DNA from: a virus
Taxonomy: Duplodnaviria > Caudoviricetes
DNA: 64,000 bases
IMG/VR virus record: IMGVR_UViG_3300024331_000231
Coordinates: 11,923-75,922 of that record
Strand: one strand, 5' to 3'
Shown: positions 1 through 64,000 of the stretch, in pieces
Layout of the letters: each line of letters starts with the position of its first letter
Numbering within the stretch: the stretch's first letter is position 1
Made by a program: the position numbers and the translations under genes
Notes under the pieces: generated by a model
The model's input: the letters and a program-made list of their open reading frames with translations, nothing else
The model's database searches: none
Told to the model about the DNA's origin: nothing

Positions 1-191
1 TGATCTTTGTTCCAGAGAGTGAATATGACGAAGTTTTAAAGTGGGCAAAGAATGCAGGGAAAAATATAATCTACGAAAATGATGGCAGACCAATAGTCGT
101 GGAAGGTCACGAGCCTATTGTGACCGCAAGAGCTTTCGGATTTATCGATAATGTCGGCTATATGTGGGATGTGAAAATAAAATCAGCCTAA
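1..191 (+). CDS. 3' end of hypothetical protein (partial)
   Basis: Frame 3 is open from the window edge to TAA at 189-191 (IFVPESEYDEVLKW...KIKSA). Confidence 0.6.
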   Translation, partial: IFVPESEYDEVLKWAKNAGKNIIYENDGRPIVVEGHEPIVTARAFGFIDNVGYMWDVKIKSA

Positions 192-215
192 CGAGGGAAA
201 ATCAAATCAAATAAT

Positions 216-566
216 ATGCTTTCAGAAGAACAGATGCTAGAGCAAGCCTACGCTAAAGTATACGGTCGGAAATTGGAAAATGATTTCGAAAGAAAGGGAC
301 CGCTTTTGAAACTTGTGAAAGAATATACAACAATAGGTTTGCTTGAGCAGATGAATGATACCTCTGCTTGTTTTTACACAGAGAGAGCTCCCGAAAAGGC
401 GAAAGAACTAGCTTTAGATGCTGCTTTGAAAATTTACGCTGTTACACCGATGGGAATATCGTTCGATGGTAAAAACAAAACACAAACTGTCGTGGTAGAG
501 ATGGCGGAGGAAATCTATCAATGGCTTATCTCTGATAAAAAAGTGTCGAATGAAAATATATCTTGA
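216..566 (+). CDS. hypothetical phage protein
   Basis: 116-aa ORF with an A-rich leader; overlaps the next gene. Confidence 0.6.
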   Translation: MLSEEQMLEQAYAKVYGRKLENDFERKGPLLKLVKEYTTIGLLEQMNDTSACFYTERAPEKAKELALDAALKIYAVTPMGISFDGKNKTQTVVVEMAEEIYQWLISDKKVSNENIS

Positions 567-891
567 GTGCCTTATCGTAGAAGAGGGCAAAGCCCACCGT
601 TTTCGATTCTTGGTTCAAGAGATTCCTGCCAATCAGTTTGACGCAACCGAACACTGGTCAGTGAATTTTGATTGGATGGATATGGAGAAAGAAGTAGTTG
701 AAGGAAGCTGGGAAAAAGGGTATCTCAATTATGCTGTAATCAACTGTGTAAGAGTTTGGAAAACCGCAGAATTTACCCCGGAGGAAAGAGAGTTCCTGAT
801 AAAAGAAGGTAAGATTGGCACTTTAACAGATTTACCGAAAAAAACCGAAGTAACGTATGACGGAAATAAACCGAATGGGAGTAGCCTATAG
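550..891 (+). CDS. hypothetical phage protein
   Basis: 113-aa ORF overlapping both neighbours in operon fashion. Confidence 0.6.
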   Translation: MKIYLECLIVEEGKAHRFRFLVQEIPANQFDATEHWSVNFDWMDMEKEVVEGSWEKGYLNYAVINCVRVWKTAEFTPEEREFLIKEGKIGTLTDLPKKTEVTYDGNKPNGSSL

Positions 892-2266
892 GCAATTGCC
901 CAATGGAACGCTTGTTTGCGGCCCCCTGGATCAATCGGCCAAGGTCGGAGGAACGAACGAGCAGGAACGTAACGCCGTTCACAATCCCGAACGTCTGCAG
1001 CGTATTCGTGATTTTTATCCCAATCCGAAGGTCTTGGACTATGGATGTGGATCAGGACTGCTGGTACGGTATCTTCGCAAAAACGGAATTGACGCTTTAG
1101 GCTATGACAAATATGCCAGCAGCAGCGACAGTATTCTCGGATATCAGGACAAACATCCAGTAGATTTGGACGTCATTACCATGATCGAGGTAGTCGAGCA
1201 TTTAGACGATCCATATATCGAATTCGACGCAGCTTTCGAAATGCTCAAACCCGGTGGAGTGCTGATGATAGAAACTAGTTTTTCGGACTGGATGGGACCG
1301 GACTACAACGATCCATATATCAATCCGGCCATCGGGCATTCTACCATCTTCAGCCATGCCGGACTCGATGAAGTGATGCTCTCCAAAGGCTTTGAGGTAT
1401 ATGGGCATATCAACCGGAATGTCCGCTGCTACCAGAAGCCGGAGCCAAAAGAGGGCCCAAAAATTAGTTTAATTACCATGGGGCAGGCCAACCCGGTAGC
1501 TTTGAAACGCACGATGGACAGTTTTAAGGATGTCGTTGATGAAATTGTCTTTGGTGATTTCCTGATCTTCGAATCCGACCGCGCGATCATACAATCTTAC
1601 AAAGCAGACTATAACCTCAAAATAGTCCGTGCGCCGTTCAATTTTATTTTCGAGGAAGGGTTTTCAGAGACCTTGAATATGCTGGCGACGCATGCAAAGA
1701 ACGACTGGATTCTTTACATGAACGTATCGGAAGTGCTGGACGGAGACCACCCTATTGGGGAGCAGATGAGCAATTTGTACAACTGCTATTCATTCGATCA
1801 TCACGAAGAGACGCACCGCTGGTTCAGGTTGTACAACAAAAAGGAGGTCAAGTGGGGAGGACTGATCCATGAGGAAGTTATACCGATTGACTCGTCGGGT
1901 TATTTACGGCCTTGTCCCTTTAATGTGTTCAGGATGAAGGACACGTTAAAGGACGGTGACGATCCTTTGAAAGAAAAAGCAAGCAACGATGTGAAAGAGA
2001 TGGTCTACTGGAATCAATTGGTAAAACTCGTTGACAATCCTGAATTAAGGGCTAATACGCATCCGAACTGGATAGAATATGCCAAGGAGCAATATGATTA
2101 CAATAACGAGCGCATGAAAATGAAGGGAAAACGCTATGAGGCCATGAAGAAAGGAGACCTGCAGATGTACCTTGACGATATTTATCACAATCCGGATTTT
2201 GAGAAAGAAAGATTCCTTTCCAGTAAAAACATAAATTTCCAGGGCGATGGGCTGCTACTCGGTTAA
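857..2266 (+). CDS. class I SAM-dependent methyltransferase fused to a GT2-like (GT-A fold) glycosyltransferase
   Basis: Motif I VLDYGCGSG, then DVITMIEVVEHL and LKPGG. C-terminal half has KISLITMG...DEIVFGD, KNDWILYMNVSE and WGGLIHE. Confidence 0.8.
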   Translation: MTEINRMGVAYRQLPNGTLVCGPLDQSAKVGGTNEQERNAVHNPERLQRIRDFYPNPKVLDYGCGSGLLVRYLRKNGIDALGYDKYASSSDSILGYQDKHPVDLDVITMIEVVEHLDDPYIEFDAAFEMLKPGGVLMIETSFSDWMGPDYNDPYINPAIGHSTIFSHAGLDEVMLSKGFEVYGHINRNVRCYQKPEPKEGPKISLITMGQANPVALKRTMDSFKDVVDEIVFGDFLIFESDRAIIQSYKADYNLKIVRAPFNFIFEEGFSETLNMLATHAKNDWILYMNVSEVLDGDHPIGEQMSNLYNCYSFDHHEETHRWFRLYNKKEVKWGGLIHEEVIPIDSSGYLRPCPFNVFRMKDTLKDGDDPLKEKASNDVKEMVYWNQLVKLVDNPELRANTHPNWIEYAKEQYDYNNERMKMKGKRYEAMKKGDLQMYLDDIYHNPDFEKERFLSSKNINFQGDGLLLG

Positions 2267-2267
2267 A

Positions 2268-3068
2268 ATGATCAACGAGGCCAGTAAAAAAGGAATTCCT
2301 AATCCGCTTAACGCCAAGCACTATCTTAGCACTCATCCTGCTTACAGGATTTGGGCCGGTATCAAAAAAAGGTGTTATAATTCTAATGACCCAACATATG
2401 CAGATTATGGGGCTCTTGGAGTTATTATGTGCCCGGAATGGAAAGACAATCCAGAGGCATTTATCCTATGGGCTTTGAAGAATGGCTGGGAAAAAGGTCT
2501 ACAAATTGACAAGGACATTATAGCAGCAAAAATCGGTATTCCACCTCTCCTTTATTCGCCTGAAACATGCCTTGTCGTCACTCGAAAAGAAAATTGTAAT
2601 CAAAGGCGGAATAGCCGAATGATTGAATATGGGGGAGAGAAGAAGACTTTAACGCAATGGAGCGAAATTTTGGGCATAAAACATACCACCCTTACCATGC
2701 GCTTGAAGGAATACGGATACTCAGTCGAGAGAGCTTTTTCAGAAGCGGTTGCGTTTAACAAACCAAATGCCGAGCCCAAAAACCAAAGATTTATTACTCG
2801 CGGCGGCGTCACGAAAAATTTGAAGCAGTGGTGCGAATATTACGGGACCAGCGTCGCCACTTTTCGGTCCAGAATGAAATACGGATGTTCCTTTGAAGAA
2901 GCTTTAACCGGAAAAAATCAAAGAGAAAGAATTCCTGAAGATGCAAAACAAAATGTACGTCTTTTGCATAAATCTGGTTACAATCAACTCCAAATATCGA
3001 AAACCCTCAATCTATCTAGAACATCTGTAGGTAGAATTGTTAAATCGATAAAAAACAAAAATGGCTAA
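2268..3068 (+). CDS. HNH-type homing endonuclease with repeated DNA-binding (NUMOD/HTH-like) modules
   Basis: YRIWAGIKKRCYN...CPEW...QIDKD...YSPETC...N core, two KTLxQWxE repeats and a C-terminal HTH. ATG 2268 follows the upstream stop (the track starts at 2247). Confidence 0.75.
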   Translation: MINEASKKGIPNPLNAKHYLSTHPAYRIWAGIKKRCYNSNDPTYADYGALGVIMCPEWKDNPEAFILWALKNGWEKGLQIDKDIIAAKIGIPPLLYSPETCLVVTRKENCNQRRNSRMIEYGGEKKTLTQWSEILGIKHTTLTMRLKEYGYSVERAFSEAVAFNKPNAEPKNQRFITRGGVTKNLKQWCEYYGTSVATFRSRMKYGCSFEEALTGKNQRERIPEDAKQNVRLLHKSGYNQLQISKTLNLSRTSVGRIVKSIKNKNG

Positions 3069-4101
3069 AATTTCTATAATACTGCCTCATTATAAAACAT
3101 GGAAGATGAGTTTCTACACCATCCACCAGCTTCTGAAATGCCGGGGCCGTCATCAACTTGACATCTACGTTATAGACAACCATCCGCAAGATGGAAGCGG
3201 GCAAAAGCTAAAGGACTTTTTCGAGGATAAGATTAGGCTCTTCCCCTACCCTACCGACAAAATGCAATCACATGGGATCGCCTATGACCATATAGTTCCG
3301 CATTTGCGGACAGAACTTTTTGTCACCATAGAGAGCGATTCGTTTCCCCAAACGGGACACGAAAATTGGCTGGACTGGTATGAAACGCTTTCTAAACAAG
3401 GTTACGACAGCGCGGGTTCTCTAATGTGGCTTTCCGGTGGTCAGTTTGTCCATACTGCAGGTGCTTTCTACAAGAAAAGTGTTTGGCAGCAGGCGAAGCG
3501 CTATATCGACAATATCGAGTACTCCTACGTACCGAATGTCGCGATGAAAGACGGCTTCCCTTGCCATTTGATGGTGCATGATAGCGTCTTGGAACAATTC
3601 ATCTCCGGGGCTGGCGATCTTGTCGAACTGTCGCCGGAGTATAGGCAGTTTTCAGGCGAAGAATTGTCGAACCACATTGGAAAGAAAATAGCGGAATATT
3701 CGCCGATTGGTCGCGGCGTTTTCCACAACGGGATCGGTAACAGAGACGAGTCCTACCTCACCTACGCGCAGCGCAACCACGTAGAGGAAAGAAAAAATCT
3801 TTTGCTTGACAATAGCAAGCCCTTAATATGGCGGATGGGGTATGAACCGGGTCAATTTTTCTTTTACTGGATGCTGGCTAATGGACACCACATTTATGAG
3901 ATACCAACTGAAGTAAAATGGATGCCGGGGCGCGAAAACCAGCAGCAGGAAAGAACAATGATGGAGAACGGCTTTACCCACCTTTGGGCAGTGACCGCCT
4001 ATCATGGGGCTACGGACCCGGCGCTCATGGATATCATCCAGCACAAAAGTAATGTCATGGAAGAATTATATGACTCAATCCCTGCAAAAGAACGAATATG
4101 A
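3061..4101 (+). CDS. GT2-family glycosyltransferase
   Basis: KISIILPHY...IYVIDN...SHGIAYD...FVTIESDSFP (DxD-like). Confidence 0.75.
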   Translation: MAKISIILPHYKTWKMSFYTIHQLLKCRGRHQLDIYVIDNHPQDGSGQKLKDFFEDKIRLFPYPTDKMQSHGIAYDHIVPHLRTELFVTIESDSFPQTGHENWLDWYETLSKQGYDSAGSLMWLSGGQFVHTAGAFYKKSVWQQAKRYIDNIEYSYVPNVAMKDGFPCHLMVHDSVLEQFISGAGDLVELSPEYRQFSGEELSNHIGKKIAEYSPIGRGVFHNGIGNRDESYLTYAQRNHVEERKNLLLDNSKPLIWRMGYEPGQFFFYWMLANGHHIYEIPTEVKWMPGRENQQQERTMMENGFTHLWAVTAYHGATDPALMDIIQHKSNVMEELYDSIPAKERI

Positions 4102-4982
4102 AAACAAAATCTTATTTCCATAATTGTAATGCGGGCGATTTGATCGCGACTCTTCCCGGTATGCGTCATGTTTACCGGACAACCGGAAGAAAGGCCGTCA
4201 TCTATCAACAACTGGATATGCCGGGTCATTATATGGCAGGCCTCGTTCATTCTGTAAAAGACGAAAAAGGCGTACAGGTCACGATGAACCAGCGCATGTT
4301 TGACATGCTCAAACCTCTCTTGCTGGTGCAAGATTACGTCGAAAGTTTCGAGGTATACACCGACCAAAAAATCGAAGTGGATCTTGCAATTATTCGGGAA
4401 AGCCTAATCGTCTCACCGACCGAGCCGGAAAAGCCACCAACCATGATTCCAGCCAAAGTCTATGTCAATATTCCTGCGGGAGCCCTTCCCAGCTGGATCA
4501 TGCTCGCCTACCCTCCCATGGCCTGCGATATTTCCGAACCATGGATCGAGACGCCCGGATTGGAAGTCATCAACAAATCGTACATTCTGGTTAACCGAAC
4601 CCAGCGGTATCAGAATGAATCGATTGACTATTCCTTTCTCAAACAATATCAATCAGAACTGCTCTTCACAGGAACTGAAAAAGAACACGCCTTATTCTGC
4701 AAAGAGTTTAAACTGGATTTCCCGCGCCTGCAGGTAGACAATTTCCTTGATCTTGCCGAAGTCATGCGGATGTGCCGGTTTTTTATCGGCAATCAGTCGT
4801 TTCCCTGGAATTTAGCGAACGCGATGGACATACCTCGGATTTTAGAAATGTACCCACTGGCTCCCAATTGCCAGCCATTCATCGGAAAGTACAATTATGG
4901 TTTCTACCATCAAATCCCGTTAGAATACTATGTTGACTTGCTTTATAATAAAACAGGCCGCTCCGACGAAGAAGCAGCCTGA
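4098..4982 (+). CDS. GT9/heptosyltransferase-like (GT-B fold) protein
   Basis: NAGDLIATLP at the N-terminus; NFLDLAEVMRMCRFFIGNQSFPWNLANA matches the GT9 FIGNDSGP.HLA motif. Confidence 0.7.
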   Translation: MKTKSYFHNCNAGDLIATLPGMRHVYRTTGRKAVIYQQLDMPGHYMAGLVHSVKDEKGVQVTMNQRMFDMLKPLLLVQDYVESFEVYTDQKIEVDLAIIRESLIVSPTEPEKPPTMIPAKVYVNIPAGALPSWIMLAYPPMACDISEPWIETPGLEVINKSYILVNRTQRYQNESIDYSFLKQYQSELLFTGTEKEHALFCKEFKLDFPRLQVDNFLDLAEVMRMCRFFIGNQSFPWNLANAMDIPRILEMYPLAPNCQPFIGKYNYGFYHQIPLEYYVDLLYNKTGRSDEEAA

Positions 4983-5008
4983 TATATATGGAAACCGGCG
5001 CAAAGAGA

Positions 5009-5272
5009 CTATGCGTTGAACAAGGTTTTTAGGGCACTCACGCTCTCGACTACATAATAAACATGCCCCCCTGAATAGGCGGCACCAGGTGCCGTGATCT
5101 GGATCATGGAATAAACGCTTACCCCACTGGAAAGGCTCCTGGTAGGTGAGTCTGTACAATCATTGAGCAAAATATCGCCCTGCGTGGGGAAGCCGATTGG
5201 CCGGGAGGCGCCCGGGTCCAAAACCCGCTGATCGATCTGGTATACATTAAGAACGACAATATTGGTAGCCAT
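5009..5272 (-). CDS. small beta-rich hypothetical protein, possibly virion-associated
   Basis: 87-aa ORF with an A-rich leader, the only minus-strand gene in this block. Confidence 0.6.
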   Translation of the reverse strand: MATNIVVLNVYQIDQRVLDPGASRPIGFPTQGDILLNDCTDSPTRSLSSGVSVYSMIQITAPGAAYSGGHVYYVVESVSALKTLFNA

Positions 5273-5347
5273 AAAAAAAGTAGTTTTTCCAAAGCTAGCC
5301 CCGGACTTTACTGAAAAGCGGTTTTACAAATGTTGCGTATATTAGAG

Positions 5348-5366
5348 TGATATACCTCTGATATAC
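5348..5366. promoter_or_regulatory. tandem TGATATAC repeat, putative RHH operator
   Basis: TGATATAC at 5348-5355 and 5359-5366 (11-bp period) in a divergent intergenic region just before an RHH gene. Confidence 0.45.
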
Positions 5367-5372
5367 ATATTT

Positions 5373-5510
5373 ATGAAATCGATCCTGCTGCGGATAAATC
5401 CATGGCTGTATGGAAAAATAAAGACCTATGCTGACGAACGGAATATATCTGTAGTCGGAGCTATCCGCCTTATGTTAAATGAATTTTTCAGAAATAAACC
5501 CGGAATATGA
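5373..5510 (+). CDS. ribbon-helix-helix (Arc/CopG-like) DNA-binding protein, 45 aa
   Basis: Not in the ORF track. MKSILLRINPWLYGKIKTYADERNISVVGAIRLMLNEFFRNKPGI fits the strand-helix-helix pattern; ATGA overlap with the next gene. Confidence 0.7.
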   Translation: MKSILLRINPWLYGKIKTYADERNISVVGAIRLMLNEFFRNKPGI

Positions 5511-5791
5511 GCTTTGGAGACATATTAAGAGAAGTAGTCCAAAAAGATTTGGCAGGTGGCAAGCGCTTCAGTTTGCTATACGAAGAGAAAATTGAAGACG
5601 ATAAGTTTAAAATAAGACTCGTCTCCGAAACCGATCCGGAGGCCTACATTCATGCTTCTGTGCCTTATGACGGCCTCGAATCCACCGAAAACTACGCCCG
5701 GGCCTATTTTCTTTCGATGGTCTTTAATGCGGCTATATATGGGGTCAAACGTAAAAAAAATAAAGATGGGCCAGCAACCTCAAAAAACTAA
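5507..5791 (+). CDS. hypothetical phage protein
   Basis: 94-aa ORF coupled to the RHH gene. Confidence 0.65.
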   Translation: MSFGDILREVVQKDLAGGKRFSLLYEEKIEDDKFKIRLVSETDPEAYIHASVPYDGLESTENYARAYFLSMVFNAAIYGVKRKKNKDGPATSKN

Positions 5792-5993
5792 TAACATTCT
5801 CCTGGGAAACCTGGGCGATGTGCAAATTAACAATGGCGAAAAACAACCTATTGGGAAAGTTTATTTTGGAAACGATGGTTCGGTCACAATTACAATAGTT
5901 GGAAAATCTGGAGACATTTCCAGACGTCGCTTTGATGTCTTCAAGTCTTTGCTAGAGCCTTCAAATACCAAAGAACTTCCCGATAATTCTTAA
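5766..5993 (+). CDS. hypothetical phage protein
   Basis: ORF in the track from 5652; likely start MGQQPQK at 5766. Confidence 0.5.
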   Translation: MGQQPQKTNNILLGNLGDVQINNGEKQPIGKVYFGNDGSVTITIVGKSGDISRRRFDVFKSLLEPSNTKELPDNS

Positions 5994-6006
5994 CTTTTTT
6001 ACCTCT

Positions 6007-7593
6007 ATGCACAAAAAGACACTTTACGGATCAGAAGCCAGGGAAAAACTACTTTCTGGCATCAACAAGATCAGCAACGCCGTCGCCGTCACGCTCGGCC
6101 CTCTCGGCCGAAATGTTTTCATCGCCCAGAGTTACGAAGCCAATTATGGCACTCACTCCTACCCTATCGAAGTCACCAAAGACGGCTACCGGGTCACCCA
6201 GCGGTTTGACTTGGAAGACTTCTTTGAGAAGGCCGGGGCGGTTATGGTTAAGGAATGCGCCCAAAAAAGCGTAGATCAGAGCGGCGACGGGACTACCACG
6301 ACGGTTATTCTAATGCGACACATGGTCATGGAGGGTATGAAAGCGGTCGAAGCCGGGGCCAACCCCGTCGAATTGAAACGGGAGATCGATGCGGCTATTA
6401 GCCGGGTCGTGGGACAACTTCGCAGCCGTTCGGTGCAAATCGGTCATGATATCGAAAAAATATACCAGATCGCGACCATCTCTGCCAATAATGATCCAGA
6501 GATTGGGCGCCTGATTGCTGACGCTTTCAAAAAAATTGGATACGAAGGTATGATCGATATCGAAGCCGGTAAAAGCGTCACGACGGAAATAAAAATAGCT
6601 TCCGGTTATCGGTTTGAGCGCAGTTGGGAAAGCCCTTTCTTTATTACCAATAAAGAGAAGCAAACGGTCGAATTTGAAGATCCATTGATCCTTCTATACA
6701 ACCGCGTCATTACTTCCAGCAAACAGATTCGCAGGGCTACCGAAATTGCGTTGAACTCCTCCAAACCGCTGCTTATTATTTGTCCCGGCGCAGAGACCGA
6801 AGGTCTGGCTATGCTGGCGGGTAATGCCTTCAAAGGGAATATTAAGTGCTGCGTCGTAAAAGCACCTGCGATCGGTGAAGCTCAGCGCATCGAAATGGAA
6901 GATCTGGCCATCCTCACAGGAGCCACGTTCATGGGGGACAATAGGGGAGAAGACGTGAAAGAAATTCTGCCCAAACAATTCGGAACAGCAAAAAAAGTGA
7001 TCGTTACCAAGGATGACACTACGATCATCGAAGGCGAAGCCAACAAACAGGCCTTGGAAGATTTACTCGTGGAACTCAGAATCAACAAAGCCCAAGCCAA
7101 AAATGAGGAAGAAGCGGCGCCCATCGAAAAAAGGATAGCCAAACTCACAGGGGGGGTCGCCGTAATCCAGGTAGGAGCCGCTACCGAAACCGAGATGAAA
7201 GAAAAGATGGACCGCTTCGACGACTCCGTTCGGGCCGTCAAGTCTGCAATAGCCGAAGGCTATACGGTAGGAGGGGGGACTGCGTTGCTTCGGATACGTT
7301 CGGGCAACAAGATCGTAGACTCTGCCATGGACAAACTGCTGCAGCAGATCTGTTGGAATGCTGGTCTGCGTCCCAAAAAATGGTGGCATTTCTGGAAATC
7401 CAAGCACGTCTTTGACCTGGTGAAGGAAGCTCGGGGAAATATCGGCTACAACGCCAAGACAGGTAGGATAGAGGACTTGATCGAGGCCGGCGTCATCGAT
7501 CCCGTAAAAGTCCTCCGCTGCGCCCTTCAGAACGCTGCCAGCAGCGCCGGGATGGTGCTGACATCCGAATGCTTAATCGTAGATAGTTATTAA
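6007..7593 (+). CDS. groEL: phage-encoded chaperonin GroEL (Cpn60)
   Basis: VAVTLGPLGRNV, SGDGTTTT, IYQIATISANND, VKAPAIGE, RIAKLTGGVAVIQVGAATETEMKEK, GGGTAL, GVIDPVKV. No GGM tail. Confidence 0.97.
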   Translation: MHKKTLYGSEAREKLLSGINKISNAVAVTLGPLGRNVFIAQSYEANYGTHSYPIEVTKDGYRVTQRFDLEDFFEKAGAVMVKECAQKSVDQSGDGTTTTVILMRHMVMEGMKAVEAGANPVELKREIDAAISRVVGQLRSRSVQIGHDIEKIYQIATISANNDPEIGRLIADAFKKIGYEGMIDIEAGKSVTTEIKIASGYRFERSWESPFFITNKEKQTVEFEDPLILLYNRVITSSKQIRRATEIALNSSKPLLIICPGAETEGLAMLAGNAFKGNIKCCVVKAPAIGEAQRIEMEDLAILTGATFMGDNRGEDVKEILPKQFGTAKKVIVTKDDTTIIEGEANKQALEDLLVELRINKAQAKNEEEAAPIEKRIAKLTGGVAVIQVGAATETEMKEKMDRFDDSVRAVKSAIAEGYTVGGGTALLRIRSGNKIVDSAMDKLLQQICWNAGLRPKKWWHFWKSKHVFDLVKEARGNIGYNAKTGRIEDLIEAGVIDPVKVLRCALQNAASSAGMVLTSECLIVDSY

Positions 7594-7595
7594 CC

Positions 7596-7862
7596 ATGAT
7601 CAACATAGCCTGTAATGACTGGGTGCTCATTCTTAGAGATGAGACCGAATCCGAAAAAGGAGGACTCTGGACCCCGCCAGAAGGCCGCGTAAAACCACAT
7701 CGAGGCCTAATCCACGCCGTCGGCTCCAAAACCGAAGACGAAAACATCAAAGCGGCAGTGGGGCAAAAATGCTTATTTCATCCAACGGCAGGGTGGGAGA
7801 TAGAGTATGAAGATGTCGTCTACCTGGTTCTACGGGATAAAGAAATCATTGCACTCCCCTAA
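7596..7862 (+). CDS. groES: co-chaperonin GroES (Cpn10)
   Basis: NDWVLI...SEKGGLWTP (mobile loop)...AVG...VGQKCLF...YLVLRDKEIIA; directly after groEL. Confidence 0.88.
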   Translation: MINIACNDWVLILRDETESEKGGLWTPPEGRVKPHRGLIHAVGSKTEDENIKAAVGQKCLFHPTAGWEIEYEDVVYLVLRDKEIIALP

Positions 7863-7875
7863 GTTTTTATAAGAT

Positions 7876-8427
7876 ATGAAGACACCTAACAACAGAGTCT
7901 TAGTGCGGGTGAATATGTCCCAAAAAGACACTATGATTATAGCAGGTGTCCAAGTGATGACCGCGCTGCAGTATGAAACGAACTACAGAGAAAAGTCACC
8001 TGTCATCGCCCAAGTCGTCGATGCTAACGACCGGCTAAATGAAGGTGACTACCTTCTCTGTCACCACAACCATTTCCATGGTAACTCTCCGTATTATCTC
8101 CTGGACGATTTATATTCGATTCCAGCCAACCACACCATTTTTGCTGTCCTGAGCCCTTCCGGGGAAGTTACGCCAGTATATGGCAATGTGCTGTCCTCTA
8201 AAGTCGAAATTGAAACGATCCTGCCGGTAACGTCGGAGCATCGGCAATATTATAAAGATCGAGGGCTTATCATTGACGGCGGCTGGACAGAGTTCAAAGC
8301 AGGAGACTTGGTGTTTACAAGGCCAGACGCCATCTACGAGATCGTCTATATATTTGGAGAGATCGAGCACCGGATTTGCAAAATCAATTCGGAAATGATT
8401 TGTGCGGTAGTACCGGCAAAAAACTAG
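7876..8427 (+). CDS. GroES-like protein with two apparent Cpn10-like halves
   Basis: NNRVLVRV...AQVV...EGDYLL, then PVYGNVL...GLII...AGDLVF...RICKI..EMICAV; adjacent to groES. Confidence 0.5.
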   Translation: MKTPNNRVLVRVNMSQKDTMIIAGVQVMTALQYETNYREKSPVIAQVVDANDRLNEGDYLLCHHNHFHGNSPYYLLDDLYSIPANHTIFAVLSPSGEVTPVYGNVLSSKVEIETILPVTSEHRQYYKDRGLIIDGGWTEFKAGDLVFTRPDAIYEIVYIFGEIEHRICKINSEMICAVVPAKN

Positions 8428-8602
8428 TTTTCCCTATCTTTATCCTGATTTGGCTCATTTTACCTTCCCATCCATCAAGAAGCCGCTTTAGGGCGGCTTT
8501 TTGTATATTTATCCTTGAAACCACGCCGACACCTACGCCAGCACTCGCGGCCTGCCGGACGAAAAAACTATTTTTTCACGGCAAAATTGCTCACCTCTAC
8601 AT

Positions 8603-11059
8603 ATGGACACGAGTACTTCGAATCCGCAGTTTTCGGACCCGCTGTTGAACCGATTTTTCCTGTCTCCCCAGGAAAAGGCCGATAAAGAAACCGGCAAAAA
8701 GATCGTCACCGCCTTTTACAAGGAACAGACTTCGAACGATTCGAGTCTTAACTATTTCAAGCTCCGGAATGCGAGATGGATCGAAGTTCTTTTGTGGTGC
8801 AAAGGTAGCCAGAAGATGTCAGAATTTCTAGATTTTATGAACGTTTCCGACGCCAACAAGTCCTATGTCAACATCGATATGACGCCCAACCGGATCGCGG
8901 CGCAGTTCGTCGGCACGCTGGTAGAGAGCATGTCCAAAAACCGGACGTATCCTTCCGTATCGGCGATCGACGATGGTTCTGTCAACGAAAAAGAATCTAG
9001 ATTGATGGAAGCGCTATTCCGAATGCACGAGTCGGCCACCGTCGCCCAGCTCCAGGTCGCCGCCGGCATGTCCTTGGAACCACCCGGCGCCTTTGTCCCC
9101 GATGACGAAATCTCCGCAAAAGTACATTTTGAACTCGAAGATCGCCTGCCCAAAGAGATTCGATTCGAGCAGATGCTTCGAAAGACGCAGAACGATATCG
9201 ACTTCGAACGAATTGCGAACCGACAAACTATTTTTGATCTCACAGTCCTCAATGCCGGCTTTACCAAGATAGAACGTCTCGCACCGCGCTGCTACACCGT
9301 CCGCAAATGCATCGCGACCAATATGGTCTACAACTTCTTCATCAATCCGTCCGGCAAGCATGAAATCTCTAAGATAGGAGAGTTCTGGAACATCAAAGTG
9401 CCGCAATTCCGGGAGATGTTCGGCAAAACCGACGAACGTCCCGACGGGCTCACTGAAAAGGAAATTTTCGATCTGGCACGTCTGACCACCAACAAGAATA
9501 TCGGCTCTTTCAACTATATGTGGAATGATAACTGGGCGCTCACCACCTACAACCAGCAGAGGCCTTACGATGACTGTTCCATTCTGGTCTTCGATTGTGA
9601 GATCAATTGTCCGGAAGCAGTTTATTACGTTGATAAAAAGGATGCCTACGGCCGCTCCAACATTACCGAAAAGAAGGGGGTGCCTTACATGACCGTTACC
9701 AAGGAAGGAAAACTAATTTCACAACCCAAGCCGGACAATGTAGAAGTCATTCAACGAACCCGCAATACCTGGATGCGTGGGGTATATGCGCCCTACGGCG
9801 ACAAGATGCTGTATTGGGGGAGACCGGATATTATCATAACCCCCTACACAGAAACGGCCAAGCCGATGTCGTCTTATACCGTAAATATTCCGAACAATGA
9901 CGGGGAATATGTCCCTTCTTTGTTCGAAAGGGGTATCGAATGTTTACGGGAATACCAGTTGACGAAGCTCAAACGGAAGCAGTTGATCGCCAAGATCAAG
10001 CCCTCCGGTATCCGAATAGACGTCGAAAGCGCCCGCAACCTGGATTTAGGCAACGGCGACACGATTGATTGGGAAGAAGTGGTTCGGATATATGACCAGA
10101 CCGGCAATGAAATATACAGTAGTAGGGGCGTAGATCCTCTTTCGAGGGAAACACCACCGCTTTCCAACACCGTTCGGGACGAATCCATCGAAAAAGTGAT
10201 TGGCCTAACCAATATTTTGGCTTCGATTGTGCAAGAATTGCGCCAGTTATGGGGCGTTCCGCAATACCGGGATGGTAGCGATGTAGGTGACCGGACCGCC
10301 AATAAACTGGCCGAATCTCAGAACGAAAGTTCCTACAACGTCACGGACTTTATCGTCAATGCCAATAACCAACTCTGGGAGGAAACGTTCTATAAAATTT
10401 GCCTGCTGCACTGGAACGATATCGTCAAGACCGAGCCGGAGACCAAAGATGACTTACTCAATACCCGGTTTGATCTGAAGATCAAGACCAAAGCAACTGA
10501 TTACGAAAAGCAGCGACTCGAACAGGATATCCAGCGATATAGCCAAGTCCCGGACGCCATGGGCAACCCGTCCGCGACGTTAAAGGACGCGATGATGCTG
10601 CGGGAAATTGACGATTACAAATTGGCGTGCTGGTACCTGGCATCGACCGTGGCCAAAAATCAGACAGAGGCGAGAAAACAAAAGCAGGCGGATGTTGAAG
10701 CGAATGCAAAATTACAGCAACAGAGCAACGCGCAGGCGGCTCAAAATGAACAGGCCGTACAACAGCAGAAGTTGGCTAACGAAGCGCAGATGGAAAGAGC
10801 TAAGACCGAAAGCGCCGAAAAGCTCGCCATAATAAATGGGTTGTTCATGGTTGCCGCCAAAAGTCCTACGGGAGAACTTCCGGCTTACTTGCAGCCACTG
10901 GCCACGGCGACGATCAGCAACGTAATGATGCCAATAGTTTTAGAAAATCAGGAACTACAAGGCGGCCTTAATGCGGCAATGAATGCCCAAAATGCTCCCG
11001 ATCAACCAGCCGCTGGACAGCCGGCGCCGCAACCACAGACCTCACCTCAAATGCAATAA
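8603..11059 (+). CDS. portal protein (Crassvirales-like)
   Basis: 818 aa, placed before TerL; GVPQYRDGS...G.RTA motif; Gln/Ala-rich coiled-coil C-terminus. Confidence 0.8.
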   Translation: MDTSTSNPQFSDPLLNRFFLSPQEKADKETGKKIVTAFYKEQTSNDSSLNYFKLRNARWIEVLLWCKGSQKMSEFLDFMNVSDANKSYVNIDMTPNRIAAQFVGTLVESMSKNRTYPSVSAIDDGSVNEKESRLMEALFRMHESATVAQLQVAAGMSLEPPGAFVPDDEISAKVHFELEDRLPKEIRFEQMLRKTQNDIDFERIANRQTIFDLTVLNAGFTKIERLAPRCYTVRKCIATNMVYNFFINPSGKHEISKIGEFWNIKVPQFREMFGKTDERPDGLTEKEIFDLARLTTNKNIGSFNYMWNDNWALTTYNQQRPYDDCSILVFDCEINCPEAVYYVDKKDAYGRSNITEKKGVPYMTVTKEGKLISQPKPDNVEVIQRTRNTWMRGVYAPYGDKMLYWGRPDIIITPYTETAKPMSSYTVNIPNNDGEYVPSLFERGIECLREYQLTKLKRKQLIAKIKPSGIRIDVESARNLDLGNGDTIDWEEVVRIYDQTGNEIYSSRGVDPLSRETPPLSNTVRDESIEKVIGLTNILASIVQELRQLWGVPQYRDGSDVGDRTANKLAESQNESSYNVTDFIVNANNQLWEETFYKICLLHWNDIVKTEPETKDDLLNTRFDLKIKTKATDYEKQRLEQDIQRYSQVPDAMGNPSATLKDAMMLREIDDYKLACWYLASTVAKNQTEARKQKQADVEANAKLQQQSNAQAAQNEQAVQQQKLANEAQMERAKTESAEKLAIINGLFMVAAKSPTGELPAYLQPLATATISNVMMPIVLENQELQGGLNAAMNAQNAPDQPAAGQPAPQPQTSPQMQ

Positions 11060-11061
11060 AT

Positions 11062-11256
11062 ATGCAAGAAACCATCAAACCGACCGAGCCGGGTCAAAAG
11101 AAAATCACTTTCCAAAAGGGGGGATTGCACCAAACAACCTCGACGCCGCCGGGAGACAAGATTCCCGCTTCAAAAATTGCGGCCGCCCTGGCTGGTAAAT
11201 ATGGTCCAAAAGGTCGGCAGCAAGCACTATTTATGAAAAATGTGTTGAAAGGGTAG
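11062..11256 (+). CDS. small basic phage protein
   Basis: KGGLH...KIPASKIAAA...G.KG.QQA resembles a recurrent small Lys-rich phage family. Confidence 0.6.
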   Translation: MQETIKPTEPGQKKITFQKGGLHQTTSTPPGDKIPASKIAAALAGKYGPKGRQQALFMKNVLKG

Positions 11257-11259
11257 GCT

Positions 11260-13350
11260 ATGGGCGTTGTTAACATCCAGGGGATCGATGTGAAGTATCG
11301 GGACTTATTTCCCGGTGAAACGGTGTTATATGCGGACCTGCCAAAAGATGAGCAGTATTTCAGGCGGATATCTCACCCTTTTTCAGACGATGAAATATCC
11401 GACCAGATTCAATTGGATTACGAAAGCAGAAAAGGGACATATACCGCTTTCCAAAGAGAATGGGTCGAACGCGAAGAAACGCGGATGACTTATGGCGAGG
11501 GAGTCTACGCCAGTATTAACGGTGTTCTCACTTATATTCCGGCGTCCTATTGGGGCTATATCAATTATTGGACCTTAGAGCATGACGATAAAGCAGATTA
11601 TCGGGAAGCTGATCGACTGTTCTTTCTTTTCATGGAGTATATTTATTTTGAAACTGACGTTTATGGCGTTACACGCGGGAAAGGCCGGCGTCAGGGCGCC
11701 TCTTCCTTAGGGTATTACTGGACCTGGTGGATATGCGGGAGGAAGGAAAACCAGATAGGGGGCTCCATTTCCTATAATGATGCAATAGCCCAGACCAACT
11801 TTCAGGGCATGTTCATGCTGGGCTTGACCTCCATGCTACCTTGTTTTTTACGCGACATTTCCAGCAAGTCGGACAATTTTGTTGACTTTGAGAAGCCAAG
11901 CGAGAAAGCCAAAAGAGGCGTTATCCACAAAAAGGAAGGGTTGAAAAGCTATGTAGATTTTTTGCCTAATGGCATCAATGCGTATGATGGAGGAAGGGCA
12001 ACTTGGTTGGTCCTGGATGAAACCGGGAAGTATGAGAAAATGAATATCAACACCTACTGGTCTAAGGTGTCTCCCACCTTAAAAATAGGGCGAAGAAAAG
12101 TCGGTATGGCGTACATGCCGACGACCGTCAATCCGCCAAAAAAAGGTGGAGAACATTACAAGCAATTTTGGGAAGAGGCAAATCAAAACGCCATAAATCC
12201 GGCAACGGGTGTTCCCTATGGCCTGAAGACTCCCCATAAAGTCATAAGATACTTCGTGCCAGCAAGTGAAGGATACGCAGGATGTATAGACAAATTTGGA
12301 GCAAGCGTAGTAGATGATCCGCCGGGACCGATTATGGGAAATGATGGAGAATGGATCACTAAAGGTGCCAGAACCGTTATTTTGGAGGAAAGGGCACTGA
12401 AAAAAGACGAGCAATTATTGGAACACAGAAGGGATTTTCCTTTGGACGAGTATGATATGTTTTCCTTCTACCTCGGGGCTTGTGAGTTTTCCGAAGCCAA
12501 TTTCATCGCCCAACTGCAGTGGCTCGAAGCCCATCCGGTATACCTGCGCAAATGTAGGTTATACCGCGAGAAAGTTACCAAAAAAAATATGTTCAATGCC
12601 CGGGAGGAGCGTTTCGACGAGATTAGGTTCATGGACGACGAAGCTGGCGGATGGCTACTTTTCGAACCGCCCGATCGGGAAAATATGTACTACCACCGCG
12701 GAAGGATCAGGCCGCTTCATACCGAACGATACTCGATCGGCGTGGACACGATCAAAAGTGGTTTCAGTTCCGGGGGATCGACCGCGACGATCTGCGTGTT
12801 TAAAAAATCACACATTGTAGAAGGAGTCGAAAAGGGACTCTATCCGGTCGCCTTGTACATGGGGAAACCCCGACTCATGCAGGACCTCTTCGAAGAGGTA
12901 TTAAAGGCCTGCATGTGGTATGGGGCGAAAGTCAACTTTGAGATTGACGCAGGAAGCTCTTACTATGACTATTTCCTGGCAAAAGATGCTGATCTATTTT
13001 TGGAATGGACACCGCGAGTAGCAATCGACCCCAGTAAAAAACATCCGCTGATCAAACCAGGAACGGAGAGCGGCAACCCTTATCAATTCGCGATGCAGCT
13101 GGAAGTAGCCAAGAAATATTTTGATGGAACGATACCGGATGGTTATAACGGGAATGTGCATCGTGTCGTCTTTCCGATTATCCTGAAGCAGGGGCTGGAA
13201 TACAATCATGCTGATAGAACAAAATCCGACGTCATCATTTCCCTTATGATGGCACTCTTGCCATGCTTTGGTTCGCTTGACTATTTGGACCCAGTTCCCC
13301 TTAAACCCAAACGTCTCCTTCCGACCTACAAACTAAAAATGGCAAGTTAA
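11260..13350 (+). CDS. terL: terminase large subunit
   Basis: Walker A KGRRQGAS, Walker B LVLDETGK, nuclease IGVDT...FEID...D.IISL. Confidence 0.92.
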   Translation: MGVVNIQGIDVKYRDLFPGETVLYADLPKDEQYFRRISHPFSDDEISDQIQLDYESRKGTYTAFQREWVEREETRMTYGEGVYASINGVLTYIPASYWGYINYWTLEHDDKADYREADRLFFLFMEYIYFETDVYGVTRGKGRRQGASSLGYYWTWWICGRKENQIGGSISYNDAIAQTNFQGMFMLGLTSMLPCFLRDISSKSDNFVDFEKPSEKAKRGVIHKKEGLKSYVDFLPNGINAYDGGRATWLVLDETGKYEKMNINTYWSKVSPTLKIGRRKVGMAYMPTTVNPPKKGGEHYKQFWEEANQNAINPATGVPYGLKTPHKVIRYFVPASEGYAGCIDKFGASVVDDPPGPIMGNDGEWITKGARTVILEERALKKDEQLLEHRRDFPLDEYDMFSFYLGACEFSEANFIAQLQWLEAHPVYLRKCRLYREKVTKKNMFNAREERFDEIRFMDDEAGGWLLFEPPDRENMYYHRGRIRPLHTERYSIGVDTIKSGFSSGGSTATICVFKKSHIVEGVEKGLYPVALYMGKPRLMQDLFEEVLKACMWYGAKVNFEIDAGSSYYDYFLAKDADLFLEWTPRVAIDPSKKHPLIKPGTESGNPYQFAMQLEVAKKYFDGTIPDGYNGNVHRVVFPIILKQGLEYNHADRTKSDVIISLMMALLPCFGSLDYLDPVPLKPKRLLPTYKLKMAS

Positions 13351-13557
13351 TTACTGTCGCTTGGGAAGCAACTTTGCTTTTTCCGCAAGTTGGGCTTGCA
13401 AAAGTTCTATCATTACGGATTGCTCTTTGTGTTGTCGTAGCATCGTATTAATGGCCTGCTGTTGGGAATACTTGCCAAGTCCTTTACTGGACTTGATTTT
13501 CCCTTGAAAATCCAGTACATGCTCACGTACGTCATCGTCGAGGTCTAGGTTTATCAT
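13351..13557 (-). CDS. small RHH-like DNA-binding protein
   Basis: MINLDLDDDVREHV...SQQQAINTML plus a coiled tail; divergent from the scaffold/capsid genes. Confidence 0.5.
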   Translation of the reverse strand: MINLDLDDDVREHVLDFQGKIKSSKGLGKYSQQQAINTMLRQHKEQSVMIELLQAQLAEKAKLLPKRQ

Positions 13558-13657
13558 AACGATTAGTTATTAATAGGTACTAACGGTGATCTTTATTAAG
13601 TATATGTGTCTAAGGGTTATTAAATATAACGGATTTATTTTTTGTGATAAAATAAAC

Positions 13658-13681
13658 TTGCATCGAACACCTTTAATTTCG
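13658..13681 (+). promoter_or_regulatory. putative Bacteroidota-type promoter for the capsid operon
   Basis: TAATTTCG (near-match to TAnnTTTG) at 13674-13681 in an AT-rich intergenic region; -33 spacing is not canonical. Confidence 0.35.
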
Positions 13682-13698
13682 TTGAAACATCGGCGCAA

Positions 13699-14856
13699 AT
13701 GGCAGAGCAAATTTCTCAAGAGCAAACGACAACAACAACGACCGTCGCTCCAGATCTGAAGGCAGAACTGGCTCAACAGATGGCCATTAGCCTCAATAAC
13801 GGTGTTGCGCCCGAGCCCGACGTACCTGCTGCTCCCACCACATCAGATCCCGCCGCTCCGACGACGACTGCCGATCCGTTTGGCCTCTTCAAAGAAAAAT
13901 TCGGTTATGAGTCACCGGAAGCAGCCGTCCAGGAAATAGAAAGTCTCCGCGCTTTTCGCGCAGCGCCGCCACCTGCTGAACTCAAATTCGAGAACGAGCA
14001 AAGCAAGGCAATAGCGGAGGCCCTGCAAGCAGGCCCTGAAAAATTCCATGAGGTCCATGCGATTCTGGATAAGATGATAAGAATAGACCAGTTGACTACG
14101 GGCGATCTGACGCACGAAGCAGCGGCAAATGTCATCAAACTGGGGATGCAACTCAAATATCCGGACCTCAAACCGGAGGAAATAAACTACAAGTTCAACA
14201 AAACATACGGGCTTCCACCTAAACCTGGTATGTTGCCAGCCGAAGATCAGGAGGAATTTGACGAACGCCTTCGCAACTGGGAAGCGGTCGTCGCTGATAA
14301 ACAGATGGAAATGATGATTGATGCGAAACTCGCCCGTCCTGATCTTGCTGCTGCCAAATCAAAACTCGTTATTCCCACTATAGCCCGGCAACAGGACGCC
14401 GATTTCCAAGAATGGCAGAAAACCGTTCAGGAAAACGATCGCCTCGCCGCCGAAACCACGCAAGTATACAAAGCCTTTACGCCCAAGTCGCTCGAAACCA
14501 AAGTCAATTTTGTGGACGAAGCCAGTAAGATTGCTTTTGAGTTCTACTTCGAGCCGGACCCGGAGAGCTTTAACCAGTCGGTAGACATGGTCACGGACAT
14601 CAACAAATTTTGGGAATCCTTCAAGACACCGGATGGAAGCCCGGATCGGATCGGATTTCTCAGAAGCATGTACATCGCCAAGAACTTTGAAAAGATGATC
14701 ACGCAAGCGATGATCCAGGCCAAAAACGCTACTATCAAAGCCAGCCTGCCGGATAATACTGCCGGCGGCCTTGTCCGGCAAATGCCGCCCACACAAGTTC
14801 CCAATGAACTGGATACATTGATGCGCGCTTCGCTAAAAGGGTACGGGGGATTTTAA
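13699..14856 (+). CDS. putative capsid scaffolding protein
   Basis: Acidic, helical, Pro/Thr-rich N-terminus; immediately upstream of the major capsid gene. Confidence 0.6.
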   Translation: MAEQISQEQTTTTTTVAPDLKAELAQQMAISLNNGVAPEPDVPAAPTTSDPAAPTTTADPFGLFKEKFGYESPEAAVQEIESLRAFRAAPPPAELKFENEQSKAIAEALQAGPEKFHEVHAILDKMIRIDQLTTGDLTHEAAANVIKLGMQLKYPDLKPEEINYKFNKTYGLPPKPGMLPAEDQEEFDERLRNWEAVVADKQMEMMIDAKLARPDLAAAKSKLVIPTIARQQDADFQEWQKTVQENDRLAAETTQVYKAFTPKSLETKVNFVDEASKIAFEFYFEPDPESFNQSVDMVTDINKFWESFKTPDGSPDRIGFLRSMYIAKNFEKMITQAMIQAKNATIKASLPDNTAGGLVRQMPPTQVPNELDTLMRASLKGYGGF

Positions 14857-14879
14857 TCACTCCTTTAAAGTAATTTTTT

Positions 14880-16325
14880 ATGCCATCCGCAATAGTACGG
14901 GGTGCCACAGGGCAACCCGGGCCCGGTGGGTTTCCCTTGGGACTCACCACCGGTATTTTTAATGACCTGAATTTCGTCATCCCGGACTATATCCCCGGGC
15001 TGATCGCCAAATACGGCAACAGCTCTTACATGCTCGCCGCAGAAATTCTGGGCAATTCCAACATCGAACAAGTCAATACGACGACCAATACCTACTCGCA
15101 CTTCGAAAAGGGGCGTCCTTATGGATCGGGTCTCGTAGCGTCGAACGTTGCCGCTACAGGTGTGGGCAATGATATCGTGGTCACGCTCAAATTCCCGCAG
15201 TCCTACGTGCAGGGTCCCAATAACACGATCCCCGCCGGCACGCGGATTCCCTTCCTGGAAAACCAGACTGTGAAGATTCGCTCCAACGGTCTGAAAGCCC
15301 GCGTCAAAGCCGTCGGACGTGTGACGCCGGGTGCCTATACGCTCACCCTCACTCCGCTGGGCACCTACCAGCTCGTTACCGGTCCTCAAACCAGCCTGCA
15401 GATCAACGCCGGCGAAGGCTTGGAAACTTTCGGTAACCAGCTTGCCGGACAGGCTTCCGACAGCCAAGGTACACAACAGCCCAACCTTTACCGTTACGAT
15501 AACACCGCAACGGTTCTCAGGGCTTCTGTAAAGGCAAGTGACCTGGCTGGGATGAACAAGACACAGGTGGATTTTGGCAATGGCAGTTTCTACCTTCCTA
15601 CGCTGGCGATCAAGACCATGAACATGCAGATGATGGTCAACATCGAAGATGCGGTCATGGAAGGCGTGCCGTACGGCAATGTGGTAGACGCCGACGGTAT
15701 TACTTCGGTGGGTACGACTGGTGTGCTGCCTGACGTATCGGCCCGCGGTTCGGAAGTGGATTATGTGATCGGTATGTTCGCCATCGGAGACTTCCAGAAC
15801 TTTACCAACGTGCTGGATTCCAATGGCGGCCCCCGGGAATATCACTTCCTGCAGTCCCTCGACCAACGCCAGGATATCAACAACCTGCTCTTCGGCATCT
15901 ATCGGAACGGAGCGATCAGCTACGGCAGCGTAGGTTTTGGTGCAGAAGCCGCTGTGAGCTACGGTTTCAAGAGCTTTTCGACCGATACCTTCGATTTCCA
16001 CTTCCACCGGTACAAAGGATTCTCGGCAGGTCCAGTCTTTGGTTACAACCCCACCCAGGGCGACTACCGTAGGGCCTTCGGCTTTGGCGTTCCCCAGGGT
16101 ATGACGCAGGATGCCAAGGACGACACTACTCGGCCTTACCTGCAATGGGTCTATCAGCAGAACCCGGATATCCCCACTTCCCAGCGCATCTACTCGTGGG
16201 ATCTCGGTTACACCAAGAATACCAAGACGACCGAAGCATCGAATAAATATGAACAGATCGCCTACGTCGGTAGCCGGGTAACGGCCGCCGAACAGTTCGC
16301 CATCCTTCGCGGTCTCGTCAGCTAA
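14880..16325 (+). CDS. major capsid protein (Crassvirales-like HK97 fold)
   Basis: 481 aa, strong codon bias, YIPGLIAKYG...SHFE, followed by a terminator; position in the module. Confidence 0.85.
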   Translation: MPSAIVRGATGQPGPGGFPLGLTTGIFNDLNFVIPDYIPGLIAKYGNSSYMLAAEILGNSNIEQVNTTTNTYSHFEKGRPYGSGLVASNVAATGVGNDIVVTLKFPQSYVQGPNNTIPAGTRIPFLENQTVKIRSNGLKARVKAVGRVTPGAYTLTLTPLGTYQLVTGPQTSLQINAGEGLETFGNQLAGQASDSQGTQQPNLYRYDNTATVLRASVKASDLAGMNKTQVDFGNGSFYLPTLAIKTMNMQMMVNIEDAVMEGVPYGNVVDADGITSVGTTGVLPDVSARGSEVDYVIGMFAIGDFQNFTNVLDSNGGPREYHFLQSLDQRQDINNLLFGIYRNGAISYGSVGFGAEAAVSYGFKSFSTDTFDFHFHRYKGFSAGPVFGYNPTQGDYRRAFGFGVPQGMTQDAKDDTTRPYLQWVYQQNPDIPTSQRIYSWDLGYTKNTKTTEASNKYEQIAYVGSRVTAAEQFAILRGLVS

Positions 16326-16335
16326 TTACCTCACC

Positions 16336-16364
16336 GGTCGCGGGCATTAGTCCGCGACCATTTT
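16336..16364 (+). terminator. intrinsic terminator after the major capsid gene
   Basis: GGTCGCGG/CCGCGACC stem followed by ATTTT. Confidence 0.65.
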
Positions 16365-16377
16365 AAACTTTCAATTT

Positions 16378-17319
16378 ATGGCAAACGCTTACACAGAAGA
16401 GGCCCCAGTAAAAGGGACGACGCCCAAAAAAGACAAATGGGCAGCAGAGACCGCATTTCTGGCCCAGGAATTCGATCCCCAGAAGAAATATATGTTCGAG
16501 CTGGCAGACCAGAACCCGAAAAGGGAACTGCCTGTGTACGACATGCACATGAAGACTTTCGTGCCTCACAAGCCGTTCATCCCTTACCGCAATGTGGTGA
16601 TGACCTCCCAGATCATTTGGAAAGGACAAAGACGTGGCATACGGTACTATGACGGTTGCGATAGCATCTTCATTGACGAACAACCCAAAGAGAAAGAAAC
16701 TATCCAATCCTTTATCCAGCAGACGATCCGCCGGGAATTCACCGATGGCAAATTCGGCGTTTATGGGGAAGAACGAATGCTACTGCTATTCATGCTGGCT
16801 TCCAGTTTCAATGGCGAAAGTCCATTCCGGACCCGCACGGCCAATATTGTCTACATCCCGGTCAACGTCGAAAAGAAGATGAGCCAGGAATCTGAGCGAC
16901 TTGACCGGATCGAACAGGCTCTTGAACTCGCCAAATCGGCTTCGGACAAAAAGATGATGATCCATGCGGACTATCTCGGCATTCCGCTGGAAGATTTTGA
17001 CTCTGGCAATGCACTGACGGCCAAAGAAATTCGGACAGGCTACCGGTTGGAGGCCTCCCGGGATCCCGACAGGTTCGTAAAAAGCTACGGAAATAAAGCC
17101 TTGGAGACCATGTTCTATGTGAAGAAGGCCTTAACCGCTCGTTTGATCGACACGGCAAGCAATCCCAACAAAGCGCTCTGGAAAACCAGTGGTCGGGAAA
17201 TCTGCGACATCTCCGGCCTGAAATCCTTTGAAGTGATCAGCGACCGCCTCGTCGAATTCAGCCAAACGGAAGAAGGAGAAGAATTTAAGGCGCAACTCAC
17301 TGCTCTTTATAACGAATAA
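16378..17319 (+). CDS. conserved post-capsid virion protein of crAss-like phages
   Basis: IRYYDGCDSIFIDEQ motif; synteny. Confidence 0.6.
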   Translation: MANAYTEEAPVKGTTPKKDKWAAETAFLAQEFDPQKKYMFELADQNPKRELPVYDMHMKTFVPHKPFIPYRNVVMTSQIIWKGQRRGIRYYDGCDSIFIDEQPKEKETIQSFIQQTIRREFTDGKFGVYGEERMLLLFMLASSFNGESPFRTRTANIVYIPVNVEKKMSQESERLDRIEQALELAKSASDKKMMIHADYLGIPLEDFDSGNALTAKEIRTGYRLEASRDPDRFVKSYGNKALETMFYVKKALTARLIDTASNPNKALWKTSGREICDISGLKSFEVISDRLVEFSQTEEGEEFKAQLTALYNE

Positions 17320-17322
17320 ACG

Positions 17323-17997
17323 ATGCCATGGTCCGTCGATAATATCTACCAGTATACCCGGTTTCTGACCAACAAAAACCAGGCAGGGGGGATATCTGCG
17401 ACGGACCTTTTTAACGCCTGGAATGCGGAGCAGTCGCAGCAGCACCAAGATTTGGTCGGACGATGGCAAAAGCAGAACAACACCAAGACAGGTGTCATGA
17501 GCGGAATGGTAGAGGATGAAGTGACGATTAGCATGATGGCCCCTTTTATCGTACAAACTACGCTCCCAATAGCTGGGGGAAGAGGCATTAAGCCGGTGGA
17601 TTATATTTACGGTATAGCCCTGCGCATTAACAACGCGAAGGTTTTTTCTATCCCGCACGATACCATTTGGTCAGTTGAGGATGACGTAATCGACCCTGCA
17701 AGCATCGCAGAAGATTCCTATTATTATTCCGAAGCCGGCAACTATTTCGCTTTTCTTCCCAACACAGTCACCAGTTTTGATCTCGATTACGTGGCGGAAA
17801 CGACCGATATCGTGTGGGGGTTCACGCTCGACGGTAGTAACCGCCAGGTCTACAATCCGGCAACAAGCGTTCAGCCGAAGTGGAATAAAAATACTGTGAT
17901 CTCGATCACAAAAAGAACTCTTACAGGATTCGGATTGCATTTCGATTCGCGGGAATTTGAAGCGTTCGGTGAATCTAATATCCAAACCGGGAACTAA
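17323..17997 (+). CDS. tail ring/adaptor protein
   Basis: SVDNIYQ...LTNKNQAGGIS..DLFNAW.AEQ resembles crAss-like ring protein N-termini. Confidence 0.7.
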   Translation: MPWSVDNIYQYTRFLTNKNQAGGISATDLFNAWNAEQSQQHQDLVGRWQKQNNTKTGVMSGMVEDEVTISMMAPFIVQTTLPIAGGRGIKPVDYIYGIALRINNAKVFSIPHDTIWSVEDDVIDPASIAEDSYYYSEAGNYFAFLPNTVTSFDLDYVAETTDIVWGFTLDGSNRQVYNPATSVQPKWNKNTVISITKRTLTGFGLHFDSREFEAFGESNIQTGN

Positions 17998-17999
17998 CC

Positions 18000-18671
18000 A
18001 TGGCAACACCTCCGTACATATGGAAGCAGTTGATCCAGCGGATCAGAAAGCACATGAACAATGGCTTTCCCAATGACTCATTTGCGACCAGCGACAATGA
18101 GATCCTGCTTTATATCAATGAGGCCAATGCTTATTCCCTAGTCGGGCAGGTATGGATGAATGCGAAAGTCCTGGGAGTAATGGAAGTCCCGGACGGCTAT
18201 ATGGCAACCGTCCAACTACCCGCCGTCCAGCAAGATCCAGTGACTGGAGAATGGTTTACCACTTTGCCGCAGCCGCCCGTCGGCCTTCCTTTGGGTTACA
18301 GCATCAACCGCATCTATTCGGCTCAGGCCAGCAGCGGTGTAGGCCAGGACGTCTTCCTGATTAAAGCAAAAAGGGTAGGGCGCCGGGCCAATATGCCGAT
18401 GCCTGGCGGGATTCGGGCTTGGGTAGACTATACGAATGCCACCATTATCCGCCTGCAGGCGAGCGATAACCAACCCCTGCTGGGACGTGTCTTTTATGTC
18501 CAAATGCCCATCACCAGGACGTCAGACATCACGTTGCCGATGAATTTGCCCGATGACGCAATCGAGGCCATTTTTAACAATGTGGTCACTAAATTGACAC
18601 AGCGTTACCAGGAACCCAAAGACGTCATCCGGGATAACCTGCCAGCCGGCAACAACACTCTCAAGTCATGA
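18000..18671 (+). CDS. tail ring protein
   Basis: Size and synteny; SDNEILLYIN and LPDD..EAIF motifs. Confidence 0.6.
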   Translation: MATPPYIWKQLIQRIRKHMNNGFPNDSFATSDNEILLYINEANAYSLVGQVWMNAKVLGVMEVPDGYMATVQLPAVQQDPVTGEWFTTLPQPPVGLPLGYSINRIYSAQASSGVGQDVFLIKAKRVGRRANMPMPGGIRAWVDYTNATIIRLQASDNQPLLGRVFYVQMPITRTSDITLPMNLPDDAIEAIFNNVVTKLTQRYQEPKDVIRDNLPAGNNTLKS

Positions 18672-19414
18672 GCATAGCCAATACCGACATACTACCCGAA
18701 GTCTCTCTGCTGCAAATCGTGGACTATACGCTCGACGAATGCGAAAAATCGGACGGTGACCGGGATAAATATTGGATACTGGCTTTCCGCGCCTTGGTAG
18801 ACCTTATGTATGATATATCTGCTCATCCGATCACGTTGCGCATTCCCGTCAACGCTAACATGACGGTCAATTTTCCTCCGGGTTGTATCACCTGGACGAA
18901 AATCGGCATTTTGAATAACAACGGGGAGATCAGCACGCTGAAAATCAACAATGCGCTGACGTCGTGGAAGGAATTGAATCCTAATCGGCTTGTCGATCTT
19001 ACCCCGGATATCACCGATAGCCTTCCTACGCTTATCCAAAGCCCCTTTTATCTCAACTATTTCTATGACGGTGTATACCAGCCGCTTTTCGGGGTAGGAG
19101 GGGGGCTTATCCAGTACGGCGATGCCAGGGTCGATGAAGAGAACCGGGTAGTTATCCTGCAACCAGATTTCAAATACAGCAGCATCCTTTTCGAATGCAT
19201 TTACAGCCCGCAGCGCGATGGCGACTACAAAGTATCGCTCGCCTTACAGGAGGCGATCATCGCTTTTATCAAGTGGAAAGATAAGCAGGGAACTTATCAG
19301 GAGTACATAGCCGCAAAGATCAACGCCCGTCGCCGTATGCCGAAGAAGAAAGTCATATTACAAAAAATCAACCAGGTCATCCGGGAATCGGAAACCATGA
19401 AATTAAGAGGATAA
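18668..19414 (+). CDS. tail ring protein
   Basis: TVNFPPGCITWTKIG...GG...GDARVDE...QEAIIAFI matches crAss-like ring proteins. Confidence 0.7.
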   Translation: MSIANTDILPEVSLLQIVDYTLDECEKSDGDRDKYWILAFRALVDLMYDISAHPITLRIPVNANMTVNFPPGCITWTKIGILNNNGEISTLKINNALTSWKELNPNRLVDLTPDITDSLPTLIQSPFYLNYFYDGVYQPLFGVGGGLIQYGDARVDEENRVVILQPDFKYSSILFECIYSPQRDGDYKVSLALQEAIIAFIKWKDKQGTYQEYIAAKINARRRMPKKKVILQKINQVIRESETMKLRG

Positions 19415-22400
19415 TGCCTATCGATGTCATATCATTTGTCGGAGCCATGGATACCGATTCCACTAATGAAAACATTGGCAAAGGATACGTACGCTCCGCC
19501 TATGATGTGATCTGGCGCGGACCGGTAGGCAACCGTAGGGCAGAGACGAACTTGGGTACCACGCTTGTTCCCAATAGCTTTTTGCCCGCTGGCCAGAACG
19601 CCACGGTCGCAGCCAAATACGATCCTGTTTACAAACGTGCTTTTTTCTTCAACTGGAACAATGGCGGCCTGCACGGAATATATGTGTATAATACTACGTC
19701 CCAGGCGGTCAATAAATTTCAAAGACTGATACAGACAGGGACCAATACCGATGGCGATCCATTGGGATTTACGGCCACTGGACGAATCAGTTCCATCGAT
19801 ATTCTGTACGCGGACGCGCCCCTCGGGCCGATCTTATTTTATGTCGATTCGCTCGGCCGTCCTACCCAGATCAATATTAATCGTTACCTGGCAGGCACAT
19901 ATCCCAAGGTGAAAAGGAGCTACATCGATGTGATCAAGGCCCCACCGATCATGGCTCCCCAAGTGACTTATGAAAACGACAGCACGGTTCAGGCCAACAA
20001 CCTGATCAATTCTCTCTGGAAATTTGCCTGTGCGCATATTTGCGACAACAACGAAAAGACTGTTATTTCCACGGCTTCAAAAGTACCGCTTCCGACCTAC
20101 CCCTTCGACCCGACTCAAAATATCGATAAATCGCAGAACGCACGCATTGCAGTCTACGTAGCCACAGGCGACGCCACTGTTAAGACCATCCGGGTATACG
20201 GCAAGCAAACCAAAGACGGCGCCACCAGTGACTGGTATATTTTGGCCGATTTGAAAAAAGCCGATCTTGGAATTGCGGATAATACGGTCTATAAATTCCT
20301 GTTCTACAACACCGGCAGTTATATTATTGAAGACCCGGCGTTTGCCGTATTGAACTTTGACATTGTGCCACTACAGACCAATTGCGGTACTTTGCTCAAT
20401 GGCAACACGCCGGCTTATGCCGGTATCCTTGAAGGCTACGATTTTTTTAACCCTGTCCTGAATGTTACCGCTTCCAACCAGACCGTTCCACGTTATTCGG
20501 TTAACGGGACGTGTTTTTTTGCGACGACTAATGGTCAGTTTGAGCTCAGTGGCCAGCCGCATGTCCAGGTATTTCTGACCGGTGCTGGCAGCAATGACGG
20601 GAACGGCAATCCTACCACGCTGTTTTGGCCGCCTGCGTTTCTCGCTGTTCGGGCCAAATCGGGAGCCACCGATATCAGTTTTTCGATCAACAACCTGGTT
20701 GGTACGATCGCGACCATCTTGTCCAATTTGCAGGCAGCAGCCGTGGCCGCCGGTTGGGTTTTTGTTAGTAGCGATACCAATTCGATTACGATATATTACC
20801 CTTCTGGCCAGGTTACCGTTCAATCTTCCTATGTCCAAGGTCAAAGCACGCTTCCCACCTTCCCGTATAACTATCCCCAGCTCGCCTTTTATCCTCAATC
20901 GGCTTCGCAATGGGGCGCTATTTATTTCGATGCGTACGGAAGAACTAACGGCGTGATTAGCAACATCCAAGGCCAGGTAACAACGCCTCCATACGTAATC
21001 GGAAGTCGGATGACTCCTGAGATCACTTTGGACGTATCAGGATACAGGCCTCCGGCATGGGCCATTTATTGGCGCCCGGTTCGGACGGACAACCTGACGT
21101 TCAACCGCCGGTTGGATTGGATTTCCGATGCAGCCTACAGCGGGACGGGCCAAGTTGTCAATAGCCAGTACGCGTATTTTGGAGTAACCAACATTTTCAG
21201 CTATAACACGGCTATCGGTGCCACGGAAGGCGTCGTTTCCTACGGTGCTACAAGCTTTGTCCCGGGAGATCGAATTCGCGTTCTCGGGCGCTATTCCGCC
21301 AACGGAGCCCTCGTTGCTACCCTCAACCTGGACTATGCCATTCTCGGCGTCGTCGTCAACCCCAATATCAACGGCGTTGTTAAAGTCGGCACCTTTATCC
21401 AGATCGCCTATCCAACGGCCGACATATCCGCTGATTTTAAATTCGATGGAACGGACGATTTTCAGAACTACCAGATCCTGATCTACAACTACAAAGCGCA
21501 GGTCGCCTCTTCTCCCAACACTTTCTGGGAAGTAGGGGAGACCTTCGCCATTGGCAATCCAGGACTGCTGACAGCCTACCACATGGGGAACGTCGCTGAC
21601 AATATCGTCAAGATATCCGACGGCGATATTTTCTTTCGGCCCCGGACGGTGCCGATACAGAACTCCTACTCGATCAATACGGGCAGTTTTGATATGACGA
21701 CGCCAGGAAGCACATTGTGGATTGATCCTGGAGGTGGCGCGCGATTTCTGGCCAACAACTCCGTCTATCAAATCCAGGGAGATGGACCGCGGGGAGCGGG
21801 ATTGCTCTCTACCGACTTTCCTTTTTATACGACCGCGCAACCGACGGTTTTCAATAAATCAGCCTCTCCGATCGTCGTGCGCGTGCGGTTCACGCTGCCT
21901 GTCGTCGATAAAACGGACCCGAATGGACAGTTTGCCGGCTTTTTCAAGCTCATTGCCCCGGGTAATATCGTCACCACTCAACCTATCCTGGCGCAGCAGA
22001 CGGGGCTCGTCCCTGGACAATCCAATAATTTCGTGATCGATGCCAGTATCTCGATGCCAGGCAATACAAAGCTCTGGATGGTCATGACGGCTGTCAACGA
22101 AATGCTCATCGGGGGAATGACCATCCAACTGGACGTGATCCGCAATATCTCCATCTTCGCTTTTGACGCTTCTTTTTCGGACATCTACAACCTCAAGACC
22201 AATTCGGACAATAGACCTAGTACGATCGACGGAACCGCTCAGCAAACCTTCTTTCCTACGCTGTTCCGTTTTTCGGAACCTTATGTACCGGGCACCAATA
22301 TTTTGCAGACCAACCGATTTTTTGACGCCAACAAAGATGAGTTCACTACCTCTTACGGACAAGTCATGCGAATGGTGCAATGGCAAAAGCGGCTACGGGT

Positions 22401-23370
22401 GGCGCAAGAAAGAAAGTGGGGAGAAGTGGGAGTTTATAGCAAATTTATAAAGAATAACAACGGAGAAACCCAGCTGATCGTCAACGACCAGATCATTGAG
22501 CAAAATAACATCCAATATTTCGACCAGGATTTCGGTATCGGCAACCAGCCAGACTGTTTGGCCATTAATGATTACCAGATTTGGTTTTTTGATCCTGTCC
22601 GCGGGGCTATCTGCCGGTTGTCCCTTGATGGCATTAAGCAGATATCCGAAGAGTTTATGGTGCAAACCTTTGCCGGATCACTTACACCTCGATATCTGCA
22701 ACAGTTTAATGCGGTTACGGCCGGAAATGCCGTCGTATTAGGGGTATACAGCTTTTCCAGCGATCGTTATGCTGAAACATTGATGTGCTTTCAGGGAGGA
22801 ATAAAAGGTCATACGACTATCCCTTCACAAACGATTGCTTTTATTGAAAAGACAAACGCCTTTAGCAGCTTCTACCGTTTCGCGCCGGAGGCGATCGTTT
22901 GCGCTGAAAATCAGTTGATCTCCTTTTATCAAGGGCAGCTGTACATCCATAATGATACGGGCAATAATCGCAACTATTATGGCTTTTCTATGCTTCCGCA
23001 GCTAGAATTAATCTATAACGATCAGGAAGCTATTCGCAAAACATACGATGCCCTTTCTTTTCAAACTTTCAACAACAAGGTATGGACGGCCCCGAATGTA
23101 GGAGACATTACGACAAGTTTCATCAATCCCCAGACCGGTCTACAGCAGATCAGTCAACTGATTCTGGAAGATTTTGAGGTCGTGGAAGGACAAGCAAACG
23201 CGGCTTTCAAGCGGGATGCCAATAGCCAGGCGAATGCGGCCATCGCTATCAACGAAGGCGATTATCTGAAAGGCAATTGGATCAGAATCTTACTATCTGC
23301 ACCAAGTAGTGCCTTCAACGCTTTTTACGCGCCTATTCTCCGGTGGACGCCTTCACAAAAAACACCTTAA
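19414..23370 (+). CDS. tail muzzle/stabilisation (tail tube B-like) protein
   Basis: 1318 aa; SFVGAMDTD...YVRSAYDV N-terminus; beta-propeller-like C-terminus (FGIGNQPD...FFDPVRGAICRL). Confidence 0.8.
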   Translation: MPIDVISFVGAMDTDSTNENIGKGYVRSAYDVIWRGPVGNRRAETNLGTTLVPNSFLPAGQNATVAAKYDPVYKRAFFFNWNNGGLHGIYVYNTTSQAVNKFQRLIQTGTNTDGDPLGFTATGRISSIDILYADAPLGPILFYVDSLGRPTQININRYLAGTYPKVKRSYIDVIKAPPIMAPQVTYENDSTVQANNLINSLWKFACAHICDNNEKTVISTASKVPLPTYPFDPTQNIDKSQNARIAVYVATGDATVKTIRVYGKQTKDGATSDWYILADLKKADLGIADNTVYKFLFYNTGSYIIEDPAFAVLNFDIVPLQTNCGTLLNGNTPAYAGILEGYDFFNPVLNVTASNQTVPRYSVNGTCFFATTNGQFELSGQPHVQVFLTGAGSNDGNGNPTTLFWPPAFLAVRAKSGATDISFSINNLVGTIATILSNLQAAAVAAGWVFVSSDTNSITIYYPSGQVTVQSSYVQGQSTLPTFPYNYPQLAFYPQSASQWGAIYFDAYGRTNGVISNIQGQVTTPPYVIGSRMTPEITLDVSGYRPPAWAIYWRPVRTDNLTFNRRLDWISDAAYSGTGQVVNSQYAYFGVTNIFSYNTAIGATEGVVSYGATSFVPGDRIRVLGRYSANGALVATLNLDYAILGVVVNPNINGVVKVGTFIQIAYPTADISADFKFDGTDDFQNYQILIYNYKAQVASSPNTFWEVGETFAIGNPGLLTAYHMGNVADNIVKISDGDIFFRPRTVPIQNSYSINTGSFDMTTPGSTLWIDPGGGARFLANNSVYQIQGDGPRGAGLLSTDFPFYTTAQPTVFNKSASPIVVRVRFTLPVVDKTDPNGQFAGFFKLIAPGNIVTTQPILAQQTGLVPGQSNNFVIDASISMPGNTKLWMVMTAVNEMLIGGMTIQLDVIRNISIFAFDASFSDIYNLKTNSDNRPSTIDGTAQQTFFPTLFRFSEPYVPGTNILQTNRFFDANKDEFTTSYGQVMRMVQWQKRLRVAQERKWGEVGVYSKFIKNNNGETQLIVNDQIIEQNNIQYFDQDFGIGNQPDCLAINDYQIWFFDPVRGAICRLSLDGIKQISEEFMVQTFAGSLTPRYLQQFNAVTAGNAVVLGVYSFSSDRYAETLMCFQGGIKGHTTIPSQTIAFIEKTNAFSSFYRFAPEAIVCAENQLISFYQGQLYIHNDTGNNRNYYGFSMLPQLELIYNDQEAIRKTYDALSFQTFNNKVWTAPNVGDITTSFINPQTGLQQISQLILEDFEVVEGQANAAFKRDANSQANAAIAINEGDYLKGNWIRILLSAPSSAFNAFYAPILRWTPSQKTP

Positions 23371-23380
23371 AACCAAAAAA

Positions 23381-24145
23381 ATGCCAGACGATATACTTTC
23401 AGGAGCAAGCGCGGGAGCATCACTGGGATCAGTCATACCCGGGGTGGGCACCTTGATTGGAGGCCTCGGAGGCGCGGCGCTGGGGATCGTAGGAGGGCTA
23501 TTCGGTCGCAAAAAGGCCAAAAACCTATTGGCCCAGAATCCTTATCCCAACGAAGAAATGCCTTCCGAGGTCACTGCCAACCAGCAGATTGCCCAAAGCG
23601 CCGCGCTGGAAGGCACCCCCTCGGAGCAATTGCAGGCGGCACAAAAAGATATTCAACGCAACCAAGCAGCGGCGATTACAGCCGCCTCTGCTTCCCCTGG
23701 CGGGGCCGTGCGCAATATCGGTGCCATCCAGCAGGCCAGCGATGATGCCTCCGGGAGACTCAACGCACAAAGCGCGGAAGCTCGCCGCCAGAACATAGGC
23801 CAACTGATCGGCGTCAACCAGCAGGCGGCCTCCTGGAAAGACAAACTCTTCGACTGGAACCAACGGCAGAAGTACATCCAGAATTACAACTACGGCATGG
23901 GGCTGCTCGGGCAGTCAAACCAGAATATCCTTTCGGGGGCGGATAAACTGCTCGGAACGGCTACCGGTGCGTTGTCGTCTGGCGCGTTTGGTGGAGGTGG
24001 TAATGCGGCAGCGGCGTCTGGGGCGCCCGCTCCCTATCTGTACAATCCAGGAACAGCAAATACTGCCGGTGGATACAATAGCCCCGCCGGATTAGTAGGT
24101 AGTATCGACCCCAATTCAGCACGAAATTTCTTAATCGGACAATAA
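23381..24145 (+). CDS. ejection/cargo protein 1 (pilot-like)
   Basis: Gly-zipper N-terminus GASAGASLGS...IGGLGGAALG, Gln/Ala-rich. True start is likely ATG 23381 after AAAACCAAAAAA. Confidence 0.65.
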   Translation: MPDDILSGASAGASLGSVIPGVGTLIGGLGGAALGIVGGLFGRKKAKNLLAQNPYPNEEMPSEVTANQQIAQSAALEGTPSEQLQAAQKDIQRNQAAAITAASASPGGAVRNIGAIQQASDDASGRLNAQSAEARRQNIGQLIGVNQQAASWKDKLFDWNQRQKYIQNYNYGMGLLGQSNQNILSGADKLLGTATGALSSGAFGGGGNAAAASGAPAPYLYNPGTANTAGGYNSPAGLVGSIDPNSARNFLIGQ

Positions 24146-25633
24146 ATGGCACAGATCGGCGAATTACCGGGCGGAGGGGCTCCATGGGGAGGGATCGTAA
24201 AAATTGATACCCCGTTCACCGACAGGGTGACCGCCGCTCTATTGGCCCAACAGCAGGACCGCCGGAAATACCAGCAGGAAACCACCTTGAAGGCTGATGA
24301 ACTCATGAACAAAGAACTGGCCAATGTCCGCAGTATCGACATGGACCAGGTCATGGACTCCTACGGCAAATGGAAGAACGTCGCCATGCAGATGCTGAAT
24401 CCCAAAGTTCAGGCCGATCCGCGAAAGTTCAATGAACTCCAGATACAAAAAAATGCTGCTCTGGGCCAAACGATGGCCGCCATCAACCAAAGCGCCCAGC
24501 TGAACACGCAGGCCAAAGAACTCTTGGGGGAGCGAAAAGCGAAACCCAATCTGTATAACGACGACTTTGGCGATCGGTTAGCCGCGCTCAATAATACGCC
24601 GCTCGATCAGGTGCGCAACCACCCTAAATATGGTGACTTAACAAACCCCGATAGCTTTCGATATCAAGGCTCCCAGACGGATTTTGCCAAACTGGAAGCA
24701 ACGGCTTCCGGGCAACCGAAGCCGGTGGAAGGAGCAGAGAAGGTAGAAAAGATCAGCGACTTGCAAACCCGCCGGACGCCTACTCTTTTTGGTAATACCC
24801 CGACCCAATTTTTCGAGAATATGAAAGGCCAGCTCGCCCAGCACATCCCGGGGCGGGATGCGGCGGCGGCATGGGAAGCCATTCCGGAGCAACAGCGGGC
24901 AGCCGTAGATCAGCAGTTTGCGGCGATTGCCCCCGAAAAATGGCTCGCTATGACCGGCACGGCGAAGCCCCAGGTTATTGCTCCGACTGATCCCAATAAT
25001 CCGACGGAGAACTATGCCGCTTACCGGGCCAAGATATACGCCATCAACGCAGCCCCGAAAGCAGGAACGCCAAAAGAGGAAACGAATCTGCAGGCGAAAA
25101 TGAACGTGCAGTTTGATCAGAGAAAGGTTATGGAAGCATTGCGGGAAGGAGATCGTGAAAAATTGGCGGATATAAAACACAGGTGGAAGACTTTAGATGT
25201 CAACGCCAAAGATGATGTCATGAATGGTGTTGTTCGAAGCATGCTGGAAGAGTCCAAACAGCATCCGCGCACCTATAGTATGGCTGGCGGGAAGGTCATC
25301 CAGCAATATGAGATCCCCGCTTCGACGATCCTGAAGAAAGAATTTGCCGTACCCGACGAAAAAGGACAGCCCATTTTGGTAGACGCTTTCCGGCTAAGTG
25401 AAGACGGACAATCGGTGACGCCCATTTTTTATGAACCGGGCCAGACCGGCGACAACCGCGCGGTGAATACCGAAGTCAGCAAACCGATGACGATCGGTGA
25501 ATTCAAGGCCCGCGCCGCCAAAGCGATGTTCGGAATTAAAGAATCCGCTAAAGAAACCAAAACTCAAGGGCAAGCCCCTTCAGCCGCGCCGGCGACGCCA
25601 GCAAAAGGAGGGTCCGGCATTAAATGGCAATAA
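24146..25633 (+). CDS. ejection/cargo protein 2
   Basis: 495-aa helical protein; synteny after the muzzle. Confidence 0.6.
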   Translation: MAQIGELPGGGAPWGGIVKIDTPFTDRVTAALLAQQQDRRKYQQETTLKADELMNKELANVRSIDMDQVMDSYGKWKNVAMQMLNPKVQADPRKFNELQIQKNAALGQTMAAINQSAQLNTQAKELLGERKAKPNLYNDDFGDRLAALNNTPLDQVRNHPKYGDLTNPDSFRYQGSQTDFAKLEATASGQPKPVEGAEKVEKISDLQTRRTPTLFGNTPTQFFENMKGQLAQHIPGRDAAAAWEAIPEQQRAAVDQQFAAIAPEKWLAMTGTAKPQVIAPTDPNNPTENYAAYRAKIYAINAAPKAGTPKEETNLQAKMNVQFDQRKVMEALREGDREKLADIKHRWKTLDVNAKDDVMNGVVRSMLEESKQHPRTYSMAGGKVIQQYEIPASTILKKEFAVPDEKGQPILVDAFRLSEDGQSVTPIFYEPGQTGDNRAVNTEVSKPMTIGEFKARAAKAMFGIKESAKETKTQGQAPSAAPATPAKGGSGIKWQ

Positions 25634-28600
25634 TGGCAGAAGAAGTCGACATACCAGAAGTGGCGCCTCCAGACGAAGGACAAACCGGAAACGGCCAACA
25701 ACCGCCCGACAAGGTAGCGCAATACTATGACTACCTTAAAAAGGCCGGGGCTGACGTGGCGCCATCGCTGGATTCGTTCAAAAAAACGCTATCCAACGAT
25801 TCGACCGCCCGGCAATATTATGGCTACCTCAAGGATAATAAGTTCGATGCACCGCCGACCTACGGCTCTTTTGCCAAAACGCTGGGTATTACTACCGAAC
25901 AGCCCGCTCCGCCGGAGCACCAGGTAGTACATACGCCTATACAGGACGTCCGGCACCTGAAGGATCTTGCCAACCAACCCGTCCGACAAAACGTGGTTGA
26001 TCCGCAGGGGGGGCTGACCGAGAATAACCAGGAGGACGTCGCCCGGAATAAAGGCTACCAGGACCAATACGAAAAAAGTGTGAACGATATCGCCTCTACC
26101 TGGGGAACCGATCCGAGAGCTACCAAAGCCACCTTGGAGGATTTTCCTGACATCCAGGACGAAAATTTATTGAAGAAGTATACGTCGCTTTACAAAGATA
26201 ATCCTGTAAACTACGGAAGGCTGAAAGACGGTACTGATATTCGGATGGCTGTATTTCGATCGGGACGACCGGACGCCGCCGCCGACGCTCACAATTTGAA
26301 TATGCTATTTACGCCTTCCCCCGCCGATACTTATGATGATTTGCAGCATTACATCGCCGGCGCGCAGGGAATTCTATCAAAGCATGGGTTGGGGCAACAG
26401 TATACGGAAAAATTAAAAAATGTATTCAGTCCCCTGATCAACACGCTTCAACCGGGACTATTGACGCAGTATTGGAACAGCGACGACAAAAAGCTCGGCC
26501 TTTCCGATTTTCAGTACGCAGGCCTGGAGACGGAAAAAATGTTCAACCCCGGGAAATATAAGCAGGATATGGCCATCATTCGCCAGAACCGGGGACTAGA
26601 CCAGCCGGGCGGTACGCCAATTCCGCAAGGGAAAGAAGGATACGCCTATGATCGTGGTGTTGAAAACGTCCTCTATGCCCTGGAGCACCAAGGAAGGCAA
26701 AACACGTCTCAATATATTTCGCAGCGCACGGCCGATCTTGGACCCCAGATCGATAAGGTAAAACAGCACTACCAGGACTATATCAATAGCACTACCGATC
26801 CGCAGATGCAGCAATATTTTTTCCAGGAATTCCAGAAAGACCCGTTGCTGCAAGAAGCTACCAAGCTCTACGAAGGGCAACAAGCCATTGACTATGCGCG
26901 ATCGGAAGACCAACGCCGTTTTCCGCTCAATTATGGCGATCAGGCTACCCGTGTCGTCAAAGATGCTCTTAGCAGCACTTCCGGAGTTATGGGCAGCGCT
27001 GGGGTGGCCGGTCAGCAGGTATTGCTTGGGGCCGGCGAGACTTCCGACAATACCCTGCGCTTCATCAAAAACACGTTTATCAATCTACTGGGTAGCGATC
27101 AACTGCAGGCCAAAAATGCGGCTGCCAATATCGGCCACCAGGCGCTGACCGAGCTGGCCGGCTACGAAGGAAGCGCCTTTTCTATGCAGCAATCGCCTAT
27201 CCTGATCGATGACCAGCTACAAAAGAGCATTCAAGAGGTTTTTGATAATCCGAACCTGACCACGATTCAAAAGAATCAAAAAGCTACTGACCTGATCATC
27301 AACCACGGAGATCAGATCAAGGTCAATCCAAATGCCGGCCAGCAGAATATTACCGGCAAAGCAGTGCTCTACACCGCGTCCAACACGATCGGCCAGATCC
27401 TCGGCATCGCGGACCAATCATTTTTGATGGGAGGGCTCGTGGGAGACGCATCCAAGGCCCAGCAAATGGCGAATGCGCTGGTGCCCATGTATGCCTCAAC
27501 CCAGAACCAGCTATATGAACAGTCGCTCGCCCGCGGCGACGAAAAGCCTCTCCTAAAGTCGCACCTGGATGCAGCAATCATCTCACTGGCTTCCCTGATC
27601 AATCCTGATATCAAAGTCGTCAAAGGAATGATCGGTGCTGAAACGGGCCTTGGAAAGCTTATTGCTGGCGTGGACGAGTCCACGTGGAACAAAGTGCTCA
27701 CGACCAACAAGCCGCTCGTTGACAAAATGGTCGCCGGAACAAAGGCGACTGCCCGGCAATTGGGTCTCGCAGGCCTGCAGTACGGACTCGTCGTTCCCGG
27801 CGCCCAGTATGTCGTCCACAAAAATGTGTTAAATGAAGATCCCAATCTCGGGGATGCGATAAAGGATGGTCTTATACAAACCGGGATTACAATGGCAGTT
27901 CCTGCACTGTTCCATGGCGTATGGGGCGGCGTCAACGCTACAAAAGTTAATCCCACTCAGAAATATGCACTGGTTGAAGCAGGCCTGCATCCCAAAGAAA
28001 ATATCGAACTCATCGATCAAATGGTTCAGCGGGGGCAGGTAACGCCGGATCGGGCAGACCAGATCAAAGACGTCATTAAAATGACGGGAAATATTTTAGA
28101 GCAAAGCGATCATGTTAAAGGGGATGGAACGCCCATGACTGAAAAAGAAGCGGCTGATCTCACATTTCAGATGCTGCGCAAGAAAGTGCTGGAAGGAAAG
28201 CTCAAAAATGCGCCCGACCCACAGAAGCCGGCGATTGAGGCCAAAATCCACGAAATCAACCAGGATATTTCGGACCTGCACACTTCGGATGCGGATAAGC
28301 AGAAAAGTGAACTCAACCAATTATTGACCGATCATCTTGACCTGTTATCGAAAGTCCCGACCATGGAAGGGACCGTTAAGGAAGCTATCAAACGCAATGA
28401 GCCGGAAGTCGTCTTCTCAGAAATTTACGACGCCGCAACCGAAACCAAAAACGAAGAAGGAAAAGAGGTTAGCAAGCGCCCAGAAGTGGAAGCAATTTAT
28501 GGCAAAAAACTGGTTGACAAGGCTTTCGAATTACATAACCAAAAACAACCCACTCATGGCCAAGAAGCCATCCCAGACAATGCCCAAGCCGGGAACCAAG

Positions 28601-31600
28601 GGCAAGTAACACCAGAACCATCGCAAGAAGGTGCGGCGCCTCCTACAACCACAACAGAGCCTGTGCCGGCCGCATCTTCTTTTACTCCAAATTCCGACAA
28701 AATACAACCTACCAACCAATTCCGTACGTGGAACCTGGGGGACATGGAAGGGAAGCCGGAGGACGAGGCAGCAAAAAAACACCTCGAAGGCGTGGTCCGT
28801 GCCTGGGATCAGCATCCGGCCGGCGAGACCGGCGGCGAAACCTTCGGCGCATTCGTGGATCGGGTCATTCCAGCCTTTGAAAAGGCGCTCCAGGAAGACC
28901 CCAATAATACGACCATTGTAACCCATAGCTCCGTCCTTAAAGCCATGCGCGTCTGGGAAGAAATGGGGCGCCCAGCAGTCGATAAACTGACTGGCGAACA
29001 GAAAAAACAGTTCGCCGACAAGTACAACGCCGCCGAAACCCACAACGGCGATCTGGAAACCTTCAAAGGGACGAACGGCGATATTCATGTCATCCGGCAC
29101 GGAGAGACAGAGGATAATGCAAAAAATAATTTCCGTTCGGGCAATACCAATCTGACAGATAAGGGAATGCAAGATGCCGCTAATGTCGGTCAGGAATTAA
29201 AGTCCAAGACCGGCGGAGACGTTCCGAAGATCATCACGTCGGACCTGCCACGGACGATTCATAGTTCAAATATTATAAACGATGCCTTATCAGAGTCTAG
29301 CCCAGGAACGCTGGGCGCACACGCAGGCGGGGACGCAGGCGCTGGGGGGACCCCAGAAGGTGAAGGAGTGGGACCAGGCCAGCAAGGGGAAGCATCTCCC
29401 GGCCAAACTGGCGGGGAAGGGGAGGGGCAAGAGCCACCAGGCGGCCCTGGTGGGACGAAAGTAGCCGCTGGAGGCGAAGCAGGTTCGCAAACGGGCATTG
29501 CCGAACGAGTTAAGAAAGAACGGGAAGCCTCGGCTGGCGTCAAGGCCCCCGAACCGGGGACTGGCTTGTCGGTCGAAGCGGGAGTCGAACGAGGAAGGAC
29601 GTTACTAAGGGGAGGGGCTGATCCAGAAAGGATAATGGAAGCGTTTGAAACCGGCAAAGGCTTAATAGCCGACGATGTAAGTGTCGTTCGCGCTCAACTG
29701 GAACAACTAGCCAAAGCGACAGATGCGGCTATCGAGGAACATGGAGAAGAAAGTCCGGAGGCTGAAGATGCCAGAAAAGCCGAAAGTGATTGGGCGGCGC
29801 GTATTCAGCCCATGCAGACAGAGTGGGCCGAAATTGGTCGGCGACAACAAGGAAGCACCGATTTGGACACAGGAACTGTCACTTCCATAAAAAGAGCTTT
29901 TAAGGAACAAAGCGGCAAGCCTTTGACTGACAAACAAGCCGAAACTGCTCAAAATCTTCACGCTAGAATAAAAGAACAAGAAACAACCATTTCAGATTTA
30001 CAAAAGAGATTGGATGACATTAACAATAGCGATCAGTCAAAAAAATCGACGACTTTTTCAGACAAAGCTAAAAAAGCCGCAAATCTTGTTCGGAAATTAA
30101 AGAATAAAGAATTCACTTTTAAGGACAGTGACGGCAACGACATTCCGGTTCATAAAATGGGCGTAAGCTGGAATGATATTGTAGAATTAGGAGCAAAGGC
30201 CATTGAAAAAACTGGTCAAATTGCTGATGGAATAGCCGCTATTATAGAGAAAGTAAAAGAAGCTGATTGGTATAAAGGGCTTTCTGCAGAAGATCAGAAA
30301 AGATTTGCAAAAGAATTAGAAGACCACTATACTGGTATTGCAGATAAAAAAGAAGCGGCACGAATTAAAGCCCTCGAAAAGCAACTGGAAGAGCTGCAAG
30401 CCGGGAAAGTAAAAACCAAAACCGAACGGCAGCAAAGTGCTAGGGAACAAGCTCTGAAAGATCAAATATTCCAAGCTAAACAAAATTTGGGTCTAATTAA
30501 ACCTAAGGGAGCGCCCACACCTAAGACTCAAATTAATAAACCCAAAATTGATATTGCCACACATTTTATCGATAAAAAAGACAACAATTTCACACAGGAG
30601 GAGTCAAAAGCAATTTGGGAACACACGAAGGCTGTAATGGAGAATGGCAAAACTGATTTTCACGATGTGATTAAGCAGGTTGCAATGGATAGCGGCTTAT
30701 CTTCCGAACAGGTCCGCCGAGCCATTGCACAACCCAAAGGAGCAAAAGTTGTCACCGATAAGATGTATGCGGCCATGTATAAAAGAAATCAGATTATACA
30801 ACAGGCCAAAGCCTGGGTTAAATCAGCCGACCAATCCCCCGCTAAAAAGTTTTGGAAAGCAGTGATTGCAGGTCCGGCGGCCATAGTAACTGCACTGCAC
30901 GGGAGCGTAGCGCCCATAACGCATGTGGGAGGTGATCTATACCGGCCTTTCAATTGGAAGAGCTATTTCAATTTCATGTTGAATTCTTACCAATATTCGT
31001 TCGGGGGTTTAACGGAAAAAGGAAAAGCAAGATACGAAAAGGACATGGGCGATTTAGTTCGCGATCCTATGTTTATAATGGCTAAAAAGGCTGGAGTTAA
31101 ATGTGATCCCACCGATTTAAGTGGAGACGATTACTCTAAATATCAGGGGATTTGGGGCAAATTGGCAAAAATGGGTGAAAGAGGATTTAATGCCATGAAG
31201 CCTTATAGGCTGGAGCAGTTTAAGAAAATGTATAATGGACTTTCGGATCAAGCAAAAGGAAATTCCGATGTAATTAAGACCATCGCAGAAATAGCGAATC
31301 TTTCTTCCGGCACAACAAGCGTAAAAACAGGCAAGTATACCGATGTGGTGGTTTTTGCTCCTAAACTGGTCACTTCTCAATATCAAAGAATTTTTTCGGA
31401 ACCCGCCAAGGCGGTAGGCACATTCGCGAAATGGGGGGCATCCCTTGCTTCTCCGAATAAGATTGCAGCCCCGACTGATGCACAAAAATTGCAGGCCAAA
31501 ATGGTCGCAAGACATACAGGCGAAATGATGGCTACCTATATGATTGGCCTTGCTGCTAACCAGGCTATATTGACGATGAACGGTTCTAAACAAAAAATAA

Positions 31601-32142
31601 ATTTCACTAATCCTCTGGAGCCGGACTGGATGAAATTTAAAATTGTAGGAAAAGACGTTGACGCCTCCGGCGGAATGAATTCCTCTTTGCGATTCGTGGC
31701 TTCATTGATGAAAGAAGGATTACGTGCAAACGGAATTATAAAAACAGACGAGAAAGGGAAGCCGGGAGACGTTGAAGGAAGGAAGATATTACAGCAAGCT
31801 GCCAATAAATTATCTCCACTTGCGGGAGACGTGAAAGAACTATTCAGCACAACAGATAATAACGGCAATCCTCTGCCTTGGTCTTCAGTAAAGCCGTCTG
31901 CAGGAAGAGAAAAATTAACATGGGCTGAATACTTTGAAAGTAAATCTCCCATTTTCATATCAGAAGGATTCAAAGCGTTTAACGACGGAGCTAAGTCGAA
32001 CGGGGTGCCCGACGCTAAATTAAATAATTATTTAGAAGGCGTCGTAATAGGAATATTGGCCGGGACAACAGGAGCGCATATTACCCCTGAAATAGCAAAA
32101 AAATCCGGCAGCCGAATGCCTAACGGAAAAACATCTCAATGA
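25633..32142 (+). CDS. giant ejection/cargo protein (~2170 aa) with a circularly permuted histidine-phosphatase domain
   Basis: Largest ORF; TAATG coupling suggests start 25633 (track 25624). RTWNLG/GGETF/VTHSS precede RHG/TSDLPR at about 28700-29290. Confidence 0.7.
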   Translation: MAEEVDIPEVAPPDEGQTGNGQQPPDKVAQYYDYLKKAGADVAPSLDSFKKTLSNDSTARQYYGYLKDNKFDAPPTYGSFAKTLGITTEQPAPPEHQVVHTPIQDVRHLKDLANQPVRQNVVDPQGGLTENNQEDVARNKGYQDQYEKSVNDIASTWGTDPRATKATLEDFPDIQDENLLKKYTSLYKDNPVNYGRLKDGTDIRMAVFRSGRPDAAADAHNLNMLFTPSPADTYDDLQHYIAGAQGILSKHGLGQQYTEKLKNVFSPLINTLQPGLLTQYWNSDDKKLGLSDFQYAGLETEKMFNPGKYKQDMAIIRQNRGLDQPGGTPIPQGKEGYAYDRGVENVLYALEHQGRQNTSQYISQRTADLGPQIDKVKQHYQDYINSTTDPQMQQYFFQEFQKDPLLQEATKLYEGQQAIDYARSEDQRRFPLNYGDQATRVVKDALSSTSGVMGSAGVAGQQVLLGAGETSDNTLRFIKNTFINLLGSDQLQAKNAAANIGHQALTELAGYEGSAFSMQQSPILIDDQLQKSIQEVFDNPNLTTIQKNQKATDLIINHGDQIKVNPNAGQQNITGKAVLYTASNTIGQILGIADQSFLMGGLVGDASKAQQMANALVPMYASTQNQLYEQSLARGDEKPLLKSHLDAAIISLASLINPDIKVVKGMIGAETGLGKLIAGVDESTWNKVLTTNKPLVDKMVAGTKATARQLGLAGLQYGLVVPGAQYVVHKNVLNEDPNLGDAIKDGLIQTGITMAVPALFHGVWGGVNATKVNPTQKYALVEAGLHPKENIELIDQMVQRGQVTPDRADQIKDVIKMTGNILEQSDHVKGDGTPMTEKEAADLTFQMLRKKVLEGKLKNAPDPQKPAIEAKIHEINQDISDLHTSDADKQKSELNQLLTDHLDLLSKVPTMEGTVKEAIKRNEPEVVFSEIYDAATETKNEEGKEVSKRPEVEAIYGKKLVDKAFELHNQKQPTHGQEAIPDNAQAGNQGQVTPEPSQEGAAPPTTTTEPVPAASSFTPNSDKIQPTNQFRTWNLGDMEGKPEDEAAKKHLEGVVRAWDQHPAGETGGETFGAFVDRVIPAFEKALQEDPNNTTIVTHSSVLKAMRVWEEMGRPAVDKLTGEQKKQFADKYNAAETHNGDLETFKGTNGDIHVIRHGETEDNAKNNFRSGNTNLTDKGMQDAANVGQELKSKTGGDVPKIITSDLPRTIHSSNIINDALSESSPGTLGAHAGGDAGAGGTPEGEGVGPGQQGEASPGQTGGEGEGQEPPGGPGGTKVAAGGEAGSQTGIAERVKKEREASAGVKAPEPGTGLSVEAGVERGRTLLRGGADPERIMEAFETGKGLIADDVSVVRAQLEQLAKATDAAIEEHGEESPEAEDARKAESDWAARIQPMQTEWAEIGRRQQGSTDLDTGTVTSIKRAFKEQSGKPLTDKQAETAQNLHARIKEQETTISDLQKRLDDINNSDQSKKSTTFSDKAKKAANLVRKLKNKEFTFKDSDGNDIPVHKMGVSWNDIVELGAKAIEKTGQIADGIAAIIEKVKEADWYKGLSAEDQKRFAKELEDHYTGIADKKEAARIKALEKQLEELQAGKVKTKTERQQSAREQALKDQIFQAKQNLGLIKPKGAPTPKTQINKPKIDIATHFIDKKDNNFTQEESKAIWEHTKAVMENGKTDFHDVIKQVAMDSGLSSEQVRRAIAQPKGAKVVTDKMYAAMYKRNQIIQQAKAWVKSADQSPAKKFWKAVIAGPAAIVTALHGSVAPITHVGGDLYRPFNWKSYFNFMLNSYQYSFGGLTEKGKARYEKDMGDLVRDPMFIMAKKAGVKCDPTDLSGDDYSKYQGIWGKLAKMGERGFNAMKPYRLEQFKKMYNGLSDQAKGNSDVIKTIAEIANLSSGTTSVKTGKYTDVVVFAPKLVTSQYQRIFSEPAKAVGTFAKWGASLASPNKIAAPTDAQKLQAKMVARHTGEMMATYMIGLAANQAILTMNGSKQKINFTNPLEPDWMKFKIVGKDVDASGGMNSSLRFVASLMKEGLRANGIIKTDEKGKPGDVEGRKILQQAANKLSPLAGDVKELFSTTDNNGNPLPWSSVKPSAGREKLTWAEYFESKSPIFISEGFKAFNDGAKSNGVPDAKLNNYLEGVVIGILAGTTGAHITPEIAKKSGSRMPNGKTSQ
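29282..29464 (+). CDS. small basic protein overprinted in the +1 frame inside the giant cargo gene
   Basis: MPYQSLAQERWAH...KVKEWDQASKGKHLPAK resembles the recurrent phage MP(F/Y)KS.AQ.R...EW....KGK.LP family; AT-rich leader with A at -3. Confidence 0.6.
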   Translation: MPYQSLAQERWAHTQAGTQALGGPQKVKEWDQASKGKHLPAKLAGKGRGKSHQAALVGRK

Positions 32143-33515
32143 GAAAGTATTATGCCATATTAGACGATCCGGGAAGCGGAGGAGGCGGAGGGAATCCACC
32201 CACCGCACCAAAAGGCTATGTACCCAGTACCCCGGACCAGCGGACGCAGTGGAATTCATTTTTAGACTTTGCCGGCAAGCAGCCGGGAGCAAATCTGACG
32301 GACCCCAAGGCGCAGACAGCGCTGCTCGCGCAGTACAAAAAGCAAAACCCGGAGTTCTCCATTACGGCGGAGCAAATCCCTAACATCCAGTACGAAGCCT
32401 ATCAGATACGAAAAGGGGACAAATTTGGCAATCTGGGCTCCAAAGAACTCGGGTACATCCGTCAAGGCCTGTCGCCCAACTTTATCAACGCCGATACGAC
32501 CAATATCGGGAAGCTCTATTATCCCCAGATGTCCACACATGGCACTGACCTGGAAGGATACTATAATTCTAAATTCAACCCTACGGCGGTCCAGTCCCCG
32601 GCCGAACCGTCGCCAACAGCCCAACCAGCAGCGACTAGTCCTGTAGCAGTATCTCCATCCGCAACTTCGAGCAATACGCCAAGCGGGGCAATTCCCCTGC
32701 CAAACTATAATGATCCGACTTCGAGATTAAACTATGCTAATTCGTTTCGACAGAAATATGGTAAAGAGGTGCTGAAAGGCTATGGCGACATTCCTTTGCG
32801 AGTAAATGAAAAACCTGAGTATGCCTCGGATACATCCAAGAATCTAGCGATCAAAGAAGCGAAAAAGTTAGGTCTTGATCCTGCATTACTTTATGCTTCC
32901 AGTATGATCGAGGGACAGAGTGGACTATACCCGCAAAAAGATAAGATAACGGGCGAAATGACGGTCAATTACACAGGAGACGATGAATATCCGGTCAGTG
33001 GGCTATGGAGCTTCGGTCTGGACAGTTTTTTAGACTATCTCCCGCAACTAAAAAAGAAAGGATACTTGCCACAAGATTTCGAGAAAAACTACAAAGTGTG
33101 GGATAAACCAGGTGGTCCCGCTGGAAAAGATGCTAATGAAGAATCCGTCATGTTCAAAACAACTGACGCGGGGGTGCAGGCGAAAGCCGCAATGCTCAGA
33201 GCTTTCAATGATGAATTTGACGAGAAGTTACATGAAAAGAACATAACGCTTAGTCCACAGCAAAGAGATTTCTTCAGGCTCGCCTACTTCAATAGCGGAC
33301 AACATTCATTTCAACTATTGGATGCATATAAAAAAAATGGTCTCCTTAAGAGCGATGATTTTATAAATAAAATGCCGGATGTGCCCATTCCGGAATTTGT
33401 CAAATTATATAAAGGAGACACAAAAAAAGCGGAAACGCTTCACAAACAAATTTATGGCAATATCGTCCCTCGAATTTTGGCGGCCAAAGGACTAAAACAA
33501 GAAGGACTTTTTTAA
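32139..33515 (+). CDS. virion-associated peptidoglycan hydrolase (lysozyme/SLT-like fold), cargo protein
   Basis: AKKLGLDPALLYASSMIEG (catalytic Glu), GLWSFG, AYFNSG (AYNxG-like). Confidence 0.6.
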   Translation: MRKYYAILDDPGSGGGGGNPPTAPKGYVPSTPDQRTQWNSFLDFAGKQPGANLTDPKAQTALLAQYKKQNPEFSITAEQIPNIQYEAYQIRKGDKFGNLGSKELGYIRQGLSPNFINADTTNIGKLYYPQMSTHGTDLEGYYNSKFNPTAVQSPAEPSPTAQPAATSPVAVSPSATSSNTPSGAIPLPNYNDPTSRLNYANSFRQKYGKEVLKGYGDIPLRVNEKPEYASDTSKNLAIKEAKKLGLDPALLYASSMIEGQSGLYPQKDKITGEMTVNYTGDDEYPVSGLWSFGLDSFLDYLPQLKKKGYLPQDFEKNYKVWDKPGGPAGKDANEESVMFKTTDAGVQAKAAMLRAFNDEFDEKLHEKNITLSPQQRDFFRLAYFNSGQHSFQLLDAYKKNGLLKSDDFINKMPDVPIPEFVKLYKGDTKKAETLHKQIYGNIVPRILAAKGLKQEGLF

Positions 33516-33538
33516 AATATTAAAAAACTAGCAATAAT

Positions 33539-34045
33539 ATGGCACTTGTTCCATCCTTTACCGTTGCCCCAACTTCTGATCCGTCCCAACTAGTCCTGGT
33601 GGACACAAGCACAGGCAGCGATGGAGCGATCACGGATCGCAAGATCATCCTTCTGAATTCCGCCGGCAACCAGTACGCCGGCTCGCCCTTCGATTGGCCG
33701 ATCGCCAATCCTTCGATCACCATTTCGCCGCTGACGTCAGACGTCGCGCTGAACATCGTTGTCAATTGGAATAACAATGTAGGGACCGTTTTGTATACCA
33801 AAAGCCAGTTATACGTCGCTACACAATATGCAGAGCAGTTTTATTATTCGCTGACCCAGCAGCAGGCTGCAACGACCAACCTGAATATCCTGAACGACTA
33901 TCCTTATTTCGAGAACAAAAGCAAGCTCCGAATGCTCATCGATTCTGCCGTGCAGGCAGTAGCCGTTGGACTGGATATTTTCAGCGCACAATTCTGCATT
34001 TCTATTTATCAACAAATGCTTAATAATCCTAATCTGTATTTCTAA
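33539..34045 (+). CDS. tail hub/structural protein
   Basis: Beta-rich N-terminus, helical C-terminus; synteny. Confidence 0.5.
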   Translation: MALVPSFTVAPTSDPSQLVLVDTSTGSDGAITDRKIILLNSAGNQYAGSPFDWPIANPSITISPLTSDVALNIVVNWNNNVGTVLYTKSQLYVATQYAEQFYYSLTQQQAATTNLNILNDYPYFENKSKLRMLIDSAVQAVAVGLDIFSAQFCISIYQQMLNNPNLYF

Positions 34046-34914
34046 TGAGTATTCAATTATCCATACCGCAAATATTGCAGATCGCCAAGCTCTGCCAGCC
34101 CTTGACGGTAGTCGATAGTCATACAAAAATGGTCTACCAGGGAGGGGACCTGAACATGCGACAGGCGAGGCTCATTTATATGGAGCGCGTGGCCGTTCAA
34201 AACCGGTATAACCTCAATCCCAATGACCCAACGCTGCGCGATACCTCAAACTACCTATTCTCGCTGCTGCGCAACTGGCCGGCTGCTCAGAATATGATCA
34301 ACGCCATTGGCGGCGGTTTAGCTGTTATAACCGGGCCTTCGAACGCCAGCGTCAATGTAGGTGATACGGCGACTTTTACGATCGGGGTCACTTCATCTTC
34401 GGTATACACCATTCAATGGTACAAAAATGGCTCCCCCATTGCCGGGGCTACATCGCTTTCCTATAGTTTGGTCAATGCACAGCTCACAGATAGCGGTGAC
34501 AGTTTTTACGCGATCGTGACCAACGGTGCAGGTCCGTCGCCCTCGCTGACAGCAAGTTTGACCGTGACAGCCGCCCTGCAGGCGAAGTGGTGGTTTGGGG
34601 ACACTGATCCCTTCCCGGACCTCAGCGGCGGAAGCGACACGCTCGATTACCAGATCACGCAGAATATCACGCACAATGCCCCCATTGTGATCGATTATTC
34701 CGGGCAAACGGGAGCCGAAAATAACCAGTTCAATGTCCTGAGATATCCCAATACCGAAAACGATAAGACGACATGGATCAATACCGGATTCAACCAAGGA
34801 AACATTCCTGATAGTGTAATGCACGCGATCCTGAATATCAACGGTTTTAAATATGTGATCAGCCGCAATGCCATGAACCTAGATGCCATAACCACAACAA
34901 TGACTTATTCGTAA
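34045..34914 (+). CDS. tail-associated protein with an Ig-like (I-set) domain
   Basis: PSNASVNVGDTATF...IQWYKNGSPIAGATS...DSGDSFYAIVTN. Confidence 0.7.
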   Translation: MSIQLSIPQILQIAKLCQPLTVVDSHTKMVYQGGDLNMRQARLIYMERVAVQNRYNLNPNDPTLRDTSNYLFSLLRNWPAAQNMINAIGGGLAVITGPSNASVNVGDTATFTIGVTSSSVYTIQWYKNGSPIAGATSLSYSLVNAQLTDSGDSFYAIVTNGAGPSPSLTASLTVTAALQAKWWFGDTDPFPDLSGGSDTLDYQITQNITHNAPIVIDYSGQTGAENNQFNVLRYPNTENDKTTWINTGFNQGNIPDSVMHAILNINGFKYVISRNAMNLDAITTTMTYS

Positions 34915-34930
34915 AGACCAAAAAAACGAT

Positions 34931-37900
34931 ATGACAATGACCCATAACCAGAGGTTACCGGATAAATACCGGTCCCTCCTTTTAGGAATCTTCTTCGCAG
35001 TTCTTACTTTTTCAGCCAGTAGTCAGACGTATAACCCTTCGACTTGCTGTACGGTGAGTAACAAAAGCTATGGCGCTGCCCAAGCTGTATCTACAGACGG
35101 GCGTTCATGGTTTTACGATGCTACTAATTTCGTGATGCGAGACTACAACGGAACCACAGAAGTCTTTTCCTACCTGAATCTGGCCAAATACCGTTCCGGG
35201 CACTTCCCGATCTTTGTTCACAGCGGGGGTATATTGCAATCCAATGGCGTATGGTTGGGAGGATCGACGCTCGTTTACTGGTTCAAGGATTCCACAGGGA
35301 ACGCGAACCTCGTAAGATGGTATACGGATTCCACCGCCCTACCGGGGGCGCCGTTTTATTCTGTCGCCAATAACCTGTCGGAAGGTAATGCAGGTCTCAT
35401 CAAAGGAAACCTCGCCCTGGACTTCGTCAACAATACAAGCGATGCCACAAAAAATGCGGCTGCCGTGTCCCTGACCAATCATACGATAGACGGCACGCTC
35501 AACACATTGCAGAACATTCCGAATGCTGCGCTTGCCCATAGTACGATCGGCCTTACGGCGACACACAATCCCGCCTCCGATATCAGTGTACCGGTCAGCC
35601 CGGCAACGTTGGGTAATAGCATCACTATTAATATTCCAGATGGTGGCACTGCTTCACGAGGAGCTATCATAGCTACAGACTGGAATTCGTTCCACAGCAA
35701 ATTGGACAGCATTCACATATCCAACGATACCGTCTATAATTGCGCAAACGGGACCTGTACTTTTCAAAGCGTCCTCGTCGGGACAGGATCGGTCAATTCG
35801 GTGGACGGCACAGATGCTTCCTTGCTTTTTTCGCCGACTACTGGAAATGTACTCGGAAAAGTGAATCCAGCCTTTACCTTTAACTGGGCGGGCCAACATT
35901 CCTTTCTTTCCTTTGCGCCGATTTTTTCTACATTAACCACGGCTGGCGGAATCTTCTATGGGAATGGAAGTGGCCAACTGCTGCAATCCAGCGGGGGCAC
36001 CAATGGACAAATATTCAAGTCGACCGGCGGCGGGACAGCCCCATTATTTTTTACACCGGATGCGGCAACGGTAAATGGCTGGCTCGGCTATACCGCGCTT
36101 TCCAGCGCACTGAGTTCCAGCCATATTTTTGTAGGAAATGGATCAAATATAGCTACGGATGTAGCCATGTCGGGGGACGGAACATTAAGCAATACTGGGG
36201 TATTAACGATTACAAAGCCGGACAGCGCTCTGGCGGCTGGCTATAATCTTGGCCTGTCCCGGTCCGGCACCACGGTGACCGTTTTTTCCACGGATACGTT
36301 AGAGGCGTACGTTGGGCAGATTTTGCGCTCGCCCTCTTTTGCTTCGCTAACCGGCTGGACCAATAACGGATCTGCGACTTTCACCGCTACGGGAGGCGTC
36401 ATCACCGCATCTGGCGGAGCGGGGCTCGATGATTTTACCAATAGTCTTGACTATAACTATTACACCGGTGCAGACGAGTGGGGCTTTTCTACTGTTTTGA
36501 AAACGGGAACAGCCGCCGCTAATGTTGGCATGTCTGTGGGAATTCGGACTACCAATACTTATGTACCCTGCTCAATGGCCGTTCAATTCGACGGTTCGAA
36601 TTCGGCGCATGCCGGTCGCATATACCTGAGAGCCTTTCGTGGTGTAAACTTTATACGGGTCGATTCTACCGCTGCCCTATCTTTCACGGCAGGAGACAAA
36701 ATTGAGATCAATGTATTTTTGAACCGCTACTCGGTTACCATTCTCGCCAGAGACCAGACTACCAACAGCGCTCACGTCTACATTACACACAATTTTCCCG
36801 TAGCGCTCAGTTCTGACGTGTTGCCCAATACCGGCCATTTTTCCATATGGCAGCATGGGGGAGCCAATGAGATCGACAGCGCGGCCATAACCATATATTC
36901 GTTGAAATACCCGGCAATTTGTGTGCTCGGGGATAGCCGCCTCTATGGTGATTTGGTCGGCGATTACGGAGTTTCTTACGTGCAGCAATTACAAAGCAGG
37001 TATGGGAGCGTCGTGAATTTCGCAAAGGCCGGAGATAGGACAACAGATATTCTCAACCGTGTTCCGGAAGCGTTATCCACGCATACAAAGCAATTTGTAT
37101 ACATGGCCGGCGTTAACGACATAGCTGCCACCACCGATACCAATACCATAAAAAGTAATATCGCTTCGACCTACAGCGGCCTTATATCACAAGGTGCGAA
37201 AGTGTGGTTTTTATTGCCGTGGTTTTCCTCGGTCTACGACCAGACGTGGCTCAGAAATTATATCGTTCGAACGTATCCCAATTGGATAGATACATGGACG
37301 CCCTCAGTGAATTGTGCAGATTGTCGAGCTGCCGACGGCGTGCACTATACCGCTATCGGTAATAGAATCCTGGCACGAGCCACACTTGACACCAATGTCC
37401 TGGTGGGTGGAAGAACGCGGCTCCCGGATAGCGCCGTCGTCAAAGCGATCAGCCTCTGGAGTGCCAATGACAGCGTCCAGACCCTTGTCACAGCAACCGT
37501 CGACAACCAGGTGACTTCGGATAACACCTTCGTATACAATCGGAAGACGAGGAGGTTAGGGATCTTTCCCGGCGTTGGTCCTTCATCCGGGCTGACTGAT
37601 CCACAGCATACGATTGATGCAAGTACAGGAGATATCTCCGGAAGGACTATTCAACTAAACCCGGCTTCCGGCGGAGGAATGGCCATGAAAACGATCACGC
37701 TTTTTAAGACCGTCAATGGTCTTTCATTTAATGATACGTGGATCATGGGACTGGACAATTCCTCCCTTGCTAACCTGTATCTAGGGAGTGGTAGTCTTTC
37801 AGCTTTCCACCTATTTGACCGCGGCGGAAACGATTTCATTAACGCCTTTATCGGCTCCTTATCTTCTGCCTTGACAATTAGCGGCGGCTCCTGCTATGCG

Positions 37901-38569
37901 GGAGCAACCAACACCGGCGCCAGCCAGTTACAATTGAACGGTGGAAGCGGCACGGGAACCGGCACTCCCAGTGATGTAATTATCGGGTTACCCACCACTA
38001 CTGGCAGTGGATCGACCCTTCAAACCATCACCAACCGCTGGTGGTTCAAAGGCACGACGCTAGGATTATCGAACAATAGCTCTCCATCGGCGTCGGCAGC
38101 GATTGACCTTACCGGAAACGTAACACAAGGGTTTTTACCGCCGGTAATGACGACCGCCCAATTCAATGCCATTAGCTCCAGGGCCACCGGGTTGCACGCT
38201 GTGCTCACGGATTCTTCCAACCGAATGGCCGTCTATAATGGAGCCAGCACGCTTGCGTACGCGACGTCGGATATGCTCAACAATATTCCCCTGCGCTATC
38301 CGCATTCAATTTCCACGCCCGCCACAGGAGGGACAGTCAATCTGGTCGCCAACCAATACAATATTATCAACCCGGCAGGAGCCTTGGTCGCCCTTACAGT
38401 CAATCTGCCCTCCAGCCCGGTCAATAATGATGTAGTGTACATCAAATACACCCAAGCGATCACAACCGTCACGTACGGCAATGGAACTGTTGTCGATGGG
38501 ATTACTGCACCGACTGCAGGAGGACTGGTCGTGCTCACTTATGACAGCGGAACAACGTCCTGGTATTAA
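34931..38569 (+). CDS. tail fibre/receptor-binding protein with a lectin-like region and an SGNH esterase domain; N-terminal signal peptide
   Basis: Fibre repeats (SHIFVGNGSNIATDVAMSGD); SGNH blocks GDSR, AGDRT, GVND, DGVH; GFLPPVMTTAQ motif; signal KYRSLLLGIFFAVLTFSASS then Q. Confidence 0.75.
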   Translation: MTMTHNQRLPDKYRSLLLGIFFAVLTFSASSQTYNPSTCCTVSNKSYGAAQAVSTDGRSWFYDATNFVMRDYNGTTEVFSYLNLAKYRSGHFPIFVHSGGILQSNGVWLGGSTLVYWFKDSTGNANLVRWYTDSTALPGAPFYSVANNLSEGNAGLIKGNLALDFVNNTSDATKNAAAVSLTNHTIDGTLNTLQNIPNAALAHSTIGLTATHNPASDISVPVSPATLGNSITINIPDGGTASRGAIIATDWNSFHSKLDSIHISNDTVYNCANGTCTFQSVLVGTGSVNSVDGTDASLLFSPTTGNVLGKVNPAFTFNWAGQHSFLSFAPIFSTLTTAGGIFYGNGSGQLLQSSGGTNGQIFKSTGGGTAPLFFTPDAATVNGWLGYTALSSALSSSHIFVGNGSNIATDVAMSGDGTLSNTGVLTITKPDSALAAGYNLGLSRSGTTVTVFSTDTLEAYVGQILRSPSFASLTGWTNNGSATFTATGGVITASGGAGLDDFTNSLDYNYYTGADEWGFSTVLKTGTAAANVGMSVGIRTTNTYVPCSMAVQFDGSNSAHAGRIYLRAFRGVNFIRVDSTAALSFTAGDKIEINVFLNRYSVTILARDQTTNSAHVYITHNFPVALSSDVLPNTGHFSIWQHGGANEIDSAAITIYSLKYPAICVLGDSRLYGDLVGDYGVSYVQQLQSRYGSVVNFAKAGDRTTDILNRVPEALSTHTKQFVYMAGVNDIAATTDTNTIKSNIASTYSGLISQGAKVWFLLPWFSSVYDQTWLRNYIVRTYPNWIDTWTPSVNCADCRAADGVHYTAIGNRILARATLDTNVLVGGRTRLPDSAVVKAISLWSANDSVQTLVTATVDNQVTSDNTFVYNRKTRRLGIFPGVGPSSGLTDPQHTIDASTGDISGRTIQLNPASGGGMAMKTITLFKTVNGLSFNDTWIMGLDNSSLANLYLGSGSLSAFHLFDRGGNDFINAFIGSLSSALTISGGSCYAGATNTGASQLQLNGGSGTGTGTPSDVIIGLPTTTGSGSTLQTITNRWWFKGTTLGLSNNSSPSASAAIDLTGNVTQGFLPPVMTTAQFNAISSRATGLHAVLTDSSNRMAVYNGASTLAYATSDMLNNIPLRYPHSISTPATGGTVNLVANQYNIINPAGALVALTVNLPSSPVNNDVVYIKYTQAITTVTYGNGTVVDGITAPTAGGLVVLTYDSGTTSWY

Positions 38570-38594
38570 TTTGGAAACCCAAAACTGCAAAGCG

Positions 38595-39917
38595 ATGAAA
38601 AAAGTAGGTGTTCTGCCTCTCTTGCTGCTCATACTGACCGCGCCGGCTTTCCGGCTTTGCGCGCAGAGCGAACCCAACAACCCAGTAACCTATGACACGA
38701 CCATCACGGAAGCCGCCAACGGAGAGGGGCCGTACACCTGGAACGTCCGGATCACCCGCCAAAAGGCAGATACTGTTTCTCGGCCGGGCATTTTCTTCAT
38801 ACCGGGGTCCGGTGAGGTGGGAACAAATGCGCTTTTGCTGCGTAACTACGGTCCCCATTACTGGCTATTGAACGGCTGGGACGGCGGCGTAAAGCTCGGT
38901 AATGGCGTCCACTATCCCGTCCTGGTCAGTATTCAACAACCGGTACAGAACATGCGGCCGTGGCATCTCAAAGCCGTTTTGGAGACCTTGCTCAAAATCC
39001 TGCCTGTTAAACGGAGCAGCGTTCATGTGACAGGGCTCAGCCAGGGGTCCTATGAATGGGGCGAATTGATCGGGTTTGCAGCCTTTAAAGGCGATCAGCA
39101 GGCCATGAGCGAGGTCCGGAGCTGGGTGGACCTGGAAGGGGTAGGCCCCGGCGACAATTTCCTCGGTTTCGATCCGCCTTTTCCGCAGGCCTACCAAACA
39201 TGGGTCAGTAAATATGGCGGCCGGTTTATGGGGCTGGAAGGCACACAGGACTCCCGCGGTATTTGGCAGCTGACGCAGCCGATGAATGCGGCGGCCGCGA
39301 ACTCGGCCTATTTCGCTTATGAAAATATCGGCGGAGGGACACACTGCTGCTGGAATTCGATGTACGACCCGAAGGTAACGAGCTGGATCGCCGGCCAGAA
39401 TGTGAACGTCATCGCTTCCACCAGTCCTGCCACTACCTATGGCTCCTACTATTACTGCGCGACAACAGGCTCCAGTCTTTTTCAGTGGATGCTGCGCCAG
39501 GGAGATACCTCCATGGCCAACTATGTGCCCCCTCCGGCTCCTGTGGCCCTCATCACAACCGATACTACCCAACTCACGACGCCTATCTCTGTGATCCGGC
39601 TAAGCGGCGCTACTTCAACGGGGTCCGGATTGACGTATGCATGGGGGCAACTGAGCGGACCCAATACCGCCGGCAGCTCGCTTATCCCGGGTAACACCAC
39701 CGATATCATATTCTGGGGTCTGGTCCCCGGCTCCTACGTGTTTCAGTTGACGGTCAAAGACAATCAAGGCCGCTCGGCGGTCGCGACCGTCAATGTGAAC
39801 ATTTATCAGCCGCCTCCCCGGATAGTGACCGCTGTCACGATAAATGTCAATGGCTCGACCTATCCTATCCCCCTTAGCTGGCTGAAGATCACCTACTCAG
39901 ACGGCACAACGCAATAA
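38595..39917 (+). CDS. secreted alpha/beta-hydrolase (esterase-like) with a C-terminal PKD-like domain
   Basis: Signal MKKVGVLPLLLLILTAPAFRLCA then Q; nucleophile elbow HVTGLSQG; GGTHCCW; YAWGQLSGP...YVFQLTVKD. Start at 38595 (track 38481). Confidence 0.75.
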   Translation: MKKVGVLPLLLLILTAPAFRLCAQSEPNNPVTYDTTITEAANGEGPYTWNVRITRQKADTVSRPGIFFIPGSGEVGTNALLLRNYGPHYWLLNGWDGGVKLGNGVHYPVLVSIQQPVQNMRPWHLKAVLETLLKILPVKRSSVHVTGLSQGSYEWGELIGFAAFKGDQQAMSEVRSWVDLEGVGPGDNFLGFDPPFPQAYQTWVSKYGGRFMGLEGTQDSRGIWQLTQPMNAAAANSAYFAYENIGGGTHCCWNSMYDPKVTSWIAGQNVNVIASTSPATTYGSYYYCATTGSSLFQWMLRQGDTSMANYVPPPAPVALITTDTTQLTTPISVIRLSGATSTGSGLTYAWGQLSGPNTAGSSLIPGNTTDIIFWGLVPGSYVFQLTVKDNQGRSAVATVNVNIYQPPPRIVTAVTINVNGSTYPIPLSWLKITYSDGTTQ

Positions 39918-39932
39918 TCATTTGAAAACAAT

Positions 39933-40193
39933 ATGAAAACTACTTTTTCCATGGCAAATTTTCAAGCAAACTTAAATACCGTCCTTCTGGGCCTCTGCGT
40001 GACAGGAATAGCATGGACCTTGAAATCGATCAACGAACTGGATAGCCAGATGGCCGCCCAAGAAGTCAACGTCTCGGACTTACGGGAGGATATAAAGAGC
40101 ATTAATGATGTCAACAACGACCATTCTAAAGCGATTCAGGATCTCAATGGACGGTTATTAAAGCTGGAACTGCTTTCTAAGCCAAAACCATAA
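39933..40193 (+). CDS. single-TM coiled-coil lysis-module protein
   Basis: TM VLLGLCVTGIAWTL then a heptad-like coiled coil; upstream of the holin. Confidence 0.5.
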   Translation: MKTTFSMANFQANLNTVLLGLCVTGIAWTLKSINELDSQMAAQEVNVSDLREDIKSINDVNNDHSKAIQDLNGRLLKLELLSKPKP

Positions 40194-40219
40194 TTTTTTT
40201 ACCACGAAAACCACACAAC

Positions 40220-40939
40220 ATGGCTACCTCTTCAAACCAATTCTCACTGAACATCTCCGATTTTTTAAAGGGCCTCGCCGTTGCTGCCCTGAGCCAGCCC
40301 GTATTGGTCATCCTGACCAGTCTTTCGGCCGGACATTTCGACATAAACTGGACCGAACAGTGGCACCTGGCTGTCTCTTCCGGAGCGGCGTATTTGATCA
40401 AAAATTACTTTTCAGGTCCCAAACCTCCCGCCTCCTCCAACACGGGAATAGCCGGAAAAGTCGTAGCGCTCGTTATTGTCCTGTCGCTTTTAGGGCATCT
40501 TTGCAAGGCGCAAAGCATGTTCAAACCGCTGCCGGTATATACCAAGCCAGTGGCAACGAACCGGTTTTTTCGTACGATCTTGCCGACAGATAGCCTGCCT
40601 TCCATCAGTAAAGGAAAGTTTCAGGGTTTCCGGTTCTCTGGGCCCGATCTGGCCTTTGCGATCCCCGATTTTTCACTCTACACAGGCCTCGGCATCGATT
40701 ATGTCTGGGCTACTGCCAATCCTGCAACGGGAAAATGGGAATATACCACCACGATCGGGCCGCGGGTGTACGGAGGGGCCAATCTGGGGGCGCCGACAGT
40801 CCGGGCCATTGGGGCGATAGGTATACGGCTGACGCTTTTTAAGGGCTGGTTGGCGCTAGGAGCGCTTTATAATCTTACCTTGAAAGAAACGCAGGCTACC
40901 ATGGGCAACCCGGCGGCCCTCATCCCGGGATTAAACTAA
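40220..40939 (+). CDS. holin-like N-terminus fused to a beta-strand-rich domain
   Basis: LNISDFLKGLAVAAL...GAAYLIKNYFS is holin-like; third hydrophobic segment ends LCKA then Q; amphipathic beta strands follow. Confidence 0.6.
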   Translation: MATSSNQFSLNISDFLKGLAVAALSQPVLVILTSLSAGHFDINWTEQWHLAVSSGAAYLIKNYFSGPKPPASSNTGIAGKVVALVIVLSLLGHLCKAQSMFKPLPVYTKPVATNRFFRTILPTDSLPSISKGKFQGFRFSGPDLAFAIPDFSLYTGLGIDYVWATANPATGKWEYTTTIGPRVYGGANLGAPTVRAIGAIGIRLTLFKGWLALGALYNLTLKETQATMGNPAALIPGLN

Positions 40940-41049
40940 TGAAACGCAATCCCAAAGACACGTTGTTTTTTGCGGTCGTGGCTATTGTTGTCACGATCCT
41001 ACTAATTATTGCATTTTTAGTAGTATTTTATAAACTCGCAGAATCATGA
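40939..41049 (+). CDS. 36-aa single-TM peptide
   Basis: Not in the track. MKRNPKDTLFFAVVAIVVTILLIIAFLVVFYKLAES; TAATG and ATGA coupling at both ends. Confidence 0.6.
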   Translation: MKRNPKDTLFFAVVAIVVTILLIIAFLVVFYKLAES

Positions 41050-41474
41050 ACAGCAAATTGCTTGAAATCGCGCTGGCTTATTACGGGCTCACCGAAGCGC
41101 CTGGAGCGGCGGATAATCCTATTATTCTTTCTATGGCTCAGGAGTGCGGGTTCACCGACTACAAACACGACGACATCGCCTGGTGCTCTCTTTTCATGAA
41201 CTGGATAGCTTTAAAAGCAGGTTACCAGCGGTCCAATAGTCTCATGGCTCGCAGTTGGCTGGGCGTGGGGCAGCAAGTCGCTATTTTATCAGCAGCCCAC
41301 GTGGTCGTTTTATGGCGGGGATCGCCCGACGGTGCAGAAGGGCACGTTGGACTGCCGATCACCCAGCGAAATGGCCTAATTTACATCCTGGGAGGAAACC
41401 AGGGCAACCAGGTCTCTATCGAGGGCTTTGATCCGGCCCGGGTTCTCGGCTTCCGCCAGCTTTCCCCCATTTAA
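41046..41474 (+). CDS. endolysin, NlpC/P60-CHAP-like (TIGR02594-type)
   Basis: DDIAWCSLFMNW (catalytic Cys), SLMARSWL, GHVG (His), LGGNQGNQV. Confidence 0.8.
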   Translation: MNSKLLEIALAYYGLTEAPGAADNPIILSMAQECGFTDYKHDDIAWCSLFMNWIALKAGYQRSNSLMARSWLGVGQQVAILSAAHVVVLWRGSPDGAEGHVGLPITQRNGLIYILGGNQGNQVSIEGFDPARVLGFRQLSPI

Positions 41475-41493
41475 CCACCCAAACGCTTGCCTC

Positions 41494-41616
41494 ATGCATA
41501 CGCTATACGTAATTTTAGCCACCCTCATCGTCCTTGCCGTCGGATTTGTCCTGCTGGCCGTGTCCAGCAAAATGACAGAACCCGGCGATAACGAGCGTTT
41601 TCCTAACGACGAATAA
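41494..41616 (+). CDS. 40-aa single-TM peptide
   Basis: MHTLYVILATLIVLAVGFVLLAVSSK...; directly after the endolysin. Confidence 0.55.
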   Translation: MHTLYVILATLIVLAVGFVLLAVSSKMTEPGDNERFPNDE

Positions 41617-41650
41617 CCTCTGTTTCGGAATAAGGATACTTGCACCCAGC

Positions 41651-41677
41651 GGAGCGGTTTTCTAACCGCTCCTTTTT
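41651..41677 (+). terminator. intrinsic terminator ending the late/lysis operon
   Basis: GGAGCGGTT/AACCGCTCC stem followed by TTTTT. Confidence 0.8.
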
Positions 41678-41725
41678 ATTTTAGTCTTTTTAGTTAAATT
41701 AGTTATAATTCCCTATTTTCACGCC

Positions 41726-41950
41726 ATGGAAATCCAATTGCACAATACGACTAAGATCGTAACGATCAATGGAGTACCGGGCCAATTATGGGAAGGATTC
41801 ACCTCCAGCGGCATCCGGATTTTTGCTTTCATTGTACGCATTGGTGTTGAAGAAGGTGCTGACTTATCCTAATTTGAAGAAGAACTGCAGGCCGTAAGTG
41901 CGCCGGCCCCAGATTTAGGAGCAATTGATATGCGGTTTTTCATTGATTGA
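41726..41950 (+). pseudogene. small phage gene interrupted by an in-frame TAA
   Basis: MEIQLHNTTKIVTINGVPGQLWEG...GADLS-stop-FEEELQAVSAP...FFID; TAA at 41870-41872; coding-like sequence continues 25 codons in the same frame. Confidence 0.65.
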
Positions 41951-41977
41951 TTTACTCTAACCTTAAATAAAAATTGT

Positions 41978-42277
41978 ATGGAACAACCTTTTACTTGGGA
42001 CCCGGAAAAAGATACCATGTGGGAAGCTTTGGGCATTACAGAAGAACGGTATAAAAAAATGAATTGGCAGATGAGTCTTGCGGTCCATCGATTTAACGAG
42101 CCTACAGAAGAAGGGGTGATCGAAATTGAGCCAGCGAAAGCAATCCGTACTTTTCTTGATTTGGGTGAGACCTTGGAAGAAAAACTATTTGCAGCATACA
42201 GAGCTGGACGATATATCCAAGAAGAATTGCAGGAGGCTCGAAATCCAATTGCATCACATTTAAAAGGCGTGAGATAA
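41978..42277 (+). CDS. hypothetical phage protein
   Basis: 99 aa, A-rich leader, TAATG coupling to parB. Confidence 0.6.
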   Translation: MEQPFTWDPEKDTMWEALGITEERYKKMNWQMSLAVHRFNEPTEEGVIEIEPAKAIRTFLDLGETLEEKLFAAYRAGRYIQEELQEARNPIASHLKGVR

Positions 42278-43095
42278 TGCCGGCGAAACCACTTGCAAAA
42301 GACGAGCGGAACAATTTCTTTTTTGTAGATTCGCGCCGGTTAATTATAGATGAAGACTATATTGAGCGCGAAGATTTCGGCGACATAGGAGCGATCGTAA
42401 AGTGGATAGAAGCCAACGGGCTGCGGAAATTAAATCCGCTCCGGTGCTACAAGAAAGGGGAAAACTGGGTCATCATCCGGGGACACAGAAGGCATAGAGC
42501 CATAAAGGAAATTGAAGTCAAAACGGGCGCTCTTCAAATGGTGCCTATTTTTGTGGCCAATAAAGGCGAAAGCCTTGAACAGCGATATTTTGAACAAGCC
42601 ACGGAGAATGATAGCAAGGCCTATACTCCTTGGGAAAAAGCCAAGGTGTTAAAAAAAGCCCGAAGTTTTGGATGGAGCGAAGAAAAAATGATAGAGGAGT
42701 CCGGCTGGTCCGACGTATATGTTCGGCGGTTGTTATCGTTAGCAGACGCACCCCAAAAACTGATCAATCTAGTAAGGGAGGGCACCGTCTCCGGCACGTA
42801 TGCTATGGACGTGATTGCCGAAGGACCTGAGTCCGTTCAAGAGTTAATTGCTAAGGGCGAAGCCAATTTACTCCCCCCCACCAATCCTGAATTATTTGAT
42901 CAACCAATCCCTCCGAAGCCCGCAAAAATCACCAAAAGCGATTTACGTCCGAATTCCATCAAAATCTTTAAAAAATGGGCGCCCCAGGTAGATGTAAAAG
43001 AAATGTCCCCCGAAAAGGCAAAACTTTTCAAATGGTTGCAGAAATTGCTGGAGGGTGAGCTAACAGAGGAAGATTTCAAAAAATTCTTTCGTTGA
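42277..43095 (+). CDS. ParB/Srx-like protein with HTH
   Basis: IIRGHRRHRA (GxxRxxA), ENDSKAYTPWEKA, HTH region GWSDVYVRRLLSL. Confidence 0.75.
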   Translation: MPAKPLAKDERNNFFFVDSRRLIIDEDYIEREDFGDIGAIVKWIEANGLRKLNPLRCYKKGENWVIIRGHRRHRAIKEIEVKTGALQMVPIFVANKGESLEQRYFEQATENDSKAYTPWEKAKVLKKARSFGWSEEKMIEESGWSDVYVRRLLSLADAPQKLINLVREGTVSGTYAMDVIAEGPESVQELIAKGEANLLPPTNPELFDQPIPPKPAKITKSDLRPNSIKIFKKWAPQVDVKEMSPEKAKLFKWLQKLLEGELTEEDFKKFFR

Positions 43096-43139
43096 TGATA
43101 CTTCGGGTCGACTCGTAGTTTGCAAGGTGGCGCTCCCCA

Positions 43140-43694
43140 ATGTGGGAGCGCTTTTTTACAAATATGATAACGGAAAGGCAATATAAAATCTTACTGGCGC
43201 AGGCCCAAGAAATGGTTGAAGGTTCATTTCTTTGCGCAGTGGATATCTTGCACGACGCTATTTTGGAGCACGAGGTCCCCACTTTGAAACAGCTAAAAGC
43301 ATTCATTTACCGCGAAATTTTTAGGGTCCGCTCCTTAACCCCAGTCGGGTATCTCGACCGCCAACAGAAGCCGAAAACACTTTTCAAGATGTGCAGTGGG
43401 TGTAAAGAGCCGCTTCCATATTCCGCTTTTTATACTAGTCCCCAGGGTAAAGTAGCCGGTCGCTGTGATCCTTGCATGGCCCTTTATCATGAACAATACA
43501 GGCGTAAACATCGGCTGAAAATTCGCTCGGATCACAGCAAATGGCGGAAAAATAATCAGCGGTCTATCAGGAGGAAAAACAGGACCTATTATAAAAAAAA
43601 TGCCAGTCGACTTCGTAAAAAAGCAAATGATTATTACCAAGCTAAAAAAAAGGGCGGAAAATACGAAGGATACAGCAGCGACAAAATTAAGTAG
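43140..43694 (+). CDS. Zn-ribbon basic protein (HNH-associated CxxC...CxxC type)
   Basis: KMCSGCKEPLPYSAF...CDPC followed by a very Lys/Arg-rich tail. Confidence 0.55.
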   Translation: MWERFFTNMITERQYKILLAQAQEMVEGSFLCAVDILHDAILEHEVPTLKQLKAFIYREIFRVRSLTPVGYLDRQQKPKTLFKMCSGCKEPLPYSAFYTSPQGKVAGRCDPCMALYHEQYRRKHRLKIRSDHSKWRKNNQRSIRRKNRTYYKKNASRLRKKANDYYQAKKKGGKYEGYSSDKIK

Positions 43695-43858
43695 ACTAAA
43701 AAAGTAAAGTCTGTAATAAGAACACTTAGCAAAATGATCATCCAAATAGTATGCATTTTGCGGTCTTTGTTCAGTTGTCGTATAAAATCATCTTCTATGG
43801 GCAAACGGCTTTCAGTGGTACGCATGATAGGTGGTTTGTGGCATGAAAAATCAACCAA
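43634..43858 (-). CDS. small membrane protein
   Basis: C-terminal hydrophobic segment; last gene of the leftward block. Confidence 0.45.
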   Translation of the reverse strand: MVDFSCHKPPIMRTTESRLPIEDDFIRQLNKDRKMHTIWMIILLSVLITDFTFLVYLILSLLYPSYFPPFFLAW

Positions 43859-44033
43859 TTGTCTCCAATGTCTTGGTAATAATATCCCTTACGGCTTTAT
43901 GGTCCATTGGCTGATCCGATAAGGCCAGTTCCTGTATCTTCGCGAGCGCTAGCATTAATATCAGATTGTCGTTCAACGTCTTGAGATGTTGGATATCTTC
44001 TAGGGAGACGGTCTGTAATTCCTCGGTGGTCAT
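43851..44033 (-). CDS. hypothetical phage protein
   Basis: 60-aa helical ORF in the leftward operon. Confidence 0.55.
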   Translation of the reverse strand: MTTEELQTVSLEDIQHLKTLNDNLILMLALAKIQELALSDQPMDHKAVRDIITKTLETIG

Positions 44034-44045
44034 ATAATGGTAGGT

Positions 44046-44624
44046 TTAAAGATCCTTGAACAAAAGCGCTTCCAGCATCTTGGCGCGGTGATAGCCATTT
44101 TTCAGGGAATAGAACGTTTCGGTAGCCGCATCCCAGCCAGCAAACTGTCTCATTGAGTCGCGGTATAAAATGAAATGCGTCGTAGGATCGATCCCGGTTT
44201 CCTCAGCAATGTCGGCTATTACGTTTTCAATATCGTTGGTGACCGACATGCGGCCTAAGTTCAGGTCGCGGATAAAGAGTATTTGCTGTCCGTGCAACTC
44301 CCCTATTTTGTACTCAAAATCTGCCTTGGATCTCTTGGGCGGTCTGACCTTCTCAAGTTCGATATAGCCTTTTTGCTGCGCTATTCTCAACACGGCAGGA
44401 GTGATGAACATTTGAACCTGTGCCTCAGTGGGGCGAATGAAATTGTCTCTGTGTTCGACATATTCTTCCCCGTCTGGGCCTATCCATGCAAATTTGCTGC
44501 CCGTTATCTCTTTACTGGCCGACTCTGAAAGAAGCCAGACAGACGAAGCTAAAGGTCCGTCAACCGCTAATCCTATATGGTGGTAACGGTCGATCACAAA
44601 AGCGAGGAGATTATTGATTTTCAT
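44046..44624 (-). CDS. hypothetical phage protein
   Basis: Likely start MKINN at 44624, overlapping the upstream stop; C-terminal DLNLGRMSVTNDIENV is a recurrent phage motif. Confidence 0.6.
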   Translation of the reverse strand: MKINNLLAFVIDRYHHIGLAVDGPLASSVWLLSESASKEITGSKFAWIGPDGEEYVEHRDNFIRPTEAQVQMFITPAVLRIAQQKGYIELEKVRPPKRSKADFEYKIGELHGQQILFIRDLNLGRMSVTNDIENVIADIAEETGIDPTTHFILYRDSMRQFAGWDAATETFYSLKNGYHRAKMLEALLFKDL

Positions 44625-44829
44625 TTGTTGAGGTTGAAGGTGAATATACTTCGGTTTCGAGGATAGGCCAATCAGGGGGAGCAGTTCGGCTCCAGTAAGG
44701 ATATGGACCTGCCATTCCATTAGCTGCGTCTATATCGATTACCTTATACCAAGTGCCTTTTCTCCATTTTCGATAGGCTCTGAGTCCTGAGAAAACATTG
44801 TCAAAATACCACTGAAAAAAGCGTTTCAT
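44611..44829 (-). CDS. hypothetical phage protein
   Basis: 72 aa, Trp/Tyr-rich; stop overlaps the next start. Confidence 0.5.
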   Translation of the reverse strand: MKRFFQWYFDNVFSGLRAYRKWRKGTWYKVIDIDAANGMAGPYPYWSRTAPPDWPILETEVYSPSTSTNENQ

Positions 44830-44845
44830 ATGGCGATGGTTAAGA

Positions 44846-45085
44846 TTAAATTTTGGGAACGTCGATTTCTTCGGATTTAAGGATGGTTTTGGACGTGAAG
44901 GAAGCAGGGTCGGCTTTCACCATATCGTAGTATTTCTCTGCTTTTTCGCGGGTTTCGGTCTCTTTCTGGGTGGTGAAGCCGTCCACCACGTTTCCGACGT
45001 GAAAAGATTTTTCACGGCCTTCTATCCGCACGATGTACCAAACATCTCCGGCGGTATCCTGTTCCTTGCTGAGTTCTAGTTTCAT
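44846..45085 (-). CDS. hypothetical phage protein
   Basis: 79-aa ORF with an A-rich leader. Confidence 0.6.
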   Translation of the reverse strand: MKLELSKEQDTAGDVWYIVRIEGREKSFHVGNVVDGFTTQKETETREKAEKYYDMVKADPASFTSKTILKSEEIDVPKI

Positions 45086-45109
45086 GACTATGGGTTTTGA
45101 GTGAAGGGT

Positions 45110-45541
45110 TTAAGAAGGGAGGAAATACAATTCAATGGTTTGTTCGTGCGCTCTATAGAGATTTTCCGGATTCAGCCAGTCTGAGGCGCGGCCATCTTCT
45201 GGCAGCAATCCGACAGTATCTACTCCGTCAGTAATAGCATGAAATAGACGTCCGTCACCCAAAACAATCTCCTCGCCTACGCCTGGCATAGATGGAAAAA
45301 AGCCCCTGAATAGGTCCCCAATATGGGTAGACTTTCTTGTCTCAATGATCTTTGCAATCAATTGCCCCTTGTTGCCTGCCATATTCTGAATGGTTGCTAC
45401 ATTCAAATTAGCTCCCTTACAGACAGTTTTTTCAGTAGAATCCTCATTGTAAACGCCAATACTCCCATATCTATCTGAAACCCGTTCCATTCTAGGCCAA
45501 GAAAGGGAACCCATTCCGATTAAAATTGCATTTGTATCCAT
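45110..45541 (-). CDS. hypothetical phage protein
   Basis: 143-aa ORF. Confidence 0.6.
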   Translation of the reverse strand: MDTNAILIGMGSLSWPRMERVSDRYGSIGVYNEDSTEKTVCKGANLNVATIQNMAGNKGQLIAKIIETRKSTHIGDLFRGFFPSMPGVGEEIVLGDGRLFHAITDGVDTVGLLPEDGRASDWLNPENLYRAHEQTIELYFLPS

Positions 45542-45604
45542 AACAATAGTTGTGTTTTTACTGCCGAAGGCCCGGTATTACCCGGGCTGTCCAGCTATTG
45601 AGGT

Positions 45605-46150
45605 TTACGCATACCAGCTTTCATATTGTTTTTTGCCATTCCAAAGATGAGCACGAGAACACTCCGTTACCTTAATCCATTCACTTGCCTTTCTTTTGAT
45701 GACCTCAGCCCGGAATTTGATATCTTTGGTGGCACGTGTTGTACCTGCCATCGAGCTATACCCTTCTGATTGACGGCTGGTCTTGTTCATAGGCAGCAGT
45801 TTAACCGTTTTGGCGGTCATTTCCACCACTACATAAAAATCGACATTGGTCTGCTCATAGCCCCACGAAGCCACCAGAATGGCCCCAATTTCCAATTGTT
45901 GGGCTGGGTGCGGATCTATGCCGCTATATTTGGCAATGTTTTCGGCCTCAAGCGTGTCGTAGGTGACTTTTTCCTTACAGCGGCCGTAGATGTATTCTTC
46001 GTTCTGGTTCTCAAATGGCAGTTCTTCGCCAGCCAACCGGCGGTTAACTCTGTCGGTCACTTCATTTTGGTTGGGCATGAAATATTCCATATCCCAGTGG
46101 CTGTTATTAATCAGGGGGATAATTGTTCCGACGGTGAATAGAGTAGTCAT
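45605..46150 (-). CDS. hypothetical early protein (SWGYEQTNVDFY family)
   Basis: IGAILVASWGYEQTNVDFYVV motif, recurrent in mobile-element early regions; function unknown. Confidence 0.6.
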   Translation of the reverse strand: MTTLFTVGTIIPLINNSHWDMEYFMPNQNEVTDRVNRRLAGEELPFENQNEEYIYGRCKEKVTYDTLEAENIAKYSGIDPHPAQQLEIGAILVASWGYEQTNVDFYVVVEMTAKTVKLLPMNKTSRQSEGYSSMAGTTRATKDIKFRAEVIKRKASEWIKVTECSRAHLWNGKKQYESWYA

Positions 46151-46174
46151 GTGTTTAGTTTTTGTGTTTAGGTG

Positions 46175-46351
46175 TTAATTATTTGCAGAAAGTATTTTGG
46201 CTGCTGTTTGTGCCGGGGACAGGGCGAGCCCCCACGATTGCGCCATGTAAAAAGGCTGAGCTTCTACAATCCCCGCCGCGACTCCGTAGGTGCAAGAGAG
46301 CGCTGCGGCTATTATTTTAGTTACGGCTTCTTCCCAGTTGTTGTAGTCCAT
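46175..46351 (-). CDS. 58-aa hypothetical early protein
   Basis: Not in the track. MDYNNWEEAVTKIIAAALSCTYGVAAGIVEAQPFYMAQSWGLALSPAQTAAKILSANN; first gene after the promoter. Confidence 0.65.
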   Translation of the reverse strand: MDYNNWEEAVTKIIAAALSCTYGVAAGIVEAQPFYMAQSWGLALSPAQTAAKILSANN

Positions 46352-46370
46352 GGTGTGATCGTTTGTTATG

Positions 46371-46422
46371 TAAAGGTACTCAACTTTGTGGACTATCCAA
46401 ATATTTCGTTAGTTATTTTAGT
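46371..46422 (-). promoter_or_regulatory. Bacteroidota sigmaA-type promoter, copy 1 of a 46-bp duplicated element
   Basis: Minus strand TTTG-N19-TACCTTTA; 46377-46422 is identical to 49207-49252. Confidence 0.8.
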
Positions 46423-46450
46423 GAAATTAGTCCTTTTTAAGTGAAACTAC

Positions 46451-46741
46451 TTATTTCTTGACCAAGGTAATATCGAGTTCCGGGATATACCACAGTTCAA
46501 ATATAAAGGTCCGCCGCCCTTCCACAAACCGGGTGATCCGGTGGCACAGGGTATTGAGCTTAACGCCTTCCAAGGCTGCTTTTTGGGCTATAGTGGTCCA
46601 AACGGCTGTGTCTATGGACAGAATGCGGCCGGGTTGCTCCTGGTGGACAAAAGGCCTTAATTCCTGTCCGTATGGGGTCTCAAGATGCTCGGCTATTCTT
46701 GTGCCTATGGTGGTGATCCCGGTCTTGCGTTGTTTCGTCAT
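46451..46741 (-). CDS. hypothetical phage protein
   Basis: 96-aa ORF. Confidence 0.55.
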   Translation of the reverse strand: MTKQRKTGITTIGTRIAEHLETPYGQELRPFVHQEQPGRILSIDTAVWTTIAQKAALEGVKLNTLCHRITRFVEGRRTFIFELWYIPELDITLVKK

Positions 46742-46758
46742 AAAAGTTCAATGCTTTA

Positions 46759-47097
46759 CTATATTGAATTGAGGATGCCCGGGGTAGCCTTGTCAATAGC
46801 TTCGTGCATTTGAATAATAAGTTCCACAGATAGACTCTCGCCGCGGGGCGATTTGAAGATGTTCAACAGCGCAGAATACAAATCCGGGGCTGCTGCTATT
46901 AAATGAGCATTAGCCAATGCCGAAACATTAGGAGTTAGTCGATTGGTAAATTCGTCGTCTACTCGCCCAATTTGAACACCGTCTTCGCCGCTAATCAGAT
47001 AGGGGGCAATCGTATCTAGCCACAAGTCTTTTCCTATTGTGCGGTCCGTTACGGTTATTACTTGCCACGGCCCCGGAGTGAATTTCGTTTCCATCAT
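46759..47097 (-). CDS. conserved phage early protein (TPGPW...ANA.LIAAAPDL family)
   Basis: FTPGPWQV...ANAHLIAAAPDLYSAL. Confidence 0.75.
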   Translation of the reverse strand: MMETKFTPGPWQVITVTDRTIGKDLWLDTIAPYLISGEDGVQIGRVDDEFTNRLTPNVSALANAHLIAAAPDLYSALLNIFKSPRGESLSVELIIQMHEAIDKATPGILNSI

Positions 47098-47157
47098 GTA
47101 TTAGTTTGAGAAGATAAAAAATAGCCGGTTCTCAGCCCTCCGGCAATAGGCTAATGG

Positions 47158-47865
47158 TTATTCACTTAGTCGTCCGATGACGTCCCCGCCATAAGCGTTT
47201 TTAGTTAGTTCAATAAATTGCTCTACGGTCATGGTGGATTTTATATCTATTGCATTCTGAAACACCCACATATCCTTTCCAGACTTGCAAGAACCGGTCA
47301 AAAGAGAATGCCAATCGTAAAACAACGCCGCTGCATACGGAACTCCTTTCTTGAATTTAGCTTTAAATTGTTCTATTTTTTCTTCTACGGTCTGGGAGAC
47401 CATCCATTTTGCTTCTACTTGATCTACGGCCTCCTTAAGAGTATACCCATGTGCAAAAAGGCCATATCTCTTTGCAACGTACATCCTTTTTTTGCCAAGC
47501 GAGGCCGTATCGATCACTTCAACTAACGCGTACTCCTCTTTTATTGACTTAATGACGCAAGGGATGCCGTCAATGTAATGAACGGGCGCTTTTTCGTATG
47601 ATTGAAGTTTAATTTTATCACCGTCGCCGGAGCCGTCGCCGTCGCCGTCGCCGTAGCCGTCGCCGTAGCCGGAGCCGGAGCCGTAGCCGGAGCCGGAGCC
47701 GTAGCCGGAGCCGTCGCCGTAGCCGGAGCCGGAGCCGTAGCCGGAGCCGTCGCCGTAGCCGTCGCCGTAGCCGTAGCCGGAGCCGTCGCCGTAGCCGTCG
47801 CCGTAGCCGTCGCCGTAGCCGTAGCCGGAGCCGGAAAGGAATTGTTTAATCTTTACTGCTTCCAT
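47158..47865 (-). CDS. Gly-X (GYGDGSG) repeat protein
   Basis: About 35 G-[Y/D/S] dipeptides, then a globular domain with FAHGYTLKEA and HSLLTGSCKSG. Confidence 0.75.
   Translation of the reverse strand: MEAVKIKQFLSGSGYGYGDGYGDGYGDGSGYGYGDGYGDGSGYGSGSGYGDGSGYGSGSGYGSGSGYGDGYGDGDGDGSGDGDKIKLQSYEKAPVHYIDGIPCVIKSIKEEYALVEVIDTASLGKKRMYVAKRYGLFAHGYTLKEAVDQVEAKWMVSQTVEEKIEQFKAKFKKGVPYAAALFYDWHSLLTGSCKSGKDMWVFQNAIDIKSTMTVEQFIELTKNAYGGDVIGRLSE
47618..47834. repeat. hexanucleotide tandem array (GGCTAC/GGCGAC/GGCTCC on the minus strand)
   Basis: Direct inspection: continuous GCCGTA/GCCGTC/GCCGGA units on the plus strand. Confidence 0.95.
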
Positions 47866-48152
47866 ACGGGAACGTCATTAATGATGGCTAATGCTTTTTC
47901 GGACACGGGATGACTTTCAACTACGTTATGGATAGTTGACAAATCATTTTCTCCTAATTGGACGGAGAATTTACATCCGCGTGGATTGGAGACGCCTTCT
48001 TTTGCAATCATGGATACGTCTAAGGCTCCTGACCAATAATAGAGGCGGCGAAGGGAATTGACCGTATAGGTATCGCCTTCGGTAGATTGAATACGGCATA
48101 AGAAAACGCCTGCTTTTTCAGCACGTACAATGTGGAATTGATCCTTTTTCAT
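47853..48152 (-). CDS. DUF6948-like protein, partner of the Gly-X repeat gene
   Basis: IVRAEKAGVF...RRLYYWSGA..VS.IAKEGV motif. Confidence 0.65.
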   Translation of the reverse strand: MKKDQFHIVRAEKAGVFLCRIQSTEGDTYTVNSLRRLYYWSGALDVSMIAKEGVSNPRGCKFSVQLGENDLSTIHNVVESHPVSEKALAIINDVPVWKQ

Positions 48153-48176
48153 GTTTTGTTTTATTTGTGTGTTTGA

Positions 48177-48401
48177 TTAGAGATTATCCTGAATAACGAT
48201 GTGGTCTATATCTGATCCGCTGCCAAATTTGTCTTTATAGACGGATCGGTCGCCGTCCTTCAAATGATAGTAGTCGCCTTCCAGGTAGAGCTGGTAGGCT
48301 CCTTTTTGTTTGTTCTGACGGTAGTTTTGGTACAGGGAAACGGCCAGCACGAGGCCAAGGATTGCGATAATTGCATTCTTTTTCATGTATGGGGTGTTCA
48401 A
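48177..48401 (-). CDS. small membrane-anchored protein
   Basis: N-terminal TM IIAILGLVLAVSLY. Confidence 0.55.
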   Translation of the reverse strand: MNTPYMKKNAIIAILGLVLAVSLYQNYRQNKQKGAYQLYLEGDYYHLKDGDRSVYKDKFGSGSDIDHIVIQDNL

Positions 48402-48865
48402 TTGATTACCTTATTCAATCTGTGAAATGGATTTCCGGTAGCAATAGCTGCCTTATTGAACGCCCTTGCGGCTTCTTCTTCAGTTGAATACACTCCGAGG
48501 TATTTCCACTTACCATCGATGGTGATATAGGCTTGCCATTTGTTTTTCCAACGAGATACTCCCAGATATTGTGACTTTCCTCTAGCTTTTCGATTGTTAG
48601 CATTTTGTGAATTATTACACAATCGTAAGTTATTGCGTTGATTGTTGAGCCCGTTACCATCGATATGATCTACTTGTATTTTTGTTTGAGTTACTTGTAA
48701 GATAAATCTGTGCAAATACACTTCTTTATTTTTTATTTGCGCTCTACAATAAATGATGCCATTTTTCTTTAAAATATACCAGCCATGTTGCTTCACCCTT
48801 TCGTAGTCCTCCTCACTTATGATTGCGACATGGCCGCTTTTTAGCTTTAACTGGCGAACGCTCAC
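48398..48865 (-). CDS. HNH endonuclease with an AP2 DNA-binding domain
   Basis: LHRFI...VDHIDGNGLNNQRNNLR, then YLGVSR..NKWQAYI...YLG.YSTEEEAARAFN. Confidence 0.9.
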   Translation of the reverse strand: MSVRQLKLKSGHVAIISEEDYERVKQHGWYILKKNGIIYCRAQIKNKEVYLHRFILQVTQTKIQVDHIDGNGLNNQRNNLRLCNNSQNANNRKARGKSQYLGVSRWKNKWQAYITIDGKWKYLGVYSTEEEAARAFNKAAIATGNPFHRLNKVIN

Positions 48866-48949
48866 AAAAGAAAGATTTAGTAGGTTATTTTTTTGCCACC
48901 AAAGCCCCGGACCGTAATAGGCCGGGGCGTCCAGCGTTTTTCGATTGGG

Positions 48950-49156
48950 TTATTTAAGAGGTTTTTGAGGTACGATACCTGTTACATAAAGAACCTGCCA
49001 TTCTTCACGTAAATTGGCGTCCAATTGGTCGCGGTCAAATCCTAATCTATCCATATAAGAGACAAGCAGAGCGGCAAGAACGGCCTTCGGCATTTTGGTA
49101 TAAAGAGCATTCTTGTCCATTAGCTGCTGAAATTCGTTTTCGGTTTTGAAGGGCAT
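48950..49156 (-). CDS. hypothetical early protein
   Basis: 68 aa; first gene after promoter copy 2. Confidence 0.6.
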   Translation of the reverse strand: MPFKTENEFQQLMDKNALYTKMPKAVLAALLVSYMDRLGFDRDQLDANLREEWQVLYVTGIVPQKPLK

Positions 49157-49200
49157 AAAAACTAGTTTTTGTTAAGAGGTGATTGTGTTAGATGACATAA

Positions 49201-49252
49201 CAAAGATACTCAACTTTGTGGACTATCCAAATATTTCGTTAGTTATTTTAGT
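49201..49252 (-). promoter_or_regulatory. Bacteroidota sigmaA-type promoter, copy 2
   Basis: Minus strand TTTG (49228-49231)-N19-TATCTTTG (49201-49208), a perfect consensus match. Confidence 0.85.
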
Positions 49253-49317
49253 TATTTTTTTTATCTTGAGCTAAGATTCAGTGTTTCAACCCCTTTTCTT
49301 TTAAAACCTTCCGAACT

Positions 49318-50790
49318 ATGGATCCATTGCAAGAGGAGATATTGATGGACGAGTTCCGCAAAGGCAGTCAATTGGCCTTTAAACGGGTATTCGATGAGCT
49401 TAATGAGCATTTGGTATGGTGGTGTAAATGGTCATTTAAACTTGAGATGGAGGAAGCGGAAGACGCGGTTTCCGAAGCCTGGGTGAAAGTGTATAAAAAC
49501 AGGGGGGATTTAAAGAGCTATGAGCATGTGAAACGATTTGTGCATGTGGTTATCCGGAACCAATTAATCGATCGACATCGAGCTGAGGTGACCAAAAGAA
49601 AGGCTATTGAGAATTACACCTTTCTGCATACCGAAGAAATGGAGTGGGAAGGAGCATCAATTTCAAAAAAGGACGAACTATTGGACAACCTGCCTGAATT
49701 AATTCAGCGAGTAAAAGGGAGACGCGGACGGGCATTGCGGCTGTATTTCGTTGAACAGAAGGACACGGGGGAAATAGCTGCGTTAATGGGAATTACCAGG
49801 CAAAGTGCGCTTAACTTGAAAGCTCAGGGAATAGACCAAATTAGGCAATTTATCGAAAATAATGCGTCACTGCCTGAAATTCGCAAGAGTACGAATTCGA
49901 GGGAAGAAGAGGAGGATTTGGAAAAGGCAGTTTTTGCAGCCAATTTGCCTAAATTCCTCAATCATGTGAATTCGAAAACAAAGCGAGTTCTTTCGCTTTA
50001 TTTTCTGGAAAGAAAAAAGACGCAGGAGGTAGCCGCTGAAATGGGAATACCTGCTCAGAGCGCATTGAATTTGAAAAGTCAAGGAGTAGCCACAATTAAG
50101 GCGATCATGGCCGCTAATAATTCGTCGTTTCCTGCTGATAGCGAGAATGAAGCAGAGCCGATTGTTGCCGTGCCTGAGCTCGCAACGGTATTGGTGGAAG
50201 AACCAAGGCCGGTTTTCGTAGTTTCGAATTGGCAACGTGTCACGCATTTAGAGGAATTGATGAAAGGGTTCAAGGCAGGAGAGCGGGACGCGTTCCGTTA
50301 CGTCTATGATCTTTGCAATCGCCAGTGGTTCGGCTTCTGTTTGAGTTTGGAGTTGATCGAGCCAATCGAGGATGTATTAGCGGATCTATGGTATTTGATC
50401 TTTGTAAAAAGGGAACAATTCAAGGATTTTAGGCACGTGAGAAATTACGGTTACGTGTATTTGCGGCATTATTCGATTAATAGCGCAATTGCTTTGCGTA
50501 GAAAGGAGCGAGCACTCGCCAGTGTGGCCATTACAAGGGATTATCCAAAAGAATGGGACAGCAAATTGAATTACAACGCGATAGCCATACATATACTTGA
50601 ATTGCTCAACCGTTCGAAGCGCGCAGCAGGCGCCAAAGTGTTACGACTGCAATTTTTTTATGACATGAGTGTAGAAGATATTGCGGAGCGATTGGGTATT
50701 AGTGTGAAGGCTGCGTATAAGAACAGGTCCCACGCGTTGGAGCATTTGAAAGAGCAATTATCTGAACAAAAAAATTGGCTACTATGTTAA
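49318..50790 (+). CDS. tandem ECF sigma-factor fusion (sigma2-sigma4-sigma4-linker-sigma2-sigma4)
   Basis: EAEDAVSEAWVKVY and IEDVLADLWYLI sigma2 regions; three sigma4 HTHs (EIAALMGIT, EVAAEMGIP, DIAERLGIS). Confidence 0.8.
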   Translation: MDPLQEEILMDEFRKGSQLAFKRVFDELNEHLVWWCKWSFKLEMEEAEDAVSEAWVKVYKNRGDLKSYEHVKRFVHVVIRNQLIDRHRAEVTKRKAIENYTFLHTEEMEWEGASISKKDELLDNLPELIQRVKGRRGRALRLYFVEQKDTGEIAALMGITRQSALNLKAQGIDQIRQFIENNASLPEIRKSTNSREEEEDLEKAVFAANLPKFLNHVNSKTKRVLSLYFLERKKTQEVAAEMGIPAQSALNLKSQGVATIKAIMAANNSSFPADSENEAEPIVAVPELATVLVEEPRPVFVVSNWQRVTHLEELMKGFKAGERDAFRYVYDLCNRQWFGFCLSLELIEPIEDVLADLWYLIFVKREQFKDFRHVRNYGYVYLRHYSINSAIALRRKERALASVAITRDYPKEWDSKLNYNAIAIHILELLNRSKRAAGAKVLRLQFFYDMSVEDIAERLGISVKAAYKNRSHALEHLKEQLSEQKNWLLC

Positions 50791-50981
50791 CTCCGATTCG
50801 CGGTCATTTACAAGAGGGTGGGTCATTGAAGGAGGATTTTATCCTTCAAAATATGATCTTGCTCGAAGGTTATGGGAAGTTGATCACGTTGGCGCAAGAA
50901 AAAGGCTATGAAGACGTTGCCGTGTTGATTGATGCAATATTATCGGCAGCCCGTGAAGCGGCAGAACGGAATCTTTTCTAA
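50775..50981 (+). CDS. hypothetical protein
   Basis: 68 aa, overlapping the end of the sigma gene. Confidence 0.55.
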   Translation: MATMLTPIRGHLQEGGSLKEDFILQNMILLEGYGKLITLAQEKGYEDVAVLIDAILSAAREAAERNLF

Positions 50982-51010
50982 CTAGGCTTTGCGCTATAAG
51001 GTTAAAAGCA

Positions 51011-51040
51011 AGCCCTAGGTATCTACCGGAGGGCTTTTTT
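51011..51040 (+). terminator. intrinsic terminator
   Basis: AGCCCT...AGGGCT stem followed by a T run. Confidence 0.7.
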
Positions 51041-51590
51041 ATTTCGCAATCTTTCCTAACTTGCTATTACTCATCAATAATGCTGAGCAACAAGGTTTTC
51101 ACTGATCTCGTCGTTTTCAAGTAACCGAAGGTCAGCAGAACAGGTGATCAAGGTAAACGAGAGGACAGGGAACTTAGTCAAGCACGCAAATGGTATTACA
51201 GCCCCTGAGTTTCCACTTGGGGGCTTTCTTCATTTAGAGCCCAATGGAGCGCCATTTCCCCCGCGACCTATCAACACTCCACAAACCGATCGAAGAGCCA
51301 GCCAGGGGCCTGCCAGGTGGTTTACCAAACAGTTTACCTACAAACAACAGAACAGAATCTTGCCGGCCGCGAGGGGAACCTGCCGCGAATTCGGGGGCCG
51401 ATTTGGGGGTACCCGGTCGCGAGAAAGCGAAACCCCCGTGGAAAAGAAGGCCCGGAAATACCCCCGGTGCCTCGGAGGTCGGGACTTGTTGAATTTTTGC
51501 GGGCTTGCTGGATTTCAATCGTTTGGCTGCTGCAGGAATATTTTTTCGCCCTTTTGTGGAATATTTTTTACCGAATTCCGGAAATCCGAT
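51040..51590. other. long non-coding segment between convergent genes; candidate genome-end/packaging or origin region
   Basis: About 550 bp without a credible ORF; G/C runs (GGGGGTACCC, AAATACCCCCGG), A/T tracts and a strand-skewed block. Confidence 0.35.
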
Positions 51591-51805
51591 TATTCCCCCG
51601 CGGGGTCGTTTTCGCCGTTGTACTTCCGGTTAACCTCCAAAGCCGCTCGCTCGAATAATGACAGGAAATAAGGATGGGTGAACCTGACGGTCTTCTCTTC
51701 GCCGTCCTCTTCGTAGGTGACGGTGACCTCTTCTACGTGCGATCCGCTGGCTACCTGTGCCGCGATCTGCTTCAAATGCTCCAGTTCTTTTGGGGTGATG
51801 TCCAT
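51590..51805 (-). CDS. small acidic hypothetical protein
   Basis: 71 aa with natural composition. Confidence 0.6.
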   Translation of the reverse strand: MDITPKELEHLKQIAAQVASGSHVEEVTVTYEEDGEEKTVRFTHPYFLSLFERAALEVNRKYNGENDPAGE

Positions 51806-52052
51806 AAACGGGTTTTGGAACGAAAATACCGATTGGTGGGGTGAAATACCCCAGCCCGGGAGCTTTTTCTGGCATTTTGTCTTACTTTGCAGACCTGTAT
51901 AATTTAATTTTAATGATGTAGCCGGCTCCGATGTCTATCGGGGCCTTTTTTATCGTGGTTTGTGGGTATTTTTTGGACCTTGCGTTACTTTTTGACCGAT
52001 TCCGGACTTTAAGTATTTGAAGGATATACCATTTCACCCCAAATCAACCACC

Positions 52053-52502
52053 ATGTCAAGTCAAAAAGACCTGAGTGCCGTAATGACAGCTATGCTACGC
52101 TCGTGGCACCAAAAAGACCTCAAAGAATGCTATCGCCTCTATTTCACCCTTGATCTCGAAGATCGGCAGCTGCTCCGGGAAGCCTTCCGGGTGGCCAGAA
52201 AAAAAGCTCCTGTACCCCAGATGAAAAAGGCCTCCGTCGGTATATACAAGCTCCTGGAGCAAAATATCAAAAGAGAAGTCTCTTTGATGGTAGATAATTC
52301 GCTCGACTTATTATTTTACTGGTTTAATGGCGGAGAAGAGGTCTTTTTTTCCTATTATTCAGCCCTCGGATCCATGGAAAAGGAACTCTTCGTCCAAGGT
52401 CTTGTTGACGGCGCCGGCAAAGATGAAAATCATAAAATACGGCAAGCTGCCATCGATATCCCCATCTATCTGGCCTCGAAAGCCGAAGCATCTACCATCT
52501 GA
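52053..52502 (+). CDS. helical hypothetical protein
   Basis: ATG 52053 (MSSQK...); the track starts at 52017. Confidence 0.6.
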   Translation: MSSQKDLSAVMTAMLRSWHQKDLKECYRLYFTLDLEDRQLLREAFRVARKKAPVPQMKKASVGIYKLLEQNIKREVSLMVDNSLDLLFYWFNGGEEVFFSYYSALGSMEKELFVQGLVDGAGKDENHKIRQAAIDIPIYLASKAEASTI

Positions 52503-52761
52503 ATTTTTTTTTGTAAGGCTGGTTGTTTCTGGAAGCAAGCGGTCTTATTTACGAAATAGGATTTTTTGATGAAAAAAGCCCCGGACCGTTCCCGGCTGGG
52601 GCTATATCTTTTCCCTTCAAAGTTTTTTGCTATCTTTCGCTTACATGATACCCTGTCGTCGAGATGGGGTTGCGTGGATAATAAATCGAGCATTCGTAGG
52701 CCCGGATGTCTATTCGGGCCTCTTTTGGCCGCAATTTATTAAAATTGATTAGCTTTAAGAT

Positions 52762-53011
52762 TATGGATACCCTGATAACCTTCGAGACTTTGTATGACGA
52801 ACTAAAAGCGACGCACCGCGAAACCATTGAACGCATTTCACCTTTAATTGAAGAATACCTTTTTTGTATATTGACAATCAGAAAATTGAAGAAAATAGAG
52901 GATGAAGATCCGGAGCAGATTACAATTTTAGAAAACATCATGAAGCAGGACAGAAAACGGATCGATGACCTTCTGAATTTGGGAATAGATCCAGTATATC
53001 CGGGAAGATAG
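52762..53011 (+). CDS. hypothetical protein
   Basis: MDTLITFE...; its stop codon lies inside the 5' end of tRNA-like element 1. Confidence 0.55.
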
Positions 53012-53082
53012 TACAACGGCAGTATGTGGACCGGTGACGTCAGAGCCGGGCCTTGATCCAGGTTCGATTCCTGGTCTTTCCA
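53002..53082 (+). ncRNA. tRNA-like RNA with an Ala-type acceptor stem and an enlarged anticodon arm
   Basis: Acceptor GGGAAGA/TCTTTCC-A; D arm GTAC-AACGGCA-GTAT; T arm CCAGG-TTCGATT-CCTGG; anticodon arm GGACCGG-11 nt-CCGGGCC. Confidence 0.7.
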
Positions 53083-53169
53083 CGAGGCGTATTGCCTCAA
53101 CCATAGGGAATCTTCCTCCTAACCAGGAGGATGTAATGGTATTCTACGGTTTAGGGTTTAGGGGTTAAA

Positions 53170-53203
53170 AAGGTCCCCATTTCCATGCGGGACCTTCCTT
53201 TTT
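53170..53203 (+). terminator. intrinsic terminator between the tRNA-like elements
   Basis: AAGGTCCC/GGGACCTT stem followed by CCTTTTT. Confidence 0.6.
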
Positions 53204-53226
53204 GAAACGATCTTGGAATCAACATA

Positions 53227-53345
53227 TTGCGGGTGGCGGAATAAGACGCGACGCGCTGCAGCCGTCGAGGCGTGGGGTTAAGCGTTCGGCCGAACGTCTG
53301 TACCGCTGGAAGTCCTCGTGCATGTATCCAATCATGCCCCGCAAA
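53227..53345 (+). ncRNA. type II (Leu-like) tRNA-like RNA with expanded arms
   Basis: Acceptor TTGCGGG/CCCGCAA-A; D arm GCG-GAATAAGA-CGC; T arm GCATG-TATCCAAT-CATGC; long branched anticodon/variable region. Confidence 0.55.
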
Positions 53346-53357
53346 ACTCATTTCTCT

Positions 53358-53577
53358 GTTATGGCGTCAACGAATAGAGCCACCAGGCCATAACGTAAAG
53401 AGCGTGGCTCCTGAAAGGTGACCAGCAATGAGGGCCAAAACCATTGGCCGGCACACCTGCAAATCGTGGCGCGCGGGAAAGACCGCGAAGATGCCGGGAA
53501 TAAACGCGATCGCCTTTTCCCAATACAAGGCGACTTTCGAGCCCGAGGGCCGGGGTGCGATAATAGCTCTCCGGCAT
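53358..53577 (+). ncRNA. putative structured RNA (H-type pseudoknot plus multibranch stems)
   Basis: GTTATGGC/GCCATAAC interleaved with GAGCCAC/GTGGCTC; also AGGTG/CACCT, GGCCAA/TTGGCC, CGCGG/CCGCG, ATGCCGGG/TCCGGCAT, TCGCCTT/AAGGCGA. Confidence 0.45.
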
Positions 53578-53665
53578 TTCTAATTAAATGTATGTCATAG
53601 TTTTATGCTGATTATCTCAAATTAAAAAGCCGCGCATGGACATGCACGGCCACAAAGCACAAAAG

Positions 53666-53737
<72 letters not shown>

Positions 53738-53754
53738 CACTAAAATTACGGATT

Positions 53755-53901
53755 TTATATCTTGGGCCTCTGCTTTTTAGGCGGCTTTACTTGCACTTTT
53801 TTTTGATACACCTCTTTCCAGCGAGGATTGATATTTCCCATCTTATCATATTTGCGGATCAGGTAATTGGGATCATGTTCGCTTTGGCGACGATGCTTCA
53901 T
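53755..53901 (-). CDS. 48-aa basic peptide upstream of tRNA-fMet
   Basis: MKHRRQSEHDPNYLIRKYDKMGNINPRWKEV...; C-terminal part of track ORF 53755-54267. Confidence 0.45.
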   Translation of the reverse strand: MKHRRQSEHDPNYLIRKYDKMGNINPRWKEVYQKKVQVKPPKKQRPKI

Positions 53902-53974
53902 ACAATAAAAATAGAAAAGATTTTGTAATAATATCAATTGTTTTATTACCTTGTGGTGATAACGGGTAAAAATA

Positions 53975-54277
53975 ATGAACATTGGAATCGCTCTCAGAGA
54001 TATAAGGATAAATCTTACCGGGCGGAGGCAGGGGGAGGTAGCAGAAGCAGTAGGGCTTTCACAGACATATCTTTCACAAATTGAATCCGGACAGCGAAAT
54101 CCGACCACGGAAGTCATCGAAATTCTTTGCAAGGAGTATAAAGTACCCATGGCGGTTGTAGTATGGAAAGGTATGGAACCCAGTGATGTAGATAAAAGCA
54201 AACAGCGAAGTTTTGCCCTCATCAGGCCTATTATAGACGATCTCCTGGCAGGCTGGCTGGCTAACAACTATAAATAA
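53975..54277 (+). CDS. XRE-family HTH transcriptional regulator
   Basis: IGIALRDIR...QGEVAEAVGLSQTYLSQIESGQRNPT. Confidence 0.9.
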   Translation: MNIGIALRDIRINLTGRRQGEVAEAVGLSQTYLSQIESGQRNPTTEVIEILCKEYKVPMAVVVWKGMEPSDVDKSKQRSFALIRPIIDDLLAGWLANNYK

Positions 54278-54278
54278 A

Positions 54279-54764
54279 ATGGAACTCAACTTACTTCATC
54301 CCGATTTAGTGGACTTTCCGGCGGCGTATGAAATCACTCCTGCACGGCAGCAGGAATTAAGCCGGCATCTGGACAACATGGTCCGGAAGTGGGGCGATGA
54401 TCCTATGGTGGTCACGACAGCTCGAATCGCACGCGATATCGCCTTGTTTTGCCAAGGACCGGAGGAACTATCCTATTGCCTGATACTACACATGGGCTGG
54501 CATCAACGTAGAGGCCTGCAGCTGACTCCCAGGGGACCCGTAAGGACAGGATTTTCCAAATCGGAACTCATAATCCCTTTGACAGAAGATCATCTCACAC
54601 AGCTAAGAGCAGGCGAAAAATTTCGATTGAACGCAAAGGACGTTGGACTAGTGGATTTGCCGATACTTTTAATGTCAGCCCGAACGGACTGGGAGATTTT
54701 GAAGGCGCAGACGCAGCCGATAGGAATGGTATATAGCTTTCCTCCACAAAAATCAAAAGAGTAG
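54279..54764 (+). CDS. hypothetical phage protein
   Basis: 161 aa, in operon. Confidence 0.6.
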   Translation: MELNLLHPDLVDFPAAYEITPARQQELSRHLDNMVRKWGDDPMVVTTARIARDIALFCQGPEELSYCLILHMGWHQRRGLQLTPRGPVRTGFSKSELIIPLTEDHLTQLRAGEKFRLNAKDVGLVDLPILLMSARTDWEILKAQTQPIGMVYSFPPQKSKE

Positions 54765-54769
54765 TTACC

Positions 54770-55147
54770 ATGGATCCCAAAGTATACATACAGCAAGCAA
54801 AACTGCTTTTAGCAGATATCGTCACCAAATATGGTCACTTGCCTGGTCCCCGTGCGGTAGTTGTGGATGCACTTTCCGACCAAATTAAAAAATTGGAGGA
54901 CAATCAGCAGGGAATATTCACAGAACACGACATGAAAGAAGGTCTTATGATAGGCCTTACGTTCGCAGACATGCGACAATTGTATAATGGGGGAACAATA
55001 AGATGCAATCCCACGTCAGTAGGTCAGGCAGATATACCAATCACTATCTTTTTGGGAGGGACAGACGAACATATGAAAAAAGGGTTGGAAAAGCATACAG
55101 ATGCAAAAGGCGAATTCTTTGACGGCTTCGGAGAACAACACAATTGA
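54770..55147 (+). CDS. hypothetical phage protein
   Basis: 125 aa; its C-terminal half (IGLT..DMRQL..G...I.I..GGTDE.M) parallels the C-terminal half of the upstream ORF. Confidence 0.55.
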   Translation: MDPKVYIQQAKLLLADIVTKYGHLPGPRAVVVDALSDQIKKLEDNQQGIFTEHDMKEGLMIGLTFADMRQLYNGGTIRCNPTSVGQADIPITIFLGGTDEHMKKGLEKHTDAKGEFFDGFGEQHN

Positions 55148-55148
55148 A

Positions 55149-55607
55149 ATGGCAGAGGAAGTAAAACAGGAAGAGCAGTTCGAGCGGATCATCAAGATAG
55201 GCCCCGCATTCGACGAGCGCAACAAAGGTAAAGGTATTGCTGCCTGCCGAATGTTCATGGTGCTGAGGGGGTCTAAAGGATGTGTAGTGCTGTTGATCAA
55301 TACCGGCTGGTTTCTTCCTTGTACCCGCGAATGGAAGGAAATGTGGATACAAAAATCAGGTTTGGATACCTGGGAGCCCAATGGCATGGCTGTAAGTTAT
55401 TGCTCGCCTGTGCCGCTGCATGATTGGCAAGAGGGAAGAGCGAATTGTGATTGGCTCGGCTGTACCTGCTATGGCGATACTGGCTACAGCCTCGCTGACG
55501 AGCCGTTTGAACTACTGCTAACCAAAGGAAGCGACGCCGTTTTCGAGTGGCTGACGGCCTATTATCATTCTACATTTGACAACGTTCAACCAATAAACCC
55601 AGAATAA
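55149..55607 (+). CDS. hypothetical Cys/Trp-rich phage protein
   Basis: Likely start MAEEVK at 55149; CDWLGCTCYGD. Confidence 0.6.
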   Translation: MAEEVKQEEQFERIIKIGPAFDERNKGKGIAACRMFMVLRGSKGCVVLLINTGWFLPCTREWKEMWIQKSGLDTWEPNGMAVSYCSPVPLHDWQEGRANCDWLGCTCYGDTGYSLADEPFELLLTKGSDAVFEWLTAYYHSTFDNVQPINPE

Positions 55608-55608
55608 A

Positions 55609-56019
55609 ATGACAAGCGAATTAAAAACGGGACTGTGGATCGCCTTGGGGGCAGCATGCGTCATTACGCTTCTTTTGTGGGGCTGCCCTTCTTATAAAGT
55701 CTATTCTTCCCGTAAGAATGGGGAAGCCGAACTGGCGCAGGCCCAGTATTCCCGGGAAGTCGCTGTAGCGGAAGCACGAGCAAAGATGAAGTCGGCGGCA
55801 TTGCTGGCGGAGGCCGACACGATCCGGGCGCATGGAATTGCAGCCAGTAACCAAATTATCGGTAGATCTCTGGAGGGAAATCCCAGCTATTTGCAGTGGT
55901 TATGGATTGATGAATTGAAACAGACACAAAATCAGATTATTTACATTCCCAGCGGTCAGTTGGGAATGCCCATAATGGAAGCTAACCGTCTCGTAAAACC
56001 GCAACAACCGGCGCAATGA
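55609..56019 (+). CDS. membrane protein, truncated SPFH/band-7-like
   Basis: TM segment, Ala/Glu coiled coil, YLQWLWID...IIYIP. Confidence 0.65.
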   Translation: MTSELKTGLWIALGAACVITLLLWGCPSYKVYSSRKNGEAELAQAQYSREVAVAEARAKMKSAALLAEADTIRAHGIAASNQIIGRSLEGNPSYLQWLWIDELKQTQNQIIYIPSGQLGMPIMEANRLVKPQQPAQ

Positions 56020-56237
56020 TAGTGAAAATACAATTATCGCTTGATTCCAATTTGAAAGGACACACTGCTGGTTCGCGCATGTTAGCTTATAACGAAGATC
56101 GATCAGTGATGATGGAAATGAATACCCCGAAAGAGGTAGTAAATTTAATGGACGGTCGGTTCAAGGCTTTTTTTCATGCCGATATCGTTGACGGAAAGTT
56201 GGAAGTCCAAAGCGAAGCACCACGGCAAAACTGGTAA
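56016..56237 (+). CDS. hypothetical phage protein
   Basis: 73 aa, ATGA coupled. Confidence 0.6.
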   Translation: MIVKIQLSLDSNLKGHTAGSRMLAYNEDRSVMMEMNTPKEVVNLMDGRFKAFFHADIVDGKLEVQSEAPRQNW

Positions 56238-56242
56238 AAACC

Positions 56243-56440
56243 ATGATAGTCATCCTCAATAACGGAGCGAAGATCTTTGTCACAAAAGAAGTAGGCCAAC
56301 TTATTATAAATGCCCTTCTAAAATCGCGGGAAGAGGCCCGGCGCTGGCAGGTAGAAGTAAGACTTGATGGAAAATTAAGAGCATTTAACCCCGAACAGAT
56401 TGCCCTTATCTGTGAAGACGACGATATTGTTTTAATATAA
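56243..56440 (+). CDS. hypothetical phage protein
   Basis: 65 aa. Confidence 0.55.
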   Translation: MIVILNNGAKIFVTKEVGQLIINALLKSREEARRWQVEVRLDGKLRAFNPEQIALICEDDDIVLI

Positions 56441-56447
56441 ATTACTC

Positions 56448-57452
56448 ATGATGGAAGACAAAAAAGCAGAGTTACCGGTCCTGATGACCCCAGACCGAAT
56501 GCAGTTAAAAATAACTGGTGAGCTTTCCAAAATAGGATTGACGCTTTCGCAGCTACAAGAGCGGGCTTTGAACATAGTCAAAAATCGGGATAATTTGCCG
56601 ATAATGAGGGATTTGAAGGAAGACATCAAAAAAGGCCGCGACGTTGCTGAAGAAAGTTTTCAGCAGGTCAAAAAACCTTATTGGGATGCGGGCAAAGCCT
56701 GTGATGCCGGGAAAAAACTAGTTTTTGACGAATTTGCGCGGATCGAAGGTATGTTTGACGGATATTATTCCAAAGAACTAAAGGCTATAGCCGATGAAAA
56801 GCGATTACAAGACCTAAAAATTGCACAAACTACCGCGATTTTGAAGGGGATTGAAACCAATTTGATCACCTTGTCCCAAAAGATCGTAGCGGCGGTCACG
56901 ACAAAGCAGATTTTGGAGGTAGAGTCCTTAATCAACCTGCAAAAAAGCCCGTCGATGGCCAAAAAGTACGGGGAATATCATGAACAGGCCATTGCACGGT
57001 TCGATGAGGTGCTCATGCCGATATTACGGGACAAAAAAGCGAAGATCAAGGAGATCGAAGAGCATAATCGCCAACTGGCGGTAGCCGAAGCCAATAATGA
57101 CCCCGATGCGATGGAGAAAATCGACGAGCGGATCAATGAATTGTCCGATGGCATCCTGCAAAACAACGCCAATGTCGAAGAAGCGGCGCTCAACCAGGAG
57201 TTTTTCCCGGTAGAATATGCAACGGAAGTGCTGCCGGACGTCAAAACAAAGCGAACCAACTACAGTTTTGCGATCGCGGATTTGGATGTCGCCATCAAAA
57301 AGTCAAGGCATTTGCTGGAAATAGGAATCGACAACAAACTGGCCCGGAACGAAATGGACGTACTCCACATCAAAGAGATGCTGAAGGACAAAGACGAGGT
57401 CGTCGTCAACGGAATCAAATACATTGCCACCAAAGTAAGGGAGGCGCTATGA
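56448..57452 (+). CDS. coiled-coil recombination-module protein (DUF1351/Gp157-like)
   Basis: Long helical ORF, VKKPYWDAGK; upstream of the annealing protein gene. Confidence 0.5.
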   Translation: MMEDKKAELPVLMTPDRMQLKITGELSKIGLTLSQLQERALNIVKNRDNLPIMRDLKEDIKKGRDVAEESFQQVKKPYWDAGKACDAGKKLVFDEFARIEGMFDGYYSKELKAIADEKRLQDLKIAQTTAILKGIETNLITLSQKIVAAVTTKQILEVESLINLQKSPSMAKKYGEYHEQAIARFDEVLMPILRDKKAKIKEIEEHNRQLAVAEANNDPDAMEKIDERINELSDGILQNNANVEEAALNQEFFPVEYATEVLPDVKTKRTNYSFAIADLDVAIKKSRHLLEIGIDNKLARNEMDVLHIKEMLKDKDEVVVNGIKYIATKVREAL

Positions 57453-58060
57453 AAAAGGAAAGATCCGCTCCTAAAGCCGCCGCACCAAAAAAAACTACTT
57501 TATCCCCGAAGGAGTTCCGCCAGCAGGCCCCGGCGCCGCAGGACATCCAGGAAGGAGCCAAAGGGGGATATCACATCCCCATCCTGGCACTGGAAAACTC
57601 CCTTGACTTCTTCCGGTGGGGAACGAGTAATTTCCAGTGGCAGTTCTATAACGACGGCCGGCGCCGGCAAGGCGTGAGTGCGTCGCTGATCCTGATCCTG
57701 CACTATCCGAATGAAAAGGGCGTCGAGGTCGCCGATCATTTCGTGGGGGCCTGTAATTTCTGGGTGGACTCGATAGCTCCGATTGAAGATTTTCTAGCCA
57801 CGGCCAAGAGCCTGTGCATCAAGAATGCGGCTACCGATGCCGGCCGGAAGTTCGGCAGAGGCCTAAACGAGGAGGTTATGCCAAAGATCACCGCCGCGGC
57901 GATACAGAATGCCAGCGAGAAAATGAAGCCCGATAAAGGCATCTTGGAGAGCTACAGGAAGGCCATAGCAAATGAAGACGATATCCAGAAAGCCATTTTA
58001 GAAAACATTTACGTATTTGAAACCGAAGACAATGAGCAAACAACTAGACAAGAAGGATGA
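57449..58060 (+). CDS. Rad52/Sak-like single-strand annealing protein
   Basis: HIPILALENSLD...TAKSLCIKNAA...FGRGLN. Confidence 0.65.
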   Translation: MKKERSAPKAAAPKKTTLSPKEFRQQAPAPQDIQEGAKGGYHIPILALENSLDFFRWGTSNFQWQFYNDGRRRQGVSASLILILHYPNEKGVEVADHFVGACNFWVDSIAPIEDFLATAKSLCIKNAATDAGRKFGRGLNEEVMPKITAAAIQNASEKMKPDKGILESYRKAIANEDDIQKAILENIYVFETEDNEQTTRQEG

Positions 58061-58208
58061 GGAATTCATAAAAAAGGCGCAGGAAGTCATAAATGGTTTG
58101 AACAATTTTAGTATTGTCCAGCCAGACAATGCGCCCTTATTCAATAAGGTAACCGACATGCTAGAACTTAAAATTAAAGAAATAAAAGATGGAAACGAAA
58201 CTGTTTGA
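58032..58208 (+). CDS. hypothetical phage protein
   Basis: Short helical ORF; likely start MSKQ. Confidence 0.5.
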   Translation: MSKQLDKKDEEFIKKAQEVINGLNNFSIVQPDNAPLFNKVTDMLELKIKEIKDGNETV

Positions 58209-58527
58209 GGTACGGGATAGGATGACATTTATTCCGGTAATTGTTATTAACCTGAATCCGGGGAATGAAGCGGACCGGTTTTTACTTGGTCGGGCTGGCT
58301 TTGGTACGACCGTGGAAGATCAACAGCATAGGTGGCTTTATGCTAGCCTCAACATTTTACAATTCGAAGTTGATCCAATGGCCTCTCGAAATCGTACCCA
58401 GCAAGTTTCGCACCTTTTCATAATAGAGCATTGGATGGAACTTGAGTCTGGGGCTGTGATAGATGTGGAGCATATAATGGGAGAAACAACAGCACCAAAA
58501 GTATCTGAACGGTTGCAGCAATGCTGA
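58189..58527 (+). CDS. hypothetical phage protein
   Basis: 112 aa; FEVRDRMTFIPV...HWMELESGAVIDVE. Confidence 0.6.
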   Translation: METKLFEVRDRMTFIPVIVINLNPGNEADRFLLGRAGFGTTVEDQQHRWLYASLNILQFEVDPMASRNRTQQVSHLFIIEHWMELESGAVIDVEHIMGETTAPKVSERLQQC

Positions 58528-59246
58528 AAAAAGCTCATATATCAAAGATCAAAGCCGGCGATGAGGAATGGTTCATGGGACGTTTGGGGAAATTCACCAG
58601 TTCGGAGGTCCATCTGATCTGCAAGCCGGAGGGAATTGGTAAAGGAGGTAGGTCCTACATCCGGCGCAAGGTAGGAGAGGAAATGACGGGCAGGCCTGCG
58701 AAAGACGATATTGATGTACCGGCGACACGGCATGGCCTGTTGCACGAAAGGGATATGCTGATCAAATTCGGCAAAAAAATGGGCCTTGACTTCTTGGTCC
58801 TGCAGCAGCTGATCACGATCCCGGGCACCCGGTATGGATCGACGCCCGACGCTTTGATCGTCACTCGCGAGAGCCCAGACGGAACAGAATATGAGGTAGA
58901 GACGGTGGAAGGCAAATGCCCTATCACCTATGATGCCTACATCGCTTTATTCGAATGCGACACGCCACAGCAATTGAAAGAGACTATGAAGGACTATTAC
59001 TGGCAGGTGTTGGATCAGATGGACAACTGCGGCGCCAGCCGAGCCCACTTTGTTATTTACCATCCAGATTTCAAGGCTGGCAACCACAAATCCATTATCT
59101 TGGACAGAAGAGAACCGGTGCTAACGCCCAAGGGCAAAGTATTTGCCATCAATGATGATCTGAAATTCCTGCAAAAAAGGAAATTGGAAGCAGTAGGAAT
59201 ATTCGAGGAAATCAGGTCAAAGCTCATGATGGTGCCCCCGTTGTAA
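58521..59246 (+). CDS. YqaJ/lambda-exonuclease-like recombinase nuclease
   Basis: WFMGRLGKFTSSE, HGLLHE, STPDAL, VEGKCP, YYWQVLDQM. Confidence 0.85.
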   Translation: MLKKAHISKIKAGDEEWFMGRLGKFTSSEVHLICKPEGIGKGGRSYIRRKVGEEMTGRPAKDDIDVPATRHGLLHERDMLIKFGKKMGLDFLVLQQLITIPGTRYGSTPDALIVTRESPDGTEYEVETVEGKCPITYDAYIALFECDTPQQLKETMKDYYWQVLDQMDNCGASRAHFVIYHPDFKAGNHKSIILDRREPVLTPKGKVFAINDDLKFLQKRKLEAVGIFEEIRSKLMMVPPL

Positions 59247-59261
59247 CCAATTAAACGTCAT

Positions 59262-59639
59262 ATGAACAAGAAAAAGTCTGTAAAGAAAAAAGCCGTCCCT
59301 GCCAAAAGAAAATACAGCAGAAGGACCTTGCCGGATAAGATAAAGCAAAAGGAAAGCGCAAAGACTGAACTTGAGATTTCCACGACGAAGCTCGAAGAGA
59401 GCCTGTTCAAGATTGAAAAGTTCGATGGTGATTTTAATCGGCAGACTTTTCAACTGACTCAAGACTATGCACAGTTGAAAGAAGCTATTACAAAGGTGAA
59501 GCCCAGCGAAGCTTTTGTAATAAGGAAGAAGTGGGGTATGCACGCGTATAGGATGGTCGACGATCTTCAACTGAAGATAAAAATAAAAATAGTAGCTATT
59601 CCGGGCGTGGAATATGCGCGGGTGGTCCGGCTTAGCTGA
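59262..59639 (+). CDS. basic hypothetical protein
   Basis: Lys-rich N-terminus; possible AbrB-like C-terminus. Confidence 0.5.
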   Translation: MNKKKSVKKKAVPAKRKYSRRTLPDKIKQKESAKTELEISTTKLEESLFKIEKFDGDFNRQTFQLTQDYAQLKEAITKVKPSEAFVIRKKWGMHAYRMVDDLQLKIKIKIVAIPGVEYARVVRLS

Positions 59640-59652
59640 TAAAAACAAAGCA

Positions 59653-60279
59653 ATGAATATGTCTGGGGTCACAGCCACGCAGGAGTTGGCGCAAGTAATT
59701 ACCAAGTGGCCGGCCGAAGCCCACGACACGGTACTTCGAATGATAGAAGCGAGGTATCACTACTTCCGTGCAATGTATCAAAGTGCGGGGCCGGCGGATT
59801 TCGTCAAAGCATTTTATGAGGCTTTTGATGAAGTGCAAGCAGAACAAGTTAAAGACGTAAGTTGTAAAAAGGGATGTTACCTGTGCTGTCGGCAAAACGT
59901 TAGTATTTTTCCTGATGAGGCGACAGTGATTGCGGACTATTGTTCCGAGCAGGGCATTCCGATTCCAAAAGGCTATCTGAAAGAGCAGCTGAAGTACGAC
60001 TGGAAGGAAGTCGCAAAAACCGAGGCAGGATGGTGTGTTTTTTTGACGAACGGGTTGTGCGGCATCTATCCAGTGCGCCCGTTGACTTGCCGGAAATATC
60101 ATGTAGTTTCAGCGCCGGAGCTTTGCGACACGGTGAAATACCCCGCTGACCAAGGATTTAATGTAAGCGTCCCAATTTTCACGATACCAGAAATAGAGGC
60201 TAGTGCATACTGTGGCGTGTTGTCGAAGAAAGGAAAAGCAGGACGTATGGCAGAAATGTTATTGCCTTATAGCAAATAA
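59653..60279 (+). CDS. YkgJ/CxxCxxCC family (FliB-like) Zn- or Fe-S-chelating protein
   Basis: CKKGCYLCC...CVFL..GLCGIYPVRPLTCRKY. Confidence 0.8.
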   Translation: MNMSGVTATQELAQVITKWPAEAHDTVLRMIEARYHYFRAMYQSAGPADFVKAFYEAFDEVQAEQVKDVSCKKGCYLCCRQNVSIFPDEATVIADYCSEQGIPIPKGYLKEQLKYDWKEVAKTEAGWCVFLTNGLCGIYPVRPLTCRKYHVVSAPELCDTVKYPADQGFNVSVPIFTIPEIEASAYCGVLSKKGKAGRMAEMLLPYSK

Positions 60280-60290
60280 AATACTACCTG

Positions 60291-60803
60291 ATGGAAATAG
60301 ATTCAACAGTCAAAGGGTTGATGGATGTTGGCTTCGCCCATATGAAAGAGATACTTTTAAAAGGAGACGAAGTTCTACCATTGTTGATTTATTATGCATT
60401 GGAGAATGGACATGACGCTATTTTCCCTGTTGGTGGGTTGGCAACTTCCGGGGAATGGAAGAGGCAGTTGCCGGGCATCATTAAGGCCCTTTGGAATAGA
60501 ATCACTTTCTCAAAGCCTGGTCTAAAATTGGTTGCAGTACTGATGCAATCCGATGCGTGGGTCGAGAACGCCTCTGTCGAGGAGGTGGAAAAAATGATGA
60601 AAGAAGGCAGAAAAGTTCCTTTTACCCCCAAAACTGGTGAGCAAGAGGCTTTGGTGATACAGGTTTCGCTTGAGGATCAAAACTTATTATACCAGCTGCC
60701 CTATGTAAAAGGAGGTGGTGAGATTGTATTTAAAGAGGTTATTGAGAAAACAGAAAGTTTTGCGCACCGTGGGGCGCGGCTTTCGAGGTTATGGCCGCTT
60801 TAA
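60291..60803 (+). CDS. hypothetical phage protein
   Basis: 170 aa. Confidence 0.6.
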   Translation: MEIDSTVKGLMDVGFAHMKEILLKGDEVLPLLIYYALENGHDAIFPVGGLATSGEWKRQLPGIIKALWNRITFSKPGLKLVAVLMQSDAWVENASVEEVEKMMKEGRKVPFTPKTGEQEALVIQVSLEDQNLLYQLPYVKGGGEIVFKEVIEKTESFAHRGARLSRLWPL

Positions 60804-60826
60804 ACTAATGAAATAAAATTATTTAT

Positions 60827-61186
60827 ATGGATTTTGATATCTGGTCTACCAGTGCTACGCAAGGCGAACTTTACGATCCTGCCATGGAAGTACAGACCAA
60901 GGAGGAGGCAGCGGCCTACTTTAAAAAATTGCAGGATATGATGACAGATGTTCATCCCGACATTAGCGAGAAGATCATCAAAGCGAATTTAGGCTATTGG
61001 GCAGCCTATGGAGATTCAGAGAGGCGAGAACGTGTAGAAAGGTTGTATGACTGCGAGCATCCGATTTTCGGTCGTATTGCGGAACTGGGGAGGCCTTCTA
61101 CAGATGAAGCGTTTCAACTAGGATGTAATAGAGCAAAAGGAGAAGGGCCACAGAATTTGGCAACATTGCGAGCGAGTAAGCAATAA
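60827..61186 (+). CDS. hypothetical phage protein
   Basis: 119 aa; KANLGYWAAY...ERVERLYDCEHPIFG. Confidence 0.6.
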   Translation: MDFDIWSTSATQGELYDPAMEVQTKEEAAAYFKKLQDMMTDVHPDISEKIIKANLGYWAAYGDSERRERVERLYDCEHPIFGRIAELGRPSTDEAFQLGCNRAKGEGPQNLATLRASKQ

Positions 61187-61330
61187 GCGATATTTTTAGT
61201 GTGTAGTAGCCATGATAGCAGCTTGCTGGATAGAGCGGGCTGCGGGTTTTTAATCCCTACTTCCTGGTCTGTCCCGGAGCTTCTGGGCAGGGATGGGCCA
61301 TTTTTCTGTAAATTTAGTACTTTGGACTAA

Positions 61331-62152
61331 ATGAAGATCAACTACAAAAATACCTGTTTGGAGTGGCTGGAGAATCCCAGAAAGATGTGTTTTCACATTC
61401 CGGACAATAATAAATTTTCTAGCCAAGAAGAGGAACAAAAATTCGGAGAAAGTGTGCGGAATGGATTTATCGAGCTAATGGCGAAGGAAAGTGATGATAT
61501 CAAGCCGTTCAGGGATAAAATCAGGTTTATAAGCAGACCGTTTTTGGAAGCCTATGAAAAGGCTAGACCTAGCTTTGCCAATGTGTTCGATAAGGAAGAA
61601 ATGGAGGAGACGGGAGTTTTTATTACGCAAATTGGTTCATTCACTAATACATATTTTTACTACCTCAAGACGGGGAATGAAGGAGACGACTGGTTATACG
61701 ACATGAACCTGATGATTTTTACAAAACATTCGCAGGCAGAGTTGCCCGGCTTAGACTGTTTGGTAGCTATAAATATGGATCATGAAAAGGGGACTGTTCG
61801 AGAAAAGACTTTTGTTTATAAAGAGTGGGAGGAAAATGGCAGTGATGCAGTCTACTGGCAGAGTTGGCTTATTACATTGCTGCTATTCATCAAATATTGC
61901 CCATTGGAGACGAAGTTCATCGCCGGCGGCCGGAAGGAGCATCATGTTGGCCAGAAATACGTGAATGAGACGAAGCAGAAAATCGAGATACTGGACTCGA
62001 CCTGGTTCACGACGATTGTGCGATCAGAGGGATTTGGGGTCCGAGGTCATTTCCGGATGCAGCCGTATGGTCCCGGGATGACGCAGCGGCGCCTGCAGTG
62101 GATAGAGCCCTTCGAGAAGGAGGGATACACGAGAAGAGCGAAAATATTGTAA
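61331..62152 (+). CDS. hypothetical phage protein with a VRGHFR.QPYG C-terminal motif
   Basis: GVRGHFRMQPYGPG...LQWIEPF is a recurrent phage motif of unknown function. Confidence 0.6.
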   Translation: MKINYKNTCLEWLENPRKMCFHIPDNNKFSSQEEEQKFGESVRNGFIELMAKESDDIKPFRDKIRFISRPFLEAYEKARPSFANVFDKEEMEETGVFITQIGSFTNTYFYYLKTGNEGDDWLYDMNLMIFTKHSQAELPGLDCLVAINMDHEKGTVREKTFVYKEWEENGSDAVYWQSWLITLLLFIKYCPLETKFIAGGRKEHHVGQKYVNETKQKIEILDSTWFTTIVRSEGFGVRGHFRMQPYGPGMTQRRLQWIEPFEKEGYTRRAKIL

Positions 62153-62158
62153 CATTAT

Positions 62159-62413
62159 ATGGAAGAAATTCATTCACCTAAGCAAATCGAAGAGATCAAT
62201 TTGAGTCGGGCCGCTCAGATGGCAAAGACGTTAATGAGTGTCGGCGGCTTCCCGGTCCTTATATGTGGGATTATCCCAGGAGAGAAAGGGAATAAATTGG
62301 TGACGTTTACTTTTAGCGGGGCTGACAAAAACGCTATGCGTGAAATGCTGATGGAATATCTCGGAGAATTGGATGATTCCAGCTATCACGTACCGGAGGG
62401 ATATGGTACATAA
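62159..62413 (+). CDS. hypothetical phage protein
   Basis: 84 aa. Confidence 0.55.
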   Translation: MEEIHSPKQIEEINLSRAAQMAKTLMSVGGFPVLICGIIPGEKGNKLVTFTFSGADKNAMREMLMEYLGELDDSSYHVPEGYGT

Positions 62414-62428
62414 AAACTGCACTTTCAA

Positions 62429-62689
62429 ATGACTCAGGAAGAAATTTGGCGTTCAAACGGGCAGGATTGTGGTTATCCTACGTGTTGCATTGATGCTTTC
62501 GTTGATCGGGGGTTAATATTTAGGCGTACCGGGGAAATTGAACCGCTTACGGATGATCAATTAAAAGCCTCGGCCGGCTCCGGATTCGTTCCGTGTCCTG
62601 TTTGCGCAAAAAAAATAGTGGATGGAATGCCGATAGGGGAAATTATCAAGGACAGAGCGGCGTTTTTGCCGCCGTTCCCGTTGGGCTGA
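62429..62689 (+). CDS. small Cys-containing hypothetical protein
   Basis: GYPTCCIDAF...GFVPCPVCA. Confidence 0.6.
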   Translation: MTQEEIWRSNGQDCGYPTCCIDAFVDRGLIFRRTGEIEPLTDDQLKASAGSGFVPCPVCAKKIVDGMPIGEIIKDRAAFLPPFPLG

Positions 62690-62720
62690 AAAGATCGATT
62701 ATTAACTATCTTGCATTAGT

Positions 62721-63179
62721 ATGGAAGAAATAATAAACAACATCACGAAGGACGTCAATGAAATGACCAGGGAAGAGTTTGAGCAGTTGCCTGAGCGTGG
62801 CTGGAATGAGGAAATCGGGCCTTTCGATTCTTTGGTGATCGTTCCTAATGAGGAAATCCACGATAGTGGTTTTCGTTGTATGGGCTTCGTGGCTGTATTG
62901 CATAGTGTTGCAATCTGTAAAATAGTGGGGGGCAGTGATGTTATCCACGTAGATGGTATTGGCGGAATGGGTCAGTGGGGCATGACAAAATTCTACAGAA
63001 GAGGAGGAAAGATGCCGCATTTGGTGGAGTCGTGGTCGATCGACTGCCTGAAGGTTTCGGGATATCTCCGGTTGTTCCCCATGTACCCTTTCACTATGAG
63101 GGCCGGCGTTGCAATGTCGAGTTTTGAAATATTTAATGTTCCTCCGGCTTATGGAGGAAAAAAAGGTCTCTTTTCCTGA
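62721..63179 (+). CDS. hypothetical phage protein
   Basis: 152 aa; HDSGFRCM...SDVIHVDGIGG...WSIDCL. Confidence 0.6.
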   Translation: MEEIINNITKDVNEMTREEFEQLPERGWNEEIGPFDSLVIVPNEEIHDSGFRCMGFVAVLHSVAICKIVGGSDVIHVDGIGGMGQWGMTKFYRRGGKMPHLVESWSIDCLKVSGYLRLFPMYPFTMRAGVAMSSFEIFNVPPAYGGKKGLFS

Positions 63180-63381
63180 GTTCAGCAAAATGTACGTCGA
63201 TTTACTGCAGAAAGAACGGGACGGGAAACTGGGAGAAGTAATGAAACTATCCTTGTGGCTCGGTGTTATGCTTCCGGATCGTGATCCGGGCACTGAGCAT
63301 ATGCGGCGTTTTTTGTGGGAGAAGGGGTATCATCGCGGATCTGCCTACGGGGATAGGTTGGACAAAGAATTCAAAAAATAA
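63151..63381 (+). CDS. hypothetical phage protein
   Basis: Likely start MEEKK at 63151. Confidence 0.5.
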   Translation: MEEKKVSFPEFSKMYVDLLQKERDGKLGEVMKLSLWLGVMLPDRDPGTEHMRRFLWEKGYHRGSAYGDRLDKEFKK

Positions 63382-63941
63382 TCGTCAACTTTTTGTGAAT
63401 GTAGCCACTGTGAAGCTACTCCTAGTGCCTGCCAGGCATGTTTACTAAGCCCAAATCGGTTTGTTTTACCAGGTTTAGGCGTTTCTATATTCCACAAGTC
63501 CTTCATTGCGGCGATGACGATACGGTCATTGACCATACTGGCATGCGGTTTGCAATATTCTCCGTCTTTCCGCCGCTTGTTACGGCAAATAATCTCCTTC
63601 TCGATCCGGGGAATCGAAATTTTCTGGAAGTTATGAAAAATGTACGACTTGACCGTACTACGGGGAATTAATTTATAGGCGATTCCAGCCGTTTTAAGGC
63701 GATATTCCAGCTCCCCTATCCATTTGCAGGTGTCGATTAGGTCCTGGCTCAGACGGGCGCCGTAGGGCTTTACATCCTCGATTAGGACGAGGAGGGGTAC
63801 TTTTGTTTCGAACTCCAACATTATGTTAAATAGAATGTCGGCTTTCCCCATATTGCCGGCCTTCACGATTTCACCATAGCGCAGGATCACCAGGCCAGAG
63901 ACTTCGGGACCGGGATCAAGGGCAACCACATGCATTTTCAT
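63345..63941 (-). CDS. RuvC-like Holliday junction resolvase
   Basis: VVALDPGPEVSGLV, LIED, HAWQALGVA. Confidence 0.75.
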   Translation of the reverse strand: MKMHVVALDPGPEVSGLVILRYGEIVKAGNMGKADILFNIMLEFETKVPLLVLIEDVKPYGARLSQDLIDTCKWIGELEYRLKTAGIAYKLIPRSTVKSYIFHNFQKISIPRIEKEIICRNKRRKDGEYCKPHASMVNDRIVIAAMKDLWNIETPKPGKTNRFGLSKHAWQALGVASQWLHSQKVDDYFLNSLSNLSP

Positions 63942-64000
63942 CTATTTTGCTAGATTTGACTTTTTTAATACTTTTGAAGTAGCAGCGTGTGTGTGTTTAC

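Follow-up and report, generated by a model that had tools for sequence, protein, structure and literature searches.

The 64,000-nucleotide stretch of tailed-phage DNA analysed here, which we call the window, comes from an uncultured soil phage and holds a gene for a 2172-amino-acid protein, and a second ATG-to-stop reading frame of 60 codons lies wholly inside that gene. Is the small frame a gene in its own right or an accident of the composition around it? We consider it very probable that 29282..29464 is a genuine protein-coding gene nested in a giant virion-protein gene; no RNA, proteomic or ribosome-profiling data are available for it.

A small reading frame inside a giant virion gene

The features that the argument needs are the following:
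25624..32142, + strand: host gene, encoding a 2172-aa virion-module protein with a His_Phos_1 domain; virion genes nearby
28699..29289, + strand: histidine-phosphatase domain of the host, which ends where the nested gene begins
29257..29281, + strand: A/T-rich leader preceding the nested ATG (A at −3), assessed for context score and accessibility
29281..29496, + strand: acidic Gly/Glu/Pro/Gln low-complexity linker, host residues about 1220-1291, which is the −1 reading of the small gene
29282..29464, + strand: nested small gene, with ATG at 29282, TAG at 29462-29464 and 60 codons plus TAG

Portal, TerL and virion structural proteins are encoded near the host gene, and its product is presumed to be a head-interior protein or ejected cargo. 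The His_Phos_1 match in this protein (E 2e-22) lies immediately upstream of the linker. Relative to the host ORF the nested ORF is in the +1 register; the nested 60-aa peptide has a pI of 10.5 and the overlapped host-frame linker a pI of 4.05. A sequence-only reading had drawn attention to the site, and its 60-aa translation was reproduced exactly from 29282..29464. The upstream bases that it quoted, the A at −3 and the Gly/Glu/Pro low-complexity character of the host linker at the overlap are all confirmed in the sequence. Wherever contigs from four other soil runs overlap the region, their sequence is identical to it, with no variants, and the +1 relation of the two frames is therefore not an assembly error.

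One explanation for the small frame is that a T-poor, purine-rich low-complexity linker generated it by chance, without coding meaning. T makes up 8.7% of the overlap stretch and all six frames are open there for 49-144 codons; elsewhere in the 2172-aa gene, five more ORFs of 55-84 aa start with ATG in the +1 frame. When codons are shuffled synonymously, a +1 ATG ORF of at least 60 aa arises at the site in 55% of trials if codon usage is gene-wide and in 13% if it is local. Because T is so scarce, six frames are open and shuffles remake the ORF at these rates, the openness of the nested frame is uninformative: taken alone, it is no more than chance. The explanation by chance is nevertheless refuted by the homology of the peptide, as well as by the conservation of and selection on the nested frame described below, and we leave it practically no weight.

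A family of small phage proteins

The sequence-only reading proposed a likeness to a free-standing phage family, and this likeness holds in a phmmer search of 5.8 billion proteins (E about 1e-12). The nested peptide matches three free-standing genes (P0003-P0005, 48-57 aa) with E-values of 1.4e-12 to 8.7e-12 and is 70-76% identical to free-standing phage genes of that size. A profile made from 50 members, none of them nested, gives it 88.7 bits (E 1.3e-29). Its ATG aligns with profile position 1, all the near-invariant columns (M1, S5, Q8, W11, H13, G17, A20, L21, G23, V27, E29, W30, L39 and P40) are kept, and its length of 60 aa and its pI fit the basic-tailed members of 45-70 aa.

Profile searches place 718 clusters in the family at E<=1e-3 and 204 at E<=1e-10. 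Members begin Met-Pro-Tyr/Phe-x-Ser and usually take the form either of free-standing phage genes of 45-70 aa or of an in-frame module of multi-enzyme phage proteins, where the partners are NUDIX, VTC, GNAT, SAM-lyase-like, 2H-phosphoesterase-like and SLT domains; DUF6321 co-occurs with the small domain in some of these fusion proteins. The nested peptide and its closest relatives have no match in Pfam or PHROGs at E<=10, and the DUF3008 and DUF6321 HMMs match neither the peptide nor any of 54 family members above the gathering score. Within PHROGs, phrog_1375 does not match the nested peptide at E<=10 and is matched by the nested copies of L014 and L022 and the free-standing copy of L047 (E 5e-7 to 5e-6), so that only a sister subfamily reaches this model. 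As judged by these profile comparisons, the subfamily of the peptide, marked by Trp-Ala-His-Thr and Glu-Trp-Asp motifs, is absent from Pfam and PHROGs. Among the named clusters of the Atlas, those of DUF3008 are nearest (0.81).

A tblastn search of 50,697 GenBank phages returned nothing for the nested peptide, the linker DNA, the giant protein, the capsid-like protein or the nested peptide of the scaffold-position hosts discussed below; there is therefore no cultured relative in which the annotation can be checked. For a peptide of the sister subfamily the only tblastn matches were weak (E 0.02-0.5) and fell in hypothetical genes of phages of Mycobacterium and Gordonia. We found no description in the literature under the family names or under embedded genes in phage virion genes, and the neighbours of five free-standing copies (L047, L066, L067, L001 and L002) show no similarity to window proteins.

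In the AF2 model (pLDDT 82), residues 1-42 form a conserved three-helix domain with helices at 6-12, 15-21 and 24-34, and residues 43-60 form a basic, poorly conserved tail, the last 18 residues not being conserved between the window and L005. We infer from this model a nested product consisting of a three-helix domain of about 40 residues and a disordered Lys/Arg tail. Searches with the model gave nothing in the PDB at E<=0.001 with Foldseek, only weak matches in BFVD, and a best Z of 2.4, which is unusable, with VIA-align wide. A helix-turn-helix fold, suggested by Atlas structure matches to HTH_17 and MerR, was rejected as too weak (TM 0.45-0.49). The peptide contains no Cys and no hydrophobic N-terminal segment and thus lacks the lipoprotein signal peptide and lipobox Cys of the spanin (Rz1) family proper.

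Conservation and selection in the two frames

L005, the closest relative, and L006 were retrieved by the host protein alone, and L061 likewise through the host. At the same linker, L005 and L006 have a +1 ATG ORF of the same small-protein family, and L061 has one of a second small-gene family with a free-standing homologue in L064. The L061 ORF was also tried as a member of the first family and rejected (profile score of 0.8 bits, where shuffles reach 9.5). Every giant-gene relative found via the host alone thus has a +1 ATG small gene at that linker, and in every host-ascertained copy the nested ATG lines up with the Met at which the free-standing members start. The histidine-phosphatase domain also precedes the nested gene in L005, L006, L014, L055 and L061. 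The C-terminal module of the host is common to relatives, with homology to the hosts of L006, L055 and L008; in L008 the nested gene lies inside a 1205-aa homologue of the C-terminal half of the host.

Another, unrelated host family, at the scaffold position, has at least 548 relatives in IMG/VR. We sampled 80 of its homologues by conserved C-terminal motifs, blind to the nested frame, and found the nested gene in 78 of them with the ATG and the open frame kept. Because it is missing in the remaining 2, the gene, on this sampling of sequences, is dispensable in some lineages. On this point the sequence-only reading is upheld, since homologues retain the ATG and the open +1 frame. Altogether, at least four host groups with no detectable similarity beyond the overlap carry the nested gene, and the linker, which is the variable reading, is the sole similarity between unrelated hosts. 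The scaffold-position ORF of the window itself (13699..14856) was considered as a homologue of the group C hosts; the hhalign probability is 9% and homology is not established.

We compared how substitutions fall in the two frames. Over 39 codons, the window and L005 show 22 differences; 13 of them leave only the nested reading unchanged and 2 only the host reading (P about 1.5e-4 for the nested-silent excess). Identity across the overlap is 33/39 in the nested frame and 23/40 in the host frame; where the hosts have diverged to 54% identity, the nested frame is still 85% identical over 39 residues. The same nested-silent pattern is found in four further pairs, outside the search pattern. In one subgroup of scaffold-position hosts, 28/42 of the possible nested-silent changes are found versus 10/178 of the others (Fisher P 5.6e-17), and in a second subgroup 28/35 versus 101/175 (Fisher P 0.0095), while host-silent changes are not enriched in either. 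These tests count every difference as one independent change, without correction for shared ancestry. With that qualification, the substitution patterns show that purifying selection acts on the nested frame rather than on the host frame.

It is conceivable that the small frame is a decaying relic, once an in-frame or separate domain, which compensating indels or a fusion put out of frame and which is now untranslated, with constraint on the host frame only. In-frame fusions of the domain do exist elsewhere, the C-terminal tail differs between the window and L005, and the small-protein family is missing at the L061 site. Such a relic would not be expected to stay 85% identical beside hosts at 54%, and the concentration of changes at nested-silent sites, without host-silent enrichment, contradicts it, as does the retention of ATG and open frame in 78/80 independently sampled homologues of another host. 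We regard this origin as very improbable.

The host frame behaves differently. Free-standing copies of the family have 1-5 stops in the host-equivalent frame, while nearly all nested copies have none over the length of the small gene; in the overlap the host frame is kept open and shows no constraint at the amino-acid level. Comparison of the two kinds of copy, which is a comparison of sequences alone, shows the host frame to be open only where the small gene is nested. This also bears on whether the 2172-aa ORF is one gene at all. The region might instead hold three genes, the small gene and one on either side of it, with composition or misassembly accounting for the uninterrupted host frame. 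Where T is scarce a frame may remain open by chance, and the C-terminal half is a separate 1205-aa protein in L008. Yet the L008 host frame also begins about 130 codons upstream of the nested gene and reads through it, the contigs of the other runs match wherever they cover the region, and because nested copies lack a host-frame stop the upstream reading must continue through the small gene. We give a division into three genes hardly any credence.

The claim that the acidic linker is a by-product of the nested gene is borne out by substitutions that alter the host protein and leave the nested one as it is, and by the host-frame stops of free-standing copies. What needs correction is the direction of overprinting, since the small gene appears to be the older reading and the linker to have been laid over it. 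We rejected de novo overprinting, in which the nested frame would be the younger, taxonomically restricted one: the family of the small gene is widespread, its members mostly stand free, and it is the host linker that varies. As a simple origin of nesting, loss of an overlapping stop was rejected too, the stop/start overlap at L047 giving +2 and not +1.

Initiation and proposed role

A TAA at 29276-29278 closes the nested frame one codon before its ATG. The start-context score of the ATG is 3.16, compared to a mean of 4.74 (sd 2.85) for real starts, so that it ranks only at the 30th percentile of these; among 805 internal ATGs, only 3.2% reach this score. The probability of being unpaired is 0.64 for the nested start, compared to 0.54 for real starts and 0.44 for internal ATGs; in context and accessibility alike, the nested ATG falls inside the spread of real starts. 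That the leader is of Bacteroidota type, as proposed from the sequence, is consistent with a Shine-Dalgarno core in only 3/33 genes here.

Alternatively, ribosomes may slip +1 in the A/T-rich stretch and yield a truncated isoform of the host protein ending in the small domain, so that the nested frame is selected and not separately initiated. An A-rich run does precede the nested start in the window, L005, L006 and L008, and the domain is found in frame inside many larger phage proteins and hence works when fused. Against this, the nested-frame stop, one codon before the ATG in the window and 1-12 codons upstream in nearly all nested copies, leaves scarcely any space for slippage; free-standing members have their initiator Met where the nested ATG aligns, and in-frame fusions have no Met there; and no conserved slippery heptamer was seen. 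We consider slippage improbable. A frameshift-fused isoform is not formally excluded, because the domain also works in frame in larger proteins.

Under the interpretation that we favour, a separately initiated nested gene, the small gene would be the older reading and the acidic linker of the host its −1 frame, from which stops are excluded so as to join two protein modules in one polypeptide. Ribosomes would start independently at the AUG of the small gene to make its protein, using the same late mRNA as for the giant protein, and an A/T-rich, unstructured leader would suit a host that does not rely on Shine-Dalgarno pairing. The weakest step, which we offer tentatively and would not ourselves count as likely, is that the small protein may act with head-interior proteins (scaffold or ejected cargo), probably by binding nucleic acid or the capsid interior.

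A bolder and doubtful hypothesis is that acidic linker and basic gene form one two-frame cassette that moves between unrelated head-interior genes, always in +1, and that the small protein would bind the linker or adjacent DNA as a self-encoded packaging adaptor or chaperone setting how cargo is loaded into the capsid. The host genes of such a cassette would be the giant cargo proteins, the scaffold-position protein and at least two other host families, and its slot would be refillable by a different small gene, as in L061.

Comparison with known systems

To our knowledge, wholly embedded out-of-frame genes are rare in tailed phages, Rz/Rz1 being the textbook case. In Rz/Rz1 of lambda and 18.5/18.7 of T7, a larger phage gene wholly contains the small one, which is read from the same strand in the +1 frame and has its own start, and the small ORF of the window shares this arrangement. 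Rz1, which carries a signal sequence and lipobox, is a lipoprotein of the outer membrane and works in lysis with the product of its host gene. In contrast, the nested protein here is predicted to be soluble, basic and three-helical, without a signal sequence; its gene overlaps a disordered linker, not a functional domain, of a host protein presumed to lie in the virion interior. Embedded genes of the Rz1 type are often missed by gene callers, and standard callers forbid such nesting. For this reason, protein catalogues lack nested genes of the present kind, and in the annotated protein the linker is wrongly taken for a low-complexity region that is evolving. A small-protein family is hidden in the +1 frame of virion-interior genes, where its constraint is far stronger than that on the annotated frame.

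Like phrog_1375, phrog_5320 and DUF3008, the peptide is a short phage protein with a Met-Pro-aromatic-x-Ser start followed by a Gln-containing helix, and unlike them it matches none of their models at E<=10. No study has dealt with this small protein, which may have a part in the assembly of the head or in the delivery of DNA and cargo, a function that is inferred.

The polyvalent proteins of phages and conjugative elements are giant multi-module enzymatic proteins built by in-frame domain fusions (Iyer et al. 2017, PMC5512222). The host here resembles them as a giant multi-module protein of the virion module with enzymatic domains, and the small domain is itself also found in in-frame fusions.

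Overprinted genes of small viruses, such as B, K and E of phiX174, encode two proteins in different frames of one DNA stretch, with one frame strongly constrained and the other compositionally biased or disordered (PMC8227390). The overlap in the window has the same division into one strongly constrained and one biased or disordered frame, in a 76-kb dsDNA phage genome that, unlike those of small viruses, has no obvious need for compression. Whereas classical overprinting gives birth to a new, taxonomically restricted protein within an older gene, the nested gene here appears old and is widespread, as the size of its family indicates. The usual direction would thus be reversed, an old gene having been swallowed by the fusion of its neighbours, and the free-standing, in-frame fused and nested copies of one domain provide a comparative set for the origin of dual coding.

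The nested frame and its host gene

The sequence-only reading had proposed a 60-aa ORF inside the giant gene of this phage, and translation of the window from its ATG to the TAG gives the identical peptide.

ORFs of the giant gene (window coordinates)
ATG 29282, TAG 29462-29464, + strand: nested ORF, 60 codons, +1 relative to the 2172-aa ORF 25624..32142
25727-25927, 26894-27148, 27866-28042, 28397-28609 and 29723-29890: five more ATG ORFs in the +1 frame of the same gene, 55-84 aa long

The window comes from an IMG/VR virus genome of 75.9 kb that is rated as complete, in which a virion module (portal, large terminase, structural proteins) surrounds the 2172-aa ORF. Near-identical sequence is present in several soil metagenome runs, whose contigs have zero differences from the nested-ORF region over the parts they cover, so that the overlap of two frames does not stem from an assembly error. 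The giant protein carries a histidine-phosphatase domain just upstream of the nested ORF (window 28699-29289). Its RHG-containing half comes after the other half, while in the phosphatase of L014, a locus that also carries a nested copy, the corresponding elements align in their customary order; the order in the window fits a circular permutation. A GroEL-like chaperonin is encoded at window 6007-7593, just upstream of the portal gene (phrog_5725, E 4e-126).

The overlapped stretch has a T content of only 8.7 %, and each of its six frames runs without a stop for 49-144 codons. When synonymous codons were reshuffled with the host protein held constant, a +1 ATG ORF of at least 60 aa arose at the site in 55 % of shuffles that drew on the codon usage of the whole gene, and in 13 % when local usage was applied. 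The shuffles suggest that such +1 ORFs are common in the giant gene. The open frame by itself is no more than chance, and the case for a nested gene therefore depends wholly on what the frame encodes.

A family of free-standing, fused and nested copies

The peptide had been likened to a stand-alone phage family, and this likeness is borne out. A search of a 5.8-billion-protein database returned three proteins of 48-57 aa (E ~1e-12, 70-76 % identity over the first ~44 residues). On their contigs these are ordinary free-standing genes flanked by other genes, with 1-2 stops in the frame equivalent to the window's host frame. The window peptide keeps all near-invariant columns of a 54-member alignment and, compared with a profile derived solely from 50 non-nested members, reaches 88.7 bits (E 1e-29). 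Its subfamily has no match to any Pfam or PHROG model; a sister subfamily does hit phrog_1375 and phrog_5320, for neither of which a function is known.

An exhaustive profile search yielded 718 clusters at a threshold of E<=1e-3, of which 204 pass E<=1e-10. Among the matches listed, about half of the clusters are small proteins with the domain at the initiator Met and the remainder carry it in frame within proteins of 300-1000 aa. The in-frame fusion partners (NUDIX, VTC, GNAT, PI3/PI4-kinase-like, SAM-lyase-like, 2H-phosphoesterase-like, SLT, DUF5661 and DUF6321) are the repertoire of the multi-enzyme phage proteins termed polyvalent proteins (PMC5512222). Free-standing copies are often operon-final, right behind a very large gene (L047, L066, L067); others lie among replication genes (L001). 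The L047 copy starts on the stop of a 951-aa gene (TAATG), has a GGAGG Shine-Dalgarno site and shows five stops in the host-equivalent frame.

A degenerate DNA pattern describing how nested copies begin matched 51 IMG/VR contigs, 49 of which have a long ORF that spans the small one, with the small ORF in its +1 frame. Many of the long ORFs have a length of ~400-420 aa, and others reach 833-978, 1414, 1842, 2008 or >3235 aa. All-against-all BLASTP separates them into at least four host groups with no detectable similarity between groups save in the overlapped segment; the largest ORF, in L042, is unrelated in sequence to the window giant protein outside the overlap. One group is a ~410-aa protein encoded between a portal gene and a capsid-like gene, the usual location of the scaffolding protein.

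Free-standing and nested copies at other loci
L047:3845-3979, - strand: free-standing sister-subfamily copy, last gene of its operon
L042:2-9706, - strand: giant ORF >3235 aa of another IMG/VR phage, small gene nested at ~codon 1117
L069-L148, e.g. L029:5956-7161: ~410-aa scaffold-position hosts, nested +1 gene near codon 65 in 78 of the 80 sampled
L061:3770-3964, + strand: nested small gene of a different family, 64-aa +1 ATG ORF in the linker
L064:627-800, + strand: free-standing homologue of the L061 nested gene, 57 aa

Conservation and selection in the two frames

Since the sample of 51 contigs had been chosen by the nested frame, a second was drawn by way of motifs conserved towards the C terminus of the 410-aa protein, which has at least 548 relatives in IMG/VR. 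Of 80 fetched, 78 have a 35-52-aa +1 ATG ORF of the small-gene family at host residues 47-74; the segment is missing altogether from the other two (L093, L141), in which many stops interrupt the +1 frame. In the window, the ORF at the scaffold position (13699-14856, 385 aa) contains no nested copy of the small gene and has only weak, positionally matching similarity to the 410-aa family (hhalign probability 9 %).

Relatives of the giant gene were retrieved using the host protein alone. The ATG and open +1 frame, whose loss in homologues would have counted against the gene, are kept in L005 (host 54 % identical), where the same linker holds a 58-aa +1 ATG ORF with 85 % identity to the window peptide over 39 residues. 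L006 (host 55 % identical) has a 62-aa +1 ATG ORF of the sister subfamily in the same place, and in L008, where a 1205-aa protein is homologous to the C-terminal half of the window's giant protein, the nested gene lies ~130 codons into the gene for that protein. In the same linker of L061 (phosphatase region 67 % identical), the 64-aa +1 ATG ORF does not match the family profile and is 50 % identical to the free-standing 57-aa gene of another phage, L064; the linker thus seems to be a slot able to take different nested genes. The register is +1 in all nested copies.

The acidic linker had been inferred to be a by-product of the nested gene, and the substitutions agree. Over 39 codons the window and L005 differ at 22 nucleotides, of which 13 leave the nested frame's amino acids unaltered but change the host frame, two do the reverse and seven change both. 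Nested-silent changes make up 59 % against 21 % expected (P ~1.5e-4), host-silent changes are fewer than expected, and amino-acid identity is 33/39 in the nested frame versus 23/40 in the host frame. Four further pairs, scored outside the search pattern that had found them, have the same asymmetry (P 0.002 to 0.05). A first subgroup of the 410-aa hosts, with 23 distinct sequences, shows 28 out of 42 possible nested-silent changes versus 10 of 178 others (Fisher P 5.6e-17), with no enrichment of host-silent changes (4/44 vs 34/176) and a mean column identity that is higher for the nested frame (0.95) than for the host frame (0.80). In another subgroup, which has diverged further, the counts were 28/35 versus 101/175 (P 0.0095). 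These tests treat differences from a consensus or partner as independent single changes, uncorrected for shared ancestry. The asymmetry is large and repeated across independent groups.

Initiation, origin and role

A Shine-Dalgarno core precedes only 3 of 33 phage genes and leaders are A/T-rich, which fits the Bacteroidota-like host invoked for the nested start. On a position-specific start-context score trained on 33 likely starts, the nested ATG reaches 3.16 (real starts: mean 4.74, sd 2.85), a value attained by 3.2 % of 805 internal ATGs. The predicted unpaired probability near the start is 0.64; real starts have 0.54 and internal ATGs 0.44, and 3 % of the internal ATGs reach the value of the nested start. 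The nested frame has a stop one codon 5' of the window ATG and 1-12 codons 5' in nearly all other copies, and in every host-ascertained copy the nested ATG aligns to the initiator Met of free-standing members. For these reasons we favour independent initiation over entry by frameshifting, while translation itself has not been shown.

The nested gene belongs to an old, widespread family; the host segment varies and has low complexity, and the overlapped segment is the sole feature common to unrelated hosts. We therefore infer that the small gene existed first and that the linker is a younger reading superimposed on it, which reverses the direction of classical overprinting. Nesting by simple loss of an overlapping stop was rejected, as the free-standing L047 copy is in another register. 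The +1 register is constant across unrelated hosts and a host-frame motif recurs at the overlap. It is possible that a single two-frame cassette spreads by recombination, or alternatively that solely this register of the small gene can stay stop-free; the two remain undecided.

Given the family alignment, AlphaFold2 models residues 1-40 confidently (block means 89-94) as three short helices (6-12, 15-21 and 24-34), after which comes a basic tail that is disordered; no convincing match to the model was found among solved or predicted structures. The nested protein is basic (pI 10.5), whereas the linker from the same bases is acidic (pI 4.05). From the fusion partners and the genomic settings of free-standing copies we infer, and only infer, that the small protein works alongside head-interior or delivered proteins. 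Perhaps it binds nucleic acid or the capsid interior, again by inference alone.

Homology, the kept ATG and open frame, and nested-frame selection together support the original interpretation, and the nested frame is very probably a selected coding gene whose function is open. In the literature we found no description of the small-gene family, nor of genes nested within those for phage scaffold or cargo proteins. Among known arrangements Rz1 within Rz comes closest, but its proteins, hosts and biology are different.
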